Positions 1 through 64,000 of a stretch of DNA of 64,000 nt are shown here, in pieces. The first letter of the stretch is position 1, and each line of letters opens with the position of its first letter. The position numbers and the translations under genes are program-made. The notes below the pieces were generated by a model. It did no database searches and had not been told where the DNA came from. It saw only the letters and a list, made by a program, of their open reading frames with translations. Origin of the DNA: Carpediemonas membranifera BICM (Eukaryota; Protista; Fornicata); the NCBI GenBank assembly GCA_019828565.1, contig JAHDYR010000028.1, positions 62,001 to 126,000 of the forward strand, in the 5' to 3' direction.

Positions 1-391
1 GAAGCGCTATAGAGACTGGCACGAAAGTCCCGACAAGCACCGCGAGGGCGCGGCCAGTGAAAGGGGTGGTACACCCTAGGTCAGCTCCAAGAGGGAACCT
101 GGGCCACGTCTGGGGACTCTGGAGGAAGCAGCCGTTCTGGCCAAGCACCCCATGTGAATGGCGCATGCTTCTGGGTCCTGGAGAAATATCAAGGGCAAAG
201 AAGACGCCTACCCGGGCCGCCCACCAACAACCCACAGGGCGGGAAGCGGCCCACCCAACGTGCTAAACAACGACGACATAGGCGCTCACCCATTGGGAAG
301 GCAACTATGCAGATGCTAAACCCCAACAACAAGATGAAAGTGTGCAGGTAGTGCAGAATAAGGAGTGCAGGTTAAGGCAGTAACAACCTGA

Positions 392-2186
392 ATGCGAATA
401 GTCTCCCTTAACAGCCAAGGACACTTAACGGGCAATGAAGACTACAGCGGATCTATAGCGGTAGCGCTTCGCAAGCACACGAGCCCGGACGCCCTCCTCT
501 TGCAGGAAACATTCAGGTACGGCAACTCCGTAGTCCCCTGTTGGGCGGACCTGCAATACGCATGTGCAGGGCACGCCAAACCCATCAAGGCTCGAAAGGG
601 CAAGATTAACCTAGGCGTAGCCACGGTGATCAGCCCACATTCACAGGCAACCTGGGATGTAGGAGTATCTGACGGCACGAACCCCCGAGTTCAAGTTAGC
701 ATCCTCGAAACCTCAAGGGCTATCGCAGTCATCAACATATACGCCCCTCCAAGTGACCGCAGCGCAGCGGAGCTAGACCGCTTCGACCAACAGCTGGAAA
801 ACATCGTCAGAGAGTACCACGGCTTCGAGATAATCATCATGGGGGACTGGAACCGTGACCCGCGGAGCCTGCGCCATGCCACCAGCGCCACACTACAGCG
901 AAACAATCTAGACCTAGTTTTCCCTCGTCTCACACATACATGAGTGGGAATACCACCTCGACGCTGGATTATGCAGCTGTATCTGGGGGGATCACGAGGG
1001 CCAAAGCTAGAGTCATTGACAAAGCTGAGATGGGGCATTGGGGCTCCCCCCATAGGGCAGTGGAGCTAACCTGGGACGAACCGCATTGGAAGAAACAACC
1101 GGCCAAACCCAAGCTGGAAATCCCAGGAACAACCACCTGGAATGTCCTCCCAGAGCGCAACGGGGAAAGGGCAAGGGAATGGCCGCAACCCGATGTGGAG
1201 CTCCATGTAGATACAATCGAGTACCAAATACGGGAACTCTTATCGGTGGGATTTCAAACTTCCGCTAGGAACGTCAGACCAGGGAGATCGCAAAAAAGGA
1301 TCCCGGAGAACGTATGGAAGCAACTCATCCTAGCCCGATGGAACAAAGCGGGGGCCGCGGAAATCAAGCGGACCCTGAACAACGAGCTCCAGAAGTCATG
1401 GAAAAGCTTCAAGGAGGAGTGGACGCAGCAGGTGGAAAACAGCGCAAGGGCAGGGTATAAGACCACCAAGAAGGTCATAGCAAACCAGGTCCACAGGTTC
1501 TGGAACGAGAAACAACACGCAGGGCTACCGGCGATGCTCAGAGGAAAGAGGTCGATCTTAACAAGGGAAAACGAGATAGCTAGGGAGCTGCAGAGGCAAT
1601 ACGCCCAAGTCAGTAGTGGCATAGCACCTAGTTGGGACCAGATCCCGGCGGCCCAAACAACTGATCAACCCCCCACGGAGGAGGAGGTCACGGCCGCCAT
1701 CAAGTCCCTGAAGAAATCATCGGCAGGAGGCCCGGATGGTATCACGGGCGAATGTCTGAGAGACCTCCCCCAGGCGGCCTACAGGGCAATCACATGCCTC
1801 TTCCAGAAAGTATACGAGTCTGGGGAACTACCCACCACGTGGAAGTACGCCTCCATCTCCCCGATACACAAAGTAGGGAAAGATAAGCTACTGCCAGGAT
1901 CCTACCGACCCATCTCACTCACCCCCCTCCTCTACCGAGCATATGGGAAGGTACTCAAATGGAGGCTCAAACCAACAGTTGAGAGGCACACCCCCAGAGA
2001 GCAGATCGGCTTCATGAAGGGAAAGACAGTCATAGACCACATCGCCCTCCTAACCCAACTGCACCAAGAAGGAGACCGGACCAGCGTGCTGCTCGACATT
2101 GCAAAGGCGTACGACACGGTTCCCAGGGACATCCTAGTCAGCAAGCTGATCAATATGGGTGTACACCCCCACCTAGTCAGAGCAGT
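392..2186 (+). pseudogene. L-a ORF2, 5' part (APE endonuclease + N-terminal RT), frameshift near 940
   Basis: ORFs 392..943 and 940..2196; SAGGPDG, YRPISL, QIGF, LDIAKAYDTV motifs. Confidence 0.9.
2170..2186. repeat. 17-bp target-site duplication CACCTAGTCAGAGCAGT (partner 8507-8523)
   Basis: Exact repeat at both junctions; removing the insert restores the RT reading frame. Confidence 0.95.
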
Positions 2187-2656
2187 TCACCAATGATTTC
2201 AGCAAAGTGGAAACACTTCGATCATGGATGGACAAGGACCAACAGGCCTGGCCTATATGGATAGGGCAGTGCCCCATGGAGCTCAGAAGGAGCGGCCTTG
2301 GCCTCCTGTCTGAACATTCAAGGGTTGCTATCAGGGCATACCGCTGGGCGCGAGTGGGAGCTCCACGCCCATACCAAGGAATCAAAGTGTCTTCATGGAA
2401 CGTATGTTTACAAGGAAAAGGAAAACAACCGTCGAGGGCCAGTGCTAGCACCGGCGGCTACATGGTTTTGTCAAGACCACAAGGAAGGAAGGGCAGCACA
2501 AAAGGGAAACAGGGGCCGTCGATAGAGGCTAAAAGGAGACTACGAACAAAGCAACAACAACTACACAGAAAGGCCCCGCTACTCAGAAAAGGGCGACGCA
2601 TTTTTAGGACCGCGCCTTTTTGGAAAGAATGGCCTATATAGTTCGGAGCATGGACA

Positions 2657-5600
2657 ATGGGAGAAACTGGAAGGCCTGGACGGAGACCTCACCCGGATAT
2701 GTACATGTGGCCCGACTTTCGGACCCAAAAATTCCGACCCAGTTTATGGACTAGGAAAAGGGGAGAAATTTTGCACTCAACAATGCAGGTAGAAATACCG
2801 ACAAGGATCAGGGATTCCACGCAGAAGCAGTGGGAGGACATCAGGGAACTACTGGACAGCTTCCTCGCTGAAAGGAACGATTCAAGGACTCTACTTCTTC
2901 GTAGAACAGGCAAGTTTACAGGAAAGTCGCTCAATGCGAACTCCAAAGGACGCAAGGAAGTAATCATGAACGCCAGACGCATCCTCTTCGCAACCGGCGT
3001 CACTGACAACAAGGACATCATCCTCAGGAACCCATGCGGCATCCACGGCCTCCGCGACCTTTTCTACATGCTCACAGAGGCGCTCAACCCCAGAGACGAG
3101 GAAGCAAAGGACATGGCACAGGCACTGGAGCCCAAGACGCTGAAAGCGGGCTTCACTGGCATGGCAAGATGGCCATCTGAGAAGGACATCGAGACGGCGA
3201 TCCTCAAGCCGAAGGAAGATGGGCCCATCGAATGGGATGTAGACAGGGACAGCGTCAAGAAGGCCGAAGGGTCGTTCATACTGGTATCAGGGGCTCATGG
3301 AGACGAGGCCGTAGAAGGCGTGCCTTACGACAAGGTATGGGATCCGGCAAACCAAGGCCCGGTCACCAGAGTGGCCTACGAGCAAGAGGACGGCAAGTAC
3401 AGGGTCATCCTAGAGCTAAGCGACACGTCAGCATGGTCCATCAGCCGCTTCATGGAGGAGGCTAGGGACATCCTCAGGCTTCAGGCACCGGAGGCCCCGG
3501 CCATATGGCAGGCAGCATGGAACAAGTCAGGGATCTACCTGAAGGGCAGAACCAATATCCTGGGCGAAGGGGAGGAGACCCCCCTTAGCAACGAGCCGCC
3601 GTTCCGGAAGGTGAGGCTGGAAGTGCTCAAGGCCACCTCGGTCCGCAGCAATAGGGACGAACATGCCGATCTGGACAGGTCGTCCGCTAGCACGGTCATC
3701 GACGGAGACGAGGAGCAACATGTCAAGGACAAGGAGGAACGACGCCAGCAGGCCACCATGCCCGGCAGAAGAAGCCTCGACGACAGCCTCCTGGAAGTGA
3801 ACAAGGACATGGTCGGGGCCAACCAAGGCAAGATCGACCAGGACGAGGAGGTCGACTCAAACAAGGTCAGCAGCCAGCCGCCGAGGATGCCTAGAAAGGA
3901 CAAGGAGAAACGACTGGTGATCGGAGCCATCGACTTCGAGTGCGCAGACCCTGGCGTCAAGAAGGCAGGGATCCCTGCCATCCCGGTTGAGGGCGGGATC
4001 GTACTCTTTGACCTCAGCACTGGGGACATTCTTGGACACGGGCATGGCCTGTATTACCAGGACATACCGGCAGCAAGCATGGACCAAGCGAGGTACACGG
4101 CATGGGCAGTGACGGGGCTGCCGCCGGCCACCTTCGTGGAGGTCGGGACGGGGCGGCCGCCGATCGAGTATGAGAAGCACATACATACTTTCAGGGACTG
4201 GGCCAACCGCCTGGCGGCTCAGCTGGCAAGGATCGAAAGGTCGGAGGGTTGGAAGATAATCATGTATGCAAAGGGGGTGGAGATGGAAAGCTTCCTCCTC
4301 ACGAACCCCACAAATGGACTGGAGCAAGGAACCAGGGAATTCTTCCAAGCTAGGCTGGTGGACGAGAAGAAGCTACCAGAGATCCTGGAGAACAACGGCA
4401 AGGAGGAGGCTGGCCAAAACCTCAGGGACAACCTCGACAAGGCCAACTACCTGGAAGCAGTAACAACATGGTCAAATGGATGGCAGAACAGGAGCGAGCC
4501 CAAGGGAGTCTGTCCGTACCACAGACACACCGCGGGTTGCTACCACTGTGGGTTGGCGGATACAGTAGTCTTCACAGCCAGGATCAGGGCCCTATGCAAG
4601 GAGAGGATGAGCACCCCAGACGTCTACCACTACATGGGTAAGGCACTCGACAAGACCATGGAAGCAGTCGGGAAGGCGGAGCCGGGCATGGATATCATGG
4701 GAGGCCCGGAATTCGCGACAAGGAGGGACACCTTTGAGATCTTCGGCACGTACCCGATCGGGGACGCAAGGGACGTCAGCAGGGAAGTCGGCGACAGGAT
4801 CCTCGTAGTCCCGGACAACGGACACCGCTTCGGCATCGGCTTCGGGTTCGGGGAGGTTCTGTTGGGCATGAAGGGCATCTTACTGGCCCCCCTCACAATC
4901 ATGGACAACGAAGGTGTACTGGAGAGAAGCCCGCTATGGACCATCATGGAAAGAGCCACGGCTAACCAGCTCCGCATGGTACGCGTCAGGAAGGGCCTAG
5001 GGGCAGCAAGGGAGGAGGACATCATAACCATGGCCATGCTATACGAGTGGTGGCCCTCGAAGGAGGCTACGGCTCATCAAGGAGTCTGGGGCTGCGACGA
5101 CCTAGCAGAGAGCCTCAGGGACTATGAGAAGGTCATAGTCAACGTCAAGGCCCCCAGGAACAGGGGTAGGATCACCCTAGGGGCGAGCTTCATCCCGAGA
5201 GACTGGGGCATGGTCAGGGTCAGCGAGGCTGGGACCATCCTAAGCCGCATGCGCAAGGAAGGGGCCAGACTAGTCTCGGCAGCTATCCCGGACGAGCCCA
5301 GAGCCAACACAGTCAATGTCCCAGGCATCACGTATGTCCCCACCATCGACGGAAAGTCCGAACAGCCATACCAAAGTAGGTTCTTCGACAACGGCCTGGA
5401 GGAAAAGGCGAGGCGGATTAGCACCAGGATGGTGGGCAGGCACTTCGGCCAGGACGCGGATCAAGGACATCACGACCAGCATGGAGACAGGGAAGAGGAC
5501 AGAAGGGTAGGACACGGAGCCGGCGGTAGAGCTGGTGTCAGAGCTGACGACAGAACCGGCGACAGAGCTGGTAACATGAACAGGACCTCGGGTCGTAACC

Positions 5601-6160
5601 ACGGAGTAGACGACAGGGAGAGACAGGACAACACGGGAACGCAGATGAGAGGCTCGTTCAGCGGGAACACCTGGGCCGGTAGAGGCTCAGAGGGAGGCAT
5701 GGACAACAGCAAGGATCACTCTTCCTCCACGACGCTCAAGCGCAAGGAGGGCAGCACGAGTAGGATCATGGACTCGGACAGCGGAAAGAGAAGCAGGCAC
5801 GAAGAGGACATGGACTGGGAGTCTGGAAGCAGACAGGCAACCGGCATGGACTCGGAGAAGCTGCGGCTCCGAAAGCAGTTGGCAGAGGCGCAACAAGAGA
5901 TCTCAGCGCTCAAGGCTGCCCGACTCATGCAAGAGCAAGGCCACGGAAGGTTGGTGCTCTCCGGCGTCGCGACTAAGCCCAGCAAGGAGAAGCCCACGAT
6001 CCCCCGGCACAAGCACAAGAAGGCTAAGAAGGCCAAGCAGATCTCACCCATGGACCTGATGACCCAGTTCATCACGGTAATGCAGAGTCTACAAGGACAG
6101 CAAGTGAGTCAGGCCGAGGACAGCTGCAGCGGCAGTGGGGAGTCCACGGAGGAGGAGTAA
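2657..6160 (+). CDS. 1167-aa ORF1-position protein with a Maelstrom (MAEL)/DEDDh nuclease domain (~3910-4600), low-complexity region and C-terminal coiled coil; may extend upstream through frameshifts (2187-2656)
   Basis: AIDFEC (DxE), IPVEGGIVLFDL, GHGLY, VTGLPP, MYAKG, CPYH...YHCGLAD (CxxH...HC-x3-D) match the protist MAEL motif order. Confidence 0.8.
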   Translation: MGETGRPGRRPHPDMYMWPDFRTQKFRPSLWTRKRGEILHSTMQVEIPTRIRDSTQKQWEDIRELLDSFLAERNDSRTLLLRRTGKFTGKSLNANSKGRKEVIMNARRILFATGVTDNKDIILRNPCGIHGLRDLFYMLTEALNPRDEEAKDMAQALEPKTLKAGFTGMARWPSEKDIETAILKPKEDGPIEWDVDRDSVKKAEGSFILVSGAHGDEAVEGVPYDKVWDPANQGPVTRVAYEQEDGKYRVILELSDTSAWSISRFMEEARDILRLQAPEAPAIWQAAWNKSGIYLKGRTNILGEGEETPLSNEPPFRKVRLEVLKATSVRSNRDEHADLDRSSASTVIDGDEEQHVKDKEERRQQATMPGRRSLDDSLLEVNKDMVGANQGKIDQDEEVDSNKVSSQPPRMPRKDKEKRLVIGAIDFECADPGVKKAGIPAIPVEGGIVLFDLSTGDILGHGHGLYYQDIPAASMDQARYTAWAVTGLPPATFVEVGTGRPPIEYEKHIHTFRDWANRLAAQLARIERSEGWKIIMYAKGVEMESFLLTNPTNGLEQGTREFFQARLVDEKKLPEILENNGKEEAGQNLRDNLDKANYLEAVTTWSNGWQNRSEPKGVCPYHRHTAGCYHCGLADTVVFTARIRALCKERMSTPDVYHYMGKALDKTMEAVGKAEPGMDIMGGPEFATRRDTFEIFGTYPIGDARDVSREVGDRILVVPDNGHRFGIGFGFGEVLLGMKGILLAPLTIMDNEGVLERSPLWTIMERATANQLRMVRVRKGLGAAREEDIITMAMLYEWWPSKEATAHQGVWGCDDLAESLRDYEKVIVNVKAPRNRGRITLGASFIPRDWGMVRVSEAGTILSRMRKEGARLVSAAIPDEPRANTVNVPGITYVPTIDGKSEQPYQSRFFDNGLEEKARRISTRMVGRHFGQDADQGHHDQHGDREEDRRVGHGAGGRAGVRADDRTGDRAGNMNRTSGRNHGVDDRERQDNTGTQMRGSFSGNTWAGRGSEGGMDNSKDHSSSTTLKRKEGSTSRIMDSDSGKRSRHEEDMDWESGSRQATGMDSEKLRLRKQLAEAQQEISALKAARLMQEQGHGRLVLSGVATKPSKEKPTIPRHKHKKAKKAKQISPMDLMTQFITVMQSLQGQQVSQAEDSCSGSGESTEEE

Positions 6161-6491
6161 GGACATGGTAAAGCAGTATTCTTTCAAGGAACAAGCAACA
6201 TTTTCTTTATAATTCACAAGCCCTGGCTCCCACCCAGGGCCCGGCATTAGCTGAAATGCACTGCCGGTAGGCTGTAGCGGCAGCCAAAGGGGGGTCACGT
6301 CATATCGTCCCCCTCCTAAGTACCCTGCCCGAAGAATGGAAGGTCACCAGGTGGTAACAAGGTTGGCCTGACAAGGGTCACCGAGACCGGCATCTAGGCC
6401 CCTTGTTAGGACAAGGATAGCAGGAGAGGAGCGGGAAGCTGGGGCTCCCAAATTCTGGGAATTCGCAGGATAAGGAAACAGGACAAAGGCA

Positions 6492-7610
6492 ATGGTAACC
6501 TACAAGATACTTAGTCTGAACACAGAGGGACACATAGGAAGAGGAAAGGACTTCACGGCGTCTATGGCAACGGCGATTCAGCTAAGGTTGAAGGACATAG
6601 AGGCAGTACTCATACAAGAGACATGGAGAACGGCGAATACGAGGGTTCATTGCTTCATGGACCTTGACTACGCACTAGCAGGGAGGGAGACGGAAGAGGA
6701 CCTGGTCTTAGCCAACGAAAAACGAAAGGCGGATGTCAAAAGTCAGCACCGCATCAACCGACAACTAGGCATAGCAGGCAATGACGAACCTGCGCCAAGA
6801 TGGAAGGGAACAAGGGAAGGCATCGGCACGAGAGTGAGCCCACACGCAACTGCAAAGTGGGACATCGGCATAACGGACAGCCTATCGGGAAGAGTGCAAG
6901 CCAGCATAATGAGAACCGGCAGGGACATACTAGTCATCAACGTGTATGGCCCTCCATCCGGCCACAGCAAGCAGGAGAAGGATGGATTCAGGGACACTAT
7001 ACAGAAGATCATGGACATGAAAGGGAGCATGGAGGCCATAATTATGGGAGACTGGAACATCGACCCAGGCCAGATGGAAAGATCCACCCGGTGGAAGGAT
7101 ATGATGGAGAAGCACAGGCTCAAAGCCATCATACCCAAGTCTGGGACGCTCACATCAGGAACATCAACCCCGGACTTTGCAGTGACAACACCAGGAATCC
7201 AGGGGGCGGAGATTGAGGTGGTAGAGTCTCAGAAGGTCGGGGTATGGGGCTCAGCATACAATGGAATCACACTAGCATGGAAGGAACAACGGTACTATGG
7301 CAGAAGTGAGCGAGACGTGGCTCTGGCCATACCCGAGGTGCACACCTGGCCCATGAAAAAGAAGGAGGGGCCAGTCACAGTCTCAAAGCTGAACAGGATC
7401 AAGAGCTCGGACCAATGGGAAGAGACTATAAGAGCATGCATGGGCGACCCAGTGAACAACAGGGGAGCAAAGGCAAGGGACAAAGTGTTCGGGAACGGAG
7501 TGTGGAGCGAACTCCAGCGAACCCCATGGACAGAAATAGACATTTGGGAAGGCCTCACGGCAGGACTACGGGAACTGGCAAAGGTTTACAACAGCTTCAA
7601 GGTGGAATAG
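6492..7610 (+). CDS. L-b ORF2: APE endonuclease fused in frame to the extreme C-terminus; RT deleted
   Basis: SLNTEG, LIQET, NVYGPP, MGDWN, TPDF. Jumps from ...RTPWTE to IWEGLTAGLRELAKVY, segments ~2.3 kb apart in the homolog at 54078-56867. Confidence 0.85.
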   Translation: MVTYKILSLNTEGHIGRGKDFTASMATAIQLRLKDIEAVLIQETWRTANTRVHCFMDLDYALAGRETEEDLVLANEKRKADVKSQHRINRQLGIAGNDEPAPRWKGTREGIGTRVSPHATAKWDIGITDSLSGRVQASIMRTGRDILVINVYGPPSGHSKQEKDGFRDTIQKIMDMKGSMEAIIMGDWNIDPGQMERSTRWKDMMEKHRLKAIIPKSGTLTSGTSTPDFAVTTPGIQGAEIEVVESQKVGVWGSAYNGITLAWKEQRYYGRSERDVALAIPEVHTWPMKKKEGPVTVSKLNRIKSSDQWEETIRACMGDPVNNRGAKARDKVFGNGVWSELQRTPWTEIDIWEGLTAGLRELAKVYNSFKVE

Positions 7611-7849
7611 AAGCATGTCATGAACCCCTGACTCCAGGACCGGGAAGGGATGGACAAGGAATCAGCCATGGACCACCCTCGCTGGTGCTAAGCTCCTGGG
7701 ATCAGTGAGGAAAGGCCCCACGTATCCCGGTAGCCAGGAACCAAAGCAAGGGAAGGAACGACTGCAAGGAATTAACAGGAAGGACAGACCAGAAATAAGA
7801 AAGAAAGGACATGCAACAAGGACAGAGCAAGGATAAGGTCAAGGAAATC

Positions 7850-8506
7850 CATATTCATATGGTTGCACCACTCGTTGGGACCCCAAGGAAACTGCAGGGA
7901 CTGGCCACGGGGGTCGGAGGGGCACAGGTGCCCCTGCCGCCCTTGTTAACGACATGGGAAACCAAGGACATGTAGTGCAAGCGAAATGTTGTAAGGGGTA
8001 ACAGGACAACCAGGCCTAGTGCCTGGGGCTGCCCTGACCCACGCCACCTAACCGGGGTAGACAGCATGGACTTAGTCACTTTCCCCGCCTTCGGGTAGGC
8101 TTCTTAACAGAGTCGAGGGGGCATGGAATTGGGGAACCGGACAGACGAGAGGGTGCCGTGGCTGAACGGCTCTACAAGGACTGCAGGGAAGCAAGGAGTG
8201 TCATAGTCAAGGTTCTGCAGGACGATCCTGCCTGTCAATGCCCCGAGGACAGACCCCCAGGCTCCCCGGATAGTTGCCGGACTTTCAGGGAGACAGGAAA
8301 GCATATTTGCACGGAGATGGCCGCAGGGCCTCTGGGGCGATTGGAATCGGCTTTCCGCGGAGACAGTAGCACCGAAAGCCCAAGGCAAACGCTGCTGACC
8401 AGTTTGCCACGGGAAATAGGCAGTACCCCGGGGCACTCAGCTCCAAGACAACGGGAAACAAGCTCAGTCCGGGGTCAGAATCCAAGCACCATAAATTTCT
8501 TTCTTT
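7850..8506 (+). other. Conserved structured 3' UTR RNA of the L-b family (homolog 53302-53970, minus strand)
   Basis: Collinear nucleotide conservation between diverged copies, with compensatory stem changes. Confidence 0.7.
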
Positions 8507-9800
8507 CACCTAGTCAGAGCAGTACAAAGCACAATGGAGAGGACCTACATTGCGGTAAGGGGATCCGACCTATGGTCCGAAACGAACCTAGGAGTCAAGC
8601 AAGGTTGCGTGGTCGCCCCCACCCTATTCATACTATTTACGGCCAACTGGATTAGCCAGGCGTCACTCAGAATACAGTACGGCGAGATACCAGACCCGAA
8701 GCTTCCCCCCACCCACCACAGACCCGGGAATGGCATCATAGCAATGTTCGTAGACGATACGAGCATCTCGGCAAAGAAAGAAAATGATGCGGAGTCCCTC
8801 ACCGCCGCAATGGTGGAAGTGATAGTGACACACAAGCTGTGTATCAGCCCAGGAAAGAACATCGTCATAAGTACCAATCCAAATGCGGAAGTGCGAATTC
8901 AAGGGGAGGCCACCCGAGCAGCGGAGTCAGGCCGATACTTGGGACTCTGGATAGCAAGTGGCCCTCATCCGCTCAGCGCATGCATCGCAAAGAAAAGAGA
9001 ACAGTCGAACAAGTACATCGCCCTCGCCCGGAGAGTGGGATGGACTAAAGGCTCCACGCCCGCGGCTGTCTCCGAGTCCATCCTCCGCACCTTCCTATGG
9101 CCAAAGATCGAATTCGGAATCGAAATCTGGGTAGCCGGGGGATGGAAGATGACAGCACGAGACATCGCCACCAAAGGTAGCCGAACAGCCAAGGCGGCCG
9201 CCGAAGTGCTAGCTGCGGAGGCAATGCAAACAATGGCAGGCGGGAGAGCACCCAAGAAACCAAAGATTATCAGAGGGGAGATGATGCTCAGGAGGGAGCT
9301 GAAGAGGGTAGTTGCAACAGCCTCCAACACGCTCCCCTCCGCTAGCAACAGCCACACAACTCGAGGAGCCGCGCTCATCATAAGCAGGAGGTACCCTGGG
9401 CAGGAAATGCTCTGCGACCGTATCCAAAGAATATGCCCGATATGCACACTCGCAGCCGAACGCGAATTGATCAACTACCTCCAACTATACCCCCCCCAGG
9501 CGCAGGCGCTAGTGGCAGTAGCCGGGTGGCTGGAAGACCAACCGCTAGGAACACAAAGTCACATCATAGCGGAGTGCCAGGGCGTCGGCCGCCCAAGTGG
9601 GTGGGAGCAGTGCTGGGAAGCTGCGGCAACACACACCATGGCAAGTAGGCTGCGGCACGGCCCAGATGGGGGAGTGGTATAACTCCAGGGCCATATTGGA
9701 GCTCCACTGGCTACTGCAACAGGAGGATGAAACAGTGAAGGAGGGTCTATTATGCGGGAAAAAGGCCCTCATGAACCTCAGAACAGGCCCAGACCCCTAG
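8507..9800 (+). pseudogene. L-a ORF2, 3' part (RT C-terminus, thumb, CxxC...HxxxxC knuckle)
   Basis: GVKQGCVVAPTLF, FVDD, RYLG, ICPICT...HIIAEC; frameshift near 9680. Confidence 0.9.
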
Positions 9801-10943
9801 GAGGAAAGCCCTGGGTGAAGACAAGGCACAGGGCGGAACATTCCTGGAACCGGCGGGAGGTGTTTTCCCCCCACATGTTCCGGTAGCGCCCGGCCGCACA
9901 CCCAACCCAACCCACGCAGCAAGGGGAGCATTCTGATGCCTGCATCACACTTGAAACAACTCCCCCACCACCAAGAGGGGACAGGCCCAACCCACAGGGC
10001 GGCCTGGAAAGGTGGCCCGAGCACCGACCCCAAGCGCAGCGGGCCTGGAACCAATGAGGACAACACCACATGTTCCGGTAGCGCCAGGCGGAGGGAAGGC
10101 TGCAAAGGACCACTAAGGGACAACCGCATACAACAAGCACGAAATAGGGAAGGCCTGGCAAAACAGCTGGGCCAGTAGGGCGCAAGCGTCCGGACAAGCA
10201 GTCCGGCGCATCCCTCCGGCGCGCAAGGGGGTACCCCCTCCCCACACAGTGGGGGCGCACCAGGAGGATGATGCATGGCAGACTGGCGGAGGTACTGGAT
10301 GACGCAAGAAGCTACCCACTCCGTCGGTAACCTGCCGGAAAGGCAGGGTCATCCTGATGTGGCCCGGCGCCTAGCCAGGAACACTGGAAGACGTGGCAAC
10401 CGCCCCTGGGAGCTCCCCCCGATAATGGGAACCTGGAGTGAAATCGGACAGCGCTAGATGAGCCCGAACGCAGCCGGCAAGTCCGTGGAAGTCTACCTAC
10501 GCGGCGTCGGTGGGTTCCTAACCCGGCCCAGCTGGTACGGCGAACTCTAGACCCGACCCCGCCCTGGCGGGTGCCTGAAACATGGCGAGCGGGTCGAGGA
10601 AACTCCAGGACCTCCCTAGGGGACCCGGGGGAGAGGGGAAACGTACGGAAGGTCCCTGACAGCAGCGTGCAGGGCAAGGCTTTGTAGGTGCCAGGCAGAC
10701 CTGGGACCCAAAGGGCCCCTAAGAGTAAGACCTGGGTTAGCCTAACTTTGGGGGTATTAATGTGGCCATGTATAGGATCCCTCTAGCGTACCAGCTAGGC
10801 CTTGACGGCCGTTGTTCACGCCCTCTTAGGAAGTGTTAGGTGTGCTCTGTAGAGGTACCAACACGCTTAGGCGTTCCTCGAAGGGGTGACACAAACTGTG
10901 ACATTCAGCTTACACAGCAGGACGAGTAGCAGGACACATTAAA

Positions 10944-10968
10944 TTCTTTCTTCTTCTTCTTCTTCTTC
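10944..10968 (+). repeat. (TTC)n 3' tail of L-a
   Basis: ATTAAA followed by a TTC microsatellite at the element end. Confidence 0.8.
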
Positions 10969-11272
10969 GCCGTTTCCTAAGGCCAGATACGGCCCTCTGT
11001 AGCGTATATACACGCGTGTATTGGGACTAGATGGGACTAGATGCAGTGTTGTGGCATGCCCGGTCTAGCTGAATCCACAAATGTGGATCGGCCATGGCTG
11101 CCGTATAGGTGGCCATGCTTTGGACTTATGGCTGGAGACTGATACAATTGGCAGGTAGTTGACTGCTACGTGCTCATATGGACAAGCGACGGCCATTCAC
11201 TGGCAGGGCTCGCTTCACAACAGACATGCGCACCCTGGGGCTTGGGGCTGTGCATGAGCTAAGACAATAATC

Positions 11273-11629
11273 GTGGGTCAGTCTGACACGTGTATGGACA
11301 TCAACGCGGTCGTAAGCATGCTTCACCTTGTTTTGCCGCAGTTTATGGACGAAATGGAAGTCTTCATAGGAATGCACTCATCCTCTGAGCATTTGCGGTA
11401 TCTCATGACAATGCTCGCCGCAGTCGATGTTCTTCGTGGATCCTCGCAATCCATAAGAGGCGAGCGCCACGGAAGGGCATACTCCAAGACTATTCACGCC
11501 GAGTTCTTGCGGTCCTTCCTTTTGTTGGTGCGGGAAGTGCTCAACGAGGAACCAGAAGCGCTAGAGAAGATGGATGCATTGTATTCGGGCGATCGCGAGG
11601 AAACAATGATGATTGTCGAAGCTGAATGA
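11273..11629 (+). CDS. Hypothetical protein
   Basis: 118-aa ORF with protein-like composition; no motif recognised. Confidence 0.35.
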   Translation: MGQSDTCMDINAVVSMLHLVLPQFMDEMEVFIGMHSSSEHLRYLMTMLAAVDVLRGSSQSIRGERHGRAYSKTIHAEFLRSFLLLVREVLNEEPEALEKMDALYSGDREETMMIVEAE

Positions 11630-11757
11630 AGCAGACAGGAACAGATTTCTATCTATGAACACGTCTAAGCTGTAAGGTAATATATTGTTGCCCCAAGGAG
11701 AAATGAGTAAAGAGATGTGCACTTTATAGAAAGTTTCGAAGAGAGCACATAGCAGCA

Positions 11758-11952
11758 ATGGTATGTACAGTATGTCGCCGTCCAGGACACAATCGGTCAA
11801 GTTGCCCTTTCAAGAGCTTAGTTAGTCGTGATGATGGCAAAACCATCCTTGATGTGATGATGGAGCTTGTCGAAACCAACGACATTGCTAAGGAGCTCTC
11901 AACTGATCGCGTCGCCTCATGCGCAACTAAGGTACTTCAAGGTTCGTTATAA
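11758..11952 (+). CDS. Small CCHC zinc-knuckle protein or exon
   Basis: CTVCRRPGHNRSSCP motif. Confidence 0.45.
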   Translation: MVCTVCRRPGHNRSSCPFKSLVSRDDGKTILDVMMELVETNDIAKELSTDRVASCATKVLQGSL

Positions 11953-11983
11953 GATCTTTTTCCATAACATAGGAGCTGCTACG

Positions 11984-12244
11984 ATGACAGAGCCCCCGTA
12001 TGGGCTCTGCGCACCCGCTACCCCAATGTACTCAGCATCAGGTCGGTCCACGTCGTCTCAGATCAGCTTCGCACCCTACGATCCATTCCAAGATCAGCGG
12101 CAGCAGTTCGTGTCCAGCGCTGTTCCTGTAGCCCGAGTATACGACGTCTACAAGCTTCTAGCCGCCGAGCCCGCTCAGCCCCCCGAGCCCGCCGAGAGAA
12201 GCCAGGGCATCGATGAAGACGAGGTTGATGATACCATGCTCTGA
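11984..12244 (+). CDS. Hypothetical protein, convergent with the transposase
   Basis: ATG at 11984; acidic C-terminus; stop followed by TAAA. Confidence 0.3.
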   Translation: MTEPPYGLCAPATPMYSASGRSTSSQISFAPYDPFQDQRQQFVSSAVPVARVYDVYKLLAAEPAQPPEPAERSQGIDEDEVDDTML

Positions 12245-12286
12245 TAAATTCCGTGATTTGCGTTCTCTGTGCCTGAATATGAGCTC

Positions 12287-12670
12287 TCATTGTTTTGGCC
12301 AAATCTGACAATTTACACATAAACCAATTTTCGCGTACGCAGCAGGGATATCCATCAACTCCTGGGCCTCGTCAAAGAACCTGATGATATATTCAGTGTG
12401 ATTATCCCCATCTGGCTTGCATGAGGCGATCTTGCGCTTCACAACGGCAAAGAAGAGCTCAATTGGGTTCAGCTGAGGGGCATATCCAGGCAGGAAGAGA
12501 AAGTGGATGCCGTATACGTTCGCCAGGTTCTTATAAAGCATTCTGTCCGTTGTTCTGTGCGAGCGAGCGTTATCGAGGACAAGCACCTTGTTGGTCCAAG
12601 CGATACGGCGGCACATGTCGTGTAAACAGGCCATGAAGTCTTCAGCCTTGTACGTACCGGTCGTCAGTTG
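12287..12670 (-). pseudogene. IS630/Tc1/mariner DDE transposase, C-terminal remnant
   Basis: VLVLDNARSH...FLPGYAPQLNPIELFF; 5' part replaced by a gypsy integrase. Confidence 0.9.
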
Positions 12671-15600
12671 CCTGGCAATGATGTAAGGTAAGGTAAGGGA
12701 TGTGCTGGGACCAGCGATCAAGATGCTTGATCTCCAATCTCCTCGCCATCATATGAGCGTTGATCTCGCGGTTAACTCTCTCCACAATACCATTGCTCTG
12801 GTGATGGTATGGTGCGGTGAAATGAAGATCGACGGCATTGCGGTCGCAAAGCCTGGCGAAGGTGTTGTTCTTAAACTGAGACCCGCTGTCTGTGATAATC
12901 CTCCTTGGAACTCCGTGGCGCAGGAACCAATGATTAACCACGCACGAGGCTGCTTCCTCGGCTGTTGTCGATCGGATAGGGGTCATCTCGACGTATCTGG
13001 AGAACAAGTCTACCATAACTAGGATGTGTTGGAACTCGCCGTCGATGGGGTAGGGTCCCATCGTATCAATGCAGAGTGTATCCATAGGGAATGGTGCCTG
13101 GAGGGTCAGGTCAAATGACGACATCGGTCTGGTCGGGACAGTCTTCTGGCAGACGGGGCAGTGTGATATGACATCTGCGACAGCTTGTCTCATGCTGGGC
13201 CAGGCGTGGCCATTGGCGCGCAGCTGCTGTACTGTTCTGTTCACAGAGAGATGTAGGCCGCCGAGTGTATGGTGCTCCTTGATAGAGGCTGCGTGTGGGT
13301 TCTCCTCGGAGTTGGTCAAGGCTGTGCACACTCGGGATAGTCCATCAGCGGCACCGTTTGCGATACCTGGTACATGGATCACGTCATAGCTGAACTGTTC
13401 AAGGAGGAGGCTCCATCTTGCCACCTTGGCGTTAGCACTTTGGTGCATTCGAGTGAGATTGTGGTGGTCAGTGGCAATTGTGAAGTGTGCCCAGCGGAGA
13501 TAGCGTTCGGCTTTGGACAGGCAATAAACTACCGCATACATCTCTTTCTCGATCGTGGGCCAACGCTTTTGGGCGCCGGTGAGTGCTTTGGACAGGTACA
13601 TCAGAGGTTTGTCGTCCTGAAGCAGGACTCCTCCCACACCGTAGTCGGACGCGTCAGTGATGAGTTTCAGCTTGGCTCTCGGGTTATAGTGTACAAGAGT
13701 CGGGGCAGACTTGAGGCGGGATATGATGGTATCAAAGGCTGACTGGGCCTCGTGCGTCCATGAGAACTGTTTGTGTTTTGTGATCTCGTATAGTGGAGCT
13801 GATATAGTGGCGAAGTCGCTTCCGAGGTAGTCATGGAAGAAGTTGACTAGGCCGAGAAAGGAGCGGACTCCGGATACTGTTGACGGGGGCTTCATCTTCG
13901 TGAGGGCATCGATCCGGGCTGGGTTTATCTGTTTCCCTTCTGGTGTGATGAGCCACCCTAGATACTCAAACTTCCTGAGTCCAAATTGAGACTTGTCAAG
14001 ATTGACGCGAAGATTCAGCTCTCGGCAGCGTTGTAGGACCTCTTTGATGTTAGCGATGAGGTCATCCTCGCACTCTGCGAAGATTACAACATCATCTTGG
14101 TAAACCAGGCACTTGGAGTAGAGGAGCGTGTCTAGGGCTGTCTCCATTGCGTATTGGAAGTGGCTGCCGGCCTGCTTTAGGCCGAATGGGAGCCGGGAGT
14201 TGCGAAATCTACCAAGGTGGGTGGTGAAAGTGGTGAAGTCGCGTGATGCTGGGTCAACTGCGATCTGATGGTACCCTGATGATAGGTCGATGGTGGCAAA
14301 GAAGCGCTTACCAGCAAGATGATCAAGTGTTTCGTCTATCCTGGGGAGAGGGAAGTCAAAATCTACTGTCTCTGCGTTCAAGCGGTGATAATCCACGCAC
14401 ATGCGGGTCTTGGCGGTGTCTTTCTTGCTCACGATGACCACAGGAGATCCCCAAGGGCTGGAGCAGCGTTCAATGATGCCTAAGGCTAGGAGCTTGGTAA
14501 CATGAGCTTCTATCTCTTGCTGCTTCCATGTTGGTGCCGGATAGGGCCGTGAGGAACGCAACTTATATCCATCCTTGAGCTGAAGGGAGAATGGTCTGAG
14601 TTTTGATGGTTCGAGGGTTAAATCGCCGAAAACATCGCTGAACTGTTCGATAATTGACTTATAGCGATCGGGCACCACACCAGCGCATGATAACGACCGA
14701 TCTAAAGCGTCAACTGAGTCCTCAATATGTTCGCTAGGTAGTGATGGATTAATAAGGAGATCGACGAGACCGAGCCTACACATTGCTGGAAAGCCAATGA
14801 TGGCGTCAAAAGGGGATTCTTCCAGGACGTAACCTTCGAACATAGTGGACAGGGAGTAGTGGAAAATCTCATTAGGTGGGAGTGTAAGGTCAACCGACGC
14901 AGACCCCAACGTCTCCACCCACTGGTTGTTGGCCAGTTGTAAACGATGGCTGTGTGGTGAAATCTTACTGACAACATGGCGGGCCAGCAAGTTGTGTGAT
15001 GATCCTGTATCCAGGAGTACGGTCACCTTGGTATTTCCTATCACACCGGCGCATGAAAGGACAGAGGAGTTAAGAAGGGCAGAATGACAACACGTCGCAG
15101 GATTTACACGATCCTTTGACACATCATCTGCGCGCTTCTTGCGGCACTCGGTGGCGACGTGGCCGACCTTTTTGCAATACCCGCACAACGGTAGACCCTT
15201 CTTCTTTGCAAAGCACTCGTCTTCAGTGTGTCCTTTCTTGCTGCAATAGGAGCACTTACTGGGCTGGGTGTTGGGTCGTTTTGTGGGCTGATGTTCAGCC
15301 GGGCGGGCAGATCTCACGACAGGGCCTTTCTGGGTGAAGGGTAGGGCGATCTTCAAGGCACGCTCTACGGCATGTGCGTGTTGTATCGCGAGAGCAAAGG
15401 TGTCATTGAGGGACTTGTCCTTCGTGATACCGATCAGTTGGTCGTGGAATGCGTGGATGTGAGAGAAACCACGGATGAAGGCTTCGCGAACCGTGTCGGT
15501 GCCGACATCGGCCTCAGGTATGATCTCCAGCAGTGTTCTAAACAGTTGGACGAAGCTGACGACGTTGGCAGGGCTGCGACCCTTTGCCTTGCGGTTGAAG

Positions 15601-15917
15601 GCGTCTGCTTTCGAGAACTGATCTTCGGGGGTTACATGGGAGAAAACGGCTTCACGAGCGGCCTTATCCTTGTTCTTCTTGCGGAGCTTGCTTCTTGTCT
15701 TTTCGTCGGCGTCGTCAGGGAAATCAGGATCAGGGACGGAGGAAAGGCGGAAGGGTTTGCCTGACATCTCAAGCTCGCGGAGGACGTTCTTCGAGAGTAG
15801 CTTATGGAAGCGTACCTTCGAATGGCGAAGGGAGTAGTCCGCGAGGTCCATCATAAACGTTAAGACGGCGGTAAGCGACAGGATGCTCAAAACGGGTGTG
15901 TCTTTCGTACTAATCAT
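12642..15917 (-). CDS. Gag-Pol polyprotein (2x CCHC, protease DTG, RT YQDD, RNase H, integrase truncated)
   Basis: CSYCSKKGH, LLDTGSS, CVDYHRLN, LPFGL, YQDD, TDAS, CPVCQ, DSGSQF, NGIVER. Confidence 0.93.
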   Translation of the reverse strand: MISTKDTPVLSILSLTAVLTFMMDLADYSLRHSKVRFHKLLSKNVLRELEMSGKPFRLSSVPDPDFPDDADEKTRSKLRKKNKDKAAREAVFSHVTPEDQFSKADAFNRKAKGRSPANVVSFVQLFRTLLEIIPEADVGTDTVREAFIRGFSHIHAFHDQLIGITKDKSLNDTFALAIQHAHAVERALKIALPFTQKGPVVRSARPAEHQPTKRPNTQPSKCSYCSKKGHTEDECFAKKKGLPLCGYCKKVGHVATECRKKRADDVSKDRVNPATCCHSALLNSSVLSCAGVIGNTKVTVLLDTGSSHNLLARHVVSKISPHSHRLQLANNQWVETLGSASVDLTLPPNEIFHYSLSTMFEGYVLEESPFDAIIGFPAMCRLGLVDLLINPSLPSEHIEDSVDALDRSLSCAGVVPDRYKSIIEQFSDVFGDLTLEPSKLRPFSLQLKDGYKLRSSRPYPAPTWKQQEIEAHVTKLLALGIIERCSSPWGSPVVIVSKKDTAKTRMCVDYHRLNAETVDFDFPLPRIDETLDHLAGKRFFATIDLSSGYHQIAVDPASRDFTTFTTHLGRFRNSRLPFGLKQAGSHFQYAMETALDTLLYSKCLVYQDDVVIFAECEDDLIANIKEVLQRCRELNLRVNLDKSQFGLRKFEYLGWLITPEGKQINPARIDALTKMKPPSTVSGVRSFLGLVNFFHDYLGSDFATISAPLYEITKHKQFSWTHEAQSAFDTIISRLKSAPTLVHYNPRAKLKLITDASDYGVGGVLLQDDKPLMYLSKALTGAQKRWPTIEKEMYAVVYCLSKAERYLRWAHFTIATDHHNLTRMHQSANAKVARWSLLLEQFSYDVIHVPGIANGAADGLSRVCTALTNSEENPHAASIKEHHTLGGLHLSVNRTVQQLRANGHAWPSMRQAVADVISHCPVCQKTVPTRPMSSFDLTLQAPFPMDTLCIDTMGPYPIDGEFQHILVMVDLFSRYVEMTPIRSTTAEEAASCVVNHWFLRHGVPRRIITDSGSQFKNNTFARLCDRNAVDLHFTAPYHHQSNGIVERVNREINAHMMARRLEIKHLDRWSQHIPYLTLHHCQATDDRYVQG

Positions 15918-16090
15918 GCAGAAATATTTCTGTACGGCAATTGCAAGTGCGTAAACGAAGAGTGTTTAATAGGGGGTTTAGACCACATATGCATAAATGG
16001 CCGAAACCAAATATCTGTATCTAATTCTGTATCTATAAATATATCTTGCGATATTGCTATCTATGGCCGTGGTAGGGTATGATAGCAACA
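12670..16090 (-). mobile_element. Ty3/gypsy element A, 3'-truncated; putative 5' LTR ~15931-16090
   Basis: Single gag-pol ORF; LTR-like segment ending TACA that shares a motif with the element C LTR. The LTR outer end is inferred. Confidence 0.85.
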
Positions 16091-17245
16091 CAGCTTCCGA
16101 ACCGGCAACGTACCTACCGTGCCGTGTTCGCTCCCGCGCCAGCCTCTGTCACATCCGACGATGCTACCTCACCGTCTGCTCCTGCTGGAGACTTGCCGCC
16201 TGCGCCCAGCACCGAGGACGCCGGATCCAGCGCCGACGAAGCTGATGACGCCGCCGCTGAGGATGATGAGCCTCACCCTACGCCCGAGGAGACGGAGGCA
16301 CCCGTGCAGGCCGAGGCTACCGCGCCTAACGACCCCGTCGAGGCCGAACCCCAGCTGTCCGAGATGGTCTCCCGTGTGCAGGCCACCGCGATCTCCTACG
16401 TTAGTGCTGACGTTAGAGCAGAGCTACGAGCACTTGTGCGCGGCCGGCTGTCGCGATACGGTCATCTGACCACTAGTGAGCGGTCGCATCACGCTCTTCG
16501 TGACCTGTCCCGTGACGGCTTGGTGTTGCTAGCCATTTCGCGGCACCTTCGCAGTCTCCGGGTCTCAATGACCACCGACAGTTCCGACCCGTCGGATAGC
16601 GAGATTATCGCTGCTTTCCTCGGCCGCCTGGATGCGTCGGTGCCGACCCTCTGTCCCGCCGCGCTCTGCGAGCAGATTTCTCGTATCTCCGGCCTTGGTC
16701 GCACCGTCATGCGCCCCCACCTCGAGCGGGCCATCATGCTCGGCCACGACCCGGCCACATACCAGCTTCTTCTGGTTGGCCAGTGCCAGGACCTGCTCTC
16801 CGACTACGAGGTCCGCTGCTTCGTGCGGCAGTACATTGCGGAGATTCGGTCTTGCCGCGATGGCGCCCACTTCGGCCACTTCTCCCGTTCTCTGCTCGCG
16901 GGCTTTGAGTTTTGGCGCTGCCTCGAGCCGGGCGCATCCCCGGGCTACTCCCCCGGTCTCATGCCTGCCCCGCCCCTGGCCGTTGACGCCAACCGCCCCA
17001 GCGCGGCCTATACGCCTTCACGCGTACTCGGCCATCGTCTGGATGGTCGCACTCTCCGCCTTCTGATGACGTATGAGACGGTTGCCGGCCGCGAGAACGA
17101 CACGTCTTCCATCGTTCAGCCCACCGTCGACATGGCCTCGATGGATAGAGTCAAGCCCTTCTTCGACGACCATCCCGAGTTGCTCGACCACTGCATCCGT
17201 GACGTGGGCCCGAATGGAGAGAGAATCGGTTCTGTTCTGGTGTAA
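16079..17245 (+). CDS. Antisense extra ORF of gypsy element B, function unknown; 5' end probably cut by element A
   Basis: 388-aa ORF converging on the chromodomain stop; a homologous degenerate copy in the same context lies at 27500-28378. Confidence 0.7.
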   Translation: MIATQLPNRQRTYRAVFAPAPASVTSDDATSPSAPAGDLPPAPSTEDAGSSADEADDAAAEDDEPHPTPEETEAPVQAEATAPNDPVEAEPQLSEMVSRVQATAISYVSADVRAELRALVRGRLSRYGHLTTSERSHHALRDLSRDGLVLLAISRHLRSLRVSMTTDSSDPSDSEIIAAFLGRLDASVPTLCPAALCEQISRISGLGRTVMRPHLERAIMLGHDPATYQLLLVGQCQDLLSDYEVRCFVRQYIAEIRSCRDGAHFGHFSRSLLAGFEFWRCLEPGASPGYSPGLMPAPPLAVDANRPSAAYTPSRVLGHRLDGRTLRLLMTYETVAGRENDTSSIVQPTVDMASMDRVKPFFDDHPELLDHCIRDVGPNGERIGSVLV

Positions 17246-18005
17246 GTCTTGATTAATAAACGACTGATAAAAATCTAGCTGGATGAGGCTGGCCATTTAC
17301 GGCTTGACCTGCCCTATGTACATCTTCTCTGCTAGCTTGTTCTTGATGTAGTCCGACACTGCTACCGTGCCGTCAACGTTCTCGAACGGTTCAAGTGAGT
17401 CTTCCGCCGGCTCGTACCCGGCCCAACGTATGAGGAACTCGCATTGGCGCTTGCGTCTTAGGTCACCCTTGTGGCCCATGACTTCCCTGTACCAGGTATT
17501 CGTCGTCGGTCGTTGCTGACAGGGTTGCCACTTGTTCGTCAGTCAAGTCGCCCTGGTCAAATGGCGCTACTCGACCTGCTGCCACCCGCAGCCACTTGCC
17601 GTCACCGTTCACGTCCTTAACCATGTACGCTACTGGCACGCCATCTTGCTTCACCGTGTCACCCCGTAGCATCGGTCCGCGCCACCCAGGCGCAAGCTTA
17701 TTGGGGGGTCGACAGGGGTACTTCACCAGTACGTGTTTCGTCTCGACCTCTGGCTGCTGATTGGCTTGGGCGGCGTCGCGAGCGGATGTCCTTGTGGCTT
17801 CGATCCTGGCAGCCGCGAGCTTTCTGCATATCTCGGCTGCGTCGAGTCGGTCCGAGAGAGCTTCAGAGAAAACAGGTAAATTCGTGAATAGCATGTCGTC
17901 CGGCCATCTCGCGTCGTCACCTCTGACGATTTCCATCGGAGACAGTCGGGTCGGGACCCTTGGGGTCGTGTTCACGATGAACTGCGCAATGGGCAGACCA
18001 TCTAC

Positions 18006-20500
18006 CTTACAGCAACACCGAAGCCGCCGCTGCCACTGAGGCCGCCGCTAGCCCTAAGGCCGTCAGCAACACCGAGGCCGCCAGCAACACTGAGGCCGCC
18101 GCCGCCGAGGCCAACTGGATCGGCCACCACATCGTAGAGCACGTGGACGTCAACTTCCCTCCCCGCATCCTGAACAATGGAGTGGAGGCCATCGTCAAGC
18201 GCCTCACCACCAAGAAGAAGCCTTGGCAGCACGCTATTCGGCTTTACGCGAAGAGTGACGGAGGCACGATCGCCTACTGTCGGCACTGCCGGAAAATTCT
18301 CCGTGACACTGGCACGCACGGCCAGACCGTGCCACTGCGACACCTTCACGGCGCGCAGCACCTGGCCAACGAATACAACGCCGAGGCAACCCGGGCCTAC
18401 TCGGCCTTCTTACACGAGTACGTCGCCAAGCACGTAAGGGGCGAAGACCTGCCCCGTCTCAAGGAGCGAGTGGCCCGCAAGCGCCCGCAACCCGCGAACG
18501 CTGACGCCGAGCCACCGGCCCCCAGTACTGCCCCGAGCCCCAAGGCTCCGCCGAACCTCCTACATTCGCGACAAGTTCGCAGCAAGGAGCAGGAACTCCT
18601 TCGCATAATCATATGTCTCTCGTCTGCCCCCGCCCCCGAGTGGGAAGGCGCCCGGTGCATCTACGAGCAGTACGGCCGCGCGGTCGTCGCGCGCAGCCAG
18701 CGTCGCGATGCTGCCTCCCACCAACGGTCACAGGTGGCAAGAGCAAAGTTCTTCACCAAGCATGGTCGCTTGGGGAAGGCAATGTCGGCATTCACGGCCC
18801 CCCTCTGTGAGGAATCCGCCACCCTCACCGACGCACAAGAACTACATAGCCCGGCGCCGACAGAGGCTCAATTCACTGCGAACGTGCCTACAGCAGCAGA
18901 CCTACCGTGCGAGGACATCACCCCCGAGGAGGTCGAGAGCGCCTGCCGCAGGATTGATAAGACTAGCGCGGCAGGCCTCGACTGGGTGCGCCCCCAGTGC
19001 TTGCAGTCCCTGGCCAAGAAGGCGGCTGGCGCCAAGGCTCTTGCCGGGCTGCTGAACTATTGGATCTCGCAGCCCCGGGCGATCCCGGACATCTGTCTGC
19101 AGGGCCGACTGGTCCTCATTCCCAAGGACTGCCAGCCGCGCCGCTGGCGCCCTATCGCCGTGGAGTCCGCCCTAGTACGACTCCTGCACTACATTCTCGC
19201 CCGCCGCTGGGCGCCCAGCTTCCCCGGGCTTCTGGGCCGCAATCAATACGGCTTCAAGACCGACGGCGCGGCCCTCGCCGCCTTCTCGATCCAACACGCA
19301 CTCGTGGCTGACCCACTGTCCGAGGCAACCTTTGTTCTCGACTGGAAGAACGCCTTTAACAGCGTGTCAGCCCAGGCCATCGAGGCCGTCCTGGACGCCT
19401 TGCCCGTCGGCGCCCACATCAGGGCACTCCTCAAACGCTCCGTAGCGCCGAACACGGTGTTCTTCCGAGGAGAGCCTGTCACGGTTCACCGGGGCGTGAA
19501 GCAGGGCGACCCGCTCTCCCCCTTCCTGTTTAGTGTTGTGCTTTCATCTGTGTTCAGGTCCGCGATCGCCGAAGCCCCCAACCAGATCACGCAGTGGGAT
19601 GCCTACCTGGACGACTCCAGCATCTCGGCACCGTCCCACGAGGGTGTTCTGAGCTTCCTGCCGGTGCTCGAGAGTCAGGCCGCGAGGGCTGGCCTGTACC
19701 TGAACAGGAGCAAGTGTTTCTGGCTTGGAGAGCGCGAGCTTCCCCAGTTCCCCACGTTCCAATGCAAGAAGGTCTTGGGCCATTTCCTCGGCCCCGACGC
19801 CGAAGCACGAGCCATCGCCACGATTGAGGGCATTCGCAGCCGGCAGGCCGTCATCTCCGACCTGTTCGAGCGCCTGCCCCTGCAAGTAGCGAGCCTGCTG
19901 GCCCGCGTCTGTGTGCTACAGGCCAGCACTTACTCGCTGAGGGCCCCCGAAGAGCTGGACCCACTACTCCTGACGGACCACGTCTGTGATTTAGAAGGCA
20001 TTGACGCCGAGAAGAACGCCGTTATTGCTCGTGCCTTCTGTCTATCTGACGCAACCGCTAAGTGGATCCTCCCAGCCCCCATCTCCAAGGGCGGCCTGGG
20101 CTTCGCCAACCTCCGGGACACTCAACACGCCGCCTCGACTGCCTTTACCGAGTTCTGGGCAGCCAGACACCACGCCTCTCCTTCCTTCCCCCGCCAGTGC
20201 GAGCTGTCTGAGCTCCTTTGGGACGAGAAGCTGTCCGATTTCCCCCCCGCCCTGCGGGAGCCTTGTGACGTCCTGTCCGACGGCGTCGCTGGCAATAGGT
20301 GGCTCCACCACTTCCCTGAGACGAGAGACACGCAGTTCTCAAACAACGAGTACCGCGAAGCAGTGTGCGCTCGCTACGCCCTCGGCAACGCCCCCGCCGG
20401 AACAACGTGCACCAGGTGCGGTCGCGACTGTTCTCGAGAGCCGAACCACGGCGTCACCTGCCCCCACCTGGGCGGCTTCAAGTCTCGTTGCCACGATAAG
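18006..20500 (+). mobile_element. CRE/R2-type (RLE) non-LTR retrotransposon internal fragment, truncated at both ends
   Basis: BED-like Zn finger, SAAGLD, RPIAV, QYG, DWKNAFN, QGDPLSP, YLDD, GGLG, CTRC...HGVTC; stops at RCHD, before the RLE domain. Confidence 0.9.
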
Positions 20501-23500
20501 ACCCAATCATGGGTGTTCAGTTCATACTTCCTCGCCTTCAGGATCCTGGTAATCTGGATGTTCGCCCGCTCGACCATCCCGTTACTCTGCGGGTGGTGAG
20601 CTGTCGTGATGTGGGTCGCGAACCCCACCCGCGCGGCTAAGTCTCGCATCACGGCATTCGCGAACTGTGACCCGCCATCCGACTGGACAATCTTGGGGGC
20701 ACCATGGCGCATGATCCAGGTGTTTGTGAACACTCTGGCCGCCTCGTCAGCCCTGAGAGACTCTAGTGGGGCTAGCTCCGTCCAGCGGCTGCACATATCA
20801 ACCATAACCAGCAGGTATTTGAAGCCCTTGCACTCGGTTACTGTCATGGTATCAATGGCTACTCGCTCAAACGGTCGCGACCCAGCAGTATAGAACCCCG
20901 GCTCGCCACTGTCTCTCGCCCGGGACAGGAGTTGACACACCGGGCATGTCGCGACGACCTTCGTGACTGCAGCGACCGAGACCTTGAGACCCTGTGACTT
21001 CAGAGCATTGACTGTCGCGTTCTGTGATAGGTGGGCCTTGCCCGACAGGTGGACTCGGCGGATGTCCTCCTCGGACGCAACCTCACCAACACTAGCGTGA
21101 TAACACCGTGAGAGGCCGTCAGCAGCCTCATTATCTACCCCCGCCACGTGCTCAATCGTGAAGTTGAGGTCAGATATCGCGTCGAACCACCGCTGTACCT
21201 TCGCGTTAACGGACTTATGCATGAAGGTCAGGTTACGGTGGTCCGTTCTCAACACGAACGGTGCCCAGACCAGGAGGCGGCGCCACTTCTTAAGGGCGCA
21301 CACTATAGCGAACGCCTCCTTTTCAGTCGTGGACCAGCGCTTCTCAGCGCCGTGAAGGGCCTTTGACATGTACGCGACAGGGTGGTCGACCCCGTCGTCA
21401 CACGTCTGCCACAGTACAGCTCCTATGCCAACATCTGAGGCGTCTGTCATGATATATGTCGGCCGTGTCGGGTCATAATGGACAAGAGTGGGCTCCCCGA
21501 CATAGAGCGTCCTTCACTGACTCCAGCGCTTCTTGTTGACCCGCGCCGCCGAGAGGGGCCTTGCTCGATGCCGCCTCAGTGAGTGGATGGACCAGCGACG
21601 CGTAACCTGGAACGAACTGCCGCATGTATTTGATGAATCCCAGGAGGGCTTGCATGCCCTTGACTGACTTGGGGATCTTCAACGCACGAACGTCTTCTAA
21701 CCGGTCGGGCGCAATCCGGTAGCCACTGCCCGACACGATCCAGCCCAGGAACTCGACCTCACTTGCCCCGAACTGGCATTTGTCGCGGTTGAGTACGAGT
21801 TTGAGCTTATCACAGCGCTTCAGGACCGCGAAGAGGTTCCGCAAGTACTCCCGCTCGGACCTTCCGTACACAATGATATCATCTACGTAAATGATGCACG
21901 CGTGACTCTCCAACAAGTCCGCGAACGCGAGTTCCATCGCCGCTTGGAAGTGCGCACCGGCGTTCTTCAGCCCGAAGGGCATACCGGTGTACTGGTACTT
22001 GCCCAACGGCGTCGAGAATGCGGTCAGGTGCTTACTCCGCTCAGACATGCGTATTTGATGGTAACCCGCAGAGAGGTCCAGTGTCGCGAAGATCTTGGCT
22101 CCAGACAGCCTCGCTAGGCAATCCTCGATCTTCGGGATAGGATAGGGATACGGCTCGGTTTTCTTATTGAGCTCCCGGTAATCCACAACCATCCGTGTCC
22201 CATCCCCCTTCGGCACCAGAAGGGCGGGTGCCGAATAGCCTGACGACGACGACTCCACGTATCCCTTGCCCAGGAGTTTGTCCACGTGCTCCTGATACTC
22301 GCCCTCTCTGGCGCGGGGCATGAAGTCGCTCCTGACGTTGACGACTCGGTCGTCGGTCAGTGTCAAATCGTACGGCTCGAGCTCGCTATGGGCAGAGCGC
22401 TGCTCAAATACATGGCTAAACGCGTCGACCATCCGCGTCTGCAAGCCTAGCTCCTTTGGCGACATGTTGTACAAGGCCAGTGTTGCCTTAGTGTACTCCG
22501 GCGGTTCGGCCGGGTCGCGCGTGTCGTCAGTCTCTTGATCCTTTGATAGATCAGGCATCACACCGAGCTCGACCATGGTCGGGTAACCTAAGACGATGTC
22601 GAATTCGGTGGTTAGCTCGTAAGCAACGATGCGGGTCTTACAACCCTTGGGTGTGATGGGCGAGTCCTTCAGGAAGATGTCGAAAGTGTACTTGCGCTTC
22701 GACAGGACTATACCCGCTGGAGTGTTGACTGGTATCGGTACGATCAACTCCTCAGCCTTAAGACGCCACGATCTGGCCGTTCTCGGGCTGATGAAGTCAG
22801 CTTCTGCCCCGCAGTCTAGAAGCACATCGTCAGTCTTGTGCGTGTACACGGACGCCTTGACTACAGGCAAGTTGCGACGCCGACTGGTAAGCGCCGCGGA
22901 GAAACAAGAAAGACAGGTCGAAGACTTTACAGAAGATCTGCAAAATCTTGCCAGGTGACCCATCTTGCCGCAGGTGTGGCACTTATTTTTCTCCTTGGGG
23001 CAGTCGGCAGAGCGGTGGCCGGTCCTGCCGCAGTTCCAGCACTCCGCCTTGCCCTGGCCGGGACGTGGCTCGGGCTTTCCCGCCTTGCTCTTGCCAACCG
23101 TAGGCTTGGGATGTCTCAGCTCACGGTGAGGGTTTCCGGCGTCTGTGTTGGTCCGCTTGACTGGACGGAGATCAGCGTAGGGAGCCACGAGGTCTAGAGC
23201 TTGGTTAATCTTCTTCGAGACGCTAAGAGCGATCTCAAATGTCTTTTCCAGACCCTTGTTCTCACTGGCGTCAATCGCGTGTTGAAGGGAGCGCTCGCGG
23301 ATACCGCGCAGGAAGCACTGGCGGACGGCTCTGGCTGACGTTGACGTCAGGCCTAGGACGGCGTAACGGCGTTTGAACTTGTCCACGTAGGCGGCAACGT
23401 CTTGGAATCGGGATGAGGCAGCGTTGAACTTCAAGTAACGCATAGCTACCTCATCGTCATCTGGTCGCACGCACTGGATAAGCTTGGCCACGACCTCGCG

Positions 23501-23737
23501 GTCTTGGTCCTCCAGACGCAACTCTTCCCGGGTGTAGGCGTTGAAGGCTTCGCCAGCCTGCTGTCCGATAAGTAGTGGTACAGGACCGAGCATCCTGTGG
23601 GCTCTGCGCTTGCCCCCTTGCAGACGATACATCTGAAGGGCCTCGGCGAACGCGAAAACTTCGGCAACTGTCATACCTAACAGAGTCGGTGGACTCAAAT
23701 CGGATTTCTCGACCATTAAGGAAGGAATTAACGTTAA

Positions 23738-23815
23738 TGCTGTCCCTAGAAGAGAACTGTTTAAATGAACTAATCAACCTCCGTTGACTTGACTATTATT
23801 GACTTGATCACATCA
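23738..23815 (-). repeat. 5' LTR of element B (78 bp, TG...CA)
   Basis: Near-identical to the solo LTR at 24857-24934. Confidence 0.9.
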
Positions 23816-24457
23816 GAGGAATGCTTGATGTGCCGCGTATGGATGAGTTGAAGAAAAACTGATGACTTACAGGGAAAGTTCATGGGAATTCACATCATGT
23901 GGCTCAGTTTTAGACACATTGGAGGTAAATCGGGTTTTAAGATCGTTTTTCGTTTGCTTGACAAAGTTTTGAGGGTTTTCTCGAGCATATTCGAGGCCGC
24001 ATGCAGACGAGCAGTGCTTTGATACAGTACAAATGTTGTTATGCAACGTGGATGCTCTCAGTTGCTTGCGGCCTTCGCTGTTGGCGAGTAAAAGCAAACT
24101 TTTTTCAGAGCAATTCCCAAAAAGCGCATCTTTACGCACCCAGGAGTTTTTATCTCGGCATATTGGACCCATGGGAGAGGTACGGCTGACTATTCCGACC
24201 CCAGATGAACCTTCAGTCAGTTTTTCAACAAGATTGACTGTGTGATGACACAGACTTCGCGAGTGAAGACCTTCATCGCGTTGTACGGATGCTTAAACAA
24301 TGCCTTGCGCAAGTACAAGGCGTAATACGCAGTAGTTTAATTGTTTGGGCACGTTCAATTTTTCTTGCAATCCGTTTTTTTACATGTATTCCGGGACTTA
24401 TTCTGGGACTTTAAGTCCCGGTTAGAGTACCGGAAAACGCAGCATGGTGGTAGGGTC

Positions 24458-24856
24458 TGATGTATGTGTGGTAGTTGGCCCAGAACTCCCTCACACGGGA
24501 CGGGGAGCACTCACGCCACAGCTTGTCGCCAAGCTTGAAGCTGTTGTGGTCTCCGAGAGATATTTACTAGTCGACACAAGGGTGTCGTCTTTATTAAACA
24601 CTTGAACTTTTGCCTTCTAGACAACAGTAATATTACTTCCCCTAATGGCAAGAACTTCAACAGAGACGCATATCATGAAGGAAGCAACGTTCGCCGCTTT
24701 TGAACGGTTTGTGAGCGACTTCCGTGACTACGTACTAAGAGGCGGGAAGAAGAGGATGAGTAAGCTCATTGACACGGAGCTGATTACCTTCTTCACGCAG
24801 GTAGCGGGTGTAGAGAGTCTTGAGGACGGCTTCACTCAACGCCACCATGGTCGAGC
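24458..24856 (+). mobile_element. Gypsy element D 5' end: LTR (~24458-24626) plus start of gag (24645)
   Basis: TGATGT...TTCTAGACAACA, palindrome, then ATG; the gag N-terminus resembles B (Y.L.GGK.R). Confidence 0.7.
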
Positions 24857-24934
24857 TGATGTGATCAAGTCAATAATAGTCAAGTCAACGGAGGATGATT
24901 AGTTCATTTAAATAGTTCTCTTCTAGGGACAACA
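24857..24934 (+). mobile_element. Solo LTR of family B with 4-bp TSD GAGC
   Basis: 78-bp copy of the B LTR with GAGC on both sides. Confidence 0.88.
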
Positions 24935-24949
24935 GAGCTTGATGATTTA

Positions 24950-25189
24950 CTGGACCGTGCGTCCATCGTACCCGACCTCTTGGCTGGCGTACGACCCCCT
25001 CGCCCTCAGCCTGCCGAACGTCAGGCTGCCCCTGTTGCCCCAGTAGCACCGGCCGCCCAGCCACGTCCTCGTGCCGTCAAGCGCGATCCCGCCAGCATCC
25101 ATTGTTTTGGGTGCGGCCAGGCTGGCCATCGGCGCAAAGTATGTCCCAACCGGGGCCAACCCGGTTTCCTCGATGTTGCTTGGTGCTAG
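24950..25189 (+). pseudogene. CCHC zinc-knuckle ORF fragment (gag remnant or antisense ORF end)
   Basis: CFGCGQAGHRRKVCP. Confidence 0.55.
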
Positions 25190-25227
25190 TTCGGAGAAGA
25201 AGAACGGAAGCGATTTTAAAAGGCTAA

Positions 25228-26682
25228 TCAACTGATTATGGGGCCACAACATCCCGCTTCTCCCACGACCGGGCGCAGCCCGTGGGCATCGATGTAATCT
25301 TCGGCAGGTATGCTGCCCCATAGATCCTCGTCATAGCACTGCCAGGTGTCCTCGTCGGGTTCGTAGCCGCGCCAGCGGATTCGGAATTCGAGAACATCAG
25401 GATCGGACTCGAGAGGGCGGTGCTCAACGATGGACTCGACTACATAGAGGTCATCTGCGTCCATGGAGGCAATCATGGCCAGCTCTGTGTCATCGGCCGT
25501 GGTGGCGAATTGGCGAAGGCGCCTTAAGTGGACGGTAACGGGATTCTGCTCATCAACGATGCTGACGATCGTGTACACGTTGTTGGCGTGACATTGAGAC
25601 ATTGAGACCTTGAACGGTCCGCGATAGTTTGGGGCGAGCTTGAGGGTCGGCACCTGCTGGTAGGCCAGCTCGTCGCACTGACACTTATTGGCGGCCATCC
25701 TGATCTGCTTCAGCCTGGACCTCAGGTCGTTGACGTAGTCGTCCGAGGCGTCACCGGGCCATTCGTCCTCGTCAAGCAGGCGTGGAAGAAGGCTGACTCG
25801 CGGCTTGAGGTGATCGCCGTGTAGGAGAGAGTAAGGCGTGCAGCCGATCGAACGGTGATAGGCGGTGTTGATCAGGAACTGGACTAGGGGGAGCACGCGG
25901 GGCCAGTCCTCCCTCTCACCAAGAGTGGCCATGAGGGTGCGAAGGTGAGACTTGACTTTGCCATTGGCTCTCTCGACTATGCCGTTCTGGTTTGGGACGT
26001 ACAGCGCAATGGTCGTATGAGTGACCTTAAGAGCGTGGCAGAGGCTGCTGATGACCTCGTTCACGTACTGCGATCCATTATCAGAGTGTATGAGGTACGG
26101 CAGACCGTGACGGGAATACACACTCGATATGAGGGCATCTGCGGCCTCGACGGCGGTTGTGGACGAGCAAGGGATGAGCTCTGTCCATCGTGTGAAATTG
26201 TCGACGATTACGATCACGTGTCGGGTGTCGCCGGCAGAGGGGAGGGGCCCTATGCTATCGATCGAGATCGAGTGGAAAGGCGTGTCGGCGTACAGGTGGC
26301 CGAGGTTGTGTGACACCTTGAGCTTGAGGCGGTACTTGAGACACACTGGACAGCTCTGCACGAACTTCCTGACGTCGCCCTTCATGGCAGTCCAGCTGTG
26401 ACCGGCGTCGGTGAGCTTGCGAGTTGTGGCCTCGACCCCGAAGTGACCACTGAGGGAATTCCCATGCACTGAGGCGATGTGCTCCTCGTGGGACTGGCCC
26501 TGAGCAGGGGCGGCGGTCAGACATAGGTCAGCCTGCATGGCGCGGGACAAGCCGTCGGCGATGCCATTCGCCGGGCCGGGGATGTACTCAACCTCGAACA
26601 TGAACTCGGAGAGCCTATGCTTCCAGCGCTCGACCTTGGCAGAAGAGGACTCCACCAGGAACGTCAGGTTCTTGTGATCCAC
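25228..26682 (-). pseudogene. Gypsy pol fragment: RNase H end, integrase, chromodomain
   Basis: DHKNL, ADGLSR, GHFG, CPVC, DNGSQY, NGIVER, FRIRWRGYEPDEDTW. Confidence 0.9.
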
Positions 26683-27425
26683 CTGAGCTACGAAGGTGTG
26701 GCCCTAGCGGAGTCGGTCTCGAACTTCTCCGCCGCAGAGAGCTCCACAGACTTCATATCCGATCTGATTGAGGAGGTCTCATCGATTGACGACTCGGCAA
26801 AGAAGGTGGGGGTAGACGCCTGGAGCTTCATACCGAAGCGCCGCCCTCAGCCAGACCGCGCCCCACCTACCTCACAGTCGGGCTCAGCCACAAAGATGCC
26901 CGAGCAGGCCACCTTCGAAAGGCAGTCCAGCAAGACCACCCATACGTCCAAGGACGACTCCGAGGCAAGCCGCAAGCCCGACCGAGCCAAGGTGCCTGAC
27001 AAGTGGCACGACCCCGCCAAGCCCCCCTTCCCAGGCATGACCTGGTGCCCCAACCACGGCCGATGGGGGTCTCACCAGCCTGAGCAATGTAACTTAGGTG
27101 TTAGGGGTCTGGGAAGCCGGAGCCTGAAGGGCGCACTCGGAGCGGAAAGCTCTTCTCGAGAGGCGGCAACGCTGCGCTTGGCACCCCATGAGATGACGGC
27201 ATGGAGCCAGCCCTCTTTACGACGTCCGCCCGCACTGAGGTGGTGGAGGGCGAGCTCCTCGCAGACTCGGGCTCCACTGTGAGCTACATCTCCCAAGCCG
27301 AGTATGAGCGACTCATCGCAATCATGGCCATACCCACCCGCGTGTCAACCCATGTCATGCAGACCGCCACGCACCAGGAGACTCTGGCCATATTCGACAT
27401 CACGCTGACGGTGGGAGCCGACAGA
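26683..27425 (+). pseudogene. Gypsy gag/protease fragment
   Basis: WCPNHGRWGSHQPEQC knuckle; LLADSGSTVSYIS. Confidence 0.65.
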
Positions 27426-27489
27426 CCTGTCCCTGAGGGCACTCCGGCTTCCGCCGATGAATCGGGTGCGGGCGACGCTTCAGACCCGA

Positions 27490-28495
27490 AGCCCGATCTG
27501 AACGAGATGGTCTCTCGTGCTCGTGTCGGGTGTGAGCTGCCTCAGCCTTGACGCTGCAGCCGAACTAAAGGCTCTCAGCCAAGGCAAGCTGTCCCAATAC
27601 GGTCATTTGACCGTATCCGAGCGTTCACATCACGCCATACGGGACCTGACGCGTGACGGACTTGTTTTGCTTTCGATCAGCTGTTGGCTGAAGGGCATTC
27701 AGGTTACCATGTCTCAACGCTCGTGCGAACCGACAGATCAAGAGATCGGTGTGGCCTACCTCGGCCGTCTAGACAGCAATCATCTTGTCCTCTGCCCCGC
27801 CTCAGGACATCATCTGCCGGACCTCCCAGCTCGGGAGCACCACGATGCGCCCACACCTCGAGCGGGTTGTCATGCTGGGGCATGATCCGGACACTTACCA
27901 GTTGTTGCTGGTGGGTCACGGACAGGGCATTCTGTCAGATGAAGAGGCTCGAGCCTTTGCTCGTCAATACGTCCTCAAAATCCGGGAGCGACGGACAGAT
28001 ACTGTTTTTGGGCACTTCTCCGTTTCGATCCTCGAGGACTTTTGCTTCTGGCGGTGTGCCGCGCCCAACAGCTCTCCGGGCTATTCTCCCGGTGCTATGC
28101 GTGCCCTCCACCTCTTAGTGGACATCAACCGCCCGAGTGGGGCATGCGTCCCAGCTCGCGGGGCTATCGTCTTGACGGGAACAGGCTCCGCCTACTCATG
28201 ACTTATGAGCTCAGCAACGGTGAGGAGTCTCATGCTTGTATCGTGCGGCCGACGGAACGTACGGCTGGCCTTTCTGTCAAGCCATTTTTGACGCCCATCC
28301 CGAGTTGCTCGACCACTGCGTCCGTGACGTGGGCCCGTATGGAGAGAGAATCGGTGCTGCTGTCGTGTAAGACTTAATCAATAAACGATCGGTATAAACT
28401 TTTTGCTGGACAAGGCTGGCCATTTACGGCTTGACCTGCCCTATATACATCCTCTCAGCCAGCTTGTTCTTGATGTAATCTGACACGGCTACCAT
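27490..28495 (+). pseudogene. Second, frameshifted copy of the family-B antisense ORF plus chromodomain tail
   Basis: YGHLTVSERSHHAIRDLTRDGLVLL, MRPHLER..MLGHDP, FWRC..PGYSPG; 28416-28493 matches 17288-17366. Confidence 0.85.
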
Positions 28496-28990
28496 GCCGA
28501 GGCCCCACGCTTCCGGCTAACGGCCAGCGCCCTCAGGGCCACAGCCTCCCCAGACCTCAGGGTCAGCGCCCTTCGGGCCAGCAGGCTCCTCAGCCTCTTA
28601 CCAGACCCTGCAAGTTTTGCCAGGGCTGGCACAAAGATTATCGCTGTCCCCAGCATCCCAAGTTCTCCATCGAAGAGCGCCCAGGCTCAAGCCAACGCAG
28701 CTCAGACTACCTCTACCAGTCCCATGACGACCACGGCAACTATAAATGGCCGTGAGTATTCTTTTACTGTTGACACTGGGGCGAGTATATGCTTTATGAG
28801 CCAGAAGGCGGTACTGGATCACGGTGACGCTAGGGGACAATCACAAGGTCCGAACGAACCAAGTAGCTACGGTCACTTTCCGTCTGGAACGGCTCGGTCC
28901 AGTGCCCATTATGACGACCTGGAAGTTCTATGTACTTCCGGGAGAAGCCTTCAAGGTTCTTTTGGGCTGTGACCTACTGTGACTGCAACT
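28496..28990 (+). pseudogene. Gypsy gag-end/protease fragment
   Basis: FTVDTGASICFMS; upstream CKFC...H-like knuckle. Confidence 0.6.
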
Positions 28991-29430
28991 TCAACCTCGA
29001 AAAGCTAGGCTCAGAGGACGAATCAGACTGGGCTCATTCACTCACAAGTACTTCGACGAGGATTTGAACTCCTTCTTCTTTTCGGCTTGGCTTCTTTCCT
29101 TCTTGTTCCTGCCCTCTGCCTTTTTCGGGCTGGGCGACTCTGCCCAAAACTGCGGGGTTGCCAGAAGAGAATCTGCCTCCAGCATCTTCGCGACCTCGAC
29201 AAGTTGCATGTCTTTTGCATGGTGTGGGCCTTGGGGCAGGTTCCCGTGATCCTTAGGAGGTGCGAGACCGCCTGCTCGTAAACGCATGTTCTTCGGGAAC
29301 CATCGCGACGATGGCCTGGAGCAGCCGGGAAGCGGATCCGGCTGCTTATTCGTGGGTTTGTGTCCACTGGTGCCCCTGGCCAATAGCTCCAATTAAAAGC
29401 TTTATACTGCGCAACAACTTTCATTTAGAG

Positions 29431-30947
29431 TCACATGGAGTCGATCTCGCTGCGCCGCTGGATGCCCTGGGACGGCAGCAGCTCGATGTCCAAGCTGGTA
29501 CACATATGGCCCGCCTCATCCAGCACGGCATCGACGTCGAACATGCCCCGGGGGCCGTACGGCGAGATGGCTCCGGCCCCCCCATCTCTGGTGTACTTTG
29601 CGGCGAACGCGAGGCCGGGGATCATTGAGAGAGCAGCGTCACGGCAGTCGGCACAGGCAGCGACGATGTGGTACACAGTAGCGCCCTTGGGGCAGACGTT
29701 GGTGCGGCTATCAAGCTGCAGGCACCAGGCAAGGCCCGCAGGCGTCATCATGGCGTGTACGAGCTTGGCAGCCCCATCAGGGGACTCTGCCATGACGAAC
29801 CCGATCCCGTGGTACGTCTCGTCGTACCGTGCTGTGTCGGCCGAAGTCGTGTCGGCGATTAAGGCGTCCGCAGTGACATGGAAGGAGACGTCGCCCGCGG
29901 AGACCCGGTAGGCATCCCCGTCGGGGTCGAGCTTGCCCTTAAGGACGTACACCCCCCCGCTGATGGCGGCCACCCGACACAGCGCCTGGATCAGCTCGCC
30001 CGACCCGTACAGCGGCACGACGAAGGGGGAAGTCACCCCGCGGCCCCCCTTGGCCAGTGTGTATCGCCCCATGGCCGCGGCGTACCGGGTGAGGGAGGCC
30101 ATGCCCTCGTCCAGCGGTATCGCGGCGGGCATGGCGTCTGTGAGCAGCATCCCGTGGACGATGACGGCGTGGGCCAGCTTTGTGTCGAGCGAGTAGTGGT
30201 CGAAGAGGTCCTGCATCGTCTCCAGTGCGCCAGATCCGATCAGATCAGCCAGCGGGGATTTGATCGTGTCGAGCTCCCCCGCCATGGCTGTCTCCGGCCT
30301 TGGCGCCACGCCGAAGAGCTCAGGCGCGGTTAGACGGATGTGTGTTGAGAAGTCGGACTGGAACTGCTGCAGCCGCTTGATCGCCTGAAGCCGCTGAAGC
30401 ATCGGAACGCTACTGGACCCGAGCGCCGCGGACAGCTGGTTAAACCGCGTGGTCAGGTCCCCGATGCCCTTTATGCCGAGGGGGAGGGCCACGGGGTTGT
30501 GCCCGGTGGTCCAGACGGTCTGGGCATCGGGGAGTGTGAACTCTACGTACCGGTCCAGCGCGCAGCTCACGATGTGCTCTAAGAAGCGGCCACGCGCGTA
30601 GTACACTCGCGGAGATAGATCCAAGCAGTATCTTCTGGCCTTGGTTGGGTTGATGTGCTCATTGTAAGCCTCTTGGTCGTGGACAGTGATGGAGAAGTCA
30701 CGGATCGCTGGGTGGGGCGTGGTCCCATGTTCGGCAAAGGATACGAGTGTTTCTAGGTCTATATTCGCGTCTTGGCCACCGTAATACTCGTTCTGGTCGA
30801 TATGAAGGATTTTCTTGCCTGAAAGAGCTAATGAGCTGCGTGAGAGCGGGATACGCGGACAAACGCTGCTACAATGGATTGCGTGAGATTAGTTCCTACC
30901 AATATAGCATCGAAATGCTCTGGCTCCTTCTTGGATTCTTCATTCAT
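29431..30947 (-). CDS. Rab escort protein (REP/CHM/Mrs6, GDI family); 29-nt intron 30836-30864
   Basis: FDAILVGT, HIDQNEYYGG, DLSPR, RYVEF, SPFVVPLYGSGELIQALCRVAAISGGVYVL; removing a GT..CAG intron restores the frame. Confidence 0.85.
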
Positions 30948-31146
30948 TTGATACGGGCTTCGATGACCAAAGCTGACAAATCAACAACTCGGTGACTCCC
31001 CAGAGCCGGCAGAGGAGAGTACACTCGGCAATGTATGCTATTTACACCCCTCGGCGGCGGGGCTTGAAGTCTGTTGTGCTCGCATCCATGAACTTTATGT
31101 TTTGTTTTGTCAGAATAAACAGTGCAGCAAAAGAAGCACCGGAACC

Positions 31147-32225
31147 ATGGCGGCGGGTCTTATAAACCCTCCAGATACTTGTCTTCGGCCCCGAACAAGC
31201 CTCGATCCAGGTGCCTCAGCAGCCTCAGGCTCGGACACCGAGCTTGACTCAAACGCCGACGAGCCTATCGAGCAGGCCCCAGCACGCCCGGACGGGTGGG
31301 AAAGTGCAGCGCGCCGATACACAGCCCGAATGGCCGAGCTGAACCGAGTGTCCGAGGCGACCACCGCCCTGACTGAGTGGGGCATCACGACAGACCAAGT
31401 CAGCGGCGGAACCCAGGAGCGGAACGGGAAGATCACAGCGGCGGCAACGACCAACGCTGAAGACACGTGCCAGTCAGGACACACTCCCGTCAGGGTCCAA
31501 GACCCTGCTCGCCCGCCTCAGGGACGTCGGCATCGACACAGACGAGCTCCCATCAGAGGCACGCGCGACCTGTGTCCTCATCTACGCGACGAAGTCGAAG
31601 AGCGCACTCAAGGACAACGATCCAGCAGACATCCGGGAGCTCCTCGCATGACTGGCAGGGGGACGAACGAGAAGCAGCGCATGAACGCTACGAAGCAGAG
31701 CGAATGGGCCTACTTCCTCGTGAAAACGTGGGAGAACAAGGCCGACGACCTCCAGCGCGCAGCCACACGCTACCTGGCCGCAGACAGGCGGACAGCAGTC
31801 CCAACAGCCCCGAGGTCGACGGCAGCACCGCCGAGGCCGACCCAGACAGCCCAACGCAGGCAGACTCAGAGGCCGCTGACAATCGGTCGGGACGCGACAG
31901 GGCCCATCGTCAGGCCTGACCTGGCAGGAATGGTCGGTCGCTCATCAATCCCAGGTGAGGCGCAGGCCCTCTTCGCCAACAGACTCGAGAACCTGTGCAA
32001 AAATGCGGTGAACTCACAGGGAGTTGAGCAGCAGAAGGCCATGAAGCAACTCGCCGAGCTCGCCCTGGCCCTGGTGAAGAAGCGAGGCGGCAGGAAACGA
32101 AGGAAGAGGACCGTCTCCGAGCGGCTCAGGGCGGGACTTGACCCGTCACTGCTTCCAGCATAGAGAAACGCCACGGCCACTGCACAGCGCGATGAGTTCA
32201 GCCGCGCAAGACGCAACCTCGAGAC
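31147..32225 (+). pseudogene. N-terminal fragment of a CRE/R2-type ORF
   Basis: Basic KRGGRKRR stretch and an FSRARRNL motif of the kind that precedes RLE-clade RTs. Confidence 0.45.
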
Positions 32226-33699
32226 AGGATACCTGCGAATGTCGTTCCAGGTGCCAATGCGGGAAACTTTCTTAAATTTCTAAAAACGGTGCCGAAAACC
32301 GTGCGATCGGCCCAGCGGCTGAGGAGTAATATTTATTGAATTCTTTATTTTTTATTTATATGAAGCCAGATAAACTAACCGAGAGCCGCTTGTGGCGAGT
32401 GCTATCACCGAGAAGATTCTTGTTTATTTTGCCGATCTTGAGTCTGGCAAGAAGGAGCGCCTCCTTGCCCTCCCCCTGTCGATTACCTTACCTTACCGAG
32501 GAAGGAGCGGTCTTTTTCCACGCACCCGGGTCAGAGGCAAGGCGCTGCGCGACCGTGTTCGTCATCTGGTTGACTCGCATCTTCCTCATCCTCTCCGTGG
32601 TCGATGTGGCGCACGATAGGCACGCGCGATACGCGGGGGCAGGAGAAGGGCCTGGAGTTCCACTGGCGTGGCCGCCTGCTCGTCGCCTGCCGCAGCTGGG
32701 CCGGCCTGGACGGGGGCATCAGCGTCCAGTTCGATGCCAGAGTCAGAGTCAAGCTGGGTCATCTGTGGGCTCGCCGGCCTCGGTGGCAGGGCGCTTGGGC
32801 ACAACGCTACCATCTGCCTCGTCGTCTGAGCTCGTCCTGAAGTCGCCCTCCAGCATGAGCGTCTCGTGGACAGCCGCGCGAGTGAGCTCGTTCTGCCGCA
32901 GCTCGCCCTGGTCAGCCTCACCGTGAAGATCCTCCAGCACATGCGCATCGCGCTCGTAAAGGCAGCGGGCGAGGCGGACGTGATCGATAGCACCGTCCAT
33001 AACGCCAGGAAGGAAGAGCACGTCCGCAAGATAGGCCTGTATGTTCAGCATCTGGGGTCGACGGCCCCCACACGCTGTAAGCGCTGCCACACATGAGAAC
33101 ACGGCTGCCGCAGCAAACGCCATCTGGCCTCAAGACATCACCCGTCACAGCACCCCACTCTGCATCAAGTCCGACATTGGCCCAGAGTACACCGGTAAGA
33201 TCGTCCAGACACTCCAAGAGAACGCTGAGATCACTCAGCAGTACACGCTGCCTTATCATCCGCAGTCAAACACCAGACCGCGAATGCTTCCTCGCTTGAG
33301 GAAGCCCAGGACAGGGATCAGGACATCATCCTCGCCGAAAGGCAAGTCGAGAAGTGCCTCCAGGCAGAGATTAACGCACTCAAGGCGAAGAACAAGACGC
33401 TCAAGACCAAACAGGAGGGTCAGCGGCGTAGAGGTAGAGCGGCCAACAGGCGGGGTGGGAAGCGGCGCTACCGACGGCACCTCGGATTACTGGAATCCCA
33501 GGAAGGGGGTGAGGCAGAGGAGCCAGACTCGGACGCGCCCGTTGAGGAAGCCCGTCCCGCCAACTAGGAGCTCGACTTCACAAAAGTGCAGACCCGAGTG
33601 ACGGACCAAATCCTCACGGCATCCACACTCCACTTCTGCCTGAGGACGAGGACCCCACGCAACCCGACGTCGCATGAGCACGAGATCATCCGGAACACG

Positions 33700-34140
33700 C
33701 ACGGCGTCGCTGGCAATAGGTGGCTTCACCACGCCCCCGAGACACACAATTCTCTAATAAGGAGTACCGTGAAGCGATCTGCGCCCGCTATGCACTAGGC
33801 AACACCCCCGCCGGCACAGCGTGCACCAGGTGCGGCCGCGACTGCTCTAACGAACCGAATCACGGCGTAACGTGCCCCCACCTGGGCGGTTTCAAGTCAC
33901 GCTGCCATGACAGAATCCGTGACATCCTGTCTGAGGCCCTGCGGGCCTCTTCGCGTTTTGACGCGGTCTTCGTGGAGAACCAGGACACCGATGACCCCAC
34001 GGCCGACAATTTCCACGACGTCCAGGTCCAAGAAGGCGCCACCCGCACCGCCATCGACACCCGGCTGGTCGAGAAGGCCAGCCAACACAGGGCCTCTACG
34101 CTCAAGCCACTGATATTCTTTGTCTCATCGTCCGGTTCTC
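33700..34140 (+). pseudogene. CRE/R2-type C-terminal fragment (Zn knuckle + start of RLE), same family as 18006-20500
   Basis: Near-identical to 20280-20495; continues RCHDRIRDIL. Confidence 0.85.
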
Positions 34141-34869
34141 CACGGTGACGCCGAGGACAGTTGTTACCACATATGTCCGCCGGTCGGCCAGACGCACAGG
34201 AGACATATCTTTACGTATTCGACGATGGAATTGCAAAGGTCGGCAGGACTAGGCGATGACGTTGATTCGGTCATAACATCGCATTCTACTCAAGAAATAA
34301 CCCCCTTCCCCAGCTTGGGAGTGTTGCGACGATCTAACTAATGATTCCCCGTCGTCATCCTCATCTTCGTCGGACTCGGACGGGGAGTCTCTGGCCGAAC
34401 GTAATGGCCGCCTCCGTAGGGCCTGGCTCTTTCTGTGAGGGTCGTGCAGTTTACAGCGCGTCACCGGGCAGCTGACTCGGCGGAGTCATTTCCTACAGCG
34501 CCAGCGAAAATACTCCAATTCTATGGCTTCAGGTTCGAATCTGTTGCTCATTAGCAGTGAGAGCGCGGAGAGCACCCAGGGCGACATCTTATTGATGTCC
34601 GACACCGCACTTGCAATCCTCGCGCAGACAGCAGACAAAGCGTGTGGTCTCTCTGGGTGGACGAACGCCCACTATCGCCAGCTGTCCGGCATCGATAAGG
34701 TGCGCATGAGAGACGGGAGGATGATCACCGTCGCCGGGGACGAGATCGGCGAATACCTGGCGTGGGCAATCAACGGAATCTGCGCTGGTGAGGATTGGCC
34801 CAGCGTCTTTGGCCACGGCTACCTATGCCTCCAAAGCCGGGCACGACCAAGCTCCGTCCCATAGGCATC

Positions 34870-35560
34870 AACGAGCCCTTGTACTTGATGGCAGGGGGCC
34901 GTCTGGCCAGAGCTGCACTCGAATGTCTTGAGGAATGGCTGCCGTGACAGTTTGGCCTTGAAGGAAGGTGCGACGTCGAGCGCCTGGCCAATCGGGTGAG
35001 AGCCGCGTATGACGAGGGCAGGTACATCGTCCTGGCGGACTACACCAACGCGTTCAACACTGCCGACAGAGCAGTGATGGAAGCAATGGTGGAGCACGCC
35101 CCCATGCTTGGCCCGTACTTCCGACAATTCTATAGGTCGCCCCGGCTCTCCTATGAGGCGGAGCGAGGCTCTGCTGAGTTTGTGGAGGCCGAGTGTGGCA
35201 CCATTCAGGGGGACAGCCTGGGGCCGCTGTTGTCTTCTCTCGTCATGCGGTGCCGTCACACCTCGTTTCAGCCTGCACCCGCACCCAGAGAAGACGATCA
35301 TCCTCTACCGAGACGGAGAGGACGGGTGCAAGGAGCGCACCACGTACATGGGCGTCCCCACAGGGCCCCCAGCCAACATCAAGGAGAGGACACGGGCAGC
35401 CATCGTGGCCCTCGAGCTCGAAAGGCTTGCCGCCCTCAGATTAGGCGACGACGCACCAGTGCATGACAGGATCTACCTGAAGCCCCAAGATAGCGGGTTC
35501 AGGGACCCTATGGACCATTGGCATGCTGCAGACACGACTTAGCAGCACTGGGAGTGGTGC
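34870..35560 (+). pseudogene. CRE-type RT fragment
   Basis: LADYTNAFN, GTIQGDSLGP, YMGVP. Confidence 0.75.
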
Positions 35561-35574
35561 CTGCCATCGACGAC

Positions 35575-36295
35575 GCCGCGGTGGGGTCTCGAACTGGGAA
35601 CTATGAAGTTCAGCGTGACCCATGTGGCAGGGGAAGCCAACGGAATCGCAGACGGGCTGTCCAGGATGTCCCAGTCGGACGTCGAGCAACTCACAGGCCC
35701 GCAACAAGACGAGATTATCGCGTTATTGTGCGTACCAGATGAAGCAAGCGACGAGACAGAGGAGGGTAATGAGGAGGATGGTGAGACAGAGGAGGGTGAC
35801 ACAGCCAACCAACAGGAAACGGAGGGCAGCACGAGCGGAGAACCGGAACCCCGCCTCTTGTTCAGAGTCGAGCCCAGAGAAGGGAGGACGGAAAAGGGAC
35901 CGGCCATCCCAGAGTCACAGAAGACGCTGCGGTTCAAGGTGGTACACGGACTCGGGCTCGGGCACCAAGGGGCGGCAGAGACCGTTTTTTTGGAAGCTTC
36001 AGGAGCGCGGTCTGTCCTGGGACACAGTGGAGGCCGACGTCAGCAGGATGGTCAAGGAGTGCACGATTTGTCAGAAGGGACGGCAACGACACACACCCGA
36101 CAGCTACCAGGAGCAAGTGAGACTCCCTGCGGCACCATTCAGTCGCGTGTACGCCGACACGATTGTCATGGCGGAGCCTGACCGGGGATTCAAGAACATC
36201 CTCGTCCTGGTCGAAGAGACCACAAGGTGGACGACGTTGTGCCCGCTACGCACGGTCTCGTCAGCAGACACGATCCAGGCGATCAGGGAGAGCCA
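35575..36295 (+). pseudogene. Gypsy RNase H-integrase fragment related to element C
   Basis: ADGLSRM, PAIPESQK, CTICQK, ADTI; homologous to 42650-43390. Confidence 0.85.
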
Positions 36296-37799
36296 TTCCG
36301 TCTCCTGAGCGAGGCCCACACCGCGCTGTCCTGGGCGATTCTCCTCGAGGATCATCTGGTCCCGGCTGCAGTCACTGCCGAAGCGCGCTGGCACACATAT
36401 TCCACCGCATGGGCCGACGAACTCAGAGCGCTGTCTCTCAAGACTCCCACCCTAACCGGCTTCGTCAAGTGTACGGCCATCCTGGCAGCGAAGCTGGGTC
36501 AACACGCGCTCGTGCGCAACGACCCGCCGTCCCCGAGGGTCCTCCAGCGTTGGATCCTCCGTGCAGTGAAGAAGAGCTCCCTGCCCGAAGACGTTGCGGA
36601 GTCCCTCTCTGACATCCTACGGGAGGTACCCACGAGGCTACTGCCCGCGACTGGGTCTTCACGTCCCGTATGTTCGCCCCTGAGGCCTCGGACAACGAGG
36701 CAGAGTCCGACTCTGGCGACGACTGGAAAAGCGCTGTTCGGTCGGCGTTCCGGTCGGTCTTCACCCGGCTCGCCGGCGGTCGCGCCTCACCGCCGGCGAG
36801 CGAAAGGTCAACGCTAGGCCCGCGCCCAGCCCGTCAATCAACCTCGCGCAGGTCTGCTATCAGGTCTTGAACCCACGACCGATCGGATGTCAAGAAGATT
36901 CGACCGCCCACAACGAAAAGTGCACCAATGAGGCGCACCAGAAGAATTTGTGCCATGACTGCGAGGGGCAGCAGCGACGAAAACGGCGCCACCCGCGCGG
37001 TGCAGCAACTAGCCACAGCCGACATCATCAAGTGGGCCCCGCAGAGCGAGACGAACATGCAGCACACCACGGTCGAACTGCGCAAGACCGCCTCGGAAGC
37101 CCTTACAGCCCACCGGACAACGTGCAACATGCCCCAGGTCGACTCAGCGGAGCTGGAAAGGGAGACCGAAGCAATCAAGAACCCCGGCCAAGCCAGGCTC
37201 GTAATCGCCGGCCTGAGAATGGCCGGCCTTATCGAGGACACCGTCGTCCACATCCTCGTCGAAGGCAGGTAAGCGTGGCAAGCGCTCCGCCCAGGCACGC
37301 TAAAGGCCGATATGACAAGCCGACGCAACGTCGACCCAGGTCAGCTACCGGGTCACCTTGTCTTTGACCCGGAGTCTGAGCACAGGTCGGCTTACTGGTC
37401 GTGTTGCACCGGCCGCACGGTCCCGTGCTGAAGCTGACTCTGCCCCTTGTGACGAGCCCCCCTCTGACCTTGAATATGAGCTGGAGTACGCCACAGACGA
37501 CACGACCGCCCGGACCGCACCGGCGACCCCACCAGACGCCCGGGCCCTCATCCGAAAGCACCTGCCAGGCATACCAGGCATGTTCATACCCGCGCTGGTA
37601 TCTGGTAGCAACGTGGCTTGGGCCGAGCTCGCCTCCAACAGGACGCAGGCAAGTGTGCCCAGCCTTAAGGTGCAAGGAACTACCCAGCGCAGCAAGACCC
37701 TCGAACAGAGCACGTCAAGGCAGTCCTCCGACGTGCAGGGGCTGGCAAGCAGAGGAACAGCAGGATCAACGCTCCGATCCGCGAGATCCAGGCTGGCAG

Positions 37800-38600
37800 G
37801 TCCATAAGGCTCCAGGACTACACCCCTGTCTCGCACACCAGCTCCAGAGATCTGTGCACCTCTGCGACGAAGCATACAGGGTTGGGAAGGGCTATCGAGC
37901 CACCCAGCCCGTCTAGCCTCTGCCCAGCGACGACACTATCGCACAGCGGTTCACTGAACTCCACCCAGAGGTGGTCCACCCCTGCCCGGAGGTGTCCAAC
38001 CTCGGCCCCGCTGATGGAGTGACCCTGGTAGAATCCCTGGAAGTCACAGCCCAAGCCATCCACGACGCCATCATGCGGGCGAACGGGATTTCCAGGGAAT
38101 CGTCACCCGGCCTGCCAGGTCTCGACTACGCCCTGCTCCAGCAAATGGTGAGGCAGTCGAAGCGCCGCCTATCCAAGGCCCTTGTGCCGCTGGTCTCTGA
38201 TATCCTCAGCGGCCGGAGTTTCCTCTCCTTCCTGTCTGAGTGCGTTCTAGTCCCACTCGACAAGCCACCGATAGGGGAGGGATGTGCGCCTGGCGTTCGC
38301 CCAATCGCCATTGGCGAGACTATTCGCCGCATTGTGGGTGCTGTGGCAGCCAAGCAAGTACGGAGCCACATCAGCGAGGCCCTGCCAAACCAGTATGGTC
38401 TGGGCGAGAGGGCTGGATGCGAGCGCATCAAAGAGTGGGCCCGCCAGTACTACGAAGGGGGCGCCTACCTGGTGACATTCGATTTCGCAAACGCTTTCAA
38501 CACCGTCTCACGCCCACTGGTACGCAAAGCAGTCGAACGCATCTGTCCTGCCCTCAGGTACTTCATGTACAGTCGCCGGGCCCACCTTTCCCCGACAGGC
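37800..38600 (+). pseudogene. CRE-type RT fragment
   Basis: SPGLPGL, LVPLDK, GVRPIAIGE, QYG, FDFANAFNTVSR. Confidence 0.85.
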
Positions 38601-38695
38601 GGCCTCAACCACATCCAGTCAGTTGGGCACAGCATTTATAAGACTGTCACAGTCATCCAAGGGCCCCCATGTCTATACTGTTAACCCCACATCAT

Positions 38696-41515
38696 TCACC
38701 GCGACAGGTGCCGGAGGGTGACGGCAACCAGGGCAACCCAGGCAGTCGCCTTGCTTGCGAGGATTAACAGGCGAGCATCGCGGAAAATGACGTTAATGAC
38801 AAAGATAAAAATCGACATCTTCTCGCCCGTGGCGAAGTTCGTCTTGTCGCTGCCGAACCACCCCTTGTCCTTGTTCCGCAGGTACCAGGCCCAGGTGCGG
38901 ACGTCGCGCGTGTTGGGCTGGGGGTCGTGTGGGCAGTAGCAGCGGCTGCAGATGCCGGGGACAGCCGTCTTGACGTGGCCATAGTCGAACCAGGTCAACC
39001 TCTCACCGTTGATGCACTCCACCGTCTCGAAGAAGTGGTTCCACGACGAAGACACGCGGCTGACCTTATTCTGCCACACCTTCTTGCCGTCGACGCGGTT
39101 GTAGTAACCCGTCATGTGGTGGATCATCGTGTCGTTGTACACCGCAAGCAGCTTGCCGTGGGTCAAATGAATCGGAGCGTCAATTTGATTGAACGTCGAG
39201 CCGACGAAGGGGATGTCGTGAAGCACGTTGATCGCATAACAGCTGCTGACCTCCTGGTCGCTGTACTGCCAGAACTTGCCGGGGAACTGGCAGCAGTTCG
39301 CCTTGTCAGAGGAAAAGTCGATCAAATCCCGGAAAAGATTAGGCCCGAGTCGAGCGAGGTCGTACTTCGTACACCCGCCGTTGATATGCCAGTCGAGCAT
39401 GGCGGTGTCCTTGGTGTACGTGATGGGGCTAGGGTGCTCGAAGAGGGCGTCGGGGTTCTTCATGACGAACATGTCGATGTCAATCATCGCCATGCGCTTG
39501 ACCGGACGGGACCCGATCTTGCTGAGATATGTGTTAATATTGAGCGAAAGAATGCGCTGGAACGCGCCGAAAAAGGCCTCTGACTGCACAGTCAGGAGCT
39601 TGAGAAGTTCATGGGGCATCGCGTCGTCCACGAATACATACTCTACATTGAGCTCGATAAAGCCGTGCATGATGTCGGGGAACTTCGTCAGGTCGTCGTG
39701 GGACGCGATGATGATGCGCGCCTTGGAGTAGAGGCGGAGGCTGAGCACGAAGGTCAGCGTCTGCCCGGCGTACACGTGGTCGGCCTTGGTCAGCCACACG
39801 ACGTACGCGTCGTCGGCGGGGTTCACCGGGACGCGGCGGGTCGTCATCCACTCAGCGGCCTCGAACCGCTCGTCCAGCGTCATATACATAAAGGGGAAGA
39901 AATTCTCGTATGTAACACCGTAAGTCCCCTCGCGGAAAGACCCAAGCGGCGGCACGGGCCTGGTCATGGGCTCGGGCCGACTGGGGCCTGGATAGAGCAT
40001 GGTCTTGCGGGGGCCGAGGGCCGCGCAGTCGAGCGATCCGTCCTCGGCGACGACGTCGGGGGTGAGTAGCGAGAGGTCCTGGCTTGTCAAGAAGGGGAAC
40101 CAGCCGACGTCGAGTTGGCGCACGGCGGCGATGGCGTCTGCCACGGTCGGCTGGGTGGCGAGGGCGTGGGTGACATGGTCGACGTTGGCATCGCCGTTGG
40201 CAATCACGGCGACGTTCAGGCTGCGGTGGAGCTGGAGCCCAGCTCCGTAAGCCTCTTGGGCGTACTGGGAGCGGAATATGACGCCGGGGTCAAGCAGGGC
40301 CAGCTGGAACCAGCCGGGGTGCTCCCTCTGGAGGCCCTTGATGACGGTGACCAGGTCGTCTTCCCGTCGCGCGTGGGTACGCTTGACCATTCGGACGTCG
40401 CCCATCGCGGTGGCCTTTCGGGCGAAGTCGGTGTCGGTGGAGCTGACGAGCACGCGGACCTGCGGGATGCTCGAGGCGAAGGCGTGGACGTCGTAGAGCG
40501 ACATCAGGAAGCGCTTGCAGTCGCGCTCGGCCTCGGGCGTGTCGGCCCACGTGACGAAGATCGCGGCGTTCGTGCTCTGCGTGTCTGCGTAGGCGAGCGA
40601 TGTGTCGGGCGTCGGCGTCATGTCGGTGTATCGGAAGATCTCGACGGGGGTGGTTGTGGTCATCAGGCCGGCGAACGCGAGGGCGGCGAGAAGCGCCACG
40701 GCTTGCATGATGCGGTGACGCCGCACTGCGGGCGAGATGTCCAGCCGCATGTGCACTCTAAGGTACGCAACGGACAGGGAGAGCGTCGAACCGACTGCGA
40801 TGACAAGGACCTCGGTTGTCGGCGCGACTATGGTCATCAGCACGATGGCGCCGGCCAGAGCGTACGGGAAGAGCAGGACCGGCGTGTCAACGGGATCTGC
40901 CTGCGAGATGGTGACGAAAGCCTGTGCGTGCAGCGCAATGGTCGCTGCGAAGGCGACGCCGATTGTCGCGCAGCATAGGAATGAAGCGGACAGGGGAAGC
41001 AGGGTGATGAGACGAGGCAGGTCGAAGACGACTGCAAGAACAAGCGCGCCAGCAGGGGAGCAGGGAAGCATGTTGGATGTGGATCCGCGCGACCACACGA
41101 GAACAGCTACAGCTATTAACAATGCACTCACAATGGCGCCGGCCAATAAGAAAAGAGAAGACCGTTCGACAACAAAAGCGATCATAGAGGCGACGAATGT
41201 CCATGTCACCAGGGACAGAACTGTCAGTGTGAGCGAGGGAACCGACGCGTTCTTCCAGGAAGAGAGAAAAGCAAGGGACCGATTCCGGTGCCGGTGCTTC
41301 AAGGCCACTGTGGCCGCATAAATGAGTGTAAGAGTTGCTAATGCCACAATCTCGGCCTCTATTAGCGCTTCGTCGCGCCATGGAGGCACCAAGTGACGAA
41401 AAATTGCGGCTGCGACAGGAAGTAGCAGGGCTGTAAGGTAAAGAAGTAATACTACACGTATTCTCGTTGTTGGGTTGTGAAAGCGCACCAGCAATGAGTC
41501 CTCGGATCCTGGCAT
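38696..41515 (-). CDS. Multi-pass membrane protein with a C-terminal GT8-like (GT-A) glycosyltransferase domain
   Basis: ~9 hydrophobic segments in the N-terminal part; IDIDMFVMKNPDALF (DxD), INGG, SDQE, IHHMTG. Confidence 0.75.
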   Translation of the reverse strand: MPGSEDSLLVRFHNPTTRIRVVLLLYLTALLLPVAAAIFRHLVPPWRDEALIEAEIVALATLTLIYAATVALKHRHRNRSLAFLSSWKNASVPSLTLTVLSLVTWTFVASMIAFVVERSSLFLLAGAIVSALLIAVAVLVWSRGSTSNMLPCSPAGALVLAVVFDLPRLITLLPLSASFLCCATIGVAFAATIALHAQAFVTISQADPVDTPVLLFPYALAGAIVLMTIVAPTTEVLVIAVGSTLSLSVAYLRVHMRLDISPAVRRHRIMQAVALLAALAFAGLMTTTTPVEIFRYTDMTPTPDTSLAYADTQSTNAAIFVTWADTPEAERDCKRFLMSLYDVHAFASSIPQVRVLVSSTDTDFARKATAMGDVRMVKRTHARREDDLVTVIKGLQREHPGWFQLALLDPGVIFRSQYAQEAYGAGLQLHRSLNVAVIANGDANVDHVTHALATQPTVADAIAAVRQLDVGWFPFLTSQDLSLLTPDVVAEDGSLDCAALGPRKTMLYPGPSRPEPMTRPVPPLGSFREGTYGVTYENFFPFMYMTLDERFEAAEWMTTRRVPVNPADDAYVVWLTKADHVYAGQTLTFVLSLRLYSKARIIIASHDDLTKFPDIMHGFIELNVEYVFVDDAMPHELLKLLTVQSEAFFGAFQRILSLNINTYLSKIGSRPVKRMAMIDIDMFVMKNPDALFEHPSPITYTKDTAMLDWHINGGCTKYDLARLGPNLFRDLIDFSSDKANCCQFPGKFWQYSDQEVSSCYAINVLHDIPFVGSTFNQIDAPIHLTHGKLLAVYNDTMIHHMTGYYNRVDGKKVWQNKVSRVSSSWNHFFETVECINGERLTWFDYGHVKTAVPGICSRCYCPHDPQPNTRDVRTWAWYLRNKDKGWFGSDKTNFATGEKMSIFIFVINVIFRDARLLILASKATAWVALVAVTLRHLSR

Positions 41516-41553
41516 TCAGTTGCCGTACTCCGCAGCTTATGACGAGCAGTTCA

Positions 41554-44500
41554 TGTGCTATTGAAGGGTCAAACAATGTGTTTACTGAGGAGGTTTAGAC
41601 CCGTGGTGGTGTAAATGGTCCAAACTAGGGGATTTGAATGCATCACTACCCCCCCTCCTTCAATGCGATGTCTAATCCTGCCGAGTGCCATTTGATTGGC
41701 GGGCCGACATTCTGAGCTTCAAATCATCAAACCGCTTCATGGCTTCCTCTAGGGGTGTATTCACCTGCAGGTACTGCTGAAGTATCGCATTGCCTCTCAT
41801 ATCCTCGTCTGTTGGGTTTCTCCACGTGTCGTCTGCTGGTTCGTATCCTAACCAGCGCACCTTCACCTCTGGCGTCTTCATCACGTCCTTCTTGATCCTG
41901 TGCGTGACGATCTCTTTGATATACGTGTGCATACGGTCCTTGGCGCATTCTGCCTTCGCCTTCTCCTCATCCCAGTCGCCTTCTGCGAGCTTCAGATGCT
42001 TCACGTGCTTCTTATACGTCTTGTTCGTCTCGGGGTCCCTTATCACGAACGAGCTGGCGTTTCCAGGTGCCTTCTTGACCACCTGAAGTGGGCCTCTCCA
42101 TCGTAGCTGGTACTTCCCTCTCTGTTCTGCATCCCTGTCGACCATGACCCACGCCTTGGCTGTGATACGGGTCGGTGTCCTCTTGTTGTGCTTGTCCTGT
42201 CTGGCCTTGGCCGCGTCGTACGTCTTCTTCGCCGCGTCCCTGCGCTGTTGAGCTCTCATCTTCTCGTTCCGGACCATCTTGTCAATGACGTCCGTAACGT
42301 CGGCTCTCTCCTGGTTCGACAGTGTCATCTTCCCTTCCCGCTCTGTGGACACCACTAGCTTCCAGGGTGACGTGCCTGTCGTGGCAGATCTAGCCTGGTT
42401 GATGATGTTCTGAACCGCTGGCAGTAGGCCCATCCATTGCTTCGTGCCGCGCTGATGCATCTCGTCCCTGAGGTGGCGGTTCACTTCGCGATTCCTGCGC
42501 TCAACGATCCCATTCTCCTCGTGATGGTACGGGGTGGTCGTCTTCGCGCCCCCGCCTAGCTCTGCCGCGAACGACTTGAACTCCTTCGAGTCGAACTGCC
42601 GTCCGCTATCGGTCACCCACTCGACCGGGGGCGGGAAGTGTGTGAGGTATCTTTCCCTGATTGCTCTGATGGTGGCGGCGGAGGTCACCGTCTTCAGTGG
42701 GCACAGGGTGACCCACCTCGTCGACTCCTCCACCAGCACCAGGATGTACCGGTAACCCTGGTCTGCCTCTGCCATGTTGATGGTGTCGGCGAACACGCGA
42801 CTGAACGGCGACGCTGGCATGCGCAGCTGCTCCTGATATTGCTCGCGTGACCGGTGTTCGGCGTTCTTCTGGCACACGGGGCACTCCTTAACCATCCTCT
42901 GGACGTCCGTGTCCGCAGTGTCCCAGCGCAATCCCTTATCCTCGAGCTTCCACAGCGTCTGGTCAACCCCGTGGTGACCGGTGCCAGGTCCGTGAACGGA
43001 CTTGAAGCGTGGCAGCTTCTGGGACTCGGGTATGGCCGGGAACGTGCCCTCCTCTTCGGGCTCGGCGTCAAGGGTGTCGCCCTCGTCTGTCCCGGCTGCT
43101 TCCTCGGTGTCGCTTTCGTCTGCCTCGTCGCGCTCGCGGTCAGGCTGTCCTGCCGCCTCTTCGCGGAACCGAACTCTCGGCTCGTCGGCGGCGACTTCTT
43201 CCGACTCTTCCTCCGCTGCGTCGACTGCACACATCACGGACACGATCGCACCCTGCTGCTCTGGTGTCAGGCTCTCGGCTTCTGCGCGGGGCATTCTGGA
43301 CAGGCCGTCCGCGACCGTATTAGACTTACCAGGCACGTGGGTGATGCTGAACTTGAGGTTGCCCAGCTCAAGTGCCCAGCGCTGCACCATGGGGTCGACG
43401 TTGCCCCACGTGTACACGAGGTTACGGTGGTCCGTGAACATCTCAAACTCCCCTTGTGGCTAGGAACCGTCTCATCTTCCTCGTGGCCGCTATGATGGCG
43501 AATGCCTCCTTGCGGTAGGTGCTCCACTTGCGCTGGCTTGCTGTCAGGGCCTTGGAGAAGAACATCACAGGTCGCTTCGACCCGTCGTCCTCGACTCTGA
43601 CCAGCACTGCGCCGACACCGGTGTCGGACGCGTCGGTGAACAGCTGTAGGCGGTCGTCAGGGCCCGGTGTGACCAACAGTGTGGGGGAGGTGACGATCTT
43701 CTTCAGTCTCTTGAACGCCTCTCTCTGGGGGTCGCCCCACACGAACGTCTGGCCCTTGATCTCCAGCTTGCGGATCGGCTCGGTGATGTCCGCGTAGCCG
43801 GGGATGAACTGGGAGAAGAAGTTGAAGATGCCCAATGTGGACCTGACGTCACTCACGTTTGTCGGGTCGGGCAGCTCCTGGACACCCTGGACGCGCCATG
43901 GGGGATGCGCTTTCCTTCCGCCGACACTATCCATCCGAGGTACTCCACCTCCGTCAACCCGAAAAAGCACTTGTTCTTGTTGAGCTTCAGCTTCTTCTCT
44001 CGCACCCGGTCCATCACCCGCATCAGGTTCGCCTGGTACTCTTCCCAGGTCGACCCATAGACGATGATGTCGTCCACGTACACAAGACACGCCGTGCCCA
44101 GCATGTCCGCGAAAGCCTCCTCTAAGGCCTCTTGCATATGGCCAGCCGCGGTGGCAAGGCCGAACGGCATCGTAGTGTAGGTATAGTGCCCCTTGGAGTA
44201 CGTGAACGCCAGGTACTCCTGTGTGTCGGGGTGCACCGGGACCTGATGGAAGGCCTTGCTGAGGTCAAGTGCTGCGAAGTACTTGTTGCCCCTCAGCCTC
44301 TCGATCAGCTCTTCCGTCGACGGCAAGTCGTGCTGAGTCATGGACGCCAGGAGCTCGTTCAGTGGCGAGTAGTCCATGCACGGCCGCCACGTCCCGGCCT
44401 TCTTCCGCACCATGACCACTGAGCTGCTCCAGGGAGACTTGGTTGGGATGATGATCCCGCTTTCCTCCAGCTTCTGCATCTCTGACCGGAGTTCATCCTC

Positions 44501-46198
44501 CACCTGTCTTGGGAACCTTCGGGGCAGACGGAAGTAGGGTCGGGCGTCCTTCTTCAGCGTGACCTTGAACGGCTTAAGGTCTGCTGGTTCGCCTGCATCG
44601 CCGAAGCAGTCGCTGTATCTCTCGGCCCAGTCCTCTGTGAGCTTGGAGATGACCTGGATGGGGTCTGCTTCGGTGTCAAGGTTGCGGTTGATTAGGCCGA
44701 GGGAGTCAATCACCTCCATGTTGATGAGGAACGACTCGGCCTTGTCCATCGCATACCAGGTCGGCGTCGCGGTGACCTCTCTGTCGAGGTGGAGGGTGAT
44801 CGGCACATCTGACAACACTCGGTAGACCCTCCTCATCGACTCGTCAGCCAAGCGGACTGTCTCGCCCCGCGTGGCGATCTTCAGTCCCTTCTCGACGGCC
44901 CAGTCCCTCGGCACGACGCTGAACGAGGAGCAGGTGTCCATGCGGACGATCAACTCTTCGCCCAGCAGACTGGCCTTCTCCTGCCAGATAGTCTTGGACG
45001 CTAACATAAAACAGAAAGGATACTCAGATGGCTTTACAACTGTGCACTGGTGCGACTTGTGGCCGAACTCGCCGCACCTGAAGCACTTCGGCTCCTCGTG
45101 TGGGCAGTCGGCCGAGTCGTGACCCTTTTCGCCGCAGTTGAAGCAGCCGCGGCCCACTTGCCGCCGCTCAGGCTTGGCCCCCTCGGCCGCGCCGTCATTG
45201 CGTCTGCGCTCTCCCGTCCTCGCTGGCATCTTCCGCTCCTCTCTCGGCTTGCTCTGCAGTGACTCGAGCTGCTTCTGTAGGGCCGCGAGCCGGCTGCTCG
45301 GCACCAGGTCAAACTCTCGCATGGCATCTGTTCGGGCCCGTAGGTACTTTGCTATGACCTTCAACGACTTCGCGACTGTTGACTTGGAAAGAACAACAGA
45401 GCGAAGAGACGATGCGATCGTCTCGTCATCGAGGCTCGCCAGAACGATCTCCTGGAGCTCTCTAGCATCCAGGGATCCGACCTTCTCGAACAGATCTACC
45501 ATATCCGTGAACACATGGCGGTAACGGGTGAAAGAGGTCTCACGGAGCTTGCGAAGCTCGCGGTACGCGCGCTGAAGACTGATATTGGTTAGTGTGGCCT
45601 CAGCCATCACCACCCAGCGCTCATCGCGCTTCCTCCTCGTTGTCTTCGCCTCCTTCTTCTCTTGGTCTTGAGCCATGATGTACCGGAGCAAAGCGTCGTC
45701 CCGGGCGGTCGTCTTGCCGCTTGTCTTCTTCTTCCGGGCCGGGTTAGCGATGAGTGTGCTCCGGGCGTCATCCTCGGAGTCGCTCTGGGCGTGCGCGTCT
45801 TCGCCGCCCCTGCTGCTGTCGCTACCCTCGTTGGCGCTGAACATCTCCTCGTCGTCTTCACTCGAGCTGTCAGAGCTGTCATCGGAGCTTTCGTCGTCCT
45901 CCAGAGCTTGGTATGCGTCCTTGATACTTGTTCTCACTTTCGCGTCGATGCACTCGAAGAGGGTCTTCGGCTTGACCTCATCTTCAGCATAGAGTGCGTA
46001 GCTCATGCGGAACCTCACCCAGTCGGCTGCAGTGTGCCGGAGATACTTCGGGTAAGTCCCTTTTGGGTCGTCGTCATCGTCATCCTTCTTCATGCGTAGT
46101 AATTACTGTGCTATTGAAGGGTCAAACAATGTGTTTACTGAGGAGGTTTAGACCCGTGGTGGTGTAAATGGTCCAAACTAGGGGATTTGAATGCATCA
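41554..46198 (-). mobile_element. Full-length Ty3/gypsy chromovirus C with identical 92-bp LTRs, 5-bp TSD GTTCA and PPT
   Basis: LTRs 41554-41645 and 46107-46198 (TG...CA); GTTCA at 41549 and 46199; purine tract at 41646-41661. Confidence 0.97.
41672..46093 (-). CDS. Element C gag-pol (two frameshifts at homopolymers ~43900 and ~43450)
   Basis: CCHC x2, DTC protease, YVDD, TDAS, integrase, chromodomain VRWLGYEPADDTW. Confidence 0.9.
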
Positions 46199-46503
46199 GT
46201 TCAGACGGCGACGCTGAGGCCTTGCGCACGCAGGGCCAAGCCGAGTTGGACAGGCTCCTGGCAGAGCGTGCGAAGCTCATCATAGTCAGCATGAGCCGCA
46301 GTTCCCGCACTGTCACTCGACTTAGGGGCTGAGAACACCGCTCGTGCAAGCAACAAGACGGCCGATGATGCAAGTCGGCCTTACAGAGAGGCCCGTCTCC
46401 TAGCAAGTGCATCCGGTCATGCCCCGCCGGCATTCATGGTAACATGCTTTAACGCTTCGGCTGGTGAGCCATCAGACAATCAAATGATTGCTGACAACAC
46501 TCT

Positions 46504-47433
46504 TCACTCAAGTCCCTGCCTCTGAAACTCCTCTGCAGCTTCATCCAGCATCTCAGCGAGGTCCCTGCCCGTCATGCTGTCATCATCATCCTCCTCTGCA
46601 AGTCTCCGCCGCAAGGCCCTGAGTCGGTCGTTGTACATCTGCTCGCGGTTCTCCTTGAAGCATCCGGCGTCATGGAACGGCTTACCGGTAACAGGGTCTC
46701 TATACAAGGCGGGAAGGTCGTGCTTACAAAGCAGTGTGGTCACCCTGCTCTCTCCGGCCATCGGGTCATCCTCGCCGTCATCAAAGAGGCGCGGGGGAGG
46801 GGCCGGCAGTCGTCGCTGGACCACAGGCGGAGTGTACATGCTCGCTGCCGTGGGGAAGGCCACCGCAGTCGACTCCCCTCTGAACACAGTCCGAACACCT
46901 TTGGCACGGCCCTTGTCGCGGGGCCGCTGGCGCCTCCTCTCGGCATCCTCCATCAGCTTTGCCAGGGAGTTCTCCTGGACAATTATATTGAAGGCTAAGA
47001 GGTTGATGAAGTCCTCGGCTGGTAAACGGCGAAGCAGAGAGCGTTTCTTTCTCTTCCTCGGTGTCGACGTGGGTGTCTTGCGGAGCTCCTCCCGAATATC
47101 GCTCTCCTCGCGGGCCTGCTTAGTAGAAGCCCGTAGCGCTCGTTTAGGCTGCTCAGCAGGAGTAAACTGGACCTTTTTGGCCCGGGGCTTGGGCGTCTTC
47201 GGTTCCTTCGTGGGCTTGGGCGTCTTCTTCGCTGCAGCTTTCTTAGCCTTTGCTGGATCGACATAACCCTTCTTTTTTGGCTTCTTCTCCCGCTCTACAA
47301 CGGGTTCGGGCTGAGCTTCATCCGAAGACGGTTCGATGTCGAAGTCTGAATCCTCAATGAAGTCTTCTTCGGCTATACTGACGTCAGAGAAAGATCCATC
47401 ATCGTCTTCATCCCATATGCCATCGTCGTCCAT
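46504..47433 (-). CDS. VPS72: Vps72/YL1 family protein (SWR1/SRCAP H2A.Z chaperone subunit)
   Basis: Acidic N-terminus with DSDFD, basic region with RAST, and YL1_C motif PALYRDPVTGKPF. Confidence 0.7.
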   Translation of the reverse strand: MDDDGIWDEDDDGSFSDVSIAEEDFIEDSDFDIEPSSDEAQPEPVVEREKKPKKKGYVDPAKAKKAAAKKTPKPTKEPKTPKPRAKKVQFTPAEQPKRALRASTKQAREESDIREELRKTPTSTPRKRKKRSLLRRLPAEDFINLLAFNIIVQENSLAKLMEDAERRRQRPRDKGRAKGVRTVFRGESTAVAFPTAASMYTPPVVQRRLPAPPPRLFDDGEDDPMAGESRVTTLLCKHDLPALYRDPVTGKPFHDAGCFKENREQMYNDRLRALRRRLAEEDDDDSMTGRDLAEMLDEAAEEFQRQGLE

Positions 47434-48179
47434 ATTCGTCCGTTGGATGGGAAATAACGCTTGTCTGACGATCGATTTGTCAGAAAAAACACATCAATGC
47501 AGCCTACTCAGAGACGGCGGCTTGAGCTGAATCTCTATGTCTTTCTCCATGTAGGCCGAGTGGAGAATGCCAATCATCCTATGTTTATGTTCCGAGATTA
47601 GATTAGAACGACACATAAATGCGGCGGTCGCGTCAGACTGACCTTGGTAGCGCCTTGCCCTGAGGTCATGTCAACGCTTTGATAGCTGCGCGATGCATAA
47701 TGTGCAGCTGTGCGCGGCAAGAGCGGGCTCGCATCACATGTGGGCAATTCTGGCAAATGGAAATTTTGGACGAAAATGACCCCCCATGGTGTGACTCACA
47801 GATGGGGCTCCACGCCGCGGGCTTGCCCTCCCGCATACACTCGCCAACCGCCAGCAGCTGCTGGGTCGTCCAAGTGTATCATCTAGGCTCACTGTCCTAG
47901 GTCCATCTGATGTCCGCGCGGCAGTCTCACACCGCCCGCGCGCTCCTAGCTAGAAGCCGGGTTCCGCGCCGTGTAAGGTGGCGCGGATGTCCCGGTGTGC
48001 AGCAAGGGCCAGAGGCCAATGCAATACCACGGATCCGAAGACGCCGTGGCGCACAGCTAGGATTTTGACATCATAAAATGGTGGCGGACTTACCTTGTTG
48101 CCGCTCCAGGGTCCCGTCGGCGCACCTGATTGATGTTGTTTAGTTCGGCACGAAGAAGTGACCGAAACTGAGAGAGTGA

Positions 48180-48525
48180 AAGCGAGGAATCGTGATCTAT
48201 ATGTGGTAAATGAGCATCCTACGCAGATATAGCAGCAGAGGTGCTTGGAGAGCAATGATTCGAGCGCGCGAAAGAATGTGCGAAAAAAGATGGCGTATTC
48301 TGCGCGGCACAAAATCCAGAAGTACAAGAACGCCATCAAGGCCGATGTGCGCCCTATGGCGCTTGGCGCCGATGGCCTCATCGCTGGGTAGTCACTGAAT
48401 TTCCTCAAGGAGATCGCTGCAATGGCGGGCTCCTCGTCGCGCTATCTGTCTCAGTCGCCGAGTCGATGGGACATCCACCGGCTCAAATTCGACATCGCCG
48501 TCACACTCGCTGATGGTAACTGCCG
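48180..48525 (+). pseudogene. Degenerate RLE-domain C-terminus of a CRE/R2-type element
   Basis: Own translation: KIQKYK...PMALGADG..G*..FLKEIA...IAVTLADGN. Confidence 0.55.
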
Positions 48526-49580
48526 GCTCTACAACGACTCCAATGGGGCGACTGACCCCTCCTTTTAACCCTCCTCGATTTGAAGAGATTGCCGGGCGCG
48601 GTGTCCAGTGGCGAGATGAAGTGCGAGTGTGTGTGAGTGTGCAGGTGTGAGACGTCAGTATCGGACCCCGGTGCGCTGCTGATTGGCTCGACTTTGGCGA
48701 GGCTGATTCATCGAGACGAGACCAAGGGTCAGGGTGAAGGTTATAAGTATAAGTATAATTCGACTTCACCCGGCAGTCATGGGCAAACCCTCGGCCTCGT
48801 CTACTATACCATCTACTCCCAAGTAGTGGCGCCCGTGTGTCCGGGCTGTGCGTGGATTGAATCATCCTGAATCGTCATTTTCGACGACTCAGCAATTAGG
48901 GTTGGCAGTTTAAAGAATATTGATGGGTCAGGCATCCTGTATGAGTTTCTCTTAAAGTGCAATGGTGTGAGTTTCAGCCCTCTCCGAACTCTATTCGTCA
49001 TGTTCGATGTCCGTCGAGATCGAAGATCGGGCCGACTCCAAACACATACTTCCAGTGTGCGTCCGCTGGTAATGGCCCGGATCCAGATGTAAGAGGGCTA
49101 TACAAGCTTTATGGCAGAGCGACAGCGATTCGACGGTTGTAGTCGAGGTGACGGCATCGCTCAGCTTCGGACCCTCTCTCGGGACTATTTCGAAAGGCAG
49201 ATGAACATGTCACCAACCAAATTGATGGCCGATATAGCATCGGGCTGGGCTCTAAAGCATGCATTCACGCACCATTTTGACTGATGGTGTCTGGGTTGAC
49301 ATGGTCTGACCGATTTCGCTGTGCGCCAGAGGGCTAGCCTCCCGGCCTGCTCTCGCGCATGCTTGGTCCCTCTTCTCCCCTGTGTTGACTTGCTCTGACT
49401 GTTCTCTGGCAGTATCGGTGTGGGCAGGTCATTCGGGGCCGAGATGTGACTCGACCCCCAAAATGGCGAGTCGGACGCGAACGGACAGCGCTCTCTGAAG
49501 TCAGGAGCCAGAGGCTTCTGCGCAAGCGTTGCAGCATTTATCACCCACAGACAATGAGACCTTCGGAATAAGTTTATAGC

Positions 49581-50138
49581 TTACTCGTCGTCGGGGATGG
49601 GGCCACGCTCCTGGACGTAGGCACCATCAAGGAACTTACGGAGATCCTTGTTGCGGACGCGAGTGCACTGCTGGATGGAAGCAGCGGTCTGGGAGACGGC
49701 GGCAATGTCGTTGCCCTCAAGGACGATACCATCCTTGGAGTTGGGGTCACGGGTGGCGGTGACGCCGTCCTGGAGCTTGACAACGCGGACCATCTTCTCG
49801 CCAAGGAAATGGCGAAGCTCAACAGTGCGCTCCTTCTCGTTGATGGTGGAGACGATGTTAAAATGAGCAGCGGCGCAGCGGAGCTTGTAGCGGTAGCCCT
49901 TGGTGACACCAGTGATCATGTTCTGGATGTGGGAGGCCACAGTGCGGAGGAGGGCAAGCTGGGCGTTGTTGTTGAACCAGGTGGTCACGACGATGGCGTC
50001 CGCCTTGGACTTGAGCTCAACGTTGGCGTGCTTGAAGCTCTTGACGAGCTGGCCACGGGGACCAGAGACGCGAACGACACGGCGCCCGCACTCAATGCGA
50101 ACGCCCTCGGGGATCTTGACAGTGAGAGAAGAGTCCAT
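49581..50138 (-). CDS. RPL9: 60S ribosomal protein L9 (uL6)
   Basis: IPEGV, GPRG, NMITGVTKGYRYK, HFLGEK, KDLRKFLDGAYV; start taken at MDSSL. Confidence 0.97.
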   Translation of the reverse strand: MDSSLTVKIPEGVRIECGRRVVRVSGPRGQLVKSFKHANVELKSKADAIVVTTWFNNNAQLALLRTVASHIQNMITGVTKGYRYKLRCAAAHFNIVSTINEKERTVELRHFLGEKMVRVVKLQDGVTATRDPNSKDGIVLEGNDIAAVSQTAASIQQCTRVRNKDLRKFLDGAYVQERGPIPDDE

Positions 50139-50738
50139 ATCGCTGTGTAAGAGGGATGGAAAGAGGAAGTTCCACTGCGATGATCGCTTTGAGGGCAAAT
50201 TAGAAGCCAAAATGATGCCCCAAAGACGATGCAGAGGTTCGGGAAACAAACCAGCAACCGGTTCCTCAAGCTGAGATTTTTTTTCCGTGCAGGAAAACAT
50301 AATGTTACATGAGGCCTTTACGGTAATGTATACTGACAAAAAGACCAATGTGTATCTTGTGCTCGATGTGGTCTACTTGAGGTCGGCCAAGACGCTCCCA
50401 TACCTTGATCATTCCCAGTCTACCCCGAGACCTTGCCCGGACGGGGCCACTGAGCCCCACGACATGGCGACTGCGGCCACAACTTCCATTCAGGAGCTGG
50501 AAGAGCACCTAGACAGGGTGGCCGTCCTATCCGACCGTCTCCACGCCCTCGTGTTGAATGCGTGACCAGGGCCGTCGGCCGTTCGACCCTCGTCGGGCCC
50601 CCAGCGAAGCCAAGCCAAAGCTCTAGCTGCGCTGTTTCGGCAATGCTGTGGGCAGGTCGGAAACCGCCGCTCGGACCCCGAACTCAGGCAAGATGTGGCT
50701 GGATCAAAGGAAAGGTTGTCACAAGATCCCAATGGCGC

Positions 50739-51548
50739 CTAGCGCCGGTGTTTACGTATTATTTGCCAGGCCAATGGATCTCTAGGCTCCTCATCTCCAT
50801 ACATGACGCGCCTGATGCCATCTGTCTCGCTCATAAGCCCGCTGTCTGCGGCAACAGGGTCGGCTGCCCCGATCGACAGCAGACCAGACTCAAGCGACTC
50901 CGCCAGCTCAAAGAGCGCCGTGTCCCTGGTGGCATCCTTCCACGCGGGAATGACTATGTTCTGCGTGGGCACGAACCAGCCTGACCCCCGAGAAGCTGAG
51001 AGAAGCGTAACGTCATCACGCCCATTCAGGAATTTTGGTGAAACCACCTTGCGAGACCACCACCGGCCACGCTTGAGGCTGGGGTGCTTATCAATCGTGC
51101 GGGTAACAACCTTCCCCGCCGGATCGATGCCGGTGACGATATTCTTCGCCATGGCGGCCGGGTAGGAGGTGTACAACACAACATCATACCTTCCATTCAA
51201 TGCATCGATGAACTCGGCGGCTCCTGGGCGCAGTCCGAGGGTTTTGACGCCTCTCTGAAGGTGTTTGCCGATCAAGACAGAGTCCATGTCAATAATGAGC
51301 GTCGGGAGCGTCGCTGGAGCTAGTTGTGATCTAGATTCAGTGATGATAGATGCAAGACGATGCAATGAGGATGGTGTGAGACACTGCTTTGCTGTGTTAC
51401 TGGCGAATGGCTGTCACGAACCTTCACGGATGCCACGGACGTGCTCCTTCAGTACTTCTCGCTTATCCGGTTGATATGCATTAAAACTAAAGTATCCAGC
51501 CGCAACACCGATTGCTAAGGCCGTTGTGACGTGCCCACGAGTGACCAT
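50739..51548 (-). CDS. NIF/FCP1 HAD-domain protein with an N-terminal hydrophobic segment (Tim50-like); 30-nt intron 51392-51421
   Basis: TLIIDMDSVL, LRPGAAEFI, VVLYTS, IDP, D..L.EL...LE; splicing joins an upstream exon MVTRGHVTTALAIGVAAGYFSF in frame. Confidence 0.7.
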
Positions 51549-51577
51549 TGGGATGTGCAGTTTAAGTTTTATATAGC

Positions 51578-51730
51578 TGTGCTATTGAAGGGTCCAACAA
51601 TGGGTTTATACTGCGCAACACTGCCCTGTCTCCCTCCTACTCACGTCTTAAGTCGGTAGGGAGATCGTCTTCTCCAGGGCTTCCACAAAGCGTCTTCTTC
51701 GTGGACGTGAGCACAGCTGCAAACATCACA
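51578..51730 (-). repeat. LTR-like remnant related to the element C LTR end
   Basis: TGTGCTATTGAAGGGTC.AACAATG.GTTTA shared with C; far boundary uncertain. Confidence 0.45.
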
Positions 51731-53301
51731 ATCGCTCACACGTCGTCTCATTGTCTTCTATTCCACATTAAATTCACTTCTACACTTGTATATGCTGGTA
51801 ATGGTGTTCATCGTCTGCTCTTATATGTCATCTTCATCAATGTGTGGGAGCCCTAAGCGTGAAGAGAATGGAGGTATTTACATAAACTGCACTTATAGGT
51901 ACCTCTGCTGGTACATCCTGCCCTCCCGAGTCCGCTGCAGCCACTCACGGGTGGGTACGGCTGCCATGACGGACTCGTTGTCCGGACCCTCGCTGGAAGA
52001 CTCGTCGTAGCCGAGCCACTTGACGATAAGGTGGCTGGGATCGGCTTCATCGACGCCCAGGATGGCTTCGACGTAGTACTCCTCGGCGTCACCGGCCTGG
52101 AGAGCGGCCAGTTGGCCGTTGGGCTCGGTGGCCTCGACTCGGATTGCCTGATCGGCGTGGATGACCTTCTCCTCGCCGCCAAGCAGTGGCGAGATGCTGA
52201 TGGCGTGGTGGTCGCGCACTGCGAGGACCTTGAACGGGCCAAGGTGGCCGTGCAGCTTGGACGGCCGTGGGTTCAGGGCCAGGACGATATCGCCAGGTGC
52301 GACTGGGTCGTCTGGAGTGATCTTGCGGCGGCGCAGATGGTCCGCCTGTGAGTCAGCAGCTCGCTCGGCGACTGACTGTAGGTGTTCGTCCAGGGCTTGG
52401 ACGTAGGCGGCCGCGTCGGTGATCGGGTCGTCTGGCTGTTCGGCTTGCTCTTCCCCCTCGAGGGCGAATCGGCGCGGGGTCGCCTGTAGGCCGTTCAACA
52501 TGGCCATCGGTGCAAAGCCGGTCGTGGTGTGTGGCGTCGTGGTCAGTAGGAGCTGCACGTAGGGGAGCACGGCGACCGACCATCGGTCAAACTGGTCGAA
52601 TAAGGCGCACAGAACGCGGAGGTGCCGCTTGATTTCCTTATTCCGGCGCTCCACGAGGCCGTTGCTGGCCGGGTGATATGGGATCGTGCGGTGGTGGGAC
52701 ACCTTGAGGTACGCGGTCAGCTCCTGGATGACGCGGTTGACATATTCCGTGCCGTTGTCGCTGAGGATGTTGGCCGGAAGGCCGTGCCGGCAGAACACGC
52801 CGTGCCAGAGCGCATAGGCGGCTGGCTGGGCGCCATTGGACGGGGCTGCTACCACCTCGTGAAGAGGTCTGTCATGACGAAGATGAAGCGGTTACCCTGT
52901 GAGTCTCGTGGCAGTGGGCCCACGGTGTCGATGGCTACCGTGTGAAAAGGCGTTGTCGTCATGGTCGTGTGGAGCAACCGCTTCATGAAGTTGTTGAGGC
53001 GGGTCTTCTGACAGAGAACGCAGTGCCGGATTCGGGTGGCGACGTCGTCGTGGATCCCGATCCAGGTCAGGGATAGGCCATGTATGTTCTCGACCGTGGT
53101 CCTCTCGCCTTGATGGTAGCGGTGGGCGTCGGCGAAGATGGAGCTCTTCAGCTCGGCTGCGGTGCTCGGGACGAGGAAACGTCCGTCCTTCTTGACGATT
53201 CCCCCCCGCGATCGTGAAGTGTGGGCCGGCCCAGCTGTCTCTCTCGGCGGTCGGAACTCGTTGCTGGGCCTGGCGGATGGTCTCGGTGACCGACGTGTCC
53301 A

Positions 53302-56300
53302 AGAAAGAAAGAAAGAAAATTTATGGTGCCTGGTATCGGGCCCCGGTTACTTAGGCTGATCTCCCTTATTACTGGAGCCGAGTTCCCCGGGGCGCTGCCT
53401 CCTCCCTGCGATTGGACTTGTCAGCTGCGTCCAACGAGCGATTCGGTGCTACTGCTTCCGCTCACTCCCGATTTCACTTCCCCCCATAGGCCTTCGCCAT
53501 CTCCGTGCGCTGAGCGCTTTCCTGTCTCCCTGTAAACCCGGCAGCTTCCAGGGAGCCTGGGGGTCTGTCCTCGGTGCTTCCACAGGCAGGTTTGTCCTGC
53601 AAGACCTTCTCTATAGCACTCCCTGATTCCCTGCAGTCCCTACGGGGTCGTTCAAGCATGGCACCCTCTCCTCTTTCCAGATTCCCTGTTCAGTGCCCCC
53701 ACGACCCTGTTAAGTGGCCTACCCGTGGGCGGGGAAAGCAACTAAGTCCCTCTCATCTACCCCCTGTTAGGCGGCGTGGGCTAGGGCTAACACAGACTCT
53801 AGATCTGCAAGGCCTAGTACCCCTTATGATAGTTCTCTTGTGCTACACTTCCCAGCGTCCCTCTATCGTTCACAAGGGCGGCGGGGACGTCATGTCCCCC
53901 CGCATCCCATGCTCAGTCCCTGCAGTTTCCTTAGGTTCACCGCGAGTGGTGCAACCATCCAATTGATGGATTTCCTCTGTCCCTGGCCCTGCCCTCTCCC
54001 TGGGAAACATGGGGGGTCTCCCCTTGATCCCAGAGTCTATGCTTCCCTGCCCCCTTTCTGGATGTGGTGTTCCTTATCTATCCATCTATTCTATAGCTAT
54101 CATAGACCTTTGCCAGGGCTCTCAGCCCAGCTCGCAGTCCTTCCCATATCTCTTCCGACCCTGTTAACACTAGTTGTTGCACCTCTAAGATTGGCCTCTT
54201 CTCATACCACCTCCCATTCGGGCCTCTTCTGACTTGCAATTCCCTGGTCCTCTCCTTAGCTGTCTTCCATATCTTTTCCCAGTCATCTCCTCTTTCAACC
54301 TCTGGGCACTCACACATAATGTGGGCCGCCGATCCCAGCGGCTGACCCCTTACCCACTCCCCTGATTAGTGCCTGCTTCCTGGCTTGGTTTGGCTGCTCT
54401 CTCGCTATTTGCCACAGTAACTCTATCTCGCTCTCCTTTGTGCACAGGGGGCACCTCCTTTGTATCTTGTGTTTGAGTTCCTCACCCATCGCCAGGTCCG
54501 CCAGCGCTCGCTCTGGGCCTTCTCCCCTTTCCGCTGATGATGGAGACGGGCTGACATTCGCTGCCACCGACACTATCCTTTTCCACTCTGCCCTTGACTG
54601 CCACTTCCCTGTCTTCCTACTTATGGCCGGTTTCCCCGCCATGCACTTTCCCATACGTTTGGGTCCTAGGACTTCCATGAGCCCCACCGCTGTCTTGCTC
54701 TTGCACCTCCTGGTCCAGTTCATTCTTACCATCTCCCTACCAAAGTCTATCTTCCCTGCATTCGTTGCTCCCTCTCTTGTTCCTCTGAGGAGTGCGTTCA
54801 CTGAGTCCCTGGCTTTCCACATAATCGATCCCTCCTTCCAGACCCTGTCTCTGATTGGTATATCCTGGCCCCTGCTTGTCACGATCCTCTTGACTGCTAG
54901 CATCTCCAGGTGGGCTTGCAGGTCCATCCATCCGTTCAAGATGCGCATGACCGAGCCCCCACCTGGGCCTGTTCCGGCCATGATGCCCTGCCAATCCGTC
55001 CATATCTTGTTCCCCCCTGCTGCGTAGCCCCACACCTCCACTCCAAACATTATCCTCGGCCATATGTAAACTTCGAGGAGGAGCCTGCTGGCTAGTGCCG
55101 GCATGTTGCCTCTGGTCCATCCCACTCTTCTCACTAGCTTCTTGTACCTTTCGCTCTGCTCCCGCTTCTTTCTGATACAGGCTGCCAGTGGGTCTTTTCC
55201 GCTGGCAATCCAGAGACCTAGGTACTTAGCTTCCTCTTTTGCCATTAGGGTAACTCCCCCCACTCTCGCCACTGCTGCCCTGTCTACACTGATCATCTCA
55301 CTCTTTTGTGCATTTGCCCTCATGAGGTGCTCCTTGATAACTTCTATGACTAGGTTCGCCACTATCTTGCTCTTTTCCGGTGTCTCCCCTGTGACCGCTG
55401 TATCGTCCACGAACATGGTTAGGGTGGCCGGCAGCGTGTCCCGGACTCTTGGTAACTCCGTTGGTGGTTCCCTGATATCGTACTCTTGTCCCTGATGCTT
55501 CTTCCCTGACCAGGTGAGGCCAGTTTGCCATGAACAAAACGAACAGGGTCGGCGCTAGGACACATCCTTGCTTCACTCCCCTGTTTGTTCTCTCCCATGA
55601 CCCTGCCCCCTTCACCGAGATCCATGTCTCTTCTAGTGTACTCTGTATTGCCCTGATGAGGTGGTCTTCGACCCCCATTCCCTGCAGCTTATCCATGAGG
55701 ATGTCCCTCGGGACGGTGTCATAGGCTTTCTCTATGTCTAGGAAGATCGACGTGGTCTCCCCCCCTTCCTGGTGTCTCTGCACGATGTATTGTATCTGTT
55801 GTATTACGTCCTTATCCGATTGGAACCCTGCTTGCTCTCTTGGGATGAGGTTCCATGTGGCTGCTTCTAATCTTCTCTTCAGGAGCCTACCATACACCCT
55901 ATACAGTAGTGGTGCTTAGCGAGATGGGTCTGTACGACTCCGGCTTCACTCTGGGCTTCCCTGTCTTGTGGATGGCCGAGACTGTAGCATACTTCCATGT
56001 TGTCGGGATCTTGCCCTCCCTGTATACCCTGTTCATGAGCCTAGTTATCTGAGCGATCCCCTGGTCATCTGTGTCCCTGAGCATGTCCCCTGTAGTGTGG
56101 TCCGGTCCCGGTGCAGTGTCCCTCTTTATCCTTCTGATCGCTTCTCGTATTTCTCTCTCCTTAAATTCGTCCTCCCTCTTTCCATTGCCTCTATCCTTCC
56201 ACTCCGGTTCCCTGCCCCTGCTCACTCCTGCATACTGTTGTAGGAGGATCTTACCTATTTCTTCCTTGTTGGTGGTAATCTTCCCGTCCTTCAGTATGCT

Positions 56301-56867
56301 CTCTGGCATGCCCTTGAACTGGTTTTCACACCACCATCTTCTTACCGCTGCTTCCACCATGGACCTGGATGCTTTGTATCCTTCCTTCGCGCTCCGGCTG
56401 AGGTCCTGGATCCACTCTTCCCTGCGTTTTCCCCAGAAGGCCTGTAGCTCACGCTTCATGATCTCACTTCTGGTCTTGTTTCCCTCTTCTGTCCATGGTG
56501 TGTGCCGGAGTTCCGACCACACCTTTTCTTTGATGACCTCTTCCCTGTCTCCACTGCCTGGGTGACCTGACGGCTCGCCCATATCCTTCCTGATATCCTC
56601 CTCCCACTCATCCAGGCTCTTAAAACGGTGCAGTCTTCTGACTGATGTGCGTTCAGCCTTCTTCCTCATGTTCCACACTCTGACGCCCGGTATGTCTAGG
56701 ACTTCCTCTCTCTTTGTAGTCCGTTGGATCCGTTGTTCCCTCCATTCCAGTCTTATCATGTTGTGGGCTGACCCCCAGACTCCGAGTCGACTAGCATCCA
56801 GTACTTCTATCCTTGCTCCTCTGATCCCTGATGATACCAGCGCGAAGTCCGGAGTGGTAGTTCCCTT
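53302..56867 (-). mobile_element. 5'-truncated APE-RT LINE ('L-c', RT-containing relative of L-b); 16-bp TSD
   Basis: GTGACCGACGTGTCCA at 53286 and 56868; (TTTC)n tail; YRPISL, DIEKAYD, GVKQGC, FVDD, CPLC...HxxCEC. Confidence 0.93.
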
Positions 56868-59404
56868 GTGACCGACGTGTCCACGTCGTCGATGGCTACA
56901 GCTGGCTTGTCAGGCGTGTACCGGCTCAGGAAGTCTGCGACCTTGTTGTCTTCGCCTGCGACGTGAACGATGTTGAAGCGGAACTCGTCGATGATCGCGA
57001 GCCAGCGCGTGTGCTTGCGTGTCTCGGGTGCCTTGACCGTCAGGTAGATGAGGTTGCGGTGGTCCGTACGTAGCGTCAGATGCGCGTGGGCCTTCAGGTA
57101 GGGCGCTAAGTCGGGCCTGGAGAGGCAGTAGACGATACCAAACATCTCCTGGTCGAACGTCGACCAGCGTGACTGCACTGGCGTGAATAGCTTGGAGTAG
57201 TAGCTGATGACCCGGGGCGGTCCCTCCGGCATCACCTGCCACAGAACTCCGCCGACGCCTGTCAGGCTGGCGTCGGTCTCCAACACCCACGGTTTCTCGA
57301 GGTCTGGGTGTACTAGCATCATCTCGCCTGTCAGGAGTTCCTTGATGTTGTTGAACGCCTTGGCCTGATCGGGGCCCCACTGCAGCGGGTCTCCTTGCGC
57401 CACGGCAGTGTGCAGCGGCTTGAGATGGCGTTGAGCGTCTGGCATGAACGTTGCGATGTATGCGATCTGGCCAATGAACGCCCGGAGAGCTGTGACGCAG
57501 GTGGGGGCCTCGATGCGTATGATGCTATCGATGCGAGATGGGGCAACCTTGAGGCCGCGTGGGGTGACGATCGTGCCCAAAACCTCGACCTCCGAGTAGC
57601 CGAAGAAGCATTTCGAGGGCTTGAGGCGGATGCGACGTTGCTCCATCTTGTCGAGGAAGCGGCCGACCTTGGTGCAAAGCTCGTCTGGGGTGCGAGCTCG
57701 TCCGAACACGTCGTCAACGTAGTTGCGGGTCTCATCTCGGGCTAAGTCGGAGATGGCGTCTGCCATGTCACGTTGGAACTGGCTGGGCAGGTTGCGGAGC
57801 CCGAATGGCGCGAAGTTGTATTCAACAAACCGGCCGGGCATGACGATGGCCGTGAGAAAAATGTCTTCGGGGCACATGGGCTGTTGGTGGAATCCTTGCT
57901 TGACGTCTGAGGTGAAGAACCACTTGGAGCCGGCCACGTCGGCGAGGAACGCCTTCGCGTCGGCCATAGGGAAGCTGTCATGAATGGTGGCCTCGTTCAG
58001 CTGGCGGTAATCTCCACATGGGCGTAGTTCTCGCTCGCCCTTCTCGTTGCACTTCTTGCGGACGACCACGAGTGCGCTGGCGACCGGGCCATCGGCGTCA
58101 CGGCAGATGCCTCGCTCCTTGAGATCGTCGAAATGGTTGTGGACCTCGCGGAGGTCATCTGGATGAAGCGGCCTGGGCTTTTGGTGTGGCGTGCGTGCGT
58201 TAGGTTTCAGTCTGATGGTGACTGGGGGCAGATCCGCTCCGCCCGGGTCAAAGGGGCCAAAGACTGCCTTGTGGCGTATGATGATCGCCTTGAGCTCTTG
58301 ATAGTGCGGGAAGTCGGGGTTGACGTGCACCTCGTCGACTGCTTGGGTTGCCTCGGCGTCGGCGGTGACGTCATCGACACGGCCTGGCGGCGTGTCATCG
58401 AGGTAGGCGTGGTCGGGGAGTCCGTCATTGTCCTCGTCGTCATCGTCCCTGCGCAGGTCAATGTGGATGCCCTGCGCGTTCATGAGACCGAGGGCGGAGA
58501 GGACGTCAGCGCCGATGAGCACCTTGTGCTTTGGGCCTCGGATGATGGCCAGTGGCTGTGCTTCGAGTGTCGGGCTACGGTCCAGAGAGGTAAGCTGGAG
58601 GTTGACCACCAGCGCGAGGCCTGTGGTGATCACTTCCTGCGACGCGTTAAGTGCCAGAACGCTGGACGGAGCGGTGCTGAGGGGCACGATCCTCTGGAGG
58701 GTGGCGACTGTGGCTTCTGAGATGCAGCTCACTGTGGCTCCCGGGTCGACCTTGGCCTTGGTTGCCTGGCCGTTGATCTGGATGTCGATGATCATCTCGG
58801 ACGTGACGTCATCAACTTGGCGGAAGCTGCGCTCCATCTGCCCGCTCTGCCCGCGGGACCAGTGTGGCGTGAACTTAGGCTTGCTCTGTCCGGCTGGCTG
58901 ACCTTGTTGACCTTGCTGCGCCTTGGCCGGCTGGCCTTGCTGGCCCTGGCCTTTCTGTGTCTGCTGGCCGTCCGCCCCTGCCTGCTGGCGGGTCTGTTGA
59001 GCCTGTCGGGATTCCTGGGGTTTGTCCTGCTGGCGTTGGCCTTGGCCCTGAGACGAGCCGCCACCTCGGCGAGCGTGCCGTAGGTTGTGGCCTTGGCCTG
59101 GCGGGGGGGCGCCGGTCGGCGGCCGCGGCGTGACGGCGCTCTTCCGGACATAGTCGAGACGAGAAGCCTTGTAGTGCAGCTCTTCCTGCTCGAGAGCGAT
59201 GCTCATGGCCTTTGAGAGGACCTCATCGGTCTTTCGCTTAATGCTCTTGAGAGTCAGCACAACTTCGAGGTCGCGGGCGACGTTGGCGGCGGAGACCGCC
59301 TTCGCTTGCTTCAGGCAGGCGACGTACGCGTCCACCGCGAGGCGATGGTAGCCCTTCGCGGTTGGAGTGAGGTCCGCAGACACCTTGCCGTCCTTCTCCT
59401 CCGT

Positions 59405-62104
59405 TTTTGAGTTTTTGAGTTTATTTTTTGATACAGTGCCGGGGTGTCCACCTCCAGGCACTGGCCACAACCCGAGCCAGACGAGCGGTGATCAGCCGCA
59501 GGAGGGCAACGGTTCTCATAACATTGGAAGCCAGAGCTGCGGCGCCCAAGAGTACTGTTCTGAAGCTGCAGGGAGAGGAGGGCCTAAAACCCCTTCGAAG
59601 AAGGGTAAAAAGATGACCCACGCGGGTCGGCCAGCTCACAACTTCCAGCTCTTGGCGCTGCGGGACTCTGTGCTCCGAGCCCGATGGGGCTCCCTCAGGA
59701 CGATGATCGAGGAGGTCCTGAGACCGGGGAGGACGGTGGCGTTTTCCTATGTAAGCGAGGGAACCTACCAGTCACGCGTCACAAAGTACACTCAACATAT
59801 GTGTGAGCTTGGCGTCGTCACGCCTGCTCAGGGTCAGGGGTCCTTGAAAAGGAGGATGGGGTTAATCTTGAAGTGGTCGCACTTAGCCAAGTGGGTCTGG
59901 TTCAGGACAACCCACGTCCTGGATCTCAGCACTGCTAAGGTCTTGGTAGGGGACGTCAGGATCTCAATCACAGCCGCGGCGATGGCCTCACCCTGACAGA
60001 GAGGACATGCCTCAAGAGCTGCGGCGGCTTCCGGTTCATCCTTCAGGTCCTGTAGGATTCCCCTGACCGGCTGCCACGCGTCAGGAAGAGCCCCTCTCGT
60101 TGGCATTGGTAGACACGATAGCCGTAGCATCGCGAGGCGCTTCGCTGGCCCAGCCGTTAGATGGTCGAGGTATGGCTGCCTGGCCGGGTAGTTAGAGCGG
60201 GTAAAAGGGCGGGTGAGTGCCGACTCCGTGACGTATCTCCTGACAGCCACTTTGTTACCACGGCAGATTATGTCGTGAGAGAGCTGGGCTGCTCGACAGG
60301 CTGCTAGGTCAAGGCTGTCGGAGTGGGACAGGCCAAGGCTGCCTTGTGCCTCAGCAATGCAGTCTGGGAGATCCTTGCCCGGATGGATTCTCGCCCATCT
60401 CACCCCTTGCTTGAATCTGTCCAGCAGGAGCATTGCCTCTGGATGCAGCCAGCCTAGCTCCAGGTACTTCGCCTCCGATGCAGTTGGGCTGATCCTTAGG
60501 GCTGCCGATGCAAGCTTGCCTACCTGGGAGACAGCCTTATGATTAGCCCAGACGCTCCACCCGTACAGCAGCTTGGGGAGGGTGTAGACCTCTACAATGC
60601 GAGGACAGAACTTGGAGTGCATCACGCCGCTAGCTCTCAGTAGTCGTAGCTCTCTGTCTATCCTTTCGCCCATAGTCCTATTCTGGGTGGAGAAGTCTCG
60701 GGACGTATCGAAGAGGACCCCTAGGAGCTTGACCGCGTCTCTCTTAATGACTGGATTGCCATGGATGGTGAGGGAGGGGGTGTCGTCCTCTGAGACATAG
60801 GTGGTCTTATCGTTGGGCTCCAAGGATAGCGCTAGCATGCATGTCCATGCCGCCGTAAGTGCTGCCTCCAACCACTTAAGGGAGGGAGCTACTATTGTAA
60901 TGTCATCAACGAACAGGACTGTGACAATCCAGGGAACGCACGGCCTTGCTGCCACTCGTCTCAGGGTCTCTATGTCGGGAGGAAGCTTCTCAATTGCTTC
61001 CCTTCCCTAGAGCGGTTAAGCTTGCAATGATGTGAGGGACTTCCGCAAGGTATCTTGTGAAGATGAAGGGAGCAGTGGTGCATCCTTGCCGTACTCCTGT
61101 GTTGGTAGCGGCGCTAGTGCTGCTACCTCGCATAGAGATCCTTGTGTGCAAATGCATCTCCTTCAACATCTCAATGGCCCTTCTGTTCCCCCCTCAACGA
61201 GTCCAATGCATCTCTCCTCGGGACACGGTCAAAGGCCTTAGCCACGTCCAGAGTCCCAATGTGGGTCGCTTTGAACCCACGTCTCGCGTGCTCAATAGCC
61301 CATAGTGCATCAACCGATGAAACACCCGGCCTTGCACCGTATTGTTCAGGGGGAAGAGGGTTGTCTCGGTCAATCGTGCGGATCATCATTGTGCCGAGCA
61401 CCTTGTGGGCTGTGGAAAGTAGGGAGATAGGTCTGAACGCCACAGGAGCATCGCTAGTAGAGCCGGGCTTTTTCAATGGAATTACCACGGCGGTATGCCA
61501 CTCTGCTGGGGTCTTGAGTTGGTCAATGCACTTCTGTAGCAGAGTCTTGAGCGCCTCCTTGAGGACTGGGCAATATTTGAAAATTGCCGGGGTTAGTCCA
61601 TCACTGCCTGGGGCTGATCTATTCTTGGCAGATTTGAGAGCCCCTTCCAGGAGAGTGTCCGTGATTTCGAGCTCTATATCGGGGCGAGAGATGGATGGTT
61701 CTACTGCTCCTGCCACATATGATACTGACGCATACCACTCCTCGAAGGCCTTGGCTACTTCTTCTCGGTTGGTGATCACTCTGCCTCCCTACTGTGGTGG
61801 TAGCAGGAAGGCCGGGTCCTCTGAGTAAGCCTTCCAGGTCTCTGCGAAGACCAGACACTCTGGCCTGCCCCTTCAAAAGCTTCCAATGGACGTATCTAAA
61901 GAATTCAGGGGACATGACATCCATGCTCTCAGAGACTCGCTTGGCTCGGGCATGGTAGGCTTTGAGTGTTGAGTGGGCGTGGCTCTCCGAGGATGCTAAC
62001 GCTACTGATAGCATTGCTGATGATAGCTCAGAGCACACGAGAGCTTTGGGGCCTCTGCTCGTCCTCTCCTTGAGCTGATGTTGGTGGCGATGATCCTCAA
62101 TGAA
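59405..62104 (-). mobile_element. 5'-truncated LINE ('L-d'); 14-bp TSD
   Basis: TCCTTCTCCTCCGT at 59391 and 62105; AATAAA + (CTCAAAAA)-type tail; SAPGSDG, FRPISL, DVAKAFD, FVDD. Confidence 0.9.
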
Positions 62105-62568
62105 TCCTTCTCCTCCGTGAGGAATTCTTGCTCGAACTCAAAAATCTGGCCCACTGCGTGCTTGAACCGGGCGTTGAACAGCCCCAGGTTGTGGATGAAG
62201 TCTCTGTCGGTTCCAGATGGGAAGGAGAGACGTTGTAGTGCTTGTAAAGCGAGCGTAGCGTCGAGTGGCCGAGATAGTTGGAAGAGATGGCTAAAGATGT
62301 CGTCGTCGGACATGGATTCAGGCTCTACATCAAACCTGAAGCGTAGTTCGTCGGTTACCTGGAGCGAAAGGCAGAGGAATGCCTTAAGCGCCGGATGGAC
62401 TGTTTTGGCGAGGCGGAAATCGTGCTGGAACTTCGTACCCTGTCTCTTCACACTTTGGGAGTGGTATGTGGACGTCCATTTGTTACAGTTATAACTGTGG
62501 GAGCCCTAAGCGTGAAGAGAATGGATTTGTTTACATAAACTGCACTTATAGGTACCTCTGCTGGTACA

Positions 62569-62957
62569 TCCTGCCCTCCCGAGTCCGCTGCAGCCACTCA
62601 CGGGTGGGTACGGCTGCCATGACGGACTCGTTGTCCGGACCCTCGCTGGAAGACTCGTCGTAGCCGAGCCACTTGACGATAAGGTGGCTGGGATCGGCTT
62701 CATCGACGCCCAGGATGGCTTCGACGTAGTACTCCTCGGCGTCACCGGCCTGGAGAGCGGCCAGTTGGCCGTTGGGCTCGGTGGCCTCGACTCGGATTGC
62801 CTGATCGGCGTGGATGACCTTCTCCTCGCCGCCAAGCAGTGGCGAGATGCTGATGGCGTGGTGGTCGCGCACTGCGAGGACCTTGAACGGGCCAAGGTGG
62901 CCGTGCAGCTTGGACGGCCGTGGGTTCAGGGCCAGGACGATATCGCCAGGTGCGACT
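62569..62957 (-). repeat. Duplicate of the element E 3' end (51916-52304) sharing E's 5' LTR (tandem head-to-tail remnant)
   Basis: Essentially identical ~390 bp running directly into the LTR. Confidence 0.9.
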
Positions 62958-63290
62958 TCATCAGCGACGCCACCAATGCGAAAGTGCTACGATGGAGGCT
63001 GATGCTCGAGGAACAGAGGTTCAAGGTCGTCCATTTGCCGGGCAAGGACAATGGCGTGGCTGACGCACTGTCTAGGATCGTCCCAATAACCGAGAAACTC
63101 GAGGTACTCGACGCTCAAGACGAGTTCGAGACGATATTCCGGGCCGCCCATGGCGGGACAAGCGGTCATCGAGGACTGTACGAGACGGTCAGACATATGA
63201 AAGAGCTAGGTGGCAACCAGCCCAATCTATACAAACGAGCCAAGAAGGCGATCAAAGCGTGCCCCACTGTGGCAACTACTAAAGAACAGA
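62958..63290 (+). pseudogene. Gypsy RNase H/integrase linker fragment
   Basis: NAKVLRW, ADALSR, GHRG, ACPT. Confidence 0.8.
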
Positions 63291-63308
63291 CAAGTGTTTA
63301 TCAATTGA

Positions 63309-64000
63309 TTACTCACTGCCCTCCCTGATCAGCTCGGGGTGAGCTGTCAGGTACTTGCGGGCGGTAGGCGTATGGCGAACGCCTGAAATGGGCTCCCAGG
63401 TGAGCACATCGCTGTTGAGCCACTTGACGTGCAACTCACCGGGGCGAGAGCCGACGATGCGGTCCACAAACCACTCTTCTTCGTCGGCGGCGGCGAGATA
63501 GGCCAGCTCGGACTCGGCGCGGTCCGTGCGGAACTTGATCAGGTGTGATAGGTGTGCGGTACGGCGAGGGCCGTCGGCCATGAGAGGGACCAGCAGGGCA
63601 GTGTACGGGTTGGTCTCGATGACCTTAAAGGGGCCAGTGTGTCCGTGCAGCTTGGACTCGGAGTAATTCTTGCGCAGGACATAGTCGCCTGGCTTGATAG
63701 GTTGGGCTGGAAGCTGTCCTCTGCCCTCCTTGCGGCGGACTGCGGCCTGTTTGTCAACGGCCTTGGCGGAGAGGACGCCCAGCAGGTCGGTCATGGTGGT
63801 GAGGTACGCCGCAACGGTGGAGATAGGTGTGTCGTCGTCGACGGCAGCGGCGGCGCGTGGGTCGCGGAACTGCCGCGATGCGGCGTGTGTTCCGTAAATG
63901 AGTTCGAATGGCGTGCAACCCGTGGTGGAGTGAGGTGTCGAGTTAATTATCCAGCCCACGTAAGGCAGGATGTGGGTCGACCACTGGTCGAAGTTGTTGA
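63309..64000 (-). pseudogene. Gypsy integrase C-terminus + chromodomain (runs off the window)
   Basis: NSTPHSTTGCTPFEL, GPFKV, VKWLN..LTWEP. Confidence 0.85.

Follow-up and report, generated by a model that had tools for sequence, protein, structure and literature searches.

Maelstrom (MAEL), the protist MAEL proteins and the exonuclease (ExoN) of the arenavirus nucleoprotein (NP) belong to the zinc-site (ECHC) subgroup of the DEDDh 3'-5' exonucleases. Metazoan MAEL domains (PDB 5AF0, 4YBG, and 9NHC) have lost the DEDD residues, are found with an HMG box and belong to the piRNA pathway; the Bombyx protein binds single-stranded RNA without cleaving it. Among protists, Entamoeba EHI_192630 (EhMael) is an Mg/Mn exoribonuclease that acts on single-stranded RNA, and Trypanosoma brucei RIF4 (TbRIF4) is a 3'-5' exonuclease of duplex siRNAs tied to AGO1, both of them host genes present in single or few copies. 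The arenavirus ExoN (Lassa, LCMV, and Junin) forms the C-terminal part of a protein with which a genetic parasite packages its RNA. In retroelements, LTR retrotransposons of bdelloid rotifers and Athena/Terminon elements (Penelope-like) encode a DEDDy (RNase D-like) exonuclease as a separate ORF3, for which a role in RNA 3'-end processing has been proposed (Rodriguez et al. 2017, PMC5408684). As for LINEs, the canonical L1-type ORF1p consists of a coiled coil, an RRM and a CTD, and the ORF1 of CR1, L2, and RTEX elements combines a coiled coil with an SGNH esterase.

The locus described here is a LINE copy of 6320 bp on the plus strand of Carpediemonas membranifera DNA, at positions 2187-8506 of the window, i.e., the whole 64,000-nucleotide stretch that was analyzed (Table 1). 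It is best explained as a recently active APE-type LINE whose ORF1 contains an old DEDDh exonuclease module of the ECHC subgroup, a reading to which we give a probability of about 0.6. In silico excision of 2187-8523 left a single unbroken reading frame of 801 aa across the junction, the two halves of which match the RVT_1 profile. Together with the TSD, this restored frame shows that the unit is a true insertion within another LINE's RT, bearing out the first-pass annotation, which had described a 6.3-kb unit bounded by a perfect 17-bp TSD and a LINE tail. Since [C/G]AGT precedes every copy of the family, the true 5' end could lie 3 to 4 nt upstream, in which case the TSD would be of about 13 nt. 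At its 3' end the unit has a short run of (TTTC)n that differs in length among copies, a LINE-type simple-repeat tail and not poly(A).

Apart from one 2325-bp deletion, the window copy was 99.7% identical to a full-length copy (L028:425-9070), and a contig from the sole public run located, whose contigs are DNA-like and of low depth, departs into the full-length form exactly at the deletion junction. The ORF2 of the full-length copy (1147 aa) contains both Exo_endo_phos_2 (APE) and RVT_1, the arrangement of an APE-type LINE, while the window copy retains APE only. Lacking the RT, it is a non-autonomous derivative of a family of ~8.6 kb and must be mobilized in trans. The full-length copy has a TSD of its own (16 bp), the flanks differ among the dispersed copies, and family members are 99.5 to 99.9% identical to one another. 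The family is thus young, multicopy and recently active in C. membranifera.

Table 1. Features of the RT-deleted LINE copy and of its insertion site, in window coordinates.
Feature	Position	Strand	Basis
Host LINE ORF2 (RT, first half), broken by insertion	940..2186	+	RVT_1 positions 4-99
Left TSD copy CACCTAGTCAGAGCAGT	2170..2186	+	Perfect 17-bp repeat
5' UTR	2187..2656	+	5' terminus TCACCAATG... common to all copies, [C/G]AGT always before it
ORF1, 1167 aa, intact	2657..6160	+	ORF call; at least 59 matches in genome
ORF1 N-terminal conserved domain (aa 30-340)	2744..3676	+	Kept in P0002, P0019 and others
DEDDh/Maelstrom-type exonuclease domain (aa 410-673)	3884..4675	+	AF2 pLDDT 88; DEDDh and MAEL fold matches
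Exo I motif D426-x-E428 (IDFE), strand beta1	3932..3940	+	Alignment, AF2 model
E445, predicted zinc ligand E of ECHC tetrad, on beta2	3989..3991	+	Corresponds to Bombyx E137
Exo II acidic residue E544 (AKGxxME), helix after beta4	4286..4288	+	Alignment, AF2 model
C619-P-Y-H622-x8-C631-x3-D635 with H630: predicted zinc ligands C, H, C and Exo III H-x4-D	4511..4561	+	Spacing invariant in 12 sequences
ORF1 C-terminal conserved domain (aa 674-940), FIPRDWG motif at aa 845	4676..5476	+	Length and motif kept in both assemblies
Probable coiled coil (aa ~1067-1098), then basic tail	5855..5950	+	Inferred from sequence reading
Inter-ORF spacer	6161..6491	+	ORF calls
Shortened ORF2, 372 aa: APE endonuclease and last ~22 aa of ORF2	6492..7610	+	Pfam Exo_endo_phos_2
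Junction of in-frame 2325-bp deletion that took out RT	7539..7539	+	Alignment to full-length copy
3' UTR, ends in (TTTC)n tail at 8496-8506	7611..8506	+	Sequence
Right TSD copy CACCTAGTCAGAGCAGT	8507..8523	+	Perfect 17-bp repeat
Host LINE ORF2 (RT, second half)	8524..9682	+	RVT_1 positions 113-204; frame back on excision

The ORF1 product is best explained as a large multidomain RNP protein in which an N-terminal domain, the exonuclease, a C-terminal domain, a disordered stretch, a probable coiled coil and a basic tail follow each other. A Pfam search with all parts of ORF1 found no family (no RRM, zinc knuckle, PHD, or esterase), and the N-terminal domain had no match in the Atlas either. The AF2 model of the C-terminal domain reached a pLDDT of only 38. 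At the position of the putative coiled coil, ORF1 homologues gave weak matches to coiled-coil families.

The middle of the protein carries the motifs IDFE (425), PVEGG (443), TGLPP (486), YAKG (537), CPYH (619), and YHCGLAD (629), in agreement with the first-pass reading of the open 1167-aa frame. The catalytic set is complete (D426, E428, E544, H630, and D635), with a Glu instead of an Asp at Exo II, and D426/E428, E544 and H630-x4-D635 fall on the expected secondary-structure elements and are conserved. Also complete is the predicted zinc tetrad E445/C619/H622/C631, which follows the ECHC pattern of the MAEL domain (Zhang et al. 2008), namely, a Glu on beta2 and then C-x2-H-x8-C immediately ahead of the last catalytic helix; the whole spacing C-x2-H-x8-C-x3-D is exactly that of the Maelstrom zinc site. 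All aligned sequences that span the E445 column have E there, and the C, H, C, and D positions are invariant in all 10 of 10 sequences. Judging from the alignments, these motifs are not due to chance, as DxE, E, HGL, [TH]G[LC]PP, AKGxxME, and CP[YFH]H-x8-C-x3-D are conserved in homologues with identities as low as 24 to 30%.

Residues ~410-673 were modeled by AF2 with a pLDDT of 88 and a pTM of 0.86, giving the RNase H-like fold of DEDDh enzymes (beta1-beta2-beta3-alphaA-beta4-alphaB-beta5-alphaC). In an exhaustive structure search, MAEL chains came first with the longest alignments (179 to 198 residues, reaching model residue 262), although their fold scores tie with those of other DEDDh enzymes. 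Beyond model residue 257, only MAEL and arenavirus NP aligned, all the others but one ending by residue 252. The best Atlas match was a PF13017 cluster (TM 0.58 over 210 residues), language-model neighbors included the arenavirus NP C-domain at 0.90, and a motif profile picked arenavirus NPs at HCALxDC with E values of 0.45 to 0.75. On the other hand, neither ORF1 nor any homologue searched matched Pfam Maelstrom (PF13017), RNase_T (PF00929), or Arena_ncap_C (PF17290); among 13 members searched up to an E value of 10, nothing was found, RNase_T included, and sequence and profile searches of PDB returned nothing significant. Therefore, it is the motifs, and how far the structural alignment reaches, that place the domain with MAEL. 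The Maelstrom-type domain proposed in the first-pass annotation stands as far as the DEDDh fold and the ECHC residues at Bombyx and Entamoeba MAEL spacing are concerned but finds no counterpart in the Pfam searches or in a distinct fold score. A DEDDh 3'-5' exonuclease of the ECHC subgroup is the best explanation of the motifs and the model. Since the catalytic and predicted zinc residues are all intact, the domain is most likely an Mg/Mn-dependent exoribonuclease, apparently active.

In these motifs the LINE domain nearly coincides in letters with the Entamoeba MAEL domains, which in a published alignment show DFE, LELG, and CPYH...YH[C]GLxD or YH[C]ALSD and share with the LINE domain the conserved E and CPYH-x8-C. 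The LINE domain has the DEDDh and ECHC pattern of EhMael and TbRIF4 and differs from them in its Exo II Glu, in giving no significant PF13017 match, and in being located in ORF1 or a LINE polyprotein with at least 152 genomic matches. Its zinc-ligand spacing (E...C-x2-H-x8-C) is identical to that of metazoan MAEL, with E445/C619/H622/C631/D635 spaced as Bombyx E137/C290/H293/C302/R306; however, the active site is retained, there is no HMG box, and the domain is transposon borne. The arenavirus HCALxDC motif is nearly identical to that of the LINE domain, although the NP belongs to an RNA virus and its H-to-C spacer is longer (~19 residues, Lassa C506/H509/C529). The bdelloid, Athena, and Terminon ORF3 is likewise an additional DnaQ-like 3'-5' exonuclease with intact catalytic residues and the same DEDD-to-DEED change (PMC5408684), whereas here a DEDDh/ECHC enzyme lies inside ORF1 of an APE-type LINE. 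Like the ORF1 of CR1, L2, and RTEX, the present one combines an enzyme with a probable coiled coil, but the enzyme is a nuclease instead of a lipid esterase, and this putative coiled coil is the sole part in common with the L1-type ORF1p.

The first-pass annotation had taken the nuclease for a host silencing-pathway gene captured by the element, and in such a case it could be an accidental passenger or a mobile defense gene of one element. Elsewhere, domains of this type are known in host genes (MAEL, EhMael, and TbRIF4), but a recent capture is very unlikely and largely refuted by its distribution. PF13017 had no match anywhere in the six-frame translation of the genome, so that no host MAEL was found and a donor in the host is not apparent. 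Across the 24-Mb genome the domain was matched at least 152 times, in several score classes and several diverged LINE families; all 152 belong to multicopy classes, and every one inspected was LINE linked. ORF1 itself had at least 59 matches, APE had 113, and homologues of ORF1 with 41 to 53% identity sit upstream of ORF2s with 64 to 68% identity, confirming that the frame is a recurrent, multicopy LINE ORF1 linked to an APE-RT ORF2. One family has the domain and APE-RT fused in a single frame, and in a second assembly (GCA_002919055.1) ORF1 homologues carry the domain, one followed by an APE-RT ORF2 only 26% identical to ours. With catalytic residues kept throughout, the domain is a long-standing, integral part of several related LINE lineages, and any capture, in whichever direction, must be ancient. 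Nor can MAEL in general be equated with a piRNA and transposon-silencing factor, as had been assumed, because its piRNA role is a metazoan feature. That the domain only adds RNA binding to ORF1p, catalytically silent like metazoan Maelstrom, would suit the RNA binding of ORF1 proteins and of Bombyx MAEL; we regard it as improbable, since the catalytic residues (D, E, E, H, and D) persist here across 24 to 50% identity, as in the active EhMael.

The module would work within the LINE RNP as a 3'-5' exonuclease of RNA, for replication or against silencing. Its most likely role, which we propose tentatively, is in cis during target-primed reverse transcription. There, it would cut back the non-polyadenylated transcript until its 3' end lies at the (CUUU)n tail, or digest the RNA template 3'-5' in the wake of the reverse transcriptase, or both. 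Fusion to APE-RT, the lack of a poly(A) tail and the scarcity of RNase H speak for this; LINEs of the group encode no RNase H, and PF00075 had only three genome matches against more than 100 LINE copies, although the host could supply the activity. The fusion would also fit a trimming step at the nicked target that frees 3' DNA ends of mismatches or flaps for RT priming, or proofreading of cDNA, but the characterized ECHC-subgroup members are all RNA enzymes or RNA binders, and action on DNA seems quite unlikely. Less probable than the replicative role, yet clearly ahead of action on DNA, is the anti-silencing function that the first-pass annotation had put first, namely, that ORF1p coats LINE RNA and that the exonuclease destroys sense-antisense LINE duplexes or duplex siRNAs before Argonaute loading, blunting host RNAi in the manner of the arenavirus ExoN, ERI-1, or an unregulated TbRIF4. 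The active relatives act on single-stranded (EhMael) or duplex RNA (TbRIF4 and arenavirus NP) and so point to counter-silencing at least as much as to replication; with TbRIF4 and NP being duplex enzymes and two Piwi-domain Argonaute genes in the host genome, such a function is possible. In addition, NP shares the HCALxDC motif and, like ORF1p, packages RNA, and inverted nested copies 5 kb apart (L003) could yield dsRNA. The arenavirus ExoN is described in PMC7968707 as taking part in the suppression of innate immune signaling. Against this, a PF00636 search found no RNase III/Dicer domain (a weak negative), and the single polyprotein of domain and APE-RT in one family agrees better with work at the site of integration. 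To our knowledge, no LINE encodes a silencing suppressor.

Our literature searches found no report of a MAEL or DEDDh domain in any LINE ORF1, as the first-pass annotation had supposed for MAEL. An exonuclease of the Maelstrom/arenavirus-nucleoprotein type in the ORF1 of a LINE is apparently an unreported combination.

The source assembly comprises 24.2 Mb in 69 contigs, and the window (G000:C27:62001-126000) lies in a transposon nest of chromoviruses, one Tc1-like element, and several LINEs. Two long ORFs beside or within the chromovirus copies (see table) match no Pfam family. As proposed in the first-pass annotation, the unit at 2187-8506 is a LINE bounded by a target site duplication (TSD), with the 17-bp repeat CACCTAGTCAGAGCAGT found both at 2170-2186 and at 8507-8523 and a (TTTC)n run at the 3' end, the length of which varies among copies. 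Of the two ORFs flanking the unit, one matches the first half of the Pfam reverse transcriptase (RT) model and the other its second half, and in silico excision of 2187-8523 produced a single open frame of 801 aa over the junction, indicating that the unit is a genuine insertion that interrupts the RT gene of a different LINE (the host LINE). CAGT precedes each of the 5' junctions in 17 copies (window 2183-2186), except that the sole full-length copy (L028/L025) has GAGT. The element may truly begin 3 to 4 nt further upstream, or else this microhomology serves in second-strand joining, an ambiguity that moves TSD lengths by at most 4 nt.

Compared to the full-length copy (L028:425-9070), the window unit (6,320 bp) is 99.7% identical, except for one in-frame 2,325-bp deletion at 7539, the exact point at which one contig from a public run departs toward the full-length form. 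In this run, the only public one in which the window family was found, the contigs were short, of low depth, and DNA-like. While the full-length ORF2 (1,147 aa) contains APE and RVT_1 domains, the ORF2 in the window is reduced to 372 aa and the APE alone. The same deletion is present, with identical ends, in at least 10 copies, and eight others share a second variant with an open frame of 305 aa and an APE match that stops at residue 294, indicating that RT-less derivatives keeping ORF1 and APE have themselves been amplified. Overall, the genome contains at least 59 matches to ORF1 and 113 to the APE. Substitutions between copies amount to just 0.1 to 0.5%, which makes this a very young family. 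For the same reason, together with saturation among the diverged families, the dN/dS analysis suggested in the first-pass annotation could be carried out but was uninformative (0.18 on about 18 changes between the window and L002). Another copy of the same RT-deleted element (L003, G000:C27:51614-58096) is located on the opposite strand ca. 5 kb upstream of the window element, and read-through transcription of this inverted pair would yield a long duplex RNA.

Many of the apparent frameshifts are single-base indels found repeatedly at identical or neighboring positions across ORF1 copies that are 99.5 to 99.9% identical (L002 to L012, L028 to L030, and L035). Homopolymer errors of long reads, in repeats that could not be polished, fit this pattern better than real mutations, so that intact copies have probably been undercounted. 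Many of the "broken" ORF1s, plus the class scored as "3 TAG, 1 TAA," may be artifacts.

ORF1 is indeed open along its 1,167 codons (2657-6160) and includes every motif attributed to it in the first-pass annotation. Its middle part (aa ~410 to 673) had been described there as a Maelstrom-type (MAEL) nuclease. No relevant family came out of Pfam searches with ORF1, either entire or in three parts, with nine of its homologues, or with 13 members of the domain family (E values up to 10), and a match to the Maelstrom model was obtained neither for these proteins nor for the six-frame translated genome. Comparison of the domain with PDB sequences by phmmer and profile search returned nothing significant. 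The alignment-based AlphaFold model of residues 405 to 675 was of good quality (pLDDT of 88 and pTM of 0.86), with a DnaQ-like order of strands and helices, and Foldseek matched it to DEDDh exonucleases only. The top query TM-scores corresponded to Maelstrom chains (0.43 to 0.46), which also had the most aligned residues, and the lowest E values to 3'hExo. Only MAEL and arenavirus nucleoproteins (NPs) aligned past model residue 257, all other matches but one ending by residue 252. The best match in the ESM Atlas was a Maelstrom (PF13017) cluster (TM-score of 0.58 over 210 residues), with other exonuclease clusters at 0.51 to 0.54, and the language-model neighbors were DEDDh exonucleases, among them the C-terminal domain of arenavirus NP. 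The predicted DEDDh fold is therefore secure, and the modeled structure leans toward MAEL without separating it from other DEDDh families.

Unlike the fold scores, the motifs do separate the domain from other DEDDh families. They were kept in sequences down to 24% identity (see table) and provide the complete DEDDh set (D426, E428, E544, H630, and D635), with Glu as the Exo II residue. In Bombyx MAEL, a structural zinc is bound by E137, C290, H293, and C302, and the last catalytic Asp has given way to R306 (Chen et al. 2015, PMC4408791). The spacing of this Glu-Cys-His-Cys (ECHC) site is identical in our domain (C-x2-H-x8-C-x3-[R/D]), although the final position is R in Bombyx and D635 here. 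Both DEDD and ECHC motifs are found in Lassa NP and in an Entamoeba MAEL protein that is an active Mg/Mn exoribonuclease (PMC4408791). The Entamoeba MAEL domains contain DFE, LELG, [C]PYH-x8-[C]GLQD, and YH[C]ALSD (Zhang et al. 2008, Additional file 1, PMC2628886; bracketed Cys are highlighted columns dropped in a noisy text copy of the alignment), nearly the same as CPYH...YHCGLAD in the window and YHCALSD in another LINE family described below. With a 49-column profile of the Cys/His segment, two of the four PDB matches were arenavirus nucleoproteins, at HCALLDC, with E values (0.45 to 0.75) that are not significant alone. Taken as a whole, the motifs point to the ECHC-bearing DEDDh subgroup that includes MAEL, protist MAEL/RIF4, and arenavirus NP ExoN, a placement to which we give a probability of about 0.8. 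The Maelstrom-type assignment draws on the motifs and the ECHC spacing; a match to the Pfam Maelstrom model was looked for and not found.

Coordinates of domain motifs, LINE copies, and other genes. Motif numbering is that of ORF1; the remaining positions are in the window or in the locus or contig named.
Feature	Position	Strand	Details
D426-x-E428	beta1		Kept in family
E445	beta2		Kept in family
H463-G-L	beta3		Kept in family
[T/H]-G-[L/C]-P-P			Kept in family
A-K-G-x-x-M-E544	Start of helix after beta4		Kept in family
C619-P-[YFH]-H622-x8-C631-x3-D635			Kept in family; H630 just before C631
Host LINE RT, first half	940-2196		ORF flanking the unit
Host LINE RT, second half	8534-9682		ORF flanking the unit
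Host LINE ORF1	L036:5360-6664 (G000:C27:60359-61663)		434 aa; just upstream of window
Long ORF	16079-17245		388 aa
Long ORF	38696-41515		939 aa
Fused-family locus	L043:2415-7496		Separate LINE family
Fused-family locus	L044:2869-8115		Separate LINE family
Fused-family locus	L045:2420-6292		Separate LINE family
Fused-family locus	L046:3287-7495	-	Separate LINE family
Copies with the exact RT deletion of the window	G000:C1:592500, C1:761224, C1:1319061, C8:1012833, C43:23082, C52:57611, C68:63935, C27:51645		And others
Recurrent ORF1 indels	nt 928, 2231/2232, 2294, 2494, 2506, 2548, 3480		
Piwi-domain (Argonaute) gene	G000:C7:87108-88037	-	Open frame of 823 aa
Piwi-domain (Argonaute) gene	G000:C65:23790-24737	-	Open frame of 796 aa

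The exonuclease is embedded between two other conserved domains, N-terminal (aa ~30 to 340) and C-terminal (aa ~674 to 940, window 4676-5476), neither of which belongs to a recognizable family (Pfam, plus ESM Atlas for the N-terminal one). The C-terminal domain has invariant P, N, and P residues and a W-G motif, within the sequence FIPRDWG, and its distance to the nuclease is constant in the assemblies of both organisms considered here (211 to 215 residues between FIPRDWG and the HC motif). AlphaFold gave an unusable model of it (pLDDT of 38). The sequence of the remaining tail suggests a disordered stretch followed by a probable coiled coil, where homologues match coiled-coil families weakly, and a basic end.

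The first-pass annotation asked whether ORF1 recurs upstream of the same APE ORF2, and this is the case both in the full-length copy and in other LINE families (L031 to L033), in which ORF2 is 64 to 68% identical to that of the window family and the ORF1 homologue upstream 41 to 53%. A profile of the domain retrieved at least 152 genomic matches in several score classes. In one separate family (L043 to L046, the fused family), the domain and the APE share one frame, to which L044 adds the start of the RT, with open frames of up to 1,748 aa. The nuclease domain is all that this family recognizably shares with the window ORF1, no homologues of the N- and C-terminal domains being recognized. ORF1 of the host LINE lacks the exonuclease and has no convincing Pfam family, so the module is absent from some LINEs of the genome. 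When 1.84 billion representative proteins were searched exhaustively with HMMER, only 17 relatives were retrieved, and the 10 whose source was looked up belong to this species or to GCA_002919055.1/SRR4018424, while a domain-alignment profile found nothing outside C. membranifera among 5.8 billion proteins. The distant relatives (24 to 36% identity over the domain) derive from the assembly GCA_002919055.1 and the run SRR4018424. This assembly corresponds to another species, as its best match in the C. membranifera genome is only 34% identical, and it includes one ORF1 homologue followed by an APE-RT ORF2 26% identical to that of the window family. A homologue search with ORF2 gave too few named matches to assign a LINE clade. 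Judging from these comparisons, the ORF1 exonuclease module is older than the split of the LINE lineages found in the two organisms.

These data bear on the suggestion that the element captured a silencing gene of its host. A recent capture is not supported, since the six-frame search of the genome with PF13017 gave no match (a weak negative), all inspected copies of the domain are borne by LINEs, and the module predates the divergence of the LINE lineages. Exchange with a host silencing gene, if any, may have been ancient and in either direction. The possibility of a host gene trapped between repeats was rejected, given how many copies there are and that ORF2 is constantly linked.

Regarding activity, a Mg/Mn-dependent 3'-5' exoribonuclease is the likeliest prediction, given that the active site is intact, that the zinc pattern is present, and that the Entamoeba (EhMael, EHI_192630) and Trypanosoma brucei (TbRIF4) proteins are active, and a role at DNA ends or a purely RNA-binding role appears less likely. 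What the LINE would use it for is a more tentative matter. It is quite possible that the role is replicative and in cis, as suggested by the fusion of the domain to APE-RT in one family, by the lack of RNase H in these LINEs (three genomic matches to PF00075 versus more than 100 LINE copies), and by the lack of a poly(A) tail. The exonuclease would trim read-through RNA back to the tail or, alternatively, trail the RT along the RNA template.

It is rather unlikely, yet worth weighing, that the enzyme acts against host RNA silencing. The trypanosome protein mentioned by Zhang et al., TbRIF4, is a nuclease of duplex siRNAs that acts together with AGO1 (PMC3359990), arenavirus ExoN is described as participating in the suppression of innate immune signaling (PMC7968707), and the host has two Piwi-domain genes. 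However, the six-frame genome search detected no RNase III domain (PF00636), a weak negative, as is the lack of matches to RNase_T (PF00929), since both may stem from the first-look filter of the search. A specific version of this counter-silencing role, which we consider doubtful, would make the ORF1 protein a transposon "nucleoprotein" whose Maelstrom/arenavirus-type exonuclease degrades duplex LINE RNA or duplex siRNAs, the first LINE-encoded silencing suppressor. If true, the ECHC-DEDDh lineage (MAEL, TbRIF4, and arenavirus NP ExoN) would have passed between genetic parasites and the silencing pathways of their hosts, and host MAEL-type factors might have been domesticated from such retroelement genes and not vice versa.

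LINE ORF1 proteins are RNA chaperones, some of them with an esterase or PHD domain. We found no report in the literature of a DEDDh or MAEL domain in this position, in agreement with the first-pass annotation, to which MAEL in ORF1 was unfamiliar. The nearest precedent is found in rotifer LTR and Athena elements (PMC5408684), although their exonuclease is of the DEDDy type (also with DEED) and encoded in ORF3, whereas that of the C. membranifera LINEs is DEDDh and located in ORF1. Finding in ORF1 a 3'-5' exonuclease that is conserved and apparently active extends the toolkit of non-LTR retrotransposons by a new enzymatic activity, and it raises the concrete and assayable question of why a LINE needs an exoribonuclease. 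More than 100 natural variants of an active-type MAEL domain are now available for biochemistry. The other zinc-bearing members of the DEDDh subgroup are the piRNA factor Maelstrom, the RNAi protein RIF4 of trypanosomes, and the immune-evasion nuclease of arenaviruses, so that, through its membership in this subgroup, the finding bears on the origin of those proteins and on whether transposons are able to fight RNA silencing enzymatically.
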